Shown: positions 1-56,929 of the stretch, one piece after another | Layout: each line of letters starts with the position of its first letter | Numbering within the stretch: position 1 is the first letter of the stretch | Assembly (NCBI RefSeq): GCF_001194135.2 | Contig: NC_068991.1 | Location: forward strand, 33,972,404 to 34,029,332 | DNA: 56,929 bases | Source of the DNA: Octopus bimaculoides | Lineage: Eukaryota | Direction: 5' to 3' | Notes under the pieces: generated by a model | Database searches by the model: none | What the model was told of the DNA's origin: nothing | Seen by the model: the letters and a program-made list of their open reading frames with translations, nothing else | Translations under genes and position numbers: made by a program

Positions 1-413
1 TATACACAAATACATTCATATATATATAAATATATACACACTATTTAACACTCACATATATAAATATATAAAGAAGGAATAGTATAAACAAATACACACT
101 TACACACGCTCTCTCACACACAAATATATATATATATACATCTATACACACACATATACGTACATACATATATATAAATATATATACAAATATACACACA
201 TATATATACACAAACACATATATATACTTATACATATATACTAACACATATAGACTAAAACACGCACACTCACATATATACGTATACACATACCCATATG
301 TATATACAAAAAAACAATATATACATACATATACACACATACACTCATATATATATATACACACAGACTTAAACACTCACACATATATAAAATATATATA
401 TAAAAAATCACAA
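1..413. repeat. Compound (TA)n/(CA)n microsatellite
   Basis: Almost entirely TA/CA dinucleotide runs; the 41..376 ORF is a translation artefact. Confidence 0.95.
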
Positions 414-1826
414 TTAGCTAACATTTTTATATAAATAAAGTAATTTATGTCTACATTTTATTTTTCATTCATCAAAAGAATTAAGCAAATTATTATCCTT
501 ATGAAATAATATCTCTTTAAATTCATTATTACATAAATTACAAAAAATATTACTTATATGATAGGATTTTGCCTTACAAACTATCTCCCATTTTAAAGTA
601 TAGTTAATGTTTTTAGATTTAAGTTCCCAAATATATTTATTAAGGCCAGTAGAATTAATCAAATTTCTATTCTTAAATGAGTGCATATGTTGAGCCACTC
701 GTAATTTAATTTTATCAGAAGTCGATCCTATATAAATCTTATTTAGATTATAACCATTATGTTTATTCCCATTCATTAACGTCACTATACATTTATGCAC
801 TACATCCTTCAAATTACATTTATTATTAAATTTATGTTTAGTCTTATCTAAACATGTACAATTAATTATATCCTGGTCCACATTATTATTATTATTATTA
901 GAATAATTATTAAATTTATAATACATATTTAACTTAAATCTATTAAAAGAAGAGATAATATAAGCAACATTATTAGTAGTAGAATAACCTACACCAAAAT
1001 TATTATTAGAAAATATATAATGATATTTTTTAACTCTAAGGAATATATCAATAACTTTTAAAATTTCGTTAATAAGGTTAGTTTTAACTTGAACGCCGTA
1101 TGGAATAATTAGCCAGAGTTTGTTCTTATTATAGATATTATTGTATTTATTATTAATATTATTAAATTTATTATTATCTTTAAAAAAATTAACATTAAAA
1201 TTAAAATTATATTTATTATTGTTTCTATTAAAATTATGTTTATGTAATTTATTATCATAATACCTATCATTCTTATTATAATTACCTAAGGAGACAGTAT
1301 CATGAGTATAAAGGTTATGTTTATTAAAAAGATCATTACTATTATAATCATTACTAACAAAATTATAATTATATTTCGGATTATTAAAAAATTTTATATC
1401 ATTAGTATATCCCGCCTTTTGAAGGGCTTTATGGTAATAAGGTGCATGTTTTTCAAAGATCTCTATATTCAAAGAGAGTAAAGATATTCTCTTACCTATA
1501 GTAAATGTTAATGATTTTTTAATTGAGGGTGGGTGATTACTTTTCACATGAATGTATTTAATATTTTCATTAATCTTATGGTAAGGTTGGGTATTACCTG
1601 TAGATAAGTTAAAATAATTTATATTATAGTACTCATTATAAAGAGTAATCTTTAAACCATTTCTTTTAAAAAAATTATATATTCTCTTCTTATATAATTC
1701 TAGTTTTCTATTAGTGCAATTTTTAGTAAGTAATAAAAGGTCATTCCTATATAAATCACCCTCCAATTTTAAGTTTACAAGTTTTGAATAGAATTGATTT
1801 TCGATAGTTTTAATCGATTTAAATTT
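414..1826 (-). mobile_element. Penelope-like element ORF: RT C-terminal half, thumb, Asn-rich linker, GIY-YIG endonuclease
   Basis: Frame is open from the gap edge (1826) to TGA at 465-467. Motifs: LYRND (for YRDD), GLKIT, PYHK..YIHVKSNHPPSIKK, YHKALQKAGY, VKTNL, CTC..C, IYIGST..KLRVAQH, YIWELK, LKWEIV, CNLCNNE, LLN. After the TGA the same frame reads KIKCRHKLLYLYKNVS* (stop at 414-416). Confidence 0.9.
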
Positions 1827-2535
1827 NNNNNNNNNNNNNNNNNNNNNNNNNNNNNNNNNNNNNNNNNNNNNNNNNNNNNNNNNNNNNNNNNNNNNNNNNN
1901 NNNNNNNNNNNNNNNNNNNNNNNNNNNNNNNNNNNNNNNNNNNNNNNNNNNNNNNNNNNNNNNNNNNNNNNNNNNNNNNNNNNNNNNNNNNNNNNNNNNN
2001 NNNNNNNNNNNNNNNNNNNNNNNNNNNNNNNNNNNNNNNNNNNNNNNNNNNNNNNNNNNNNNNNNNNNNNNNNNNNNNNNNNNNNNNNNNNNNNNNNNNN
2101 NNNNNNNNNNNNNNNNNNNNNNNNNNNNNNNNNNNNNNNNNNNNNNNNNNNNNNNNNNNNNNNNNNNNNNNNNNNNNNNTATATATATATAAACAAATGA
2201 ATAGATGTCAAATTCCATACAATAGAAATTCTCGACTGATTAAATTTAACCCCAGAGTAATTTACTTTCAGAGGATGTGTCATAGTAATATAGTAATCAA
2301 ATGACAATGAAGACCAACTCCACTTGAGAACGGTAAATAGACTTAAGAATAAAGAACTCTCTACAACTGACATACTGTTAAGAAAAAAGACAGTGTTAGA
2401 CATATGTCACTGGCTCAATAGCTGTCATCAACATGACAATTATCTGCTGTTATGTCCAACAGCCAAAGCACTTAGACACATTAGAGTAGAAAATCTATTT
2501 GGGCTAGGTAATTTGCATAATTTGAATATGTATAT

Positions 2536-2579
<44 letters not shown>

Positions 2580-2593
2580 ATGCATAATATGTA

Positions 2594-3300
2594 TCATCAT
2601 CATCATCATAATCATATAACGTTCAGTTTCCATGCTGGTATGGGATAGACTATTTAACAAGGGCTGTTTTGTGAAACTCTATTGTCTGTTTTGGCATGGT
2701 TTCTACAGTTGGATGTCTTTCTTAATGCCAACTACTTTACAGAGTGGGGGCGCTAAGCAGCGACGTGTATAAATGCAATGTTATTACCAGTTTGAATATG
2801 CTAGTGATAAGTTCAAACTCATAAACAGGTGATTCACTGTTTTGTCATGGAGAAAATTTCTCACAGTAGACAAATGGTGTAAATACACCTACATCATTTG
2901 TCTACAGTAAGAAATTTTCTCCATGACAAAACACAGTGAATGGCTTGTTTACGATTTCAAACTTACCACTACCATATTTGAGCTGGTAATAACATTGCAC
3001 TTTACAGAGTGTTTTAGATACATTTTTTGTGGCACCAGCACCAGTAGGTTCACCAAGTAACTTGGAAGACAAGACAAAGTCCCCTTGACTGGGGAAGTGG
3101 TATTGAGGGAGGTTGCTTTGTGCCAGTTGCTGAGAGGTTAAAAGAATACTATGTAGAAGAGATACAAGGATGTTCCTGTTGGAGAAGAAGGGGGAGAAAG
3201 AGAGACTGAGAGAGAAAGATAGAGATGGAGAGAGGAATGGTGGTGGATATGTGTCAGGACACACCCTCAAGGTACAGAAGGGGTGAATATAGTTGAAGTG
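2594..3300 (-). mobile_element. RTE-tail-type SINE/LINE 3' fragment, interrupted by a palindromic insert
   Basis: (CAT)n at 2594 followed by the reverse complement of the ccatgccagcatggaaa / gtagaaaccatgccaaaacagac tail, related to the tails at 4560-4773 and 7545-7727; body resumes after 2999. Confidence 0.55.
2747..2998. repeat. Palindromic (foldback/MITE-like) element
   Basis: About 110-bp arms, 2775-2881 versus 2890-2998 (gcaatgttattaccag ... ctggtaataacattgc), with an almost absent spacer; flanked by direct ACTTTACAGAGTG at 2734-2746 and 2999-3011. Confidence 0.8.
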
Positions 3301-3782
3301 CTACAGAGAATTGAACTGGGTGTGTTGGTAGGGAGGGGGACAGAAAGGAGAATTTCATAAGAATGTAAGGAGAGACAATTCGAGATGGAATAGTGGTGAC
3401 TGTAGTAATTGATAGCGAGATATATAGGAGTGGCTTAGGGAGAAGGGAGGGTTATGTTAGATATGTGAGGGCTTTGGGAATGATAGAAGATAAAAGAGGT
3501 GTCATGGATGGAGTTTAGCACATACACAAACACACATCCACACACACATTACAACTTATCTTTCCCACTTTCTGGAACTATTTCACCTGATAGCCACCTT
3601 TCATTCTTAATACTGTCATCCCTGTTTACATTTTATGTTGATCAATTTCCTGAACCACCAAATTATCTCTTCCACCACCAACCATCATTCCCTCTCTGCA
3701 TTCACTGTAACAGACTCACACTCTTACAATCTACTCAATCACACAACATCATTCCTTCTGCTCTTTCTGTCTGTTTACCTGT

Positions 3783-3886
3783 CTCTCTCTCTCTCTCTCT
3801 CTCTCTCATTATTCCCCTATCTAGTGTATTATTATTATCATCGTCGTCGTCGTCGTCGTCGTCGTCATCATCATCATCACCATCAC

Positions 3887-3922
<36 letters not shown>

Positions 3923-3960
3923 TATCATTATTATCATTATTATTATGATAACTATTATTA
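3783..3960. repeat. (CT)n plus (TCG)n/(TCA)n/(TTA)n microsatellites
   Basis: Direct inspection; explains the poly-Ser and poly-His ORFs. Confidence 0.95.
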
Positions 3961-4185
3961 TCTAAGATGGTACAAAGTATACTATATTGTACATTGTTAA
4001 TTGAAGATATTGCGTATACCAGGGATTTGTGTTGTCTGTCAAGTCACAAGAACTTCAGACAGTACTTTACACAGTATGCATGCAGATCATAGGGTATTTC
4101 TAAAGTATCCTGATGTTTCTGTAAGTTGGGTGGTATTGAACCTAATCCTCTCATAACTGCCACATCTTGACAATTACAATTTTCA

Positions 4186-4722
4186 GGTCTCACCGAGGCG
4201 ATGACTTCTGACCGAAACCTTTGGAAATATGCTGTGAATGAGAAGACCCGGCAAGCCAAGTGAGACCTAAACCCAAGGCCTCTGCCAGGGGTGTAGCCAG
4301 CCCACTTATGTGTACCTTTCCTTCATTGGACACTAAACTCCACTTGTGAAGACTCGTTGGAGCAAGCAAAAGCAAAATCATGATGGCACCTGTGCCCAGC
4401 GTCGCCTTCCTGGCACTTGTGCCGGTGGTACGTGTAAAGACATTCGAGTGAGATCATTGCCAGTGCCACTGGACTGGCTCCTGTGCAGGTGGCACGTAAA
4501 ATAGATCATTTTGAGCGTGGTTGTTGCCAGTACGGCCTGACTGGCCTTCGTGCCGGTGGCACGTAAAAGCACCCACTACACTCTTGGAGTGGTTGGCGTT
4601 AGGAAGGGCATCCAGCTGTAGAAACTCTGCCAAATCAGATGGAAGCTTGGTGTAGCCATCTGTTTCACCAGTCCTCAGTCAAATCGTCCAACCCATGCTA
4701 GCATGGAAAGCGGACGTTAAAC

Positions 4723-4773
<51 letters not shown>
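4186..4773 (+). mobile_element. RTE-clade LINE 3' end (last codons, 3' UTR, (GAT)n tail)
   Basis: Matches 6868-7727 (…ggaaatatgctg…gagaagacccggca.gccaagtgagacc…; tail cccatgctagcatggaaagcggacgttaaacgatgat). Confidence 0.85.
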
Positions 4774-5199
4774 ATAGTAAACAGAAGACATTACCAGCAT
4801 GTGAAACATGGGGATTTCTGGTTCAAGAGAAGAGACTTCCGGTACAAGAGAAAGGATTTCTGGTATTGGTGGTGGGGGTAGGAAAAGGTGGGTGCATCAT
4901 GAAACAGAAATGCAAGCACAGGCTAGCTTCACATTAAGGTTATGAAATTATTTTAAGGATCGTTTAGCATGTTAGTAATATTAGTTAGATAAATGAAGAG
5001 AAATGATGAATGATTAAAAAGAAAGAGAATTTCTTAGCTGAATTTCTTAGGCTGGACATTTTGCATTGTGATATGATGGTGTCATATAGCAGGGGAGAAG
5101 GTTGGAGACAAAAGCCATGTCTTATAGCCAGGACACATATATGTGAGGAGAAGTCAAAATTTATCTGCAATTTCACTATATCTTTATTATTGTCACACT

Positions 5200-5353
5200 G
5201 CCTTCTGCACATGCATGCTTATAGTTGGTACTGTTGTGGTCATGTGATTGAAATTTCAGCCTGATCATGCTATTTTTCCTTCTGGCTTTACAGTGTAAAC
5301 ATGGCTGCTCCACTAGCAATGTGCACCAAAGAAAAACAAAGAGCAGTGATCCA
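5200..5353 (+). mobile_element. Mariner-like transposase 5' fragment
   Basis: atggctgctccactagcaatgtgcaccaaagaaaaacaaagagcagtgatc = MAAPLAMCTKEKQRAVI, resembling mariner N-termini. Confidence 0.4.
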
Positions 5354-5459
5354 GGAGATGGTAATGGTGAACTGGTTCACCATTATTATCTCTTGAGCTT
5401 GCTAAATCTTCTCGTCAGTGGTAGAGATTGCTGGGCATCCTGCTCCCTCTTTGTGCATC

Positions 5460-5730
5460 ATGCTTGTCCGGTCACTATTAAACTTTTCGATCCACTCAGA
5501 CACACTTCTTTGTGGTAATGCACCAGATATTGTTGTGGTAGATAAAGAAAAAAAGGAAACCAAGTTTATAAATATTGCAGTACCTAGGGATGCACACATA
5601 AGTGACAAAGAACTAAAGATTGAAAAGTACAGACTAATAAAAGACAAAATTGCAAGAATGTGGACTATGAGGAGAGTATCTGTCATTCCAGTAGTTGTAG
5701 GGGCATTTGGAGCACTAACAACCAAATTCG
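5460..5730 (+). mobile_element. R4/Dong-like non-LTR element, restriction-like endonuclease fragment
   Basis: NFSIHSDTLLCGNAPDIVVVDK..INIAVPRD..KY..MW..VSVIPVVVGAFG matches the PD..D RLE motif. Confidence 0.75.
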
Positions 5731-7727
5731 AGAGAAAGCCTTTGACAGGGTCCTCTGATCCCTTATCTGGTGGTCAATGAGGAAACTAGGAATAGAAGAA
5801 TGGTTAGTGAGAGCTGTGCGAGCCATGTACAGAGACGCTGTCAGTAAGGTGAGGGTTGGCAATGAGTATAGTGAAGAATTCTGCGTAGAGGTAGGTGTCC
5901 ACCAAGGTTCTGTCCTCAGCCCCCTCCTATTTATCATAGTCCTCCAGGCGATAACAGAGGAATTCAAGACAGGATGCCCCTGGGAGCTCCTCTATGCTGA
6001 CGACCTTGCACTAATTGCTGAGTCACTATCAGAACTAGAGAAGTTTCAGGTATGGAAGCAGGGACTAGAATCGTAGGGCCTTAGAGTCAATCTAGCTAAA
6101 ACCAAAGTCCTTATAAGTAGAAAGGTAGAGAAAACACAAACCACTTCAGGCAGATGGCCCTGCTCAATTTGTAGAAAAGGTGTAGGTAGAAACTCTCTAA
6201 GATGCACCTAGTGCAAGCTATGGACACATAAGAGGTGCAGCAATATCAAAGGCAGGTTAAGTAGGAAGTTAGTTTTTGTATGTGGCAGATGTTCAGGTGC
6301 AATAAACACTGCAAACAAACAGGAAACAACTTCTGTCTCTTTCCAGGGAGAAAAACTAGAGGTAGTTGATAGCTTCCGCTATCTGGGTGACCAAGTTAGT
6401 AGTGGGGGTGGGTGCGCTGAAAGTGTAGCTGCTAAAATAAGAATAGCCTGGGCAAAGTTCAGAGAGCTCTTACCCCTGCTGGCGACAAAGGGCCTCTCAC
6501 TCAAAGTAAAAGGCAGACTGTATGACGCATGTGTACGAACAGCCATGCTACATGGCAGTGAAACATGGGCTGTGATTGCTGAGAACATGCGTAAGCTCAC
6601 AAGAAATGAAGCCAGTATGCTCCGATAGATGAGTAATGTCAGTTTGCATATCCGACAGAGCGTAAGTATCTTGAGAGAAAAGTTGAACATAAGAAGCATC
6701 AGTTGTGCTGTGCAAAAGAGACGATTGCGCTGGTGTGGACATGTGGTGAGAATGGATGAGGATAGCTGCGTGAAAAAGTGCCACACACTAGCGGTTGAGG
6801 GAACCCGTGGAAGAGGCAGGCCTAGGAAGACCTGGGATGAGGTGGTGAACCACGACCTCCAAACATTAGGCCTCACTGAGGCAATGACTTTTGACCGTGA
6901 CCTTTGGAAATATGCTGAGCGTGAGAAGACCCGGCAGGCCAAGTGAGACCAAAATCCAAAGCCTCTGCCAGGGATGTAGCCAGCCCACTTATGCATAACA
7001 TTCCTTTATTGGACACTAAACTCCGCTTGCGAAGACATGGTGAGGCAAGTGAAATCGAAATCGAACTATATTTGTAGGAACACTAAACTTGGCTTGCCAA
7101 GACCTGTTGAGGCAAGCGAAAGTGAAATCATGATGGCACTTGTACCAGTGGAGCACTAAGAGCACCGTCCGATCGTTGCCAGAGCAGCTGTCTGGCTTCC
7201 GTGCCGGTGGCACGTAGATAGCACCAGCGTGATCGTTATCAATGTCGCCTTCCTGGCACTTGTGCCAGTGGCACGTGAAAAGTTATTCGAGCGTGATCGT
7301 TGCCAGTGCTGATGGACTGGCTCCTGTGCAGTTGACACGTAAAATACACCATTTCGAGCGTGCCTGTGGATCGTTACCAACGTTGCCTTCCTGGCACTTG
7401 TGCCAGTGGCACATGAAAAGACCTTCGAGCGAGATCATTGCCAATGCCAATGGACTGGCCCTTGTGCAGGTGGCATGTAAAATACACCATTTCGAGTGGC
7501 TGTTGCCAGTACCCGCCAGACTGGCCCTCATGCCAGTGGCACGTAAAAGCACCCACTACACTCTCGGAGTGGTTGACGTTAGGAAGGGCATCCAGCGTTA
7601 GAAACTCTGCCAAATTAGATTGGAGCCTGGTGTCGCCTCCTGGTCCACCAGTCCTCAGTCAAATCGTCCAACCCATGCTAGCATGGAAAGCAGATGTTAA
7701 ACGACGACGATGATGATGATGATGATG
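5730..7727 (+). mobile_element. 5'-truncated RTE-clade LINE (RT with inserted PHD finger, tandem-repeat 3' UTR, (GAT)n tail)
   Basis: EKAFDRV, GVHQGSVLSPLLF, LLYADDL, GLRVNLAKTK, FRYLGD, RRLRWCGHVVRM, RGRGRPRKTW; stops at about 6073, 6209 and 6628 show it is inactive. Confidence 0.92.
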
Positions 7728-8389
7728 TAACTTTATAGTACTGAGTAATCTGAGCTTGAACAAACAAGTTTTCTGTTGGAAGCCAGTGGAATTTCAAGTT
7801 GCATGTAGTCAAATCAAACAGTTTAAAATAACAGTATATATATAACTTCTATAAATATATTGAGTTCTTTTTTCTTCCATTTGTCCACTCATCTGTCTGT
7901 CTGTCTGTATGTATTTAATAACAACAACAATAATCCTTGGACAGAATTTACAAGCATGTAACACATTGCTACATGAATTTCCACAAATCACATGTCTCTT
8001 AAGATCACAGTCCTTATTCCTGGGATGATTACAGTGTAGTCCGTAGTATCCATGGGTATTGGGTTGATCATCTTCATGGATTCATTTCTTCAGGTGATAT
8101 AACATTAATGGATGTTTAACAGAGAGATGTTTATCCCTTTTGACTAGTTTGAAGATTGATTCAGTTATGTGGGTATTTCTATGTATATTTGGTGGAGTGG
8201 AAGGGAAGGTGATTGAAAGAGAGGAAGGAATAATAGTTATATGGGGATGGAGGTGTGTGGTGATGTTTGACTTACTTTGCTATTCAGTCTGCAGATGTCA
8301 ATGATGGGTAGTACATTTCTTTGTTCGATCTCATTTAAGATATGACTATTTTGAGTGAACTCTTAAGTAAACAGATCAGCCAGTACAGC

Positions 8390-9340
8390 CATCAGATGGT
8401 TGGTCATTGCTGAAGATTTGCATCCCTGCTCAAGAAAAAGATTCCTGATGTACATTTTGTCCACTGTGTATTACAAAGAAATCCTCTCTTAGCTAAAAAT
8501 ATAACTGGAGATCTACATGCTTTAAATTTGTGTATCTGATCAGTGAATCACATTTATTTACAATGTTGTGCAAAGAAAATGTGAAAAAAATTATGAAACC
8601 TTCAATCAGTTTCTTTTGCACATCAAAGTATGGTAGATATCAAGAAGTGATTCCTTACAGAAACTTGTTAGCTTATCTGAAACTAGTGTTGAGCTTCTTA
8701 TGGATGTAGATTATTCTCTGTCTTATGAATTAGAAAAAAAAGGGTAAAATGCAGTTTTTTCTATTTGGGAGATTTAGATTGAAAATATAACAAAATACAA
8801 AAATGTTTTGAAGATGATACAATTATCCAAAGCCAAACAATTCTCATAGACTTCTAAACTAAAATAAGTCGATATAAATTTTCATTGGCATGCAGAAATT
8901 ACAGATATCTTTCAAATTTATGGTAGCTGGAAAATGACAAAAAAGGAATATTTTCAAACACTAATCTAGAAATATACATAAATCATATAGGAAAATTAAA
9001 GAAAGACATTAAATTTCATTTTTCGAACCTGGAAAAAATGCATGTGCCTAATAGTTACACATTTTTCACTTGGAAAAAGAAATTGCAGGCATTGATCCAA
9101 GTCACAGGATGAGCTCATTATGTGTATGGATCTTGAAATTAATTCCTTATTTAAAAACAAAAATCTGAATAATTATTAGAGCAATATAAATACAAAAAAT
9201 AAACACCCTGAGCTTAGTGCAGCAGTTTTTACTAACATTTCCATGGTTGAAGTAGGTTTTAGTTATGCAAATTCACTTTTAACAAAGGAGATAAACAAAA
9301 TTAATTGGGAAGAGCACAGCAATATAATTTCCAGACAAGT
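8390..9340 (+). mobile_element. Decayed hAT (Buster/ZBED5-like) transposase
   Basis: MVGH..FASLLKKKIPDVHFVHCVLQRNPLLAKN (HC..H-type motif), LHIKVW*IS (for LHTEVRWLS), and a C-terminal VEVGFS..LLTK-like segment. Confidence 0.55.
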
Positions 9341-9369
9341 ATCAATGCAATAACTAGTGTTCATCAAAC

Positions 9370-10480
9370 ACACATCTCATGTTAAATATTCTGAATGAAT
9401 GAATTTTTATTGTTCTTTATCAATTTCATTAAATTTCTTCAAATATTTATCAAAAAGCAGTAATGACAGAAAAGAATGAAAGAATGATTGTTTTGAAATC
9501 AAGAAATTTTAAATTAATTATTCTATCTAATTATATTTTAGAAATGTGCATGATGGCTATCAAAAAATTATCAATGATTCCATAAAGGGGATTAATGATA
9601 TTAGAATTTTGCAAACTCCTGCTAGAGATAGATTTGTGTTTAATGTAATGAACAGATTAAGGCCTTTGAAGAGGCCAATGAGGTCCTTTTTAAATTTATC
9701 TATAAGCCCAGGGGTTGCAATAGCCACCATCCCAATACAATTTGTTCCTAAGCTGGGAGAACAGAATAAATAGGCCAATAAGGTCAGCGATTTTGGTCAA
9801 ATTGTTTACACCCATCTTTGTGAATTTTATTTTATTCAAATAGAAATATTATAATATGAGTTTTGTCAGCAGGGGTAATCACATGACCTTGGAACCGCTA
9901 ATATCAGTTTTAGTTTTAGTCATATGTAATGGAGGTATAATAATTATTAATTGAATAAATTTTGTACATACCTTATTAAGGATACCTTTGAAACAGTGTC
10001 ACTAAAATGGAATTACTCAATATGGCTAAAGAGGCAACTTCTCTGAGCTTCAATAGTATCTAATATACATTTGCTATGTCTACCTATATTTGATTTTGTT
10101 GAGTTAATCAGCCTAGTAGATGAGTTATTGTTGAAATCCAGTTGATCTTTCAGTGTCAAAAGAGGAGTTACAGAAATGAGAGTTTTTATATGATCCTAGA
10201 TAAATAGCTCAAAAGAGATTATAAATCCTGACTTGGAACAAACTACCAATGTTGTTAGAATAAACATGGATGAAGACCACTGCACAACATTAGCAGAGAT
10301 ACACAACATGAAATTGAATACCTACCGAAACTAATGGAGAACAGAAATTTCTGCCACAGTATTGTTGCAAGTGCTTAAAGAATTTTATAGACAGAAACCA
10401 TTCCATCATTAACACTTCTAGTTGTCTCTTACAATAGTTGTCTCTTACAATAAGAGATATTTTAAAACCAGAATACACAT
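9370..10480 (-). mobile_element. Heavily decayed Penelope-like element
   Basis: Frameshifted segments: KSNIGRHSKCILD (~10050-10090), VITPADKT (~9870), MGVNNLTKIADLIGLFIL..LYWDGG (for MG..AE.CELVGL.IL..LYRDDG), KFKKDLIGLFK..ITLNTNL. Confidence 0.6.
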
Positions 10481-11199
10481 GGTAACTGAAGTATGTTTTT
10501 ATGTTTAAAACATATAGTCTTCTTGTTCGAACACATTAGTGACAAGAAAGTTCTGTGTTGATGTAATAGGGAATTAATAATTTTTTTAACAGTTGCCAGA
10601 CAAGCAAATATATACTAATTGGCACAAATTTGTGCAAGCAAAGATACATCAGCCATATGGCAATGAGATATTCCTTTCATCTCTCTAAATGTGTGTGTGC
10701 AATGTGTATGTGTGTACCTATATTTAAGCTAATAAATATATCTATAAAGATGCAAAGCAAAAAGCATAAAAAAAAGTAAGATTTCCAAGTTAATTTCTAT
10801 ATTTCTCATTTGTAGACAATCTGAATGGATCTATAATTTCAGATCCATTTAACAGTGATGTAGTAATAGAGTCTGCTTTCTTGTTCAGTTAGGCAAAATG
10901 GGTGCAGGCATAGTTGTATAGTTAAGAAGTTCACCTTGCAGCCACATACTTTCTGACTCAATCCAATTGTGCAGCAAGTGTCTTCTACCATAGCTTTGTG
11001 AGTGAAATATAGTAGATGAAAAATGTGTGAAAACCTGTCAGAATAACCATTCCAGTTATTAGGTGGTAGAGTTAACCCATTGTCTAAGTTAGCACTGTCA
11101 CCCGTGTCTACTTTATTGGAGGAAGCAGTCGGTCCGGATCTCTGGTCTGAGAATAACTTCATACACAAACATCCAGAGAAGGGTTGCATAATTGAATGG

Positions 11200-11505
11200 T
11201 ATAGTTACTCACAGACAGGCACCAGCCTCTGGCCTACAGGTACACTACTCCTCTCTCTACCTTATCTACTATAAAAAGCTACTATAATGACCTCAGCTTC
11301 TTGGAAGTGATAGAGCTTATGACACCTCCACTCAGATATTATTTCTCTACTTGTCTCTCCTCTCATCATCCATGTTGTGACCAACCTTCACAATAACCAC
11401 CATGCTTAGTCCTTCCTTCCTAGAACATCAATGCTCTGGAATTCCTTCCAGTCTTATGTCTTTTCCACAGATAACAACTTACAAAGGTTCAAGAGAAACA
11501 CTGTA
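11200..11505 (+). mobile_element. LINE 3' end (Jockey/CR1/I-like)
   Basis: ccttccttcctagaacatcaatgctctggaattccttcc = SFLPRTSMLWNS, like the conserved C-terminal SFFPRT..LWNSLP…FK motif. Confidence 0.5.
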
Positions 11506-11511
11506 GTGAAG

Positions 11512-11690
11512 CTTCTCTCTCTCTCTGTTATATATACATAAATGCGGACATAGCAGATAACAGCAAGCCTTCGGCCACATCTTTGGTCCCTGTTGTGTCT
11601 ACCACTCTGATCGGTTGGTGTTGGCGCATTTTTGTCTCATTCTATTTCGTGCCAGGGTGCAACCCAACCAATCGCAGCCTTCAGATAAGA
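11512..11690. repeat. Unclassified interspersed repeat, copy 1 (copy 2 at 27944-28106)
   Basis: ctctctctgttatatataca…gcggacatag…ccctgttgtgtc.accactctgat.ggttggt…tgcaaccca.ccaat.gcagccttcag occurs at both places. Confidence 0.75.
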
Positions 11691-11849
11691 TCATGTGGCA
11701 CAGTTTTCTGAACCCGTTTTAGCCGATTATTTCTTATGAATAGCTAGCTTGTCTGCACCAAAGTTTGTCACGGCTTCATCCCTCGTGTTGAGTTTTGATA
11801 TTTGTCCAATTGCGCCATAAGGTTAGTTATATTGTGTTGAGATTGCTGT

Positions 11850-14800
11850 TGTTGTTACGGTTTTGTTTGTTGTGTTCCCGTAAGGGAAATACTGTTGTTA
11901 TTTCTGTTGACACCTTTTTGTGAACTGTTACCCTCCCCCTTTGGGGGAAGGAATACTGTATGAACTGTTTTGAACTTTGTTGAATTGCGTTTCCGTTTTT
12001 GGAAATCATAATATTATTTTTCTCTCCGTAATACGGAATTGCTTTGTGAAAAAATATGGCTTCAATTGAAAAAAAATCCAACATGAATTTTGCTGCGGCC
12101 GTAGGTGGCCCAGAACAAATAAATTTAGAAGTAGAAGAGATACAAGCATTCTTCGGAATGATAACAGAAAAGGATGGAGAATCTAAAATAACACCTCCAA
12201 GTGAGCTCCAGAACAAAATAAAGGAAAAAACTATCATCTATAAAACATACAATATGGAGTCGAAACGATTCAAATGCTTGGAGGAGTTGTACTGAAAAAT
12301 GCCTTGGCACAGTAATGAGCCAAATTAAATATTTAAACAGGGGCACAAGATTCACAACCATTGAAGCAAGGTTCGAATCGACAGAACATGCAAGAGAATT
12401 GTTGATGAGAACCTTGCAAAGTGGCAACATTTTGTTACTGCCACTATATCTGGGATGTAGGACGTCTTGGATAAAAATTAAAAACATCCCCCCCGGAGTG
12501 GGGTGGGCTGGATTGTGGCCACCCTACTGTATAAAAGAGAAGGAAAATTAAATATACAAATTACAAGAGACGGCCCACAGAACTGGCGGAGCCAGACCCT
12601 CGAGATCCTGGCCCAAGCCAAAACAAAAGATCTCGAGGAGTTACCAGAAACAATTATAATGGAAGACATAAGTATCCCAATATATGTGGAAGGCAGAAGG
12701 TCACACTGCTTCAAGTGTGGGAAGAAAGGACACTTAAGAGAAAAGTATCCCAAAAACACAAAAACCGTGAGATCAGCACAGGACCGACACCTCAATGTCA
12801 AACATGAAGGATGCAGAGTCCGGGCTAGGATACATGTAATGGGCCGTGAAGGTATCAATGTTGCTAGATGGGCTTGCTCGGAAGAAACTTGTCGTGATAT
12901 CAATGCTACGATCGGGTCTTTGGCAGATGAGTCCGGACAGGAGAAATAAGGACAAGAGGAGATATGTAAGGCCTTTCACAAGCACTTTGCCACGTTGTTC
13001 GGGAGGGACGGGATGTTGGACCATGGGGGTGCCTTACGGAATTTTCTGGATGGCGGCCCATGTCTTTCAGCTTGTGATGCTAAGCGCTATGAAGGACCAA
13101 TCACAGCCTCAGAGAGGTATTGTCCGAGAGCCCCAGGGACAAGTCACTAGGCCTGGATGGTCTTCCCTACGAATTTTATAGTAGCATGCCAGACTTGTTC
13201 GGGGAGATACTGGCCAGTGTGTACACGAATTGGCAGCAGAATGGGAGGACTCCCAAAGCTGTGAGCCAAGGACTGGTGACACTGATCGGGAAAGACCCAA
13301 GTAAGGGGGATAATGTTAATAACTTTGGGCCCCTAACTCTGCTAAACACAGAGTTAAAGATTTTGGCCAAGGTGCTTGCAAAGAGAGTTAGGGTTGTCGT
13401 GGGCGACCTGGTTGGGGAAGCATAGACATGTGCCATCCCAGGAAGGACGATACAGGACAACCTTCACCTCATTCGCTACACCATAGAGCGGGTGGGTAAA
13501 ATGCATGGCAACGGTGGGGCACTGGTGAATTTAGACCAGTCGAAGACGTTTGATAGGGTTGACTACGGATACCAGGTGGTGGTCCTTCCGGCGGCCGGAT
13601 TTGGCCCGACCTTCCGAGGCTGGATTAAAGCCATGTACGGCAATATCGAATCAATAGTCCGGGTGAATGGGTTCTTCTCGAACCCCTTCGAGATCGAGCG
13701 TTTAGTTCGCCAAGGCTGCCCCCTGTCTCCAGTTCTATACATGTTGGTGCTCGAGCCATTGCTGCGGAAATTGAGGGGCGTGGGGGTGGACCCACATGAT
13801 CCTTGTTACAGGAGAAATGTGACGGCATACGTGGATGACGTCACCATCATCATGTCAGATGAAGGGTGTCTACCTCGCATAGAAGACACCATCAAAGGAT
13901 AGAAGACGGTGGCAGGGGCGAAAATTAACCAGGAAAAATCAGTCGGCTTGCAACTCAGCACCTGAAAGGGCAAGTCAATGCCTCCCAACAGTGTCGTCGG
14001 GCGCTGGACGGAGGGCCCAGTTAAATTGCTTGGGGTCTGGTTCAGACCGGACCTCCAGGTGGAGAATAACTGAAGTGAGGTGACGAGCAAGGTGATAGCC
14101 ATAGCCCAGAAGTGGTCTGGGAAGAGGTTATCCTTGTTGGGAAAGGCGGAGGTTGTGCAGATGTTCATAGCATCGGTGATAACCTACTGCCTAACCGTCG
14201 TGCCTTGCTCTGGTTTGTGGCTGAACAAGCTGGAGCGGATCCTTTTCCACTTTTTGTGGGGAAGTAAGACTCCACTTGTGAGGCGCTCCATCTGTTGCTA
14301 GAAACCATTAAAGGCTGGGGATGTCATGGCTGATGATGCGCAAGCACGCACTGAGGCTGAGGCATCTTTGGTGCCACCTGGATGGTGAGCAGGTGTGGTC
14401 AACGCTTGCCGAGCAGGACTTTCCAAAATGTGAGTCCCTGACGGACTTAGGAGCATGGATCAGGTGAAGACATAAGACTGGGGAATGGCAGGTGGAGTGC
14501 AAACAAGCACTTTCACTCTTCTCCCGGGTGAGCAATGCTGACAGCAGGGTTACCACAGCAGATATTTATAGCGGGTTGGTAGAGCTTAAGTCTGACGATG
14601 CCCTGGGGGAGACTCTGGGCTTCGATAAGAAGCAGCTAGCCAGCCTGTTCAGGAGGACCTTCGGGTCGAGATTTCTGAATAACTACCAGAAATCCATGAC
14701 TTGGCTGTGCTACCGATCGGCCTTACCGGTTCGGGAAAGGTTATCGAGACATGGTTATGACACCTCCCCCACGTGTCTGAGGTGCGGGCGTGCCAGTGAT

Positions 14801-15400
14801 ACGCTGATGCACGCCTTCGTACACTGTGAGGAGTTGAGGGAGTTGATAACCTATGCCGAACAGCTGATGTCGGATGCAGAAGGAGTACGGCTCTCGACTG
14901 AGTCCATGATTAAGATTGTACCGCCTTCCTCTTTCTCCAAAGAGAGGAAGGCAGCATTTCTCTGCGTAATTACCATATTGAAAGAAACAGTATGGAAGAC
15001 GCGAGTGGAAGGATCTGTGACAGGACGATTCATCTCCAGACGAGGGCTGGTGAATTATTTCACAGCCCATCTTGCGTTCAAGATCCGTCTGGAGAGGAGG
15101 AGCCTGCTACAAGGAGTGTTCGCAAAAAGATGGAAGGAGATTGTAAGAAAGATGAGTATGCAAGGAGCTGTGCCAACATAGAAGAAAAGGAAAAAAAAAA
15201 AAGGACGCAAAAACAGGAAATCAACTGGTGGGTTAGTAAAGTTACCGAAACGGAAAAAAAAAAAAGAACGTTAAATTTTTAAATAATAATTTTTAAGAAC
15301 ATCATATCATATTATATTATATATTATCATCTCCATTCGCTAAAAACATCCATTAAAAGCTGACGACCCATATTTATGTTCTTGTTTGTCCCCTCTATGT
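11850..15400 (+). mobile_element. Tx1/L1-clade LINE, internally deleted and inactive
   Basis: ORF1 12056-12770 has the knuckle CFKCGKKGH. ORF2 RT motifs: GLDGLPYEFY, LLNTELKILAKVLAKR, LDQSKTFDRV, RQGCPLSP, AYVDDV; C-terminal CLRC..DTLMHAFVHC. The APE domain is missing; several stops; A-rich runs at 15190-15265. Confidence 0.88.
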
Positions 15401-15402
15401 AT

Positions 15403-16048
15403 GCCGTTGTTTGTCAACAACAACTATCAGTGGTATATATTTCTTTTGTCACTGTTATTTATGACATCGTTTGTGTGTTTGTACTGGTTTTAGCTTTAGG
15501 CTTTTAGGGTTAGGGTTAGAGTTTGGGTTAGGGTTTTAGGGTCAGGGTTAGGGGTTTAGAGTTTGGGTTAGGGTTTTAGGGTTAGGTTAGGGTTAGAGTT
15601 TTAGGGTTAGGGTTTTAAAGTTAGGGTTGGGGTTTTAGGGTTAGGGTTGGGATTTTAGGGTTAGAGTTACGGAAAAATGTGAAAAATGAAGAAATTGGAG
15701 GGGGGGGGGCAAAAATGTCTTTCCGAAAATAGTAGCTGAAAAAAATCCTAACCTATCCCTAACCCTGACCATAAAACACTAAAACCCTAAAGCTAAATCC
15801 AGTACAAACGCACGAACGATGTCATAAATAACAGTGACAAACGAAATATATACCGCCGGAAGTTGTTGTTGACAAACAACAGCAGTAATTGTTTTCACTT
15901 CAATAGACGTCATTGATTGTTTGAAATTACCGAAATACGACAACTTTAACACGAAATAACTTCGAAAATACGCAATTTTCTCAAAAACGCCAAAAGTAAA
16001 TGATGTTTTATGTGACACATTCTACCAGTATACGAATTTTGAAAGTGT
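15403..16048. mobile_element. Foldback-type element with long inverted arms
   Basis: 15403-15520 is the reverse complement of ~15745-15883. The right arm continues to ~16048 and matches 28570-28760 in reverse orientation. Confidence 0.75.
15495..15668 (+). repeat. Degenerate interstitial telomere-like (TTAGGG)n array
   Basis: About 25 TTAGGG / TTTTAGGG / TTAGAG / TTGGG units; a short (CCCTAA) counterpart lies at 15747-15792. Confidence 0.9.
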
Positions 16049-16102
16049 TTAGTTATAAAAAATTATTTTTTAAATGTGCCGGCCAAAGGCAAAAGATCCT
16101 CG

Positions 16103-16190
16103 CACCTGTTTGGTCAGTGGTGGATCAGACGAGCGAGAATCCTTAGATTCGGTTTCGAATCTAAGCTCGGAGAGAGGAAGTGTTAGTTTT
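16103..16190 (+). other. tRNA-like / Pol III promoter-like segment with a perfect hairpin
   Basis: A-box-like TTGGTCAGTGG at 16110-16120 with a pairable D-arm (GGTC/GATC); B-box-like GGTTTCGAATC at 16151-16161; perfect 10-bp stem 16142-16151/16156-16165; T5 run downstream. No good acceptor stem. Confidence 0.3.
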
Positions 16191-17145
16191 TACAGCCTTC
16201 CCCCAGATTCAACAAATAAAAAAGATATTAATCTCAGTCTCAGGAAAGAGTAATGGATGCTGTCCTTCCTTTCCTAAGCTACAAAAAATCATGCATATTT
16301 TAGAACCTTTCATTCAAAGACATTGCCCTATTCCTGAGTTCCTCTTTCACGAACTTTCCTTTAACCAGAACCCCATTCAAATGTCCTTCTGAGCCAACAT
16401 CAAGGCACAAAACATTTAAATTCAAGTGAGATTCACTACCTAAAAATATTTAATTAGTATTTAGATAATCTAACCAGGTAAGAATATCATAATTTAGTCA
16501 ACATCAGTATAAAATTATAACAGGCAAAGTGCGAAATCTAAGGAAAGAGAATAGGAAGTCTTACTCAGGGAGGCACCAATATGTAGTTTTGATAGCTTTT
16601 AACAAATGCATATCACTGCAACAGTAAAAAAAAAAAAAATAATAATTTCAACAATTAACATTAATTTTAATACGACCGAATATTTCCCTTTTATTTCTTT
16701 TTTTCCTTCCATTTTTGTAGTTATATATATATATATATATATATANNNNNNNNNNNNNNNNNNNNNNNNNNNNNNNNNNNNNNNNNNNNNNNNNNNNNNN
16801 NNNNNNNNNNNNNNNNNNNNNNNNNNNNNNNNNNNNNNNNNNNNNNNNNNNNNNNNNNNNNNNNNNNNNNNNNNNNNNNNNNNNNNNNNNNNNNNNNNNN
16901 NNNNNNNNNNNNNNNNNNNNNNNNNNNNNNNNNNNNNNNNNNNNNNNNNNNNNNNNNNNNNNNNNNNNNNNNNNNNNNNNNNNNNNNNNNNNNNNNNNNN
17001 NNNNNNNNNNNNNNNNNNNNNNNNNNNNNNNNNNNNNNNNNNNNNNNNNNNNNNNNNNNNNNNNNNNNNNNNNNNNNNNNNNNNNNNNNNNNNNNNNNNN
17101 NNNNNNNNNNNNNNNNNNNNNNNNNNNNNNNNNNNNNNNNNNNNN

Positions 17146-18365
17146 ATAGCTTTTAATAACTCCTTAACATCAGAGGGGTAAACTTCACCAATTGTTCCAA
17201 TTCGAAAGCAGTTCGCTTCCAAGACTTTGCCAGGGTATATTACAAAATCTAAATCGTTTAATTTGCTGTAGAATGTATTAAAATCAAAATGTGGATCGCT
17301 GGGAAAGAAAAATGAAGTTATAATATAATTTGCTTGATTTGGATCCGTCAACAACTCTTTGAAACCAAGTGTTTTCATACCTTTTCCCAAAATAGATCGA
17401 TTTTCCATATATCTAGCTGACCTTCCTTTCAAGCCACCTTCTTGTTCATATTCCACGATAGCTTGCTGAAATGCCAGCATCGTATGTGTTGGGGGAGTAA
17501 ATCGAAACTGGCCTGTCGCCTCTAAGTTTTGATATTGATCATAAAGATCCAAAGTGAGACAGCGAGAATATCCACGGCATTCTAATAGCTTTCTAGTTTT
17601 TGCAACTACGTAAGAGAAACCAGGAACACCTTGTAAACATTTGTTTGCTGAACTGACCATGAAGTCAATATCACCGGCGGCGAAATCAAGCGGAACTGCA
17701 CCAAAACTACTCATTGCATCCACAAAATATATACAATTCTGAAGGTATTTTTTGACGATCTGCCCGACATCCACAATCGGGTTGAAAACTCCAGAACTTG
17801 TTTCACAGTGAACAATAGCGACATGAGTAAATGAGGAATCAGTTTTCAAAACATCTTCAACAACATTAACATTTACAGCAGAGCTTTCAGGGAAGCTCAG
17901 TACACGTTTTGAAATACCTGCGACTTCACAGATTTTTGCGATACGTTTACCGTAGGCACCGTTTTCTAAGATCAGAACTTTACCATCACTCCGGGGAACT
18001 GTCGATTGAAAGACAGCTTCGACAGCGTATGTTCCACTGCCTTGTACTGGTATTGACGTATATTCAAGATTGCTTACTTGTGCGATGTCCAGAATTTTCT
18101 GCCGAATATTTCTTACACACTGGATGAATTGAATGTCTCGCGAACCTAGATCTTTTAACATAGCCTCACGCACTGTCGATGTGGTGCATAGAGGACCTGG
18201 TGTAAAAAGTTTCTTTTCAACTTCAGTCGACTGGTAATTCACATGTTGCAGAGTACTCCCAGGTGCGGAAATTCGGAGAGAAGTGAAACTGTGTGGAGAA
18301 AACGTTTGGATTAATCTAAACAACGATACTGGACGGAAAAATCTGCACTGCATATTGGCTGACAC
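17146..18365 (-). CDS. phnW: 2-aminoethylphosphonate-pyruvate transaminase (class V PLP aminotransferase), intronless; C-terminal codons lost in gap 16746-17145
   Basis: More than 400 uninterrupted codons. Motifs: KKLFTPGPL, DLGSRD, QGSGTYAVEA, NGAYGKR, VHCETSSG, VDAMSSFG, SSANKCLQGVPG (PLP lysine), LDLYDQ, QFRFTPPTH, VIYPGK, FRIGTIG. The WRFT/FRFTP.TH and IYPGK motifs are characteristic of PhnW rather than AGXT/SerC. Confidence 0.93.
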
Positions 18366-18580
18366 GTATACGCTCCAACAAATCTCGACTGTGTTGTTGT
18401 ATTGAGTATATTGAAAGTTATTTCCCTTGGAGCAGCGTCAATCAGCGTCATACTTATGACGCCGATATTCAATATTAATTTCTAGTGGAAGCAATGATCG
18501 CCAGCTTTGTAAATTGAGGACAGTCGAACAAATTAATTTCAGGGCATATGTTGACAAATATAGTTTTGACGTCTTCTACT
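18366..18580 (-). promoter_or_regulatory. Probable phnW 5' UTR / proximal promoter with clustered CRE/ATF-like sites
   Basis: Non-repetitive and CpG-retaining; CGTCA at 18436-18440 and 18446-18450, TGACG at 18457-18461, TGACGTCT at 18567-18574. Confidence 0.4.
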
Positions 18581-18699
18581 TGTCACTTATAGCTGATTGA
18601 GGTTAGCTTAAGTAACAGAAATCTGGAGGAGAAGCTCTTATTTCAGTAAGAAAATTCAAAACTTCAGACAGTGGAAGTGTGTGTGTGTAATTACAGGTA

Positions 18700-19277
18700 T
18701 AAACTTTAACTTGTAGTATGGATAGAGTAACTGCAGATTCTCTTTTTCACTGATCTTTAGCTTTATGTTAATATCTGCTGGGGTAGCTGATTTCCACAAC
18801 TGTACACAATTTCTCTTCTCTATCCCAAATCATCATATCAGATCTGTAGCAGGCCATATCTGGTCGACATGATGTAGCCTACTACCAAATGTAACGTGTA
18901 GATTTAACGCTTAAATTTTCTCCATCCTGTTCTTATTCTAGCTATCACACTCTCTGTGCATCCTTTCCCACTAATAATTTGGTTCCTTAGGTAGTGGAAA
19001 TTATCTACTACCTCTAATGAGCCACCAGGGCATTTGAGAGAATCGATTTCTTGTGTCTCTAAAGTTTTTATGGATTCTGTACATCTTCCACATATGAAAA
19101 CTATCTTCTCTGATAATCTTCCTATTAATCCACTGCACCTCTTGTGTCCATAGCTTACACTTGGTACACCACATGGAATTCCTGCCTACACCTTTCCTAC
19201 ATATCTAACAGGGCCACCTATCTGAGGTGTGTAGAGTCCTATCAGTTAGTCAAACCTTAGTCTTTCCTAAATTAACC
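18700..19277 (-). mobile_element. Older RTE LINE fragment with the same PHD-finger insert
   Basis: KVNLGKTKV…RWPC*ICRKGVGRNSMWCTKCKLWT(H)KRCSG…VFICG, homologous to 6085-6300. Confidence 0.8.
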
Positions 19278-19281
19278 TTAA

Positions 19282-20424
19282 CCCTTTCGTTACTATATTT
19301 CTGGCCAAAATACACCCCTCATGAGTTTCAATTAAATTCTAAAATAATCATGAATTTAGACTAGTCTCATTAAACACCTGTAACTTTTTTATTTATCAAC
19401 ATATTAATGTGATATTTGGAACATAATTAAAGAAAGGGTTCTTAATCAATTCTATTGCATAATTTTTGTCTCAAAGTTCTCCACGTNNNNNNNNNNNNNN
19501 NNNNNNNNNNNNNNNNNNNNNNNNNNNNNNNNNNNNNNNNNNNNNNNNNNNNNNNNNNNNNNNNNNNNNNNNNNNNNNNNNNNNNNNNNNNNNNNNNNNN
19601 NNNNNNNNNNNNNNNNNNNNNNNNNNNNNNNNNNNNNNNNNNNNNNNNNNNNNNNNNNNNNNNNNNNNNNNNNNNNNNNNNNNNNNNNNNNNNNNNNNNN
19701 NNNNNNNNNNNNNNNNNNNNNNNNNNNNNNNNNNNNNNNNNNNNNNNNNNNNNNNNNNNNNNNNNNNNNNNNNNNNNNNNNNNNNNNNNNNNNNNNNNNN
19801 NNNNNNNNNNNNNNNNNNNNNNNNNNNNNNNNNNNNNNNNNNNNNNNNNNNNNNNNNNNNNNNNNNNNNNNNNNNNNNNNNNNNNNNNNNNNNNNNNNNN
19901 NNNNNNNNNNNNNNNNNNNNNNNNNNNNNNNNNNNNNNNNNNNNNNNNNNNNNNNNNNNNNNNNNNNNNNNNNNNNNNNNNNNNNNNNNNNNNNNNNNNN
20001 NNNNNNNNNNNGATTTCAGTTTCGGATACAGAAATATCCGATTTATTATCGTTCACCACGTGCTTTTGTAGCTCATTCATTCTTTTCTTCGATATCTCCA
20101 TATCTTCTGTTGAAAAACCTTCAAATTCGGAATCACTGCTTGATAGCATGAAACTCCTCTCCATCTTCAAAGTTGAAAAAAATCAACGCCGCAAAAAATG
20201 TGGAAAAAAATCTTCCAAAATTCACTGAGTTCAAATATCACGCCAAACAATGTGGGAGACAATAACTCAACTGTTTGCAAAGTGAAATCAGGTGTTTTAA
20301 CGACTGTATTAACGAGATTTGGGTTCAAATATACATTTAAATAACAATGGGTATGCTCGGCCGGGTTAGTCTTATGAACCAAAAACTTTTTCGGCCGGCT
20401 ACGGCCGGGTTAGTAACGAAAGGG
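19282..20424 (-). mobile_element. Non-autonomous piggyBac element
   Basis: TTAA at 19278-19281 and 20425-20428; perfect 14-bp TIR CCCTTTCGTTACTA; subterminal direct repeat cggccgggttagt twice; acidic N-terminal remnant SSSDSEFEGFSTED; a gap lies inside. Confidence 0.88.
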
Positions 20425-20429
20425 TTAAG

Positions 20430-22790
20430 GTACATATATGTCTTCTTTCTCTTGTATTTTTCTAACCATATTTTTGCCCAGAGGACACAGTTGATTTCCA
20501 CAACAGAACATATCTTTTCTTTGTGGTCTTACACAATGATATCTGGTCGATTGTGCTTTAACTTGATAGCTGTTTTAACCTTTAATTTCCATCAATATTC
20601 TTTTGACCCATCTGCCTCAATATGATTAACTTCGTTTGTAGGTATTTTCTTTTCTGTAGTTCTGTTCCAGACTATTCTGGCTACCCCATTATGCTTCATG
20701 GGAAGATAATATCAGGAAGACATTTGCTCACAGTTGGCAATAATGTGGTTGCTGTCTTCAGTTTTGGTCTCTCAGCGTTTTCTGCCTTTTATGCAGTATG
20801 TTCTTGGATTGCATGGATGCAGCTTTCAAAATGAGATGTCATAAACTTGTCAGTACTCTATGCCAAGTTTTTGACATGATCAATCCCTTGTATGGTTTGC
20901 ATTTTATGTGACAATTACCCATGTACTATCTTCTCAGTGAACTGGTCTATTTTAAAAATTTTGTTGTTTATCAATGCTCCCTGGGGAGAGATCTGTAATC
21001 AGCTCTTATTTTATACCTCTCCTAGAGTTCATTAACTACCCTAATTATGTCATTGATTTCATGGTCACAAACTTAGGCAAGATAGTTACTGGTCTCTTTC
21101 CTCTACTGCAGATGTTATTTCAGTGCTACAATCTATACTTAATATGACATCAATACAGATTTGAGACCACAGCCACCATCCTTGCATGGGAAGTATAGCC
21201 TGTCTACATCTCCACTGATGTTGAAGTTTCTTGTAACACTGAATAGCTTGCAAGTTCAAACGACTGTCTCATTGAGTTCTTGCCCTGACCAGTTCAGAAG
21301 ATCAAATGTAAGCACTGCAAAAGTGTTGTGGATGATAAGCTTGTTGTAAGCTGAGAGTTCTGATAACCATATTTTCTTTGCCCTCCTGAGGTATTCATTT
21401 CTGGTCCTCTCCTTATTTATAGATCTGTTATATATGATATTCTCATCTTGTCCAAGATACCTATAATTGTCACCTGACTACAGAGGTTCTATTGTTAAGC
21501 TGTTTATTTTTAGATTTCCAGAAGAGGGCACAACTTTTCTCCATTTTATTGATTAAAATGCACATTTGGACTTACCAAATTTCATCCCAATTTCCTGCAG
21601 AAATTGGGTCTAGTTGTTTTTTCATGTGGTTGATATTTGGCCCGTGCAGTTTCAGGTCATTGACAAAGAAAAGATGAGTGATACTTCTGGATCCATTTCT
21701 CTGGTCACTATGCTTTGTGAGCAGGTATGACAGTGGATTTAACGAGAAGACAAAGAGTAACACTGAAAGGCTATCTCCTGAAAGATACCTTTTTGGTAGT
21801 GAATGCTATCCAACTTAATCTGCTCCTTATCACTTCTGAGGAGCAAAGTGGTGTACCAAGTCTTGGTCAGGTGTTCAACAGTACTCACTAGTGATTGTGG
21901 AACTTTGGCCAACTGTAAAGTCTTGATAATCCACCCATGTGGTATATTATCAAAAGCATTCTTGTAGTCCAGCCACGTTACTGTCAAGTACTTTTTCTGC
22001 TTTTTCTTGGATTTTTTTAATTCATAGCTGTTGTATGCAGCCCCATACCTCCTTCTTTCCTCCAGCTTGCTCAGGTGTTATAATGTTGCTGGTGGCACAA
22101 TGATCCTGCAAAAATAGATTGAGACACCCAGTGTATAATTTGTACATGTTGTTTTGGCAGGCTATAGGGCAGTAATTTTTAGCAAGTGTAGTTTGGTTAT
22201 TTTGAAGATGAGGAGAGTGGTTGCAGTTGATAACCATTGGGGCAGTTCTTGTATACCCTTTATACTTTCTCCATACAACCGTATGTGATCTTACTGATAA
22301 AAGTGAAATTCTTCAGCCAGTAACCTGTTATGAGGTCTGGGCCTGGGGATTTCCTGTATGACATTTTCTGTAGGACTGTTTCCAGCATTTCACTGTTAAT
22401 TTCATATTGCTTTTGCTGGACATATCTGCAGTAGTCCTGCTCTACTTTTTTAGTCATACAGCTTGTTTGTTGAATTCATCAATTATTTCTTATACAGATC
22501 TCCAGTAGCAGCACTCAACCTGATCTTCTGAGAAGATATCTTTTACAGAGATTGAGCTTTTCACATTGAAGCTGTGATAAACTGATTTGGGATTTCTGGC
22601 AAATAATTTATTGAGCATTTGCTGTTCATGTGTTGTAGATCCATACTCTAGTTTTTCAGCTATAGCTGTGAGTTGTTATTTCAGCTGGTGCAGCTTAGAA
22701 TTTAGGTTTTTGAATCCTGTATCACCAAATTGTGTGCATGCATACGTGTTTCTCTCTCGTTTTTACTCATCTAAATTCTTCCTCTGAAGA
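20430..22790 (-). mobile_element. R4-like non-LTR retrotransposon remnant (RT plus CCHC)
   Basis: KMSYRKSPGPD, YCPIACQNNMYKLYTG, PEQAGG, WLDYKNAFDNIPH, KGIFQ(GD)SLS.LLF..SLNPLS, THLFFVNDLK, HIIANCEQMS..YLPMKHN; many frameshifts. Confidence 0.8.
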
Positions 22791-22899
22791 AGGAGCTGGT
22801 TTCTGACAATGATACAAAGCTTTGTCTTTGGAATGAAGATTGAGGATAACAAAAACAATGTCATGTTTTAAATCTGAGAAAAGTCTAGTATAGTTTTAC

Positions 22900-23420
22900 A
22901 GTTTCGCTTACAGATTGTAGATTACGTCATATTTCTATGGTAGACATAACACATGTGATTAGCAGCTATCAAAAGTGTCATCAAGGTACTACCTCCCTAT
23001 GTGACATGACATCATTGCAAAAACAATACACAATGCTATCTGGAAAAAGACTGTCCTGGAACTATCCACAACTATCAACATTAGAAATACTGATGGAACA
23101 TTCCCATCAAAACATCTATCAAGTGTTTGCATAACAGGTCAGGTATTGCTTGGGGCAGACATGAAAAAGTATATTCTGTCATAGAGGTCAGCTGTCCCGC
23201 TGATGTCAATATCTCTTTGAAAATCAAAGAGGAAGAGGATAACTGGACAGCTACTCCAAAACCTCCACCTTCTATATCTGGATTACAAATTTACATTTAT
23301 ACCAATAATAATTAAAGCACTTGATTTTGTCAATAAATGCCTAACTGTCAGTCTGGGTAAGCTTGGATTTTCAGAAAAAGAAATCAACCAACTGACACAA
23401 TGTGCATCAGTTACGCCCTT
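22900..23420 (+). mobile_element. R4-like fragment (CCHC plus RLE), divergent orientation
   Basis: CRL..DITHVISS..SSRYYLPM*HD, HN(RP)DI, VIEVSCPADVN..K, KLGFSEKE. Confidence 0.7.
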
Positions 23421-24065
23421 CTCATATGCCTTCTGTAGCAAATGACCTCCCAAAGTTTGCTTTCATTTGTTGCAATGAATGATAAAACCCCTTCAGTCAC
23501 CCCATGATGGACAATGCAAATTGATTCATTGGATTCATTGAGGAAAAAGTCATTTCAAGTTCTGATTGGAGGATGAAAGGACACAGTTTCCATCAATAGA
23601 TTAAAGCCAGTCCATCTCAACATTGGCAACCCCATTCAAGTACCTCAACGACCAAATAGAGGCTTAGGCAAATCACACTGACCCCCGATAATGAACAGTC
23701 ACTAAGGAGCGAAATAACTACACACACAGGTCGAGTGATAAAAACACCTTATCAGTTCTAATGACAATCAGCAGTTCTGAGGAGGAGCTATGTAAGGCAT
23801 TGTCCATAAGGTCATAGAAGTCAGACTGTGGACAAGGACTTTTACTGCAGACTGATTATTGAACTAGTCAACAGAAAAAGGCACTTCCAGAGAGGCAAAT
23901 AACAAATCCTGGGCTTTAAGGATGGATCACCCTATCTCACATTTGTAAATGTTTGATACACAATAAAAAACACTTCAACAAATCGCTGTCTTGTCATTTT
24001 AAGTATTGCTTAACTAAACCTATACATGCATGTATGTACATAGTACATATGTATGCATGTATGTA

Positions 24066-25159
24066 CACAGACATAACAGAAGTAAATAGACACCCTTATA
24101 ATCATTAAAATTTATTTAAATCTGAAATTATATTCAAATTATTTATTAATTGTTATAATGTGAATATTTAATATTTAGTAGACATGACCCTTGCATTTTT
24201 CAATGCAAGGTTCCTAAAAGGTATGCTACTGATCAGATGGCAAATATTCTCTTGGGAAATTTCTTACCAAGTTTCATGCAATAATCTCAAAAGATCTGGT
24301 TTTGAGCATGCTTTCTTCTTCTTTTTACAAAAAGTCCTGTCCATTATGCTCCAGAGGTGTTTAAAAAGGTTCATATCTGGTGACTGGCTTGGCCATAGAA
24401 GTTTTTTTATGCTATTCTTTTCCAACCAATCTTGGGTCTTTTTAGCCGTGTGACAATGAGCCCCATCTTCCATAAATAAAGAGTCTTCTTTAATCATTTT
24501 ACCATTGGAGAAGATTGGAAGGCATCCTTTCTTATTTCTTTATTGCCCACAAGGGGCTAAACATAGAGGGGACAAACAAGGTACTTAATTATCGACCCCG
24601 AAAGGATGAAAGGCAAAGTCGACCTCGGCGGAATTTGAACTCAGAATTTATCTGAGTTTATGTTTCCAACACACTCCATCAGCTCTGATCAACCATTGCT
24701 CCCAGACCATCACATAATAGCTGCTGTGTTTCATTGTTGGCAGCAATCTTTTCATGTCAAATTCTTAATTACAGAGTCTCCAGACCCACACTCAACCACT
24801 GTCAGAAAATACAGCAAATCTGGACTCACCAGAGTTGATCTGGTTGATCTGGGCAAGGTGATGTGGACTCCTTTCCTTCTCTGGTGAATTGCACAATTAC
24901 CCTATTAACTATAGAAAGCGGGATCCTAAGGCTTTCTGTGATTTTACGCTGACTAAATCCACCTTCAGATTAACCCACAATATGGTTTCTTTGAAATTTG
25001 GACAGTTCCAAGTCTTCTTTTGTATGTGGCATGATTAAACAGTCACATATAGAACCTGAAACATAAAAATGTCCATTAATAAAAATATAAACCTTTACAA
25101 GTTAAACATACATTAAACAATGTTTTATGGTATGTCTATTTACTTCTGTCATGTCTGTG
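24066..25159 (-). mobile_element. Tc1-family DNA transposon (deleted) with TIRs and TA TSD
   Basis: TA|CACAGACATAACAGAAGTAAATAGACA … TGTCTATTTACTTCTGTCATGTCTGTG|TA; transposase motifs FMEDGAHCH, WPSQSPDMN..HLW. Confidence 0.88.
24520..24648 (-). mobile_element. SINE fragment inserted in the Tc1 element
   Basis: Segment absent from the second Tc1 copy (30858-31795); contains gaaaggatgaaaggcaaagtcgacctcggcggaatttgaactcag (reverse-complemented B-box head) and the tail ccttgtttgtcccctctatgtttagccccttgtgggcaataaag. Confidence 0.75.
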
Positions 25160-25183
25160 TACATATGCATGCATGTATGTATG

Positions 25184-25816
25184 TGTAGTGAAACCACCTC
25201 TCTCATGGTTGTATATTTACAAATGCGAGCGTAGCAGGAAACAACTCTTTCCCGCCTTGCTGTGTCATCACCTGACTGACTTATTTTTGCGGCATTTGTC
25301 TCCAGTTCGTTCGAGCCAGGACGCAAACCGACCAACCATAGCCACTAATAAGGTCACGTGAGAGAGTTTTTATGATGCTCTCTGGAGCCTCCTTGTATCT
25401 ATAAATAGCCTAAATTATCCGTGCCAGTTCGTTGCGGCTACAGATCTTCTAAGATCTGGTCGTTGACCACACACATAACACAGCCAGCCAGTTTTCCAGC
25501 GACGACATCAACAGCATCATTCAACTGTTTACTACAATCCTCGTCCCCAGCGTCAACACGACTCTACGTACACAAGCTACCAAACAGCAACCGCAGCTTC
25601 TCTTCTCAACCCTGTTTGTGTGAATCGCCTCACCACGAAATTAACAGCCAGAACTCAACCTGTGAAAAACATCTGTATCAAGAATCCGGCCCGGCATCGA
25701 TGCCTCAACTGCACGACAAGTGACTTAGCTCTGCCACAACCATAACCTCTTATATACAGACCTACAATCCAACTGTGTACCTTAACAGAACTGGTATCTT
25801 ATTATCCTGTGTTACA
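25184..25816 (+). mobile_element. Probable solo LTR
   Basis: Starts TGTAGTG, ends GTTACA, TATAAATAG at 25400; CpG-richer than its flanks; no TSD found. Confidence 0.45.
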
Positions 25817-26269
25817 GACTCTTTCTATGCTTTGTATCTCTTGCATTCACATACATATATTTGTATACACACTCTTTTGTTTACATGACGGCCTGTCTTA
25901 TATTGTGTTTTAATATGTCGCATTCACACTCACACACAGACATACAGTTTAATGCTCCAATAAATCTTACTGTTATTCATCTTTATCGGTTGCGTTCCTA
26001 TCTTGTCCTTCCTGGCAAACTTCTTAGTTCTCTATGTTATAGTATTATAACATATATCATATATTTTTATGTTGACCGTGTGACGCGTAAAAAAAGAGCC
26101 TGTTTTCCATTCATCACCATTTCTCCTTTGGTTCGCACGGTCGTTCTTACATATGTATGTATGTATGTATCTATGTATGTTACCCAAAATTGGCAAACTT
26201 TAAAAGCTATTAATTTTTTATTTATTAATTTATGGTAAAATTAATTTAATTTTCATAATTAGCAAACAA

Positions 26270-27930
26270 AATTAAATTGGTATATCAAATTTGAAAACAA
26301 CTGGAGCAAAATGATAAAATATGAAATATGTGACAGCAACCAAGAAGATCTCATGCTTATGAATGTATATATTTGTGTGTGCATGTGTGTGTGTTAGGTG
26401 GTTGGTTTCTTTTTCTGAAAACCCTAGCTTATCCAGATTGTCACTTAGGCATTTTCTCACATAACCAAGTACACTAATAATTATTGGTAGAAATGTGAAT
26501 TTATAATCTGGATGCAGAAGCTGGAGATTTCAGATGAGTTATCCTCTTTCTCTTTGATTTTCAAAGAGATATTCACATCAGCAGGACAGCCAACCTCTAT
26601 GATGGTACACACTTTTTCTTGTCTGTTGCAAACAACAATATCTAGCCTGTTCTGTTTACACTTGACAGAAGTTTTGATAGGAATGTTCCACCAATATTTC
26701 TTGTGTTGATGTTTGTGTACGTATACAATAACAGGGTAATTCTCTATATTTATTCAAGGGCAATCTTATTTTCAAATAGCATTGTATATTGTTTTTGCAA
26801 CAATGTTATGTTGCATTGGGAGATGACATTTTTGGCAGCTGCTAATCACATGTGATTTTCAGTTGCACTTTGGAACTCCACCGTCTTTTTTGTTTATTAG
26901 GTATTTAGTAGCAATAGCCTGTTATTGGATTGCAGATGCATAACCTTCAAAGTGTAACATGATGTAGCATTCATGAGTCCAAGAGAGGTTTTGCTTCATG
27001 TTAATGTTACTGTCTTCTTCAAGTCTTTGGGAAACATACCAATGCATTGTCATTTTTGGTATGATGAATGTTTCACATCCAGGTCTTACTTGAGGTATGT
27101 TTTGGGCTTGTATGGGAGAGAGAGAGTGCTTCATGAGCAGTCCACTACCATCACATAGGATGTTGTTCTCTTTGCTTTTTAGCATTAAGTTTATGTACTT
27201 ATTTTTTGCTACTGTTGTTTATGAAGAACTGTCTGAGAGAAACAATACAACATTTGAAAGCTGTCTATACTAACATTAAGGTTCTACCTACTTCAACTTT
27301 TCTTGTGTACAGCCTCTCAATATCACTGTTTCTTTGGAAGTTTCCAGTCAGTATCTTGGAGGTTTTAATGTCTATGGAGTGGATTTCAACTATAGACCAG
27401 TCAAATATCCCCAATGTTGGAATCAATATTGGTATGCAAATGTATTGTAGGATATTGTCTTGTATGAAGAGACTTCTGAATGGCATATTTTTCTAAGCCT
27501 GGTATGATATTCTCACGTCACTCCATTTTTTATTTTCAAATATGAACATTTCTTTTTGTTCAAGTTCCGTTCTTATGTCAGCTGAAAATGTTATTAATTC
27601 CAATTGTTTTTTGGCATTGATAACATTTTTAGTGTAAATCTTCAGGCCATCCACAAAGAAATTATGGATTACATTAATATCTCTAGCGGTTACAAACCCA
27701 TGCACATAGCCATTTAATTTTTGTAACAGGAATGATAATGGATTTAATGAACAGAATTGCAGCCTTGGAATATTCCCTTTGAAATATTCATAACATTGGA
27801 GACAATCATTCCACTCTCATTTGTAAGTGTGAGAACTATTTTCCAGGTCTTTGTGAGCCTTTCAATGGCAGCAATTAAATGTAGGTACTCTAGCAGCCAT
27901 GAATGGGGAAAAAAGTTGAATAGGTTTGTA
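26270..27930 (-). mobile_element. R4-like non-LTR remnants
   Basis: KGIFQGCNS, HNFFVDGLKIY, RLE-end KLGFSEKE; 26490-27300 is homologous to 53620-54400. Confidence 0.7.
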
Positions 27931-28569
27931 GCGTGCTTCTCTCTCTCTGTTATATATACATGAGCGCGGACATAGTGGATAACAGCTAGTCTTCGGTCAA
28001 TCTTTTGAACCCTGTTGTGTCCACCACTCTGATTGGTTGGTATTGGCACATTTTGTCTCCTGTTCTATTCCGCACCAAGATGCAACCCAGCCAATTGCAG
28101 CCTTCAGTGTATATATGTGTAGATGGCTTAGTATGTGTATATGCTGCTGAAAAATATTTGTGTAATACAGCGTGGAAATTTTAAATTAAAATTTTAATGT
28201 ATTAATTGATTTATATTTTGTATATAATTATTTACCAGATGTATTTAGAATCTGTGCTTCGAAGGTCCAATGAAACAAAGTCATTTTCAAAGGTGTATCC
28301 TTTAAACTAGTTTTATATTTGATTATATCGTCATTTCTGTTCCATTCTAACAAAACTGTCCGATGAACGGGAACATGAAACTGAGTAGCAGTTTTTGTGA
28401 TATTTCTGCTGCTTTTAAGTATTTGGGTACTCTTTTTTCCACCTTGTTTCACATTTATGTGCTTACTCCGGTATAAATAAAGAACCAAAACATGTAAAAT
28501 ATCTCTGTGAAAATTAAAATTTATATGATCTTTCTGAATTGATGGGCGCCACTTGTTTTCTGAACGAAA

Positions 28570-28760
28570 CACTTTCAAACTTGGGATACTGGTAGAATGT
28601 GTCATATAAAACATCTTTTTCTCTTAGCCTTCTTAACAAAACTTTCTATATTGCAAGTTATTTCATGTTAAAGTTGTCGTATTTCTGTAATTTCAACCAG
28701 TCACTGATGTCTATTCAGCTGAATACAGTTACTGCTGTTTTTGTAAACAATAATTTTTGC
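28570..28760. repeat. Diverged copy of the foldback arm at 15860-16048 (inverted)
   Basis: gatactggtagaatgtgtca.ataaaacatc…tgttaaagttgtcgtatttc.gtaatttcaa shared; the ORF track also shows similar spurious peptides (MSHKTSF / MSYKTSF). Confidence 0.75.
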
Positions 28761-29887
28761 TGGTGTCAAGATCGTTATTCCCTGGTAATTATATCGTTAT
28801 TCCCTAGTAATTATGACATTTCATCTGGTTTTTTGGTTTTGTTTTCTTTTGAAGCAGACAAAATTACAGAGAAATGGTAATTTATACGCATGAAGCAGAC
28901 AAAATTACAAAAAAATGGTAATTTATACGCATATATTGTTTATATAATAAATTACGCTGTNNNNNNNNNNCCTACATCTACATGTATATATAGATGCATA
29001 TCTGGGTACAGGACGTAGCATAAAAACATGGACAAAATGATAAATGGAATACAGAAAACACACAGGCCACATAGAGAACATTTCCTTAGACAGAAACAAG
29101 CAGTGACAAGGAAAATGCCACTTGTATTTGAACACTATGCAAATATTCTTTAAAAAAAAACTTTTCTTTTAATTTTTCCAAAATTTAATTGTTTTCTATA
29201 CTTACAGTTGAAAAACTCTCAATGACTGAAACCGGTACTGAAATGTTTTTTATAAAATTACCACAGCATTTTCTACCTTGACTTTTTTCCAAATATANNN
29301 NNNNNNNNNNNNNNNNNNNNNNNNNNNNNNNNNNNNNNNNNNNNNNNNNNNNNNNNNNNNNNNNNNNNNNNNNNNNNNNNNNNNNNNNNNNNNNNNNNNN
29401 NNNNNNNNNNNNNNNNNNNNNNNNNNNNNNNNNNNNNNNNNNNNNNNNNNNNNNNNNNNNNNNNNNNNNNNNNNNNNNNNNNNNNNNNNNNNNNNNNNNN
29501 NNNNNNNNNNNNNNNNNNNNNNNNNNNNNNNNNNNNNNNNNNNNNNNNNNNNNNNNNNNNNNNNNNNNNNNNNNNNNNNNNNNNNNNNNNNNNNNNNNNN
29601 NNNNNNNNNNNNNNNNNNNNNNNNNNNNNNNNNNNNNNNNNNNNNNNNNNNNNNNNNNNNNNNNNNNNNNNNNNNNNNNNNNNNNNNNNNNNNNNNNNNN
29701 NNNNNNNNNNNNNNNNNNNNNNNNNNNNNNNNNNNNNNNNNNNNNNNNNNNNNNNNNNNNNNNNNNNNNNNNNNNNNNNNNNNNNNNNNNNNNNNNNNNN
29801 NNNNNNNNNNNNNNNNNNNNNNNNNNNNNNNNNNNNNNNNNNNNNNATATATATATATATATACATACACACACACACACATATATA

Positions 29888-30035
29888 TGACAGGCTTCTT
29901 TCAGTTTCTGTCTATCAAATCCACTCACAAGGCTTTGGTCGGCCCGAGACTATAGTAGAAGACAATTGCCCAAGGTGCCATGCAGTGGGACTGAACCCAG
30001 AACCATGTGGTTGGTAAGCAAGCTACTTACCACAT
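29888..30035 (-). mobile_element. tRNA-derived SINE with Nin/Deu core (5' part)
   Basis: Reverse complement of gtggtaagtagcttgcttaccaaccacatggttc.gggttcagtcccactgc…gaccaaagccttgtgagtggatttg.tagac.gaaactgaaagaagcc; same family as 37311-37700. Confidence 0.85.
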
Positions 30036-30155
30036 TTATGCATGTATATATATATGTAGTGGATCTTGCATGCATGAGGTGGATTCGATCCACCATAGCC
30101 AAATTTAAATTAACACTGCAACAGAACTTTTTCCACGGTGGAACAATGGTTTTTC

Positions 30156-30851
30156 TGTGACAGCAGTTTTACATTTTCCAGATACCTTTAGCTAGGCTGA
30201 AATAATGTTTTCACCACTTGTCCTTTATAACCTCTTCTACTCCACCAAAAGCTTGAATAGAAATAACAAGACCACCAACTAAATCTATTGTTCTGGATAG
30301 TTATAAAAGCAAGAACTCCCCAAGCAAAAGTCAGTTGGTGACGACTCAACAAGTCCAGTCACATGATGACAACTCACTGACAACGAAATCTGGCTGATGA
30401 GCTAGAACCTTGATCAGAGGGAGAAATGAAGTTTACCGTCAGCAACTGTGAGACTACGTCCCACACCCTACAACTCTCACTAGCTCTAATTCTATTCTCT
30501 TACAACATCATTCTATCTGTAATTACTACTAAACAATGAAGAGGATACAAACACAAACTTTACTTTGCATGCTTTTGGATTTATCATAACCTGCCCGTTG
30601 AGGCAAGGTATTGTAATGTAACGGTAAATAAATACTTCCTTAAAACTCCATCTTTCCCATCTTACAACATGCAATTATAACAACAAATTTTTATCGTCAC
30701 AACTGCTGACTCATACATTTCATATTATTGTGCACCTAATCAATCTTACCTGTTACAATTGGTAACTACACAAATTATTATCGTTACAAAGTGGCGACCC
30801 CGACATTGCACCATAACACACATCGCTACAACAATAAACCTCACTGTTACA
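30156..30851 (+). mobile_element. LTR-like segment with PBS-like motif
   Basis: TGTGAC start; GTTACA followed by aagTGGCGACCCC at ~30783-30800; further GTTACA ends at ~30757 and 30851. Confidence 0.4.
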
Positions 30852-30857
30852 TATATA

Positions 30858-31795
30858 CACGCAGACAAAACAGAAGTAAATAGACACCCTTATAATCATT
30901 AAAATTTATTTAAATCTGAAATTATACATTCAAATTATTTATTCATTGTTATAATGTGAATATTTAATGTTTAGTAGACATGCCCTTTGCATTTTTCAAT
31001 GCAAGGACCCTATTGGGCATGCTACTGATCAGATGACAAATATTCTCTTGTGGAATTTCTTGCCCAAGTTTCATGCAGTAATCTCAAAAGATCTGGCTTT
31101 GAAGATGCTTTTTTGTTCTTTTTACAAAGTTTCCTGTCCATTATGCTCCAGAAGTGTTCGATAGGATTCACATGTGGTGACTGGCTTGGCCATAGAAGTT
31201 TTTTAATGCTATTCTTTTCCAACCAATCTTCGGTCTTTTTAGCCGTGTGACATGGAGCCCCATCTTCCATAAATAGTCTTCTTTAATCATTTCACCATTG
31301 GAAGGAGTCCTTTCTGCAGTATGGACACATGTTTATCTGAGTTTATGTTTCTGTCACCCTCCACCAGCTCTGATCAACAAATGCCCCAAATTGCTCCCCA
31401 GGCCATCACAGAATAGCTGCCGTGTTTCATTATTGGCAGCAATCTTTTCACATCAAATTCTTGATTACATGGTCTCCAGACCCACACTCAGCCACTGTCA
31501 GGAAATGCAGCAAATCTGGATTCATCAAAGAATGTGACAGTGTCCCAAAATTCTAGTGGCTTCTCCACCATCTCACTGGCCAAAATCTTTTCTCCGCTTG
31601 ATGTTGGCTAGTCAAAGAAGTGATTTCCTGGCCGAAGAAGTGGCTTACTGCTCTGCCGTAGTAACCAAGTTTGTTGGGATACCTGACAGCTGTTCTGGGA
31701 CTGACATCAACTTGTTCTGCTATGTTTGAGGCCTTGCAGCGAGGATTAACTTGCACACTTCTTTTAACAAAGAGAAGGGTCCTGTCACAGGGCCC
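30858..31795 (-). mobile_element. Second Tc1 copy, one end truncated
   Basis: Same TIR (cagacaaaacagaagtaaatagacacc) and body as 24066-25159; MEDGAPCH, WPSQSPHVNPIEHFW; N-terminal HTH (VSPRTAVRY..LGY). Confidence 0.85.
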
Positions 31796-31905
31796 TGGTT
31801 GATCTGTAATCTGCATATATATATACATACACATATTATGTTTATATTTATATGCATGTGTGTGTATATATATATATATACACATATATATATATATATA
31901 TATAT

Positions 31906-32080
31906 ACACACTCTCTGAGTGGTTGGCGTTAGGAAGGGCATCCAGCTGTAGAAACTCTGCCAAATCAGACTGGAGCCTGGTGTTGCCATCCGGTTTCACC
32001 AGTCCTCAGTCAAATCGTCCAACCCATGCTAGCATGGAAAGCGGACGTTAAACGATGATGATGATGATGATGATGATGAT
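31906..32080 (+). mobile_element. Isolated RTE 3' tail (a related minus-strand tail lies at 32142-32260)
   Basis: Near-identical to 4578-4773 and 7558-7727; ends in (GAT)n. Confidence 0.85.
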
Positions 32081-32459
32081 ATATCTATATACACACATAT
32101 AAATATAAACATAATATGTGTATGTATATATATGCATGCATATCATCATCATCATTTAACGTCCATTTTCCATGCTGGCATGGGTTGGACGGTTTGACAG
32201 GGGCCAACAAGCCTGGGGCTATGAATGGCATCTGTCTAGTTTGGCATGGTTTGACATAATAGACATTTTTATATTGTTATGATTCTATAGACCTTGGTGC
32301 AAGTTGACTGAAAACCTGGGACCCACCAAAATTGTTCCCAATTGGGCCCCGCACCTCGTATGGCTGGCTCATGCATGTATAAATATATATAAGTAAATAA
32401 ATGGAGTTAAATGCAAATGTTATTCAAATTCTTTTACTTTCAACATATTTGACTGGTGC

Positions 32460-33684
32460 AAGCAAAACTATTTGGTTTGTTATTCCATATGGAAGGCAAA
32501 TTAAATCTAATCTTCCTTTGCAGTTCCATGAAGCGGTTAGTAAGAACTTTCCAAAAAATTCTAGATATTATTCCATTCTCATATAGTTAGAGTTGCCTTC
32601 TCCAACACAAAGAATCTTTCACAAATCATATCTTCTCATAATACCAGTCTGCTAGATAAAAGTTCATTTACTGAGAGTTCCAAGATTAATTTAATACCAG
32701 CCTTTCCCATAATAATAATAATAACATAGTTTTGGTCTCTGAGTACAACCCCAACAGAATTAAATTTATGTCTAATAATTCTAAGATTAAGAATTCTATA
32801 TACCATTGTAAAATTACTTCTGGTACCGATGTCTATTTCTATATTGGGGCTTCCTCTTCCCAGTTATCTAAGAGAATTTCCAATCATTATTCTTCATTTA
32901 GGGATTGCACAGGGCTTAGTAAATTGGTTTGGTATCTTAGAGACAACAATAAGGATTTTAATTTAGCTTGGTTCATCCTGTCCATCTCTTTCCCTTACGA
33001 CAAGGGCAAAGGATTTTGTAACATTTGTAATTCTAAACTCTTCCATATTTTCTTCTCTAAGAATCAACTTGTTAACACACTTATAGAGCGATCTTACAAA
33101 TGTAAGCATTGGCAGAAACACACCTTTAGCTCATATAAGTGATTTATACCAGTCTGTATAGTTTGAACATTTAGTTGCACTCTACTTCAATAGAGAAATC
33201 TACTTCCAAGCCTTTGAAAATTTTTTCAACTAACATATCCCTCTATATCTCTTTATTTGTTCTCTACTTATTATTTCTTTACCCCTTCTCTTCCTATGGT
33301 CTATTTTTGACGTAGGATCTACTAATGGTTATTTAAAAATACTTAATAGCGTTCTGCTTATCATTTATGAAGTCATCAAAATTGTTATTATGTCTTCTTG
33401 TTGAGATTGGTTCTCCTTCTTTCCTGATGAGATTACATTATTTTACACCGTTTATTCCTTTGGAATAAAGCTAATGTTGCCTTCGAAACATTTGTCGAAA
33501 GTAAAAGAATTTGAATAACATCCATGTTTAACTCCATTTACTTATACTATACAAATTACTGCACATTAACCCAGAGTTTCTGTCTTTGAATAGATCACTA
33601 CATCCTTGTTACTTGCGTGAATTTTGCTACCCTGGTAACTGTTTATTGAATTTTTTGTGTTAACTGTAAACAAAGGATTATTCA

Positions 33685-33690
<6 letters not shown>
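32460..33690 (+). mobile_element. 5'-truncated Penelope-like element: linker, GIY-YIG (ORF 32732-33142) and 3' pLTR region
   Basis: WFVIPYGRQIKSNL; SIYHCKIT..FYIGASS..LSKRISNHYSSF..GLSKLVWYL..CNICN..LVN..KCKH; hammerhead downstream. Confidence 0.85.
33419..33501 (+). ncRNA. Type I (minimal, PLE-type) hammerhead ribozyme
   Basis: Stem I CTTTC (33419-23) / GAAAG (33497-501); core CTGATGA at 33424-30; stem II G..C with acatta/taatgt and tttattcc/ggaataaa helices; GAAAC 33485-89, ATTT loop, GTC cleavage triplet 33494-96. Confidence 0.75.
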
Positions 33691-33716
<26 letters not shown>

Positions 33717-33720
<4 letters not shown>

Positions 33721-34976
33721 GTTGGCAACTAAGTTCCTGCCGTTTTTTTAAATTTAAATTTTTTAAAAGGTTTAATAAAAAAATAACAACTAATTAATCA
33801 ATAATGTATTCACCCTTGTTGTTTACAACTTCTTCCCAATGTTCAACAAGATTTTCAATACCTTGTTTGTAGAAATCACCAGATTTTGACTTGAAAAATT
33901 GATACAACCAAGCTCTCAGTATTGAATGAAACCCCACACATAGCATTTGAAAGAGATCAAAAGGAGTGGAAATCCATTGGTGCAAAATCAGGAGAGTACA
34001 GCGGGTGTGGCAGCACTTCCCAGCCATGCGTTTGAATGGCTTCCTTGGTCTTATTGGCAATATGAGGGTGGGCGTTGTCTTGCAGCGGAAGAACCCCATG
34101 TTGCCGATTAGGTTTTTTCTCTTGGATAGCTGTGTTGAGTCATTCCATCTGTTGAACATAGAGTTCTGCGTTGACCGTTTGGTTCCGTTCAAGCAATTTG
34201 TAAAGTATAATCCCTTCCCAATCCCACCATAAGCACAACATTGTTTTACATGGATGAAGATCTTGCTTCACGCTTGCTAAGCCATTCCTTACACTGTTTC
34301 ATATTGATGTACAGGCACCATTTTTCATCGCCAGTAACGATTCGGTAAAGAAATCGTTGCTTGTGTCCATGAGTTGAGTGGTGACGAGCAAGCAAACCAG
34401 CAGAGATTGTGGCTCGTTGATTTTTGTTGTTGTCACTTAAAGCATGCAGAACCCATACTCCATACTTCGGAACTTTTCCCATCGAGTGAAGATGCTTCTC
34501 TATAGCAGTGTGGGAGCATTCCATTTTCTCTGCCAGTTCCCTTGTCGTTTGACGAGAACTTTTGTGCAACAGTTGATTTAATCGCTCTTCATCAAACTCA
34601 ACTGGACGGCCAGAACGAGGTGCATCTTTGAGGTCAAAATTTCCATTTTTGAACTTGGCATACCAACCACGAGCGGTTCCTAAAGCTATGGGCACCCTCT
34701 CCATACACAGCACAAATGTCATGAGCAGCTTTTGCGGCCATAGAACCTTGATTAAAAGCAAAAGGTAGGAGGTGTTGAAAATGCTCGTTTTTCTTAACTT
34801 GACATTCCATTTTAATGATCTGAAAATAAACAAAAATTAACTAAATTAACTAGAAAAAGAAAAAGATTCCAAAATAATTCAAAAATAGAATTCTCAAGAA
34901 AAATAGATTCCAAAATTTAAAAACGCAATAAATTCCAAAATTTTTTTAAATGGCAGGAACTTAGTTGCCAACCCAA
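33717..34976 (-). mobile_element. Near full-length mariner (DD34D), disrupted transposase
   Basis: TA-flanked TIRs TTGGGTTGGCAACTAAGTTCCTGCC / GGCAGGAACTTAGTTGCCAACCCAA; RSGRP, WV.H.L, TGDEKW, QDNAHPH, YSPDFAPMD; frameshifts present. Confidence 0.93.
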
Positions 34977-35335
34977 TATATATATACATATTTGCATNNN
35001 NNNNNNNNNNNNNNNNNNNNNNNNNNNNNNNNNNNNNNNNNNNNNNNNNNNNNNNNNNNNNNNNNNNNNNNNNNNNNNNNNNNNNNNNNNNNNNNNNNNN
35101 NNNNNNNNNNNNNNNNNNNNNNNNNNNNNNNNNNNNNNNNNNNNNNNNNNNNNNNNNNNNNNNNNNNNNNNNNNNNNNNNNNNNNNNNNNNNNNNNNNNN
35201 NNNNNNNNNNNNNNNNNNNNNNNNNNNNNNNNNNNNNNNNNNNNNNNNNNNNNNNNNNNNNNNNNNNNNNNNNNNNNNNNNNNNNNNNNNNNNNNNNNNN
35301 NNNNNNNNNNNNNNNNNNNNNNNNNNNNNNNNNNN

Positions 35336-35345
35336 GCCCGTCGTA

Positions 35346-35386
<41 letters not shown>

Positions 35387-35600
35387 TTGTGTGTCTGGGT
35401 TTGTCCCCCCACCATCGCTTGACAACCGATGCTGGTGTGTTTACGTCCCCATAACTTAGCGGTTCGGCAAAAAGAGACTGATAGAATAAGTACTAGGCTT
35501 ACAAAGAATAAGTCCTGGGGTCGATTTCTTCGACTAAAAGCGGTGCTCCAGCATGGCCGCAGTCAAATGACTGAAACAATTAAAAGTGAGTAAAGAGATG
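35336..35600 (+). mobile_element. Nin-type SINE, 3' half
   Basis: Matches 37450-37700 (ttgtccccc.accatcgcttgacaaccgatgctggtgtg…ccagcatggccgcagtcaaatgactgaaac). Confidence 0.88.
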
Positions 35601-36421
35601 TCTCAGATGGTGTAGATTATGATTATATCGGAATTTGTTGTGTAAAGCATTTTTCTCTCTCTTTTAAATAAACTCAAAGGTAGCCAGTCCTCAACGTAGT
35701 TGTTTAGTATGCTAGAAATAGCAGTTATTAGGCATAAAAAAACAGCCACAATTCTGATCTTCTAATACACCGCAAAGTGGAAGAAAGTCCTTTGCAGTAT
35801 ACTAGGAGCTGAAATTAGTTGATAGCACATGAAAAAACAAATGAGGAAAAAAAAATACACCGAGTTGAAGGGGGATTCTGAGGGCCCACCCACCTCCAAT
35901 TTCAGTGGAAATAAGTCATTTGAGATGAGATTAGTTGGTAGCACGAGAAGAAAGAAAAATGAGAAATAAGCATTATTTCTCACTGAAATTAAATAGGTTG
36001 TTAAATTATAAATTTAAAGTACATCTAAACTATGCCTTTTAAAAATATTTTGGCAAAAATCAGAAAGAAATTTAACAAGATCCCAAAGAAACTTTTATTT
36101 GTTGCATGTTGTTATGCTAAAAGAGATATACATAAAATACAAATTAATAATAATTATTAATTAGAAGTTTTTCAGAAGCTGGTTATATACTTACTGATTA
36201 TTTTTTTCAATACGCTCTGTTGTAAGACACATTCCTGTCTCTGTGGCAAGGACTTTGTTTCTTAGCTATGTTTCTGGATTTAGCACCAATGTGTGACACC
36301 AAATGTCTCCTACTATAGCCCCATGTATGCTTGTGTGTGTGTGTGCGTGCATGCATGAACGTGCGTGTGTGTGTGTGTGTGTTTATGTGTGTGTGTGTGT
36401 TTATGTGTGTGTGTGTGTGTT

Positions 36422-36456
<35 letters not shown>

Positions 36457-36799
36457 CTGTTTGTTTGTGATTGTCCAAAACCTGAATAGGTGCCATTGCA
36501 AAGAAATTTTCTCGTTTGAACAAGAGACAAGAAATTTTATCTCACCTACCCTATCTTTCTATCTCTCACTATACACACACACATACACACAAATGTATAC
36601 AATTCTCCACAAAATAAAAATACATGCAGTCATACACATAAATACAAAAACCTCAACCAAACCACTATCAAAAATAATTGAACTTTTAACCTTTAAACAT
36701 TGTAGCCAAAATACTGAGTACTACAGTCTTTTACACATACACATCCATTTAGCCTTTTACTTTTATCATTTTTATCATTTTATCCTATAAAAAAACCTT

Positions 36800-39281
36800 C
36801 AGGATTTTTCAGCAAATCTTCATGGTTGTACCATCTTTTCTAAGGCTGACCTCATTCGCGCCTATCATCAGATACCGGTCAACCCAGCCGATTTTCCAAA
36901 AATTGCCATTACCACTCCTTTTGGTTGTTTTGAGTTTCTGTACATGAGTTTTGCTTTGCGGAACACTACCAGCATATTCCAGAGGTTTATTGACAAAGTC
37001 GTCCAGACTTGATTTTGTGTTTGCTTACATTGATGACATACTCATTGCAAGTGACACATGTGAGAATCATCTCTGGCATTTGTCTCAGCTTTTACAGCGT
37101 CTTTGTGCCTATGGTGCACGTATAAATCCTGATAAGTGTGTTTTCAGGTAATCTTCTCTTGAATTTCTGGGACATCATATTGACTCGTGTGGCATCAAAC
37201 CTCTCTCATCCAAAGTTGATGCAATTCAACGCATCGCACCTCCTTCTTCTTTGCATCAGTTGTGCCATTTTCTAGGAATGATAAATTTTTATAGACGCTT
37301 TATGCCCATAGGCACTGGAGTGGCTGTGTGGTAAGTAGCTTGCTTACCAACCACATAGTTCTTGGTTCAGTCCCACTGCGTGGCACCTTGGGCAAGTGTC
37401 TTCTACCATAGCCTTGTGAGTGGATTTGGTAGATGAAAACTGAAAGAAGCCCGTCGTATATATATGTATATATACGTATGTGTGTGTATATGTTTGTGTG
37501 TCTGTGTTTGTCCCCCCAACATCACTTGACAACTGATGCTGGTGTGTTTAGGTCCCCGTAACTTAGCAGTTCAGCAAAAGTGACCGATAGAATAAGTACT
37601 AGGCTTACAAAGAATAAGTCCTGGCGTCAATTTGCTCAACTAAAGGCAATGCTCCAGCATGGCCGCAGTCAAATGACTGAAACAAGTAAAAGAGTAAAAA
37701 AAAAAAAGCGATGTGTGGACAAGCTATTTCCTTTGACTCAACTACTAAAGAACACCTATAGAAAGGACGGTCAAATCTCAGCTGAGGCGTTATCTGCTTT
37801 TGAGTCAATCAAGAAGGAAATAGCTTCTATCCCTTTGCTTGCACATTCGGTTCCTGACGCTTCTATCTCTTTAACTGTGGATGCATCAGACACTGCGATT
37901 GGCGCTGTGCTGCAACACACAGTGGACGACCGAACTCAACCTTTGGCTTTCTTTTCTTGCCAATTACAACCAGCTGAGCGGCGATACAGCACATTTGATC
38001 ATGAGCTCTTAGCGATCTATCTGTCGGTTCGTCATTTTCAGCATCAGCTTGAAGGTTGAGATTTTGTGATCTATACAGATCACAAGCCTCTTACGTTTGC
38101 CTTATCGTCTAAGACAGACAAACTCTCACCTCGTGCATTCCATCACTTGGATTTTATTTCACAGTTTACCAGTGACATTCGTCATATACCTGGGAAAGAG
38201 AATGTTCCTGCTGATGCACTTTCTCGTCTTCCAGTCTGTTCTCTTTCATCTCCTGCTGCAATCGATTTGACTGCCATTTTGCAGGACCAACCAGCTTTGG
38301 CAAAGTTAGATTTAACTTTGCCCAAGTTCTCCTGTTGCCAATTTGCCTATCTTCCGCTTCCGTCGGCTGAAGGCACTATTCTTTGTGATATCTCTACTGG
38401 TTCTCCCAGGTCACTCATGCCTGAGAATCACCAATGCTCAGTGTTTGAGGCCCTGCATTCCTTGTCACATCTGGGCATTGCTGCTACACTGCTCGTTTTT
38501 TCTGGCCAAATATGCATTGCATAATTACTTCTTGGACACACACTTGTTCCAAGTGCCAGTGTTCCAAGGTCCAGTGGCACATTCGTGCTCCACTTGGACA
38601 GTTTTCTCCTCTGGAGGCCCGTTTTCACCATCACTTACACATGCACCTTTGACAACACCACCACCTACACCACCACCTTCATCATCGCAACCTGCCTCGA
38701 GCAGACCCTATGTCACCAGGACTGGCTGAACTGTTCACTGGCCCAAGAAACTTGCAAAGACTATTTATATTTGACAACCTCTTTTGTGTTTCCTGTGATA
38801 GACAGGTGTTCTTTTTTGTAAAAAAATTTTTGGGCATGCTCATTTATATTGTAATTATTTTCTTTTGACCTGTCATATTTTGTGCCACATCTTGTGGGTG
38901 ATCGGTAATCATCTTGTTTCTGGTGCCACTACAATCTTTCTATTTTTGTGCTTCTGCACTCGAGGGAGAGCCTTGTAGTGACGCATGGTTCTAGACATCA
39001 TGTTGGAACATTCATCTACGCAAGCGCAAGGATTAGAGCTTTCCAAAGACCTGATGGAAGCCCCTTATGCGCATGCACAATCATCATCAGCAGCTAGGGT
39101 TCACCACCATTCACGCTCTTCGATCGCGGTTTCTGACCGGGCAGGAACCAACTTAGAGCAGCTCCGTCGAGAATGGGCATCTAATGGTGAGCGACACTGC
39201 AAGTCTGTGACAATGCCTTATTACTTTGTGTCTAACTACCAACCCTGCTGCTTCTTCACCTAAGCGTTCACGGCTACCACT
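36800..39281 (+). mobile_element. Gypsy element remnant: RT, RNase H, partial integrase, PPT and 3' LTR (~38974-39281)
   Basis: FSKADLIRAYHQIP, FAYIDDILIAS, FLGMINFYRRF, LTVDASDTAIGAVL, YSTFDHELLAIY, IYTDHKPL, NVPADALSR; GAGGGAGAG PPT followed by TGTAGTG. Confidence 0.88.
37311..37700 (+). mobile_element. Full-length tRNA-derived Nin-core SINE inserted in the Gypsy pol
   Basis: A-box tggctgtgtggt, B-box ggttcagtccc, core gccttgtgagtggatttggtaga, A-rich tail; the pol frame (…FMP | RCVDKLFPLTQLLK) resumes after it. Confidence 0.9.
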
Positions 39282-39645
39282 AACAGGAGATAGAATGTTT
39301 ATTCAGAGAAAATGAATTATTGTTATTTATCCAGAGAGATCTTGTCCTCTCCTTTTTCCTTCCATGTACTGTGTATGGAAATTGTGAAGCACCCAGTAAA
39401 AGCTAATCACTTTTCCTACAAGTATAATTGTTACACTGGAACGATTTTTATGAAACTTGGTAGTTGAATGAAAAAAAGTCACATGATTGAATTTAGAAAC
39501 AACAAACAATGAATTAAACCTGATGGGATTTATTTATGATTTTTTAAATATGTTACTTTAGAACTGTCAATATAATGCATACAAAATAACATAATACTTT
39601 TCAATTATCTGAAACCTGATGCTCCAGAAATCAAATGGCTAGGGA

Positions 39646-39772
39646 AACTATGTATGTATGTATGTATGTATGTATGTATGTATGCATGCATGCATGCATA
39701 CATGCATGCATGCATGCATACATGCATGCATGCATGTATGTATGTATGTATGGATGGATGCATGTATGCGTA

Positions 39773-39822
<50 letters not shown>
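39646..39822. repeat. (TATG)n/(CATG)n/(TA)n microsatellite
   Basis: Direct inspection. Confidence 0.95.
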
Positions 39823-40512
39823 NNNNNNNNNNNNNNNNNNNNNNNNNNNNNNNNNNNNNNNNNNNNNNNNNNNNNNNNNNNNNNNNNNNNNNNNNNNNNN
39901 NNNNNNNNNNNNNNNNNNNNNNNNNNNNNNNNNNNNNNNNNNNNNNNNNNNNNNNNNNNNNNNNNNNNNNNNNNNNNNNNNNNNNNNNNNNNNNNNNNNN
40001 NNNNNNNNNNNNNNNNNNNNNNNNNNNNNNNNNNNNNNNNNNNNNNNNNNNNNNNNNNNNNNNNNNNNNNNNNNNNNNNNNNNNNNNNNNNNNNNNNNNN
40101 NNNNNNNNNNNNNNNNNNNNNNNNNNNNNNNNNNNNNNNNNNNNNNNNNNNNNNNNNNNNNNNNNNNNNNNNNNNNNNNNNNNNNNNNNNNNNNNNNNNN
40201 NNNNNNNNNNNNNNNNNNNNNNNNNNNNNNNNNNNNNNNNNNNNNNNNNNNNNNNNNNNNNNNNNNNNNNNNNNNNNNNNNNNNNNNNNNNNNNNNNNNN
40301 NNNNNNNNNNNNNNNNNNNNNNNNNNNNNNNNNNNNNNNNNNNNNNNNNNNNNNNNNNNNNNNNNNNNNNNNNNNNNNNNNNNNNNNNNNNNNNNNNNNN
40401 NNNNNNNNNNNNNNNNNNNNNNNNNNNNNNNNNNNNNNNNNNNNNNNNNNNNNNNNNNNNNNNNNNNNNNNAAGGTCCTGAGTTCAATTCCTGGTGACGC
40501 GTTGTGTCCTTG

Positions 40513-41346
40513 AGTACAGTTAGGCAGGTTTTTTACGATCATCAATCCCTAACTTTCCTACTATTTCCAATCCCTTTTTATCTATTTTATCTAAAGTGTT
40601 GCTGGGTTCCTGTTTATATTTTCTGAGTATTTCTTTTCTTAGTAAACTGTTGTAAAGTGTATTGTCTCCAATATAAAGGTTGCCAGTTTTGTCTGCTGGC
40701 ACAATTATTCCTTTTGTTTCTTGAAAAATCTTCAATGACAAAAACCAAGTAACTGGTCGAAGTCACTTTTTATATCAGAGTGCTATTTAGGGTCAAAAGG
40801 ATGGAGAAGCTAAATCTAGATTTCTCACTCAAAGACATACCAATTCCATCCGAAATGAATATTTAAAGCTAATAACAGCCAGTACAAGCTCCTTCATTAG
40901 ACGAATGAGATGGAAAGTATTCTTCTACGACAAAGAAAAGAAAATAGAGGACCAAATGATAGATACGAACATGTTCAAGAAAGTATTTAAATCACCAAGG
41001 AATCCACCTGCAAATCGTCACATAGCACCATTCAAGGAAGAACTATACAAAATAATATGTAATCTCAAATTCAGGAAGTACCTGGCAAAGAGAAATGAAC
41101 ATCAGCAGAAACTGAGTAAAATATTGAAGATTTTTCAAGAAACAAAAGGAATAATTGTGCCAGCAGACAAAACTGGCAACCTTTATATTGGAGACAATAC
41201 ACTTTACAACAGTTTACTAAGAAAAGAAATACTCAGCAAATATAAACAGGAACCCAGCAACACTTTAGATAAAATAGATAAAAAGGGATTGGAAATAGTA
41301 GGAAAGTTAGGGATTGATGATCGTAAAAAACCTGCCTAACCGTACT
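40513..41346 (+). mobile_element. Penelope-like ORF N-terminus (ATG 40801, frameshift ~40855) with an inverted duplication of its end
   Basis: MEKLNLDFSLKDIPIPS / EYLKLI..SFIRRMRWKVFF..FKSPRNPP..NLKFRK..IVPADKTGNLY..ILSKYK; 40513-40735 is the reverse complement of 41124-41346. Confidence 0.82.
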
Positions 41347-41375
41347 TACTCTTCCTTTTGACTCTTTTACTTTTT

Positions 41376-41419
<44 letters not shown>

Positions 41420-43234
41420 CGTGTGTGTGTGTGTGTGTGCATGCACATTTCCCTCTTTCTTTTCTTCCTTCACATAAACTATCAATACTGCTCCAGATTA
41501 CTAACTATATATAAACACTTCATCCAAATTATTCAATTTCTACTAGGGATTTCCTTACATGTCTATTTAACACATGTCTATTTAACACGTAAAACTTTGT
41601 AATTCCTATCTGCAAATGAAACATGTAACAGCAAATAATTTTCAATTTTCTTTTGTTATTCAATAATATTTCCTCAATTTTCAAATTTAATATAGTATTC
41701 AACATGAATTATAATTATTTTCTCCTTAAGCAATGTTACATACATCAGGTGTTTTTTAATACAAAGATTTATTTGAATTCAACTAAAATGAGCACAACAT
41801 CTCCTTTAATCTCTAATGTGTCCACTTGATTATAAGCTGGAAATCGGTGGTTGAAGTTTAGGTAGTGGCGTCCATTGACTAAAACCTAGATTGTAAAAGA
41901 AAAAATTCCATTAAATCATGTATGTTTAAACACTGAAATTAAACTAAATTTTGAAAAATAAATAAAGTCATTTTCTCTGAAAAAAAATCATAAAATTCTT
42001 AATCCAAGTCCATAGCAAATCCTTAATATACCAACAGGAGTTTNNNNNNNNNNNNNNNNNNNNNNNNNNNNNNNNNNNNNNNNNNNNNNNNNNNNNNNNN
42101 NNNNNNNNNNNNNNNNNNNNNNNNNNNNNNNNNNNNNNNNNNNNNNNNNNNNNNNNNNNNNNNNNNNNNNNNNNNNNNNNNNNNNNNNNNNNNNNNNNNN
42201 NNNNNNNNNNNNNNNNNNNNNNNNNNNNNNNNNNNNNNNNCTAATTTGAAAAATCTGAGTAAGTTTCAACATTAAGTGTGCTAAATTAATAGAAGTAATG
42301 ATTTATGTAGGATGTAGTCAATTTTACTGACTCCAGAACTTGACAGGTAGTTATTTTACTCACCAAGAATAAAAGTGAAATCAACCTCAGCAAGGCATGT
42401 GTTCAATAAATCAATAGAAATAATAAGTCTCTGCATTTAAAATATTTTGTCTTTTTTCTCTTGTGAACTTTTACATAGATTACTGCTAATACTGGTTAGA
42501 TCAGCACAATTAAATACTGCCATTAAGTATTGATTGCAACAACTTCATTCAAAGGTTTTTACTCAGTTATCCATTTTGTTCAATCTCCTTTCAATAGCAA
42601 AATATCAGCACCAAAATATAAAGATCGTATATGTTTTAAGTTCTAAATCTGCAAACAACATGCTCTGGAATAATTATTGACTGACTGCTTCTAGCATAGC
42701 AATCTTCAAACAGTCACCTTTGTATCATAGATATATATAATTTTTTTATCTTTTTACTCATTTCAGTCATTGAACAGTCCCTGTGCTGGGACACCACTTC
42801 CAAAGGTTAGTCAAACAAATTGTTCCCAGTACTTATTTTTAAAGTTTGGTAGTTATACTAATGATCTCTTTTGCCAAACCACTAAGTTACAAGAACATAA
42901 ACAAATCAACACCAGTTGTCAAGTGGTGGTTGGGGACAAATACAAAGATGCACACACAAATATTTTTATATATATACAGATAGTTCACAGATGAGATCTA
43001 GATACTCTCTGAATAGAAAATACTTAATAGTACTCAAATTATTCAAACTTAGACTCTGATGTCTTTACAGGGGATCATTCCACAAGGTAAAGAAAGACTA
43101 TAAGTGGGATCAGGTTGAGTGAGTATAGAAGCAATTATTGGGATAAGTAAATTAGGCACATCAAATATAAAATATGTATAAAAGTATACATCTAAAAAGA
43201 GAGAAAGCAAAAGGTTGAAACTTTCAGATGATGA

Positions 43235-43720
43235 ATGATGAATTTATCATCATCCAGTGTTTTAAATTCGGGTTTTGTCCCCATTAATGGGGGTGGCCAG
43301 ATCTACCTTAATGCCATAGCAACGGCCCTGACACCATCCTGCCATCTCACCCAGTTTTGGGCGTCTTCCCTTCTCAAGCCAACACTCTCAATCTCCTCCT
43401 CCACCTGTCTCCTCCACGTTTTCCTCAGTCTACCACACTTTCATGATCCATATACCTCAAACTCAAACACCTTCCTCAGAACATGCTCCTCATCCCTCCT
43501 CAACACATGCACATACTACCACACTCCATTCACCCTTGCCAGCCATTCCACCGATTCCTCCAACCCCAGCATCCCCATCAAGTCCTCAGTCCCTCCTCTT
43601 ATCAAACAGCTTCACTCCACACAATTCTCTCACCATTGCTCTCTCGGTCCTTCTCAAAATTACCATCTCTCTCTCCCTCTCTCCCTATGTTTTACTCCCA
43701 TATAGCATTGATTTTAGGGT
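43235..43720 (-). mobile_element. RTE-like LINE 3' fragment (a different family)
   Basis: Reverse strand reads GRLRKTWRRQVEEEIESVGLRREDAQNWVRWQDGV, ending in a (CAT)/(TCA) tail. Confidence 0.7.
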
Positions 43721-43805
43721 AAAATCATTATTTAATGATTTATCAGTGGCCAGCGTACTAACAAAACCATACTGGTTAATTTATATTTAAGTATGATTAT
43801 AAAAT

Positions 43806-44006
43806 ATAATTACGATAAAGGGTGCTGAATTGACAGTGCCTGTACGCTAGAAATAGATGCCAAATGGACTACAGACCACGTAAGTTATTACTCTGTTATC
43901 ACAAGGTTGTGTGTGAGGAAAATGGACAGAAAGTGGTTTGCAGTCCACTTGGCATCTATTTCTAGCATACAGGTGTTGACAATTCAGCGCTCTTTATTAT
44001 AATTAT
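43806..44006. mobile_element. MITE / foldback hairpin
   Basis: About 74-bp imperfect inverted arms (43806-43879 / 43933-44006; gctagaaatagatgccaa.tggact / agtcca.ttggcatctatttctagc) in a TA-rich context. Confidence 0.75.
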
Positions 44007-44022
44007 ATTTTATAATTATACT

Positions 44023-44053
<31 letters not shown>

Positions 44054-47000
44054 TTATATTAATAAGTCCAACTTACACAGAGTACAGATGACAGAGAAAT
44101 TTAAAGGGATGGAATAAAGGTATTATGAGTTCAACAGCTGTTTCTGAGGGCTTGGCAATCTATATTGGTAGATTTAGTCCATCACAAAATGTGATCATAT
44201 GGATGTATTTAACATAGGATGAGATGAGCCTCCTTCATCAGGGTAGAGAAGATCTTACATTTCATGTCTTAATGCAGAGAAGTTCAAAGATTCCATCTTG
44301 CTAGCTAGCCTGCAGTGAAACTCCTATCTACACTTCATCCATTATCAGTCCTTGGGCAGTGCCCTACATATAGCTTCCCACCAGAACTATAACTGTCATT
44401 AGAACTGGGAAGGTGTTTAAACTGCCCTACCTATGCATGTGGTTACTCAGCTCTTTGGTAACTGTTTGGTGACTTGTTCATTGTCAAGGGTTAGTGTGAT
44501 CTGCCAGGCCCTTGTTTGGTGGTTGAGTTATTTGGATAGGGCTGTCAATATCGCGATGGGCCAGTTTCAATCTATCAATAGAAACCGTGTCTTGTCTTCT
44601 GCCAATCAGGAGTTGAAACAATTTGTTTTCCAGATGTATCACATCATATGGGCCATCATAGGGTGACTGGGGTGGGGGTGGGGGGTCCATTGTGCATCAC
44701 TTTGAACGAACACAAACTTCACCTTGCGGAGGTCATTTGGTACAGATGACCTAGGTGAACCATGTGTTGACATGGGAATAGGATGTAACTAGCCCATACT
44801 GTCTTTCAGTTGCTCGTGGTATCTTTTGACATCTGGGTCTGACTTTGTGTGTGGAAGGAACTCTCCTGGCATCATTAGTGGGGCACCATACACCATTCCA
44901 GGAAAAAAGTGTTAAGGTTTTCCTTTGGGGTAGTACAGATTCCCAGCATTACCCATGGAAGTTGATTGATCTAATTGGGTCCGTTAAGTCTGGTTGTCAG
45001 GGATTCCTTCAGGTGGCGATGAAATCTCTCCACTTGGCTTGGGGATGGTAGGCTGTCGTGCACTTCATTGTGATTCAAAAAAGGTCACTTATGTCATTCC
45101 ACAGCTTTGAGGTGAATTGAGGGCCATGATCAGATGAGATACTGTCTAGAACACTGAAACGGACAACCTAGTTTATGATGGAGGCCCGGTTGACTTCCTG
45201 TGTTTCTGTGCTATGGCGTGGAATAGCCTAAGTCCAATGAGTGCAGCAGTCTACCAAGGTTAGTAAGTACGAGCAACCTTGCGAAGGTTGGTAGGGGGCC
45301 AACAAGGTCAATGTTGACATAGCTGAAATGGGCCTGTGGTGGTACAAGCTAAGCTACTGAGGGGTGCTTTGGTGTGCTGATGGACCATGGGTTATTGACA
45401 GGGGATACAGGTCTCAGTCCACTCCCCAATTTGCTTGCCAGCAGGCACTGTGAGGCTTTAGTACCTGGGTGGGACAGCCCATGGGTGATGTCAAAAACCT
45501 TCTGGCACCAGGATAATGGGATGATTGGTTGTGGCTTCCCAGCATCACAAAGTTGGGTTGTGCCATTGGAGCCAAAGTGCACATCTTGCAAGGAAAGCGA
45601 GGTGATGGTAGTGCAGTAGGCCCTGATTTCATCATCTGTCTGTTGGACTGCAGCCATAGCCTCATAATCCAGGCCTTCTGTTACTGAAGCTATGTAGGTG
45701 TCAGAGCCAGTAGGGATTCAAGAGAGTGCATCAGTAACTGAATTGCCTTTTCCAGTTATGTGTTGAATGTCCATGGCTAATAACTGTCACTGTTGATGTG
45801 CTGACCAAGGCTCTGAGAGGTTGCTCATAGTGGGGGTGAGTGGTTTGTGGTCTGTGAACACTGTGAAAGTGCAATCTTTGAGAAAATAGTGAAAGTGGTG
45901 AACACCTAGATGGACAGCTAGCAATTCTCTGTCAAAAGCACTGTATTTCTGTTCAGGTGGTCGTAGTTGTCAACTGAAGAAGGCAAGAGGTCACCACTGA
46001 CTGTTGAGGCATTGTTCCAAAATGCCCCCAATGACTGTGTTGGAGGCATCGACTGTGAGTACAGTCCATGCTGATATATGAGTACAGCATAGTCAATTTA
46101 GCAAGGACTTGTTTTGTGCATTTGAAGGCTGATGTCACTGCACTATTCCACTTCACCTGTCTTTTTGAAACATTTTTTGACAGTGCCTAGTATAGGGGTC
46201 TCATCACTCTTGCTGCAGAGGGATGAAAAGGTGATAAAAAGTTTACCATACCCACAAATTAAAGCCTTGCTTGTGGTGGGATATTTAAAAGACAAGAAAG
46301 CTTTCACTTTTTCTGGCAGAGATGTGACACCAGCACCTGTAATTCGATGTCTTAGGAAGTCAGTTTCTGTAACACCAAAAACACACTTGACAAGGTTGAT
46401 TACTAAACCATACTGTTCCAATCCATCAAAAAGGGTTACTAGGTGCGTTTTGTGTAGCTCCACATTTTGGCTTGCAATAAGGATGTTATCTAAGTATGCA
46501 AAGATAAAATTGAGACCCATGCACACGGTGTTCAACAAGTGTTGAAAGGATTGTGTTGCATTTTTTAGGCTGAAGGGTATATGTAGGAATTCGTACAGCC
46601 TGAAAGGAGTGATTACCGTGGTTTTAGGTACATCATTGTCTTGTACCAGTATTTGGTGGTTACCTCGAATGAGGTCAGCCTTCATGTAAACCAAGTAAAT
46701 GGCTAGTTGGGCTGAGAAGTCCTGTATGTGCAGAATGGGGTAGTGGTTGGGTGTCGTGTCTGTGTTGAGATGGCAGTAATCTCCGCAAGGCTGTTAAAGG
46801 TTGAACTTACTTTCCATAACAGAGATCCCTTGCTGATTCTGGGATCATGCTTACTTCTGCTCCTGCGGTGATTAGGAACCTATGTCCAGAGCTCCGATTG
46901 TGGACATCCAAGAGCAGTTGGTCATGTTTGCTGGCCACCAGGGTATTCAATGGCAGCTGGCCTTGGAGCTACCCGGGGCTGATGGCCAAGGGATCTGGAA

Positions 47001-47284
47001 GATACATGGCTGCTTACACCTGGTAGCCTTTTTCCAAATTTTGTGCAGCAGAAACACAGGTCATCTTGCTTAACTCTACCATGTCTCAGAGCCAACCCTA
47101 TAGCATTGACCATAATCCCATTGGATAAAAATTATTTGTCAGCTGCTTTCGCTAACTGCCACAGATCTTTGATCTCAGTCTGAGTTACGAGGGTCTGGAC
47201 CTGGGGTGCTAATTTGCAGAGAAATAATCTCCCTAGACAAATAGGAAGGTGACTAACCATGAGGGTGGGGTATGTGTGTGTGAC

Positions 47285-47676
47285 TATTGTAAAGCAGTTT
47301 TTTGCCACTGTTGCATCTGTCTTTTGACGATGGTTGTCACTCTAACAAGTATTGTTATATTCTGAAGTCATCGATAGAATTGTTCTTTCTAGTACTGTAT
47401 AACCCCCAGTTGTACAGTGTTATTATCCCCAAATGGTTGGATCATTATAATGTCCACTAAGTATCACAGTATAATTACTATATCAGCACAGACACGGCAG
47501 TCAACACAGTCTTCATGTACTCTCAAACTTCTAACCTTTTACTATCGACCAGCTACTGGTCTATTTATAATGGCTGGCTACTACTACTTTTTACCAGGAG
47601 GGGTAAAACAGTTTCACTATACAACATCTCCTCTTTTAATTATTTTATTAACAATGAATTTCTTTTATTCGCCCAC

Positions 47677-47754
<78 letters not shown>

Positions 47755-50700
47755 TGGTGCCCCAGCATGGCCACAGCTCATGAGCTGAAACTGGATAAAA
47801 TGAAAATGAAAAATATCTTCAATATCTTTTCTTCTTTGGATCTACTTTTAGGAATTCAGTGTTCTTCCTTTTCCTTGTACATGTGGTTTCAACTTCTTGT
47901 AACTGTTGGAACTTGAAAAGTGTCATACAGCCAATCCATTGGTATTTCTACTCTTGTTGGTTCCTTAAGCTGATTTCTATGTCTCCTTTCTATTCCATTT
48001 CTGCTTCTTACACAATATATCATTCTTCCTATGTATGTTACAATTTCTCCTTCCCAGAATTGCTTGCCATTTTTATACATTCTTACATATACCTTATCAC
48101 CAATTCTAAAGACTTTTGGCATGTCTTTACTTACACATATTTTTTTTTCTTCACTGGTAACAGTTTATCGAATACTGACTTCACCTTTCTTGCAAACATT
48201 AATTCTGCTGGTGAACTTTCTTTGGGTTCAGAGTTACCCTGTATACTCTTACATTTTGGTTCAGAGTTACCCTGTATACCCTTAAGAATTGTTGGATCAT
48301 GATCTCATCCATGGCTTCTTTTTTAGCTTTCTTTAAAGCTCTCTTAAAAGTGTCCATGAACTGTTCGACCCTTCCATTCAATCTAGGGTGATACAGTGCT
48401 ATAGTTTTATGTTCTAACGTGAACATCTTATGGAGTCTTTTAAACTCACAGGATACAAACTGTATTCCCTTATCAGAAACAATTATAACCTGTACACCAA
48501 ATCTTGCGAACAGTTCATGTGAGAAGTTTATTACCATATATGAAGTTGGTCATTTACACCGAGTGACCTCAGACCGTTTTGTGTAGTTGTCCACTACAAT
48601 TAAGTTATAATATCCATTTACCAGGCCTGCAAAATCAATATGCAATTTTTCACTTCTAACCAAGGTTCACATTTAGTAGTAGGTAGTTTCACTGCCAGCG
48701 CACATCCTCTTCAGCCTTTTACAAGGTTTACAACTTTCTTGTCCATGCTTGGCCAGTATACAAAACTCGGCATCAGCACTTTCACTCTAGAGATGCTCTT
48801 TTAGCATTCTCTTTCCTAATGCCTGTGGTATAACCACCCTCTGAGCTTACATTAGTACACCTCACATATAGAGTACATGTTCATATCTTGATGGCTCTTC
48901 GCATCGGACCTTTCTTTATTTCCTTTTGTCAACCACAGTTTTCTTTTTGCCTCATTAATAAATTTGTCATTTCTCACATTTATTTATTTTTTTTCCAAAT
49001 TTACTGGTAGTCCACACACGATGTTCCACATCACTTTTTTTTGTTTCAGTTCATCGACCTCATTTGATCGTTTGACTGCTCTGCTTACATAATTGCACAA
49101 AGCGCTTAAATTAAATTTCTCTATGCATTTAGTGCCAAATAAATTCATGGATTTTTTCAACACATAAGCATACACTTTTTGGTTTGACCTTTGAACATTA
49201 TTACAAATGCGTTCTCATGTTTTCTTATTTATGATTGTGATTGATATCACTTCCCGTGTCTAATTACATTCTGACACTAATATTTTTAATTCTCACATCC
49301 ATGAATTTTCTGTTTGTTGTAGTCACAACTTTTCCTGCTGATAGACTATTTATTTTTTCTTGTTTGTTCCATTTTCCTATCATTCTAGTTTTGGAATGCA
49401 ATTTTACATGGCCTGTAAGCCCTCAGCAAAAACACTTTGCTTTTTTATACAGACAATCTTTTTTCAGGTGCATCCCACCACATGTCATACATAGGTCTAC
49501 ATCCTGAAATTTTTTCTGTTTCTTTGTGCAACACTTTATTTGTCTTCTAACTTTTTTGCACCGGTCTTACATGGAAACACTCTTTCCGTTGAATTTCTTC
49601 CATGTCATGCCTTAATTTTAATATCCTGTCACACTCTTCACACAGTTTCTGCAATGTCAAATCCTGGTTCATTTCCAGTTTTGATAGAAATATCCATTCA
49701 GATTTCTGCATCCCTTCTATCTGTTAATCCTTGTGCAAAAATCAAACAGTTGAAAGAATCTGGAGTAAGCATATCCAGCCTAAAATCTCTGACATTCTTT
49801 GTCGAATCTGCCTGTGTAAGTAATGAAATCTTCATCTTCACTTGTTTCTATGTTTAAACATCTCTATCTAGTATTAAACAGTGAGCTCTTTCCACTAAAC
49901 ATCTTGCACAAAATGTCAACAGCATTGGTGAAATTTATGTCGAATGCTTTTTTGGCAATATGAAATTACTATATTTCTCATGCTCTGCTGTTACTAGTTT
50001 TCTTAACACTAGACGCATTTTGATTTTGTCCGTCCAATCCAGACATTCTTTTTCAAATATTTGTTGAAATCTTTAAAAGTAAGCCTCAAAGGTTACTCTT
50101 TCTTCAGCATTATATTTGAATTCACTTATAGAATTTGCTACATGGTCAGGTGAAAATTTAATCTCCAGTTTGGTTATCAACTTCATTAGTTATAACATTT
50201 GCCGCTGCAATTCTTGTTGTTGTTTTCATTGTTCCTTGAGTTGTTGTTGTTGCTGTTTTTGCAATTCAGCTATCCATATTTTACAATTATCGTAAGTTTG
50301 CACAAGTTTTTGTTTCTTTTTTGTCAAGGTATTTAATTTTCCACATGAATTAGTTTAAACTTTCCATGTGAATGTTTTTTCTTCACTCCATACAAATTTG
50401 TTTTTCGTCATCGCCACTGTTGTAAAGCAGTCTTTTACTACTGTTGTATCTGTTTTTCGACGACAGTTGCCACTCTGACAGATATTGTAATATTCTGAAG
50501 TCATCAATAGAATTGTTCTATCTGGTACTGTATGATCCCCAGTTGTACAGTGTTATTATCCTCAAAAGGTTGGATCGATATAACGTCCACTCAGTATTAC
50601 ACTATAATTACTATATCAGCACAGATACAACTATCAATACAGTCTACATGTACTCTCAACTTTCTGACCTTTTACTGTCGATCAGCTACTGGTCTATTTA

Positions 50701-50760
50701 TAATGGTTGGCTACTACTAATTTTTACAGGGGGGTGGGTGTACAGTTTCACTATACAACA
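47285..50760 (-). mobile_element. Gypsy element B, both LTRs present, nested in the gag of element A, lacking RT/RNase H
   Basis: LTRs 47285-47626 and 50418-50760 (T(G/A)TTGTA…TACAACA); TSD GTGAC at 47280-84 and 50761-65; PBS TGGCGATGACG 50406-16; PPT 47627-36; zinc knuckles ~49400-49560; protease LDTGSDITII ~49250; integrase HIDFAG, VSDKGIQF, YHPRLNG. Confidence 0.93.
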
Positions 50761-51019
50761 GTGACTAATGCTAGCATCTTGTCCATCAGCTCCAGAGGCT
50801 TGGAATCACCTAATTCTTCCTCCAGTATCTTGGCTGCTGCTTCCCAGTTGTTCAGCCAGAACATATCTATGAGCCTGCTTTTTAAACTGGCATATTTGTG
50901 CATAGTTGGGGTTTGGGTTAGGATGTCTAGTACACTTGTTGCTGTGTCTTCATCTAGTGCTGCTGCTATGCATGAGTATTTTGTTAGGTTCAAGGTGATT
51001 TTCCATACATTAAATTGCA

Positions 51020-51316
51020 GTTCTATATTTATAAATTGCAGTTATATATGCCCATGGGCATATGGCATAGTGGTTAAGAACACGGGCTACTAACTACAAG
51101 ATTCTGAGTTCAATTCCAGGCAGTGACTTGAATAATAATGATAATAATAATTATAATAACAACAACAACAACAACAATAATAATAACAACATGAAAAACT
51201 ACCTTAGGAATGAGAACCCAGGTTCGAAATTTCCCTGATGAAGGCTGGAGAGTATATTCAGCCAAAATGTTGTGTTAACAAGATGAGGACAAATATCTGT
51301 CAAATGTAAATAATGT
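51020..51316 (+). mobile_element. tRNA-headed SINE with (AAT/AAC)n spacer and a decayed hammerhead tail
   Basis: A-box tggcatagtggtt (~51062), B-box gagttcaattcc (~51106); CTGATGA at 51235-41, stem GGCTG/CAGCC, then aaaatgttgtgtt; 11-bp duplication ATTAAATTGCA at 51009-19 and 51317-27 splitting the gag of element A. Confidence 0.75.
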
Positions 51317-51799
51317 ATTAAATTGCACTTCTGCCTGTGTGAACCATAGCTTGGCCCACTTCAGCCAGAATTGTGGGAGCTTCAGTGCTGCAGTGTGATC
51401 ACTTGCTATGTTTTTTTTTTTTTTTTTTTACTTCAATGTGTGAAGTGAATGCTGTTGTTCTTCTATGGGGTCACCATTTATAGCTTAGTTATGCTATACA
51501 CACACAAAAAAAAACAGTTGGGAACGAGAGTGTGTTGGTGTAGAATTTATTTTGTTATGTTCAGTTGTACACCATGGGAGTGAAAGTGATTGGCCATCTA
51601 AAGTCCTTGAGAGAAGTTCCAACTAACTGGAAGCCCCTTCACTGCAGACCAGCTCACTAGCTAGCCCACAGTGAAGTTCCTGTCTACAGTTTGTCTGTTA
51701 TCAGTCCTTGGGCATTGCCCTACACTGTCAATATGTTTAGATACTCAACATTTCCAGTAGCTTCAGAGAACTGGAGCTAATTTGCATACTGTATGTGTT

Positions 51800-51975
51800 G
51801 ACACTTTATTTAATATCAGGGGGCTTCTTTCAGTTTCTGTCTACCAAATCCACTCACGAGGCTTTGGTTAGTCTGAGGCTATAGTAGAGACACTTTTCTA
51901 AGGTGCCATGCAGTAGAACTGAGCTTGGAACCATGTCATTAGGAAAACAACCTTCTTACCATACTGCCACACCAG
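51800..51975 (-). mobile_element. Diverged Nin-type SINE head
   Basis: gggcttctttcagtttctgtctaccaaatccactcac.aggctttgg…caaggtgccatgcagt; further decayed pieces at 42760-42960, 47752-47805, 52300-52450 and 52900-53060. Confidence 0.8.
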
Positions 51976-53325
51976 TATCTATAAGTAGAACTTTCTAAGT
52001 AAAACTTAGCAGAGTTGTTTGACTACATCTAAAATCACACAGGATTAGTTACAACAGATGAAATAAATCTAGTCAATCAGTCTGTTAAATATTATCATTT
52101 TTTCAGAATGACAAACAAAATGTCAAAATTTTATATGTACTCATTTCTGTAAGAGCTTCAAGTTTTTTTAAAGAAATCTAACTACACAAAAGCCAAATTT
52201 ATTCTACTTCGAAAGACAATATATTATGCTGTCCTGTTGAGACCCATAATGAATTAAAATCAACTAAACTTGCAAACTCCAAAATTTAGTTCATTAACTT
52301 TTACCATCTGTGTGCTGACATAGCTGTATGGTGAAGAAATTTCTTTGAAAGCACATTTTTCTGGCTTCATCCTATCGTGCAGCTAGCTTAAGTAAGTATC
52401 TTTTGAGAGCTGCATTTGGTAGATGGAAGCTGTGTGGAAACTTGACATATAATATCTGTTTCTATATACAAGAATAAAAACCTTAAGAATGTAAATTGCT
52501 ACAAATATGTTAACTCAGCCATTCAAGAAATTGAGAACAATAAAACACACCAATTTAAAACTTAGAGTCAATATAAATAAATGACTAAAACCCCTGAAGT
52601 ATCAACATGGCCACAGTCATGTAAGAAAATAATTCATCAACATTTGCAGCAGTCTAAATTTAGCGAGGATCACTGAAATTGTCTTACAATAATCAAAGAT
52701 AACTTGTAGGTATCTACTCATCATTTACATGAATGTCATATTTATTTAATCATAGCTACTGGTAATGAAAAGTAGGTACTTGTCTAAAATTTTGAATGAC
52801 GTCAACTTGAGTCAGTTTGTAAAGTTACAATCAATCTTAAAGAAAGGTTTCTTTAATGCTAATATTAATATTAATATTAATATTCCATTCTATGATAGGC
52901 ACAAAACCTGAAAATTTGCAGGGATGGGGCTAGTCAATTACATCAACTAGCCCCATCAACTGGTATTTATTCTCTCAACCTCAAAAGGATGAAAGGCACA
53001 ACTGACCTTGGTAGAATTTGAACCCAGAACATAAAAACAGACGAAATACTGTTAAGCATTTTGTTCAGCATAACATTAGTTAATATTAAGATGTAAAATG
53101 CATTTTGAATTATTATAAACCCATTATACAATATCAGTGAGTTGTACCATTATTACAAGAAGAAATATTCTTAAATTCCACAGTTGAAAAGTGAAATAAT
53201 TGATCCTTGAACAGCTTTAAAGGAGACAAAACTAGTTGAATGATCTTCACTTGTAACTACCAAAGCTCCTGTAGTTTATCCACAGACTATATTTTCACAG
53301 CATGAATATATCTCTGTCTGTCTGT

Positions 53326-53362
<37 letters not shown>

Positions 53363-53479
53363 TATGTATGTCTCTTCTGTTTTTTAATTATTATAAATCT
53401 TCCACTGAGGAGGGAGCCAGTTTCTAACAAAGATACAAGGCTCCATCTTTGGGATGTAGTTAACACAGACAAATTCACA

Positions 53480-54640
53480 TTTGGAACTTGAGAAAAGTCT
53501 TGCATATTTTTAGTGTGCCACTCACAGATTGAAAATCCCAGTTTATCCAGATTCTTCTTTAAGCATTTACTAACAACACCTAGTGCTCCAATTATTATTG
53601 GTATGAATATGAATTCATAGTCTGGATACAGAAGCTGGAGGCTTCAAAGCAGCTGTCCATAGATATCCTCTTTTACTTTGATTTTCAAAGAGATATTTAT
53701 ATCAGTAGAGCAACTAACCTCTATGATAGTACATATCTTTGCCCCTCTATCCCAAATAATAATATCTTCCCTGTTATGCTAACATTTGACAGAAGTTTTG
53801 ATGAGAATATTTCACCAGTATTACTTGAGTCTGTGTTTATGAATGTATTCCATAACAGAGGGATTTTCTAAGTTTATTTAAGGACAATCTTTTTCGCGGA
53901 TGGTATTGTAAATTGTTTTAGCAACAACATCATGCAGCATTGGGAGGTAGTACCATGATGATATTTTAGGTCAGCTGCTAATCACATGTGTAATGTCTTC
54001 CACAGAAACATGACATAGCCTACACATATGGTTGCCCCATGGGATTACAGTAGCATCCTGTCTCTCTTGTTCACCTGGTACTTTTTGGCAATTTCCTGTT
54101 CCTGGATTGCAAATGCATAGCCTTCAAAGTGTGATGTGATGTAGTGGTCTTGTGTCCAATAGAGGCTGCACTTTGTGTCAATTCTACTGTCTTCTTCAAG
54201 CTTCTGGACAACGTACCCATGCATGGTCCTTTTTTTTTTGTATGCTGAGTGCTTTCCATCCAAGTCTTCTCTGAGGTAAGAGAGCCCAGCTGTTTTGGGG
54301 CTGTATAGGAGATCATCAAGAAGAGAGTGTTTTTTAAGGAGTTCACTACCAACTTGTATAATGTTGCTCACTTCACTTTTCAGGACAGCATTGATATATT
54401 TATTTTTGCTGCTGTTGTTCAGCAGGTGCTGCCTGAGTGATACCAAGCAGCATTCATCTGCACTGACCTCAGGCCTCTATCACCTTCATTTCTTCTTAGG
54501 TATGCCAAGAAACACTGCGAAGCCAGCAGGTCACAGCGGACACTTGTCCCACTCTGACTCCACATGCTTATCTCCAGAGTTAATGAACCACACGTATATG
54601 AAATTAAGACAAACCATGCACTGCTATAAAGGTGGTGACT
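53480..54640 (-). mobile_element. R4-like non-LTR remnant (post-RT region, CCHC, RLE)
   Basis: LGIPKKK*R**RP, HITSHFEGYAFAIQEQEIAKKY, IEVSCS.D.N; homologous to 26490-27300. Confidence 0.7.
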
Positions 54641-54689
54641 GAGAGTGAACCACATGAATGAAAACTCTGTAAATAAACAGCTATTGAAT

Positions 54690-55436
54690 TGTACGCCACT
54701 TGTGAACTTCTTCGTGTTCCAGATCCTTGAAACTACAAAATATAATTATAATGGGAGAAGGAGATACTCCACAGGTATCATAAACCTTCAATTCCATTAT
54801 AAAATGGTGACCCTGACCAAAAAAAGGATTTTTGGCAGCCAAAAGCTTTATCGTTGTAGATGCCTCACCTGAACGGCATTACCAACTTCGCTCCCATTAC
54901 CAACTAAAAAATCAATGGCCCGACATCAGAATATCTTCTCTTGTTCAAGTGAACCTTTAGAATTTGTGTTCTTTGCCTTGAACTTGTACCTTGCAGAGTA
55001 TGCATTCTTCTTACAAAGAAATATGCGGTATTCTTTCAAATCACGTGGAAACTGCCTAGCTAAAAACGTAGTATACTCTTGTGAAATAATTACGGAAACT
55101 AACACCCTCACCTACCTTGGGTGCTCTTCATCCTGGAAATCTAGGTTCTATAACCACAGGTTTTCGTTTAGATTCAGACATAAGGCTAATAGCACCTCAT
55201 TATCTCATAGAATTTGGGAGCTTAAAGACGATAACATTAATTTTAACCTTAGATGGTCCATAGTTGGATCGGCCGCAACGTATAGAGATGATAGAACTGG
55301 TTGCCAGTTATGCTCCTTAGAACTATTGAAAATTATTAGATTCCCTGATAAGAATAAGCTAATTAATAAGAGATCAGATTTCAAACCTTCCTGTATGCAT
55401 AAAATGATTAAAACCTTTAGATATTATAATCCCTAA
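54690..55436 (+). mobile_element. Penelope-like fragment ending in a GIY-YIG ORF (54915-55436)
   Basis: GNCLAKNVVYSCEI..TYLGCSSSWKSRFYNHRFSFR..NSTSLSHRIWELKD..LRWSIV..CQLCSLE..LINKRSD..CMH. Confidence 0.88.
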
Positions 55437-56929
55437 GTCCTCTCTTTTTAGTTATAAGCACTTCTAAACCTTCTCTCATTCGCAACTCCCACGTCAGAGT
55501 CTTCCTGCCACAATTCAGACATTGAATTAACGAAGCCCGTACTCTACCCCCAACCTGACTATGTACCTTAATCATTCAGTTTACCCTCGCATAGCTAGAT
55601 TCTGACCCCATAATATACACACATATTTAATAACCTGGGATCCATAATCCCACATTTACAGAAAAATTTCTAAACCTTTCAGTCACTGACTCGAAGCTTT
55701 CGAATGACACTACAATACACAAAAGTAACATAAAATAACACTCATCACTGCAATGTTTTTATAATAATATTATACTAGTACCAATTAGGAGATGCAAACC
55801 CAGACTTCTTTATATTTATACACCAATACCCAATGATTAAAATACGATTATAGTAGTAGTTTCACTATGCCATACAATTTACACTAATAGATAAACTGTA
55901 ACTTCCCCAACCACAATATTCTTCTAATCAATGTACCTTTTCAAACCACTATGTTTTTTTAATCTTTTTTGCATTACTGTTGTTGGTGTTGTTATTTCTT
56001 ATCACTATTACATTATGTAATACAATATTACTATTATATTATATTACTACGGTTGAAGTGTTCCCAGTACTCTGTATTTTGAATTTTAACTTCCAACCCT
56101 AGTTTTCCCCTTTATATTTTCTATATATTTTATAACTTTTTTTCTTGTTTACATTTTCTAATTATTCATTGTTTTGGTTTTTATATGTTCTAATTACCAT
56201 TTACCACTTCCATCATCCTTTTATCCTCTAGATAAGCAAGTTCATATACTTAAGTTGTAGTGATGTACTTTGGCTAAACTGACCACTCACCACAAGAATA
56301 TCATATTTCAAGTTTTTCTTTAGCCTGACGTTATTTATGACCCACCACAGCATCATGTATGTCTGTCATTTACAACCTAACCCTGTTAGATCTCTTTATA
56401 TCTTTATTTCTCTTTTTTTCTACTTTTAGGTTTTTTTTCTTATCCCCCTTCTTTTTAACTCTGTTATTTTATTTCTTTACTTTTATATTTACCACCCTTC
56501 TCCAACCCTTCTAAATAGTTTATATGCATCTTACTTTACTATTTGGATTTTTTCTTATTGTTTCTTATATTACCCCCCCCCCCCAATTTGACTTCTATTA
56601 TTTTTGTACTAATATTTGTGTATTTTTTATATTGTTTTAACTTTCAACTTCTTCCTTTTTTGGACCCTCTCCTTCTAGCTCATATAAGCTAGTATTGTTT
56701 ATTTAGCATTCACTCTACCCTGAATTGTGGCACAATATGGACAGATTTCGGAGTACCGATGAACTTTTATGTAAATGTATCAACTTAAAGGATAAAGATA
56801 TTACAATGTATATTACAATGGATATTACAATGGACAATACCAAGTGGACTCCCGCTTTTTATCTCTCATGTTTCTCTCTCTTTTACTTTTTTCTTGGTGA
56901 CTTCTTTGTGATATAATATTTGGGAAAGA

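What the first reader, a model, noticed from the sequence alone, without database searches (positions are those of the whole stretch)
17146..18365. Single-exon, probably mitochondria-targeted phosphonate transaminase (PhnW/AEPT) in an animal genome
Seen: an intact intronless ORF with all PhnW motifs and a ~47-residue N-terminal extension rich in R/S/F/L with no acidic residue, typical of a mitochondrial presequence; it sits alone among transposons. Established: molluscs make 2-aminoethylphosphonate lipids (CAEP) via PEP mutase, phosphonopyruvate decarboxylase and AEP transaminase; in bacteria PhnW also starts AEP catabolism with PhnX or PhnY/A. Inference: part of an animal C-P bond pathway with a mitochondrial step. 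The lack of introns suggests a retrocopy, intron loss or horizontal acquisition.
Basis: partly seen in the sequence, partly recalled or inferred. Interest (0 to 1): 0.75.

Follow-up and report, generated by a model that had tools for sequence, protein, structure and literature searches.

The report
Intronless octopus aminoethylphosphonate transaminase gene
This is the octopus copy of a phosphonate-making enzyme gene (AEP transaminase) that is already annotated in sister octopus species and found across invertebrates; its one unusual trait is that squid, cuttlefish and octopus relatives lost all seven introns that other molluscs keep, most likely through an old retrocopy.

Summary
An uninterrupted minus-strand ORF runs from the ATG at 18353 to 17146, where a 400-N assembly gap cuts it. 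It encodes 402 residues of a 2-aminoethylphosphonate:pyruvate transaminase (PhnW/AEPT) and passes three curated PhnW equivalog models. It is 99% identical to the RefSeq "2-aminoethylphosphonate--pyruvate transaminase" of Octopus sinensis, so the gene is already known. The family is present from sponges and cnidarians to molluscs, arthropods and echinoderms.

- **Not horizontal transfer:** the coleoid sequences form a 100%-bootstrap clade among the mollusc sequences, and all sampled bacteria separate from the animals at 100%.
- **Intron loss:** oyster, scallop, apple snail and chiton share seven coding introns at identical positions and phases. Four octopod genomes and one decapodiform-like genomic contig have none. 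This points to a retrocopy-type total intron loss before the octopus/cuttlefish split. The copy is functional (core dN/dS about 0.06).
- **N-terminal extension:** the 46-residue extension is real, lies outside the folded domain, and has mitochondrial-presequence composition. It is ancestral: 60 animal orthologues carry one, on its own exon 1 in the five intron-bearing genes mapped. Octopus PEP mutase has a similar extension. Mitochondrial targeting is plausible but unproven.

Overall this is an ordinary gene with a modestly interesting gene-structure history.

The parts
17146..18353 (-). Single coding exon of the AEP:pyruvate transaminase (PhnW/AEPT), codons 1-402, cut at its 3' end by the assembly gap
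   Evidence: ORF; NCBIfam PhnW equivalogs above cut-off; 99% identity to O. sinensis P0001
18216..18353 (-). Codons 1-46: N-terminal extension, a candidate mitochondrial presequence (MQCRFFRPVSLFRLIQTFSPHSFTSLRISAPGSTLQHVNYQSTEVE)
   Evidence: No D/E in the first 43 residues, net positive; pLDDT below 50 for residues 1-43; N-terminal motif M..(S)RP(V/I).LF.R.I.T conserved in Octopus/Sepia-type sequences and only loosely in Argonauta; equivalent extension on exon 1 in bivalves, a gastropod, a chiton and Nematostella
17146..18215 (-). Catalytic class-V aminotransferase core (residues 47-402)
   Evidence: PF00266; 353 bits to solved PhnW 9kk8 over residues 46-400; confident AF2 model; dN/dS 0.05-0.08
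17640..17642 (-). Codon for Lys238 in the SSANK motif, the expected PLP Schiff-base lysine
   Evidence: Invariant column K238 in the 17-sequence alignment; aligned to SSANKC of solved PhnW; codon read directly
16746..17145 (.). Assembly gap of 400 N hiding the last 16 codons, the stop codon and the proximal downstream sequence
   Evidence: O. sinensis and O. vulgaris loci continue with IKTVCLEMNITLPLDD-stop
18354..18542 (-). 5' flank or leader, collinear without interruption with O. sinensis and with octopod Logan contigs; in-frame TGA at 18438-18440
16471..16745 (-). Downstream flank after the gap: (TA)n microsatellite followed by sequence conserved with O. sinensis

Best explanation
The window comes from an Octopus genome. 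It is close to, but not the same as, O. sinensis; O. bimaculoides is my guess. It carries the single-copy orthologue of animal 2-aminoethylphosphonate:pyruvate transaminase.

**Function.** The enzyme is PLP-dependent and interconverts phosphonoacetaldehyde plus L-alanine with AEP plus pyruvate. In an animal that also has PEP mutase and makes ceramide-AEP lipids, it most likely acts as the last step of AEP biosynthesis. That role is inferred.

**Gene structure.** The structure is derived. The molluscan ancestor had seven coding introns, and coleoid cephalopods have none. All seven were lost together, before octopods and cuttlefish-type decapodiforms split. The most likely route is reverse transcription of a spliced mRNA, followed either by insertion and loss of the parent gene or by gene conversion of the parent. 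The copy has stayed under strong purifying selection.

**N-terminal extension.** The 46-residue extension was inherited with the mRNA. In intron-bearing relatives it is encoded by exon 1. It is most likely a cleavable mitochondrial presequence, which would place this step, and probably PEP mutase, in mitochondria. That is inferred and not shown.
For: **Identity:**. Invariant Lys238, Asp212 and Arg384 columns.

**Already annotated and widespread:**; PMC3640398.

**Uninterrupted ORF in cephalopods:** O. sinensis, O. vulgaris genomic DNA (418/418 codons in one HSP), Argonauta hians, and a 52.9-kb genomic contig. That contig is 82% nt-identical to a Sepia pharaonis RNA-seq contig (SRR3011300 identified in PMC5541922).

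**Ancestral introns:** seven introns at identical alignment columns with phases 1,1,0,1,1,2,1 in Ostrea, Pecten and Pomacea, and six of the seven mapped in Liolophura. Nematostella shares the phase-2 intron at the A313 column exactly and also has a phase-1 intron at the end of the extension, as the molluscs do.

**Vertical descent:** coleoid clade 100/100, lying among the mollusc sequences; the split separating all sampled bacteria from the animals is 100/100. The best bacterial identity is 55%, against 60-66% to other molluscs.

**Functional constraint:** core dN/dS 0.05-0.08 and extension 0.3-0.7.

**Pathway:** octopod PEP mutase P0178 and P0174 are 81-82% identical to the Mytilus enzyme. 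That gene spans 67 kb with about 9 exons, so intron loss is specific to phnW. CAEP lipids occur in O. vulgaris.

**Presequence:** across 60 animal orthologues with an extension of 30 aa or more, the first 25 residues hold 1.7% D+E against 12% in the core, and 11.4% Arg against 4.8%. Mean net charge is +3.6, and 58 of 60 are net positive. Residues 1-43 are unstructured in AF2. The next in-frame Met is M65, inside the conserved core. There is no PTS1-like C-terminus and no signal-peptide-like hydrophobic run. Animal PEP mutases carry an acid-poor, basic extension of about 35 aa relative to the 295-aa Mytilus PDB chain.
Against: - No retroposition hallmarks (poly(A) tract, target-site duplications) were found. 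The 3' end lies in the gap, and an event this old would have lost them anyway.
- Relocation is only weakly shown. The proteasome-alpha neighbour is shared by the two bivalves only; it is absent from the octopod flanks and also from the short snail and chiton flanks I had.
- I could not search whole cephalopod genomes, so a surviving parent copy, or the state in Nautilus, is unknown.
- The best helical hydrophobic moment of the extension is matched by 15-59% of shuffles, depending on window length. The only MPP-like site is a generic R-2 motif (R27-I28|S29).
- Phosphonopyruvate decarboxylase in Octopus was not found, because the search returned only bacteria.
- A catabolic role on dietary AEP is not excluded.
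Confidence: 0.8

Rival explanations
1. The gene was acquired by horizontal transfer from bacteria, which would explain the lack of introns.
For: Intronless ORF. About 50-55% identity to bacterial PhnW. An older paper scored AEPT transcripts in bdelloid rotifers as foreign (PMC3499245).
Against: The coleoid clade lies among the mollusc sequences, and the tree broadly tracks animal phylogeny. The split separating all sampled bacteria from the animals has 100/100 bootstrap. The N-terminal extension is shared with intron-bearing mollusc and cnidarian orthologues. An intron position is shared between Nematostella and molluscs, so the gene is old in animals. The gene is embedded in octopus repeats and is collinear with chromosome-level O. 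sinensis and O. vulgaris assemblies.
Confidence: 0.02
2. It is a processed pseudogene, or a non-functional retrocopy of an intron-bearing parent located elsewhere in the genome.
For: Intronless, surrounded by retrotransposon fragments, and truncated in the window.
Against: The truncation is an assembly gap. The ORF is intact in O. sinensis, O. vulgaris, Argonauta and a decapodiform-like contig. Core dN/dS is 0.05-0.08 at dS up to about 1.1. The Sepia pharaonis orthologue is recovered from RNA-seq. No second octopod PhnW appears among the 120 best database hits.
Confidence: 0.03
3. The enzyme works in catabolism. It would convert dietary AEP, abundant in the molluscs and crustaceans that octopuses eat, to phosphonoacetaldehyde for C-P cleavage, rather than finishing biosynthesis.
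For: The PhnW reaction is reversible, and in most bacteria PhnW starts AEP degradation (PMC8154272 abstract). The family also occurs in arthropods and echinoderms, where it lacks the extension. Octopus ppd was not demonstrated.
Against: Octopods keep PEP mutase, the committed C-P-forming enzyme. They contain CAEP and N-methyl-CAEP lipids. I looked for no phosphonatase or PhnY/PhnA homologue, so there is no positive evidence for a catabolic partner.
Confidence: 0.15
4. The N-terminal extension is not a mitochondrial presequence. It would be a disordered cytosolic tail or another kind of signal, and the enzyme would be cytosolic.
For: Amphipathicity is not above shuffled controls. The sequence is poorly conserved between phyla. 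Arthropod, echinoderm and hemichordate orthologues, and a Dreissena isoform, do without it. No localisation data were found.
Against: Presequence-type composition is maintained in 58 of 60 extensions across sponges, cnidarians and lophotrochozoans while the sequence itself drifts. That pattern is typical of targeting peptides. There is no hydrophobic h-region and no PTS1. PEP mutase has a matching extension that is absent from the 295-aa Mytilus enzyme chain in the PDB.
Confidence: 0.35

Closest known systems
Bacterial PhnW / AepZ, 2-aminoethylphosphonate:pyruvate aminotransferase (solved structures 1M32 from Salmonella, 9KK8, 7E7G)
   Same: Same family by curated equivalog HMMs. About 50% identity over the whole core (353 bits). 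Same SSANK lysine, VDAMSS aspartate and C-terminal CFRIG arginine columns.
   Different: This is a eukaryotic nuclear gene with a 46-residue N-terminal extension. It is not in an operon with phnX or with pepM/ppd, unlike the bacterial locus L053.
Animal AEP-pathway genes (Acropora/Nematostella PEP mutase, Ppd, AEPT: Shoguchi et al. 2013, PMC3640398; RefSeq AEPT of Octopus sinensis, O. vulgaris, bivalves, gastropods)
   Same: Orthologous: 99% identity to O. sinensis and 60-66% to other molluscs. Same type of N-terminal extension.
   Different: Non-cephalopod molluscs have 8 coding exons, Nematostella has 4, and Acropora is reported with 4 introns. Coleoid cephalopods have a single coding exon.
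Orphan or replacement retrogenes (an intronless retrocopy becomes the only functional copy after the parent is lost); comparison from my own background knowledge
   Same: All ancestral introns are absent at once. The full coding sequence including the targeting-peptide exon is retained. Purifying selection is strong, and no parent copy appears among annotated proteins.
   Different: The classic hallmarks (poly(A) remnant, target-site duplications, demonstrably new locus) could not be shown. Conversion of the original locus by cDNA recombination is equally possible.
AGXT / alanine-glyoxylate aminotransferase (same Pfam family PF00266). My own background knowledge is that its mitochondrial versus peroxisomal location varies between species through use or loss of an N-terminal presequence
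   Same: Same fold family. It sets a precedent for presence or absence of an N-terminal presequence varying between lineages, as seen here between lophotrochozoans/cnidarians and arthropods/echinoderms.
   Different: Much lower similarity (51-82 bits against about 350 for PhnW). There is no PTS1-like C-terminus. The substrate is different.

Membership tests
PhnW / AEP:pyruvate transaminase | Scores above the curated cut-offs of the equivalog HMMs | tested here: met
   NF010006 463.1 bits (cut-off 296), TIGR02326 448.7 (400.8), TIGR03301 433.1 (360.8)
PhnW / AEP:pyruvate transaminase | Class-V (fold-type I) aminotransferase domain with the PLP lysine and the aspartate that binds the pyridine nitrogen | tested here: met
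   PF00266 at E 1.9e-21. K238, D212 and R384 are invariant columns and align to solved PhnW. The AF2 core is confident. Assigning roles to these residues rests on my knowledge of the family.
PhnW / AEP:pyruvate transaminase | Closer to characterised PhnW than to AGXT/SPT or other class-V enzymes | tested here: met
   345-353 bits to 1m32 and 9kk8, against 51-82 bits to AGXT/SPT chains
PhnW / AEP:pyruvate transaminase | Complete reading frame through the C-terminus | tested here: inconclusive
   In the window the last 16 codons fall in the N gap. The frame is complete in O. sinensis and O. vulgaris at 99-100% identity.
PhnW / AEP:pyruvate transaminase | Catalyses AEP + pyruvate <-> phosphonoacetaldehyde + L-alanine | not testable with these tools
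   Needs an enzyme assay
Animal AEP biosynthetic pathway | PEP mutase present in the same lineage | tested here: met
   O. vulgaris P0178 and Argonauta P0174, 81-82% identical to Mytilus PEP mutase. The O. vulgaris gene spans 67 kb and is multi-exon.
Animal AEP biosynthetic pathway | Phosphonopyruvate decarboxylase present in the same lineage | tested here: inconclusive
   A search seeded with a bacterial Ppd returned only bacterial proteins among the 120 listed. No animal seed sequence was available.
Animal AEP biosynthetic pathway | AEP-containing end products in the organism | tested here: met
   Literature: 29 CAEP and 6 N-methyl-CAEP species in O. vulgaris muscle (PMC12335516)
Mitochondrial matrix presequence | N-terminal extension outside the folded domain, lacking acidic residues, net positive, rich in Ser/Thr/Arg | tested here: met
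   46 aa, first D/E at residue 44, 4 basic against 2 acidic residues, 11 Ser/Thr. pLDDT below 50 for residues 1-43.
Mitochondrial matrix presequence | Amphipathic helix | tested here: inconclusive
   Best hydrophobic moment 0.60 (11-mer) or 0.49 (18-mer) is reached by 735 and 300 of 2000 shuffles
Mitochondrial matrix presequence | Processing-peptidase cleavage motif, positive call by a trained predictor, and experimental localisation | not testable with these tools
   Only a generic R-2 candidate (R27-I28|S29) seen by eye. TargetP, MitoFates and localisation data were not available.
Retrogene (retroposed functional copy) | All introns of the ancestral gene are absent at once | tested here: met
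   Seven conserved mollusc introns, none in five cephalopod genomic loci
Retrogene (retroposed functional copy) | Poly(A) remnant and target-site duplications, and a new genomic location relative to the parent | tested here: inconclusive
   The 3' end is in the gap. In O. sinensis an AATAAA is followed by (TA)n, with no clear A-tract. The bivalve PSMA neighbour is absent near the octopod genes, but also from the short snail and chiton flanks.
Retrogene (retroposed functional copy) | The functional copy is under purifying selection | tested here: met
   dN/dS 0.065-0.12 overall and 0.05-0.08 in the core

The most novel reading that the evidence does not exclude
In animals the whole AEP (C-P bond) biosynthetic route would be ancestrally mitochondrial. 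Both PEP mutase and AEP transaminase carry presequence-like N-terminal extensions from sponges and cnidarians to molluscs. On the transaminase, the extension is absent in arthropods, echinoderms and hemichordates and optional in at least one bivalve. Coleoid cephalopods fixed the presequence-bearing isoform when an intronless retrocopy replaced the 8-exon gene. I found no statement of this compartmentation in the searchable literature.
Probability: 0.4. Interest if true: 0.5.

Novelty: already known. Interest (0 to 1): 0.28.

Why it matters
The gene adds little on its own. It is the expected octopus orthologue of an enzyme already annotated in octopus RefSeq and known in animal genomes since at least 2013.

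Two by-products could be useful:
- **A clade marker.** All seven ancestral introns were lost before the octopod/decapodiform split. This marks coleoid cephalopods cleanly and is a documented case of an intronless copy becoming the sole functional gene. It also exposes a mis-modelled O. vulgaris protein (321 aa instead of 418).
- **A testable hypothesis.** Presequence-like extensions recur on both PEP mutase and AEP transaminase across non-bilaterian and lophotrochozoan animals. This suggests that phosphonate synthesis in animals is mitochondrial, which would bear on where PEP for C-P bond formation comes from.

Tried and rejected
1. **Ppd in Octopus.** I seeded the last database search with the Ppd of a verrucomicrobial pepM-ppd-phnW cluster (L053). 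All 120 listed hits appear bacterial or metagenomic, none named as animal, so this was a dead end.
2. **Localisation literature.** Three searches for subcellular location of AEP-pathway enzymes found nothing usable. Sarkar et al. 2003 on T. cruzi PEP mutase is not held.
3. **Amphipathic helix test.** The extension is not distinguishable from shuffles.
4. **Synteny test for relocation.** The proteasome-alpha neighbour is shared only by the two bivalves, so its absence near the octopod gene says little. Argonauta and Octopus flanks align only in repeats.
5. **Logan contigs L002-L004 as transcript evidence for an intronless UTR.** I dropped this. They end in (TA)n on both sides, their library type is unknown, and their last 127 nt match the window in inverted orientation.
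6. **P0007 as a possible Nautilus outgroup.** It groups with heterodont bivalves.
7. **O. vulgaris P0005 (321 aa, 86% identity) as a possible paralogue.** It is a faulty gene model over an intact 418-codon ORF.
8. **Signal peptide or PTS1.** Neither a hydrophobic h-region nor an SKL-like C-terminus is present.
Full report
**What is in the sequence.** The feature lies on the minus strand. The ORF tool starts it at a GTG (18365), but the first in-frame ATG is at 18353-18351. Reading upstream, there is an in-frame TGA at 18438-18440 and no ATG in between. The frame runs uninterrupted to 17146, where a block of 400 N (16746-17145) begins. This gives 402 codons. The 418-residue O. sinensis and O. 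vulgaris proteins continue with IKTVCLEMNITLPLDD, so 16 codons and the stop are hidden by the gap. The window is 37% G+C with eight N gaps.

**Identity.** Pfam finds only Aminotran_5. Three NCBIfam equivalog models for 2-aminoethylphosphonate:pyruvate transaminase are passed with margin: 463 bits against 296, 449 against 400.8, 433 against 360.8. The next family scores 102 bits against a cut-off of 600. Against all PDB chains, the best matches are solved PhnW enzymes (9kk8 at 353 bits, 1m32 at 345 bits, covering residues 46-401). AGXT and serine-pyruvate aminotransferases score 51-82 bits. The SSANK lysine (K238, codon 17640-17642), D212 in VDAMSS and R384 in CFRIG are invariant in a 17-sequence animal alignment. 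An AlphaFold model has a confident core (mean pLDDT 79, pTM 0.78) from about residue 47. It is PhnW.

**It is already known.** The best database hit, at 99% identity, is RefSeq [quoted passage not shown]. Further hits carry the same name in O. vulgaris and in bivalves, gastropods, a chiton, crustaceans, insects, echinoderms, hemichordates, amphioxus, cnidarians and a sponge. Non-coding flanks are about 90-93% identical to O. sinensis and synonymous divergence is 0.10. The window is therefore a congener; O. bimaculoides is my guess, not a result. AEP-pathway genes in an animal genome, including the transaminase with four introns, were described for Acropora in 2013 (PMC3640398).

**Not horizontal transfer.** I built a neighbour-joining tree of 48 animal or eukaryotic sequences and 16 bacterial ones, the latter translated from the closest bacterial genome loci (best 55% identity). 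The split separating all sampled bacteria from the animals has 100/100 bootstrap. The six coleoid sequences form a clade with 100/100 that lies among the mollusc sequences. Echinoderm-hemichordate, arthropod, cnidarian, gastropod and bivalve groupings are broadly recovered. This is vertical inheritance.

**Gene structure, the part that is unusual.**
- The coding region is one uninterrupted ORF in the window, in O. sinensis, in O. vulgaris genomic DNA (418/418 codons in one HSP) and in Argonauta hians.
- It is also uninterrupted in a 52.9-kb ENA genomic contig. That contig's coding sequence is 82% nucleotide-identical to a contig from run SRR3011300. PMC5541922 lists that run as Sepia pharaonis RNA-seq, so the contig is decapodiform-like.
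- I mapped exons exactly, requiring GT-AG boundaries and an exact translation across each junction. Ostrea edulis, Pecten maximus and Pomacea canaliculata each have seven coding introns at the same alignment columns, with phases 1,1,0,1,1,2,1. The sites fall after the positions of Octopus residues ~39-45, A91, K125, Q205, R260, A313 and L368. In the chiton Liolophura, six of the seven could be mapped.
- Nematostella has three introns. It shares the phase-2 intron at the A313 column exactly. It also has a phase-1 intron at the end of the N-terminal extension, as the molluscs do; the column there is not alignable.
- The ancestral mollusc gene therefore had eight coding exons, and coleoids lost all seven introns. 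Simultaneous loss of every intron points to a cDNA intermediate: either a retrocopy that replaced its parent, or conversion of the parent by cDNA. Because octopods and the decapodiform-like contig share the state, the event predates their split.
- By contrast, the O. vulgaris PEP mutase gene spans 67 kb with about nine exons. Intron loss is specific to this gene.

**Is the copy functional?** Nei-Gojobori dN/dS is 0.065 against O. sinensis, 0.085 against another octopod and 0.10 against Argonauta (dS about 1.1). It is 0.05-0.08 in the catalytic core. The Sepia orthologue is recovered from RNA-seq. No second octopod PhnW appears among the 120 best hits. The apparent O. vulgaris variant (321 aa) is a faulty model with a spurious intron over an intact ORF. 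A processed pseudogene is excluded.

**What I could not show for retroposition.** The 3' end lies in the gap. In O. sinensis an AATAAA is followed directly by a (TA)n tract and a palindromic insertion, with no clear A-tail or target-site duplication. The proteasome-alpha gene that lies head-to-head with the oyster and scallop genes is absent from the octopod flanks, but also from the short snail and chiton flanks I had. Relocation is therefore not demonstrated.

**The N-terminal extension.**
- *In Octopus.* It is 46 residues, with the first acidic residue at position 44, four Arg and 11 Ser/Thr. AlphaFold leaves residues 1-43 below pLDDT 50.
- *Start codon.* The next in-frame Met is M65, past the near-invariant KKLFTPGP segment. 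A downstream start giving an intact enzyme is unlikely.
- *Not octopus-specific.* 60 of the 120 best animal hits have an extension of 30 aa or more. In their first 25 residues, D+E is 1.7% (core 12.0%), Arg 11.4% (core 4.8%) and Ser+Thr 18.9% (core 12.1%). Mean net charge is +3.6, and 58 of 60 are net positive.
- *Distribution.* It occurs in a sponge, cnidarians, a priapulid, annelids, a brachiopod and molluscs. It is absent in the listed crustaceans, insects, echinoderms and hemichordates, and in a Dreissena isoform that begins MADKKLFTPGPL.
- *Exon and conservation.* In the intron-bearing genes it is essentially exon 1. Within cephalopods an N-terminal motif M..(S)RP(V/I).LF.R.I.T is kept in Octopus and Sepia-type sequences, and only loosely in Argonauta. 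The extension evolves faster than the core but below neutrality (dN/dS 0.3-0.7).
- *Other signals.* There is no signal-peptide-like hydrophobic run and no PTS1-like C-terminus.
- *Weak point.* The best helical hydrophobic moment is not above shuffles. I had no trained predictor and found no localisation data.
- *Conclusion.* I rate mitochondrial import as the most likely function of the extension, at about 0.55-0.65.

**Pathway context.** I recovered the Mytilus PEP mutase sequence from a PDB alignment. With it I found PEP mutase in O. vulgaris and Argonauta at 81-82% identity. Animal PEP mutases are 320-340 residues, against the 295-residue Mytilus chain in the PDB. The extra ~35 N-terminal residues are again basic and acid-poor, for example Octopus MAAKLLSVVYTTNRTISNGFKGAVLNGSRWMHSSQ and Nematostella MLRPTFTRSVVLGRNFVRSLSVRKNSSQ. 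O. vulgaris muscle contains 29 CAEP and 6 N-methyl-CAEP species (PMC12335516). Together these favour a biosynthetic role as the last step of AEP synthesis. The phosphonopyruvate decarboxylase of Octopus was not found because my search returned only bacterial proteins. A catabolic role on dietary AEP remains possible.

**Surroundings.** The window holds LINE-type reverse transcriptase and zf-RVT ORFs (13.5-15.2 kb), LTR-element RNase H (37.6-38.1 kb), another RT fragment (46.1-46.7 kb) and a weak, sub-threshold integrase match (48.2-48.5 kb). I recognised no other host gene.

**Verdict.** The gene is an already annotated, vertically inherited orthologue. Its intronless state is a real, lineage-wide derived character of coleoid cephalopods, best explained by an old retrocopy-type event. 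The presequence idea is reasonable and applies to the ancestral animal enzyme rather than to Octopus in particular. Interest is low to moderate.

Noticed in passing
window 465-1766 (-), 32732-33142 (+), 54915-55436 (+): Three ORFs share a domain of about 110 aa (35-38% identity, blastp E 1e-14 to 1e-19) with a YIG(S/A/C)(S/T)S...R...H motif. There is no Pfam hit even at E<=1. By eye it resembles a GIY-YIG endonuclease of Penelope-type elements, but this is unverified.
   Followed up: partly
window 4577-4746, 7563-7737, 31908-32083; also L001 and L005: A repeat of about 170 bp recurs in the window and in the O. sinensis and Argonauta loci at 72-89% identity. It is probably an octopod SINE.
   Followed up: no
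L098 2809-4062 (O. vulgaris OX597824.1): The deposited O. vulgaris AEPT model (P0005, 321 aa, gene span about 9.9 kb) is mis-annotated. The genome has an intact 418-codon single ORF that starts 192 nt upstream of the modelled start.
   Followed up: yes
P0133, P0178, P0174, P0135, P0149, P0207 (PEP mutases): Animal PEP mutases carry a basic, acid-poor N-terminal extension of about 35 residues. It is absent from the 295-aa Mytilus chain in the PDB, which starts at Met35 of the 329-aa M. galloprovincialis protein.
   Followed up: partly
L053 3135-7119 (Verrucomicrobiota MAG): A bacterial pepM(-nucleotidyltransferase fusion)-ppd-phnW cluster. Its PEP mutase domain is strikingly close to the Mytilus enzyme: 458 bits over 291 aligned residues.
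   Followed up: no
L010 9710-10455 (Pomacea canaliculata): About 1.5 kb downstream of the 8-exon Pomacea gene there are further tblastn matches to residues ~141-266 at 61-83% identity. This suggests a partial tandem duplicate or pseudogene.
   Followed up: no
L002-L004 versus window 16612-16745; L001 11614-12100: The octopod Logan contigs end in (TA)n on both sides. Their last 127 nt match the window in inverted orientation relative to the CDS. O. sinensis has a palindromic, MITE-like insertion between two (TA)n tracts just downstream of the AATAAA after the stop codon. The 3' flank is a rearrangement-prone microsatellite region and coincides with the window's gap.
   Followed up: partly
P0032 (Dreissena polymorpha isoform X2): This isoform begins MADKKLFTPGPL, without the N-terminal extension. 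At least one bivalve may therefore make forms with and without the presequence from alternative first exons.
   Followed up: no
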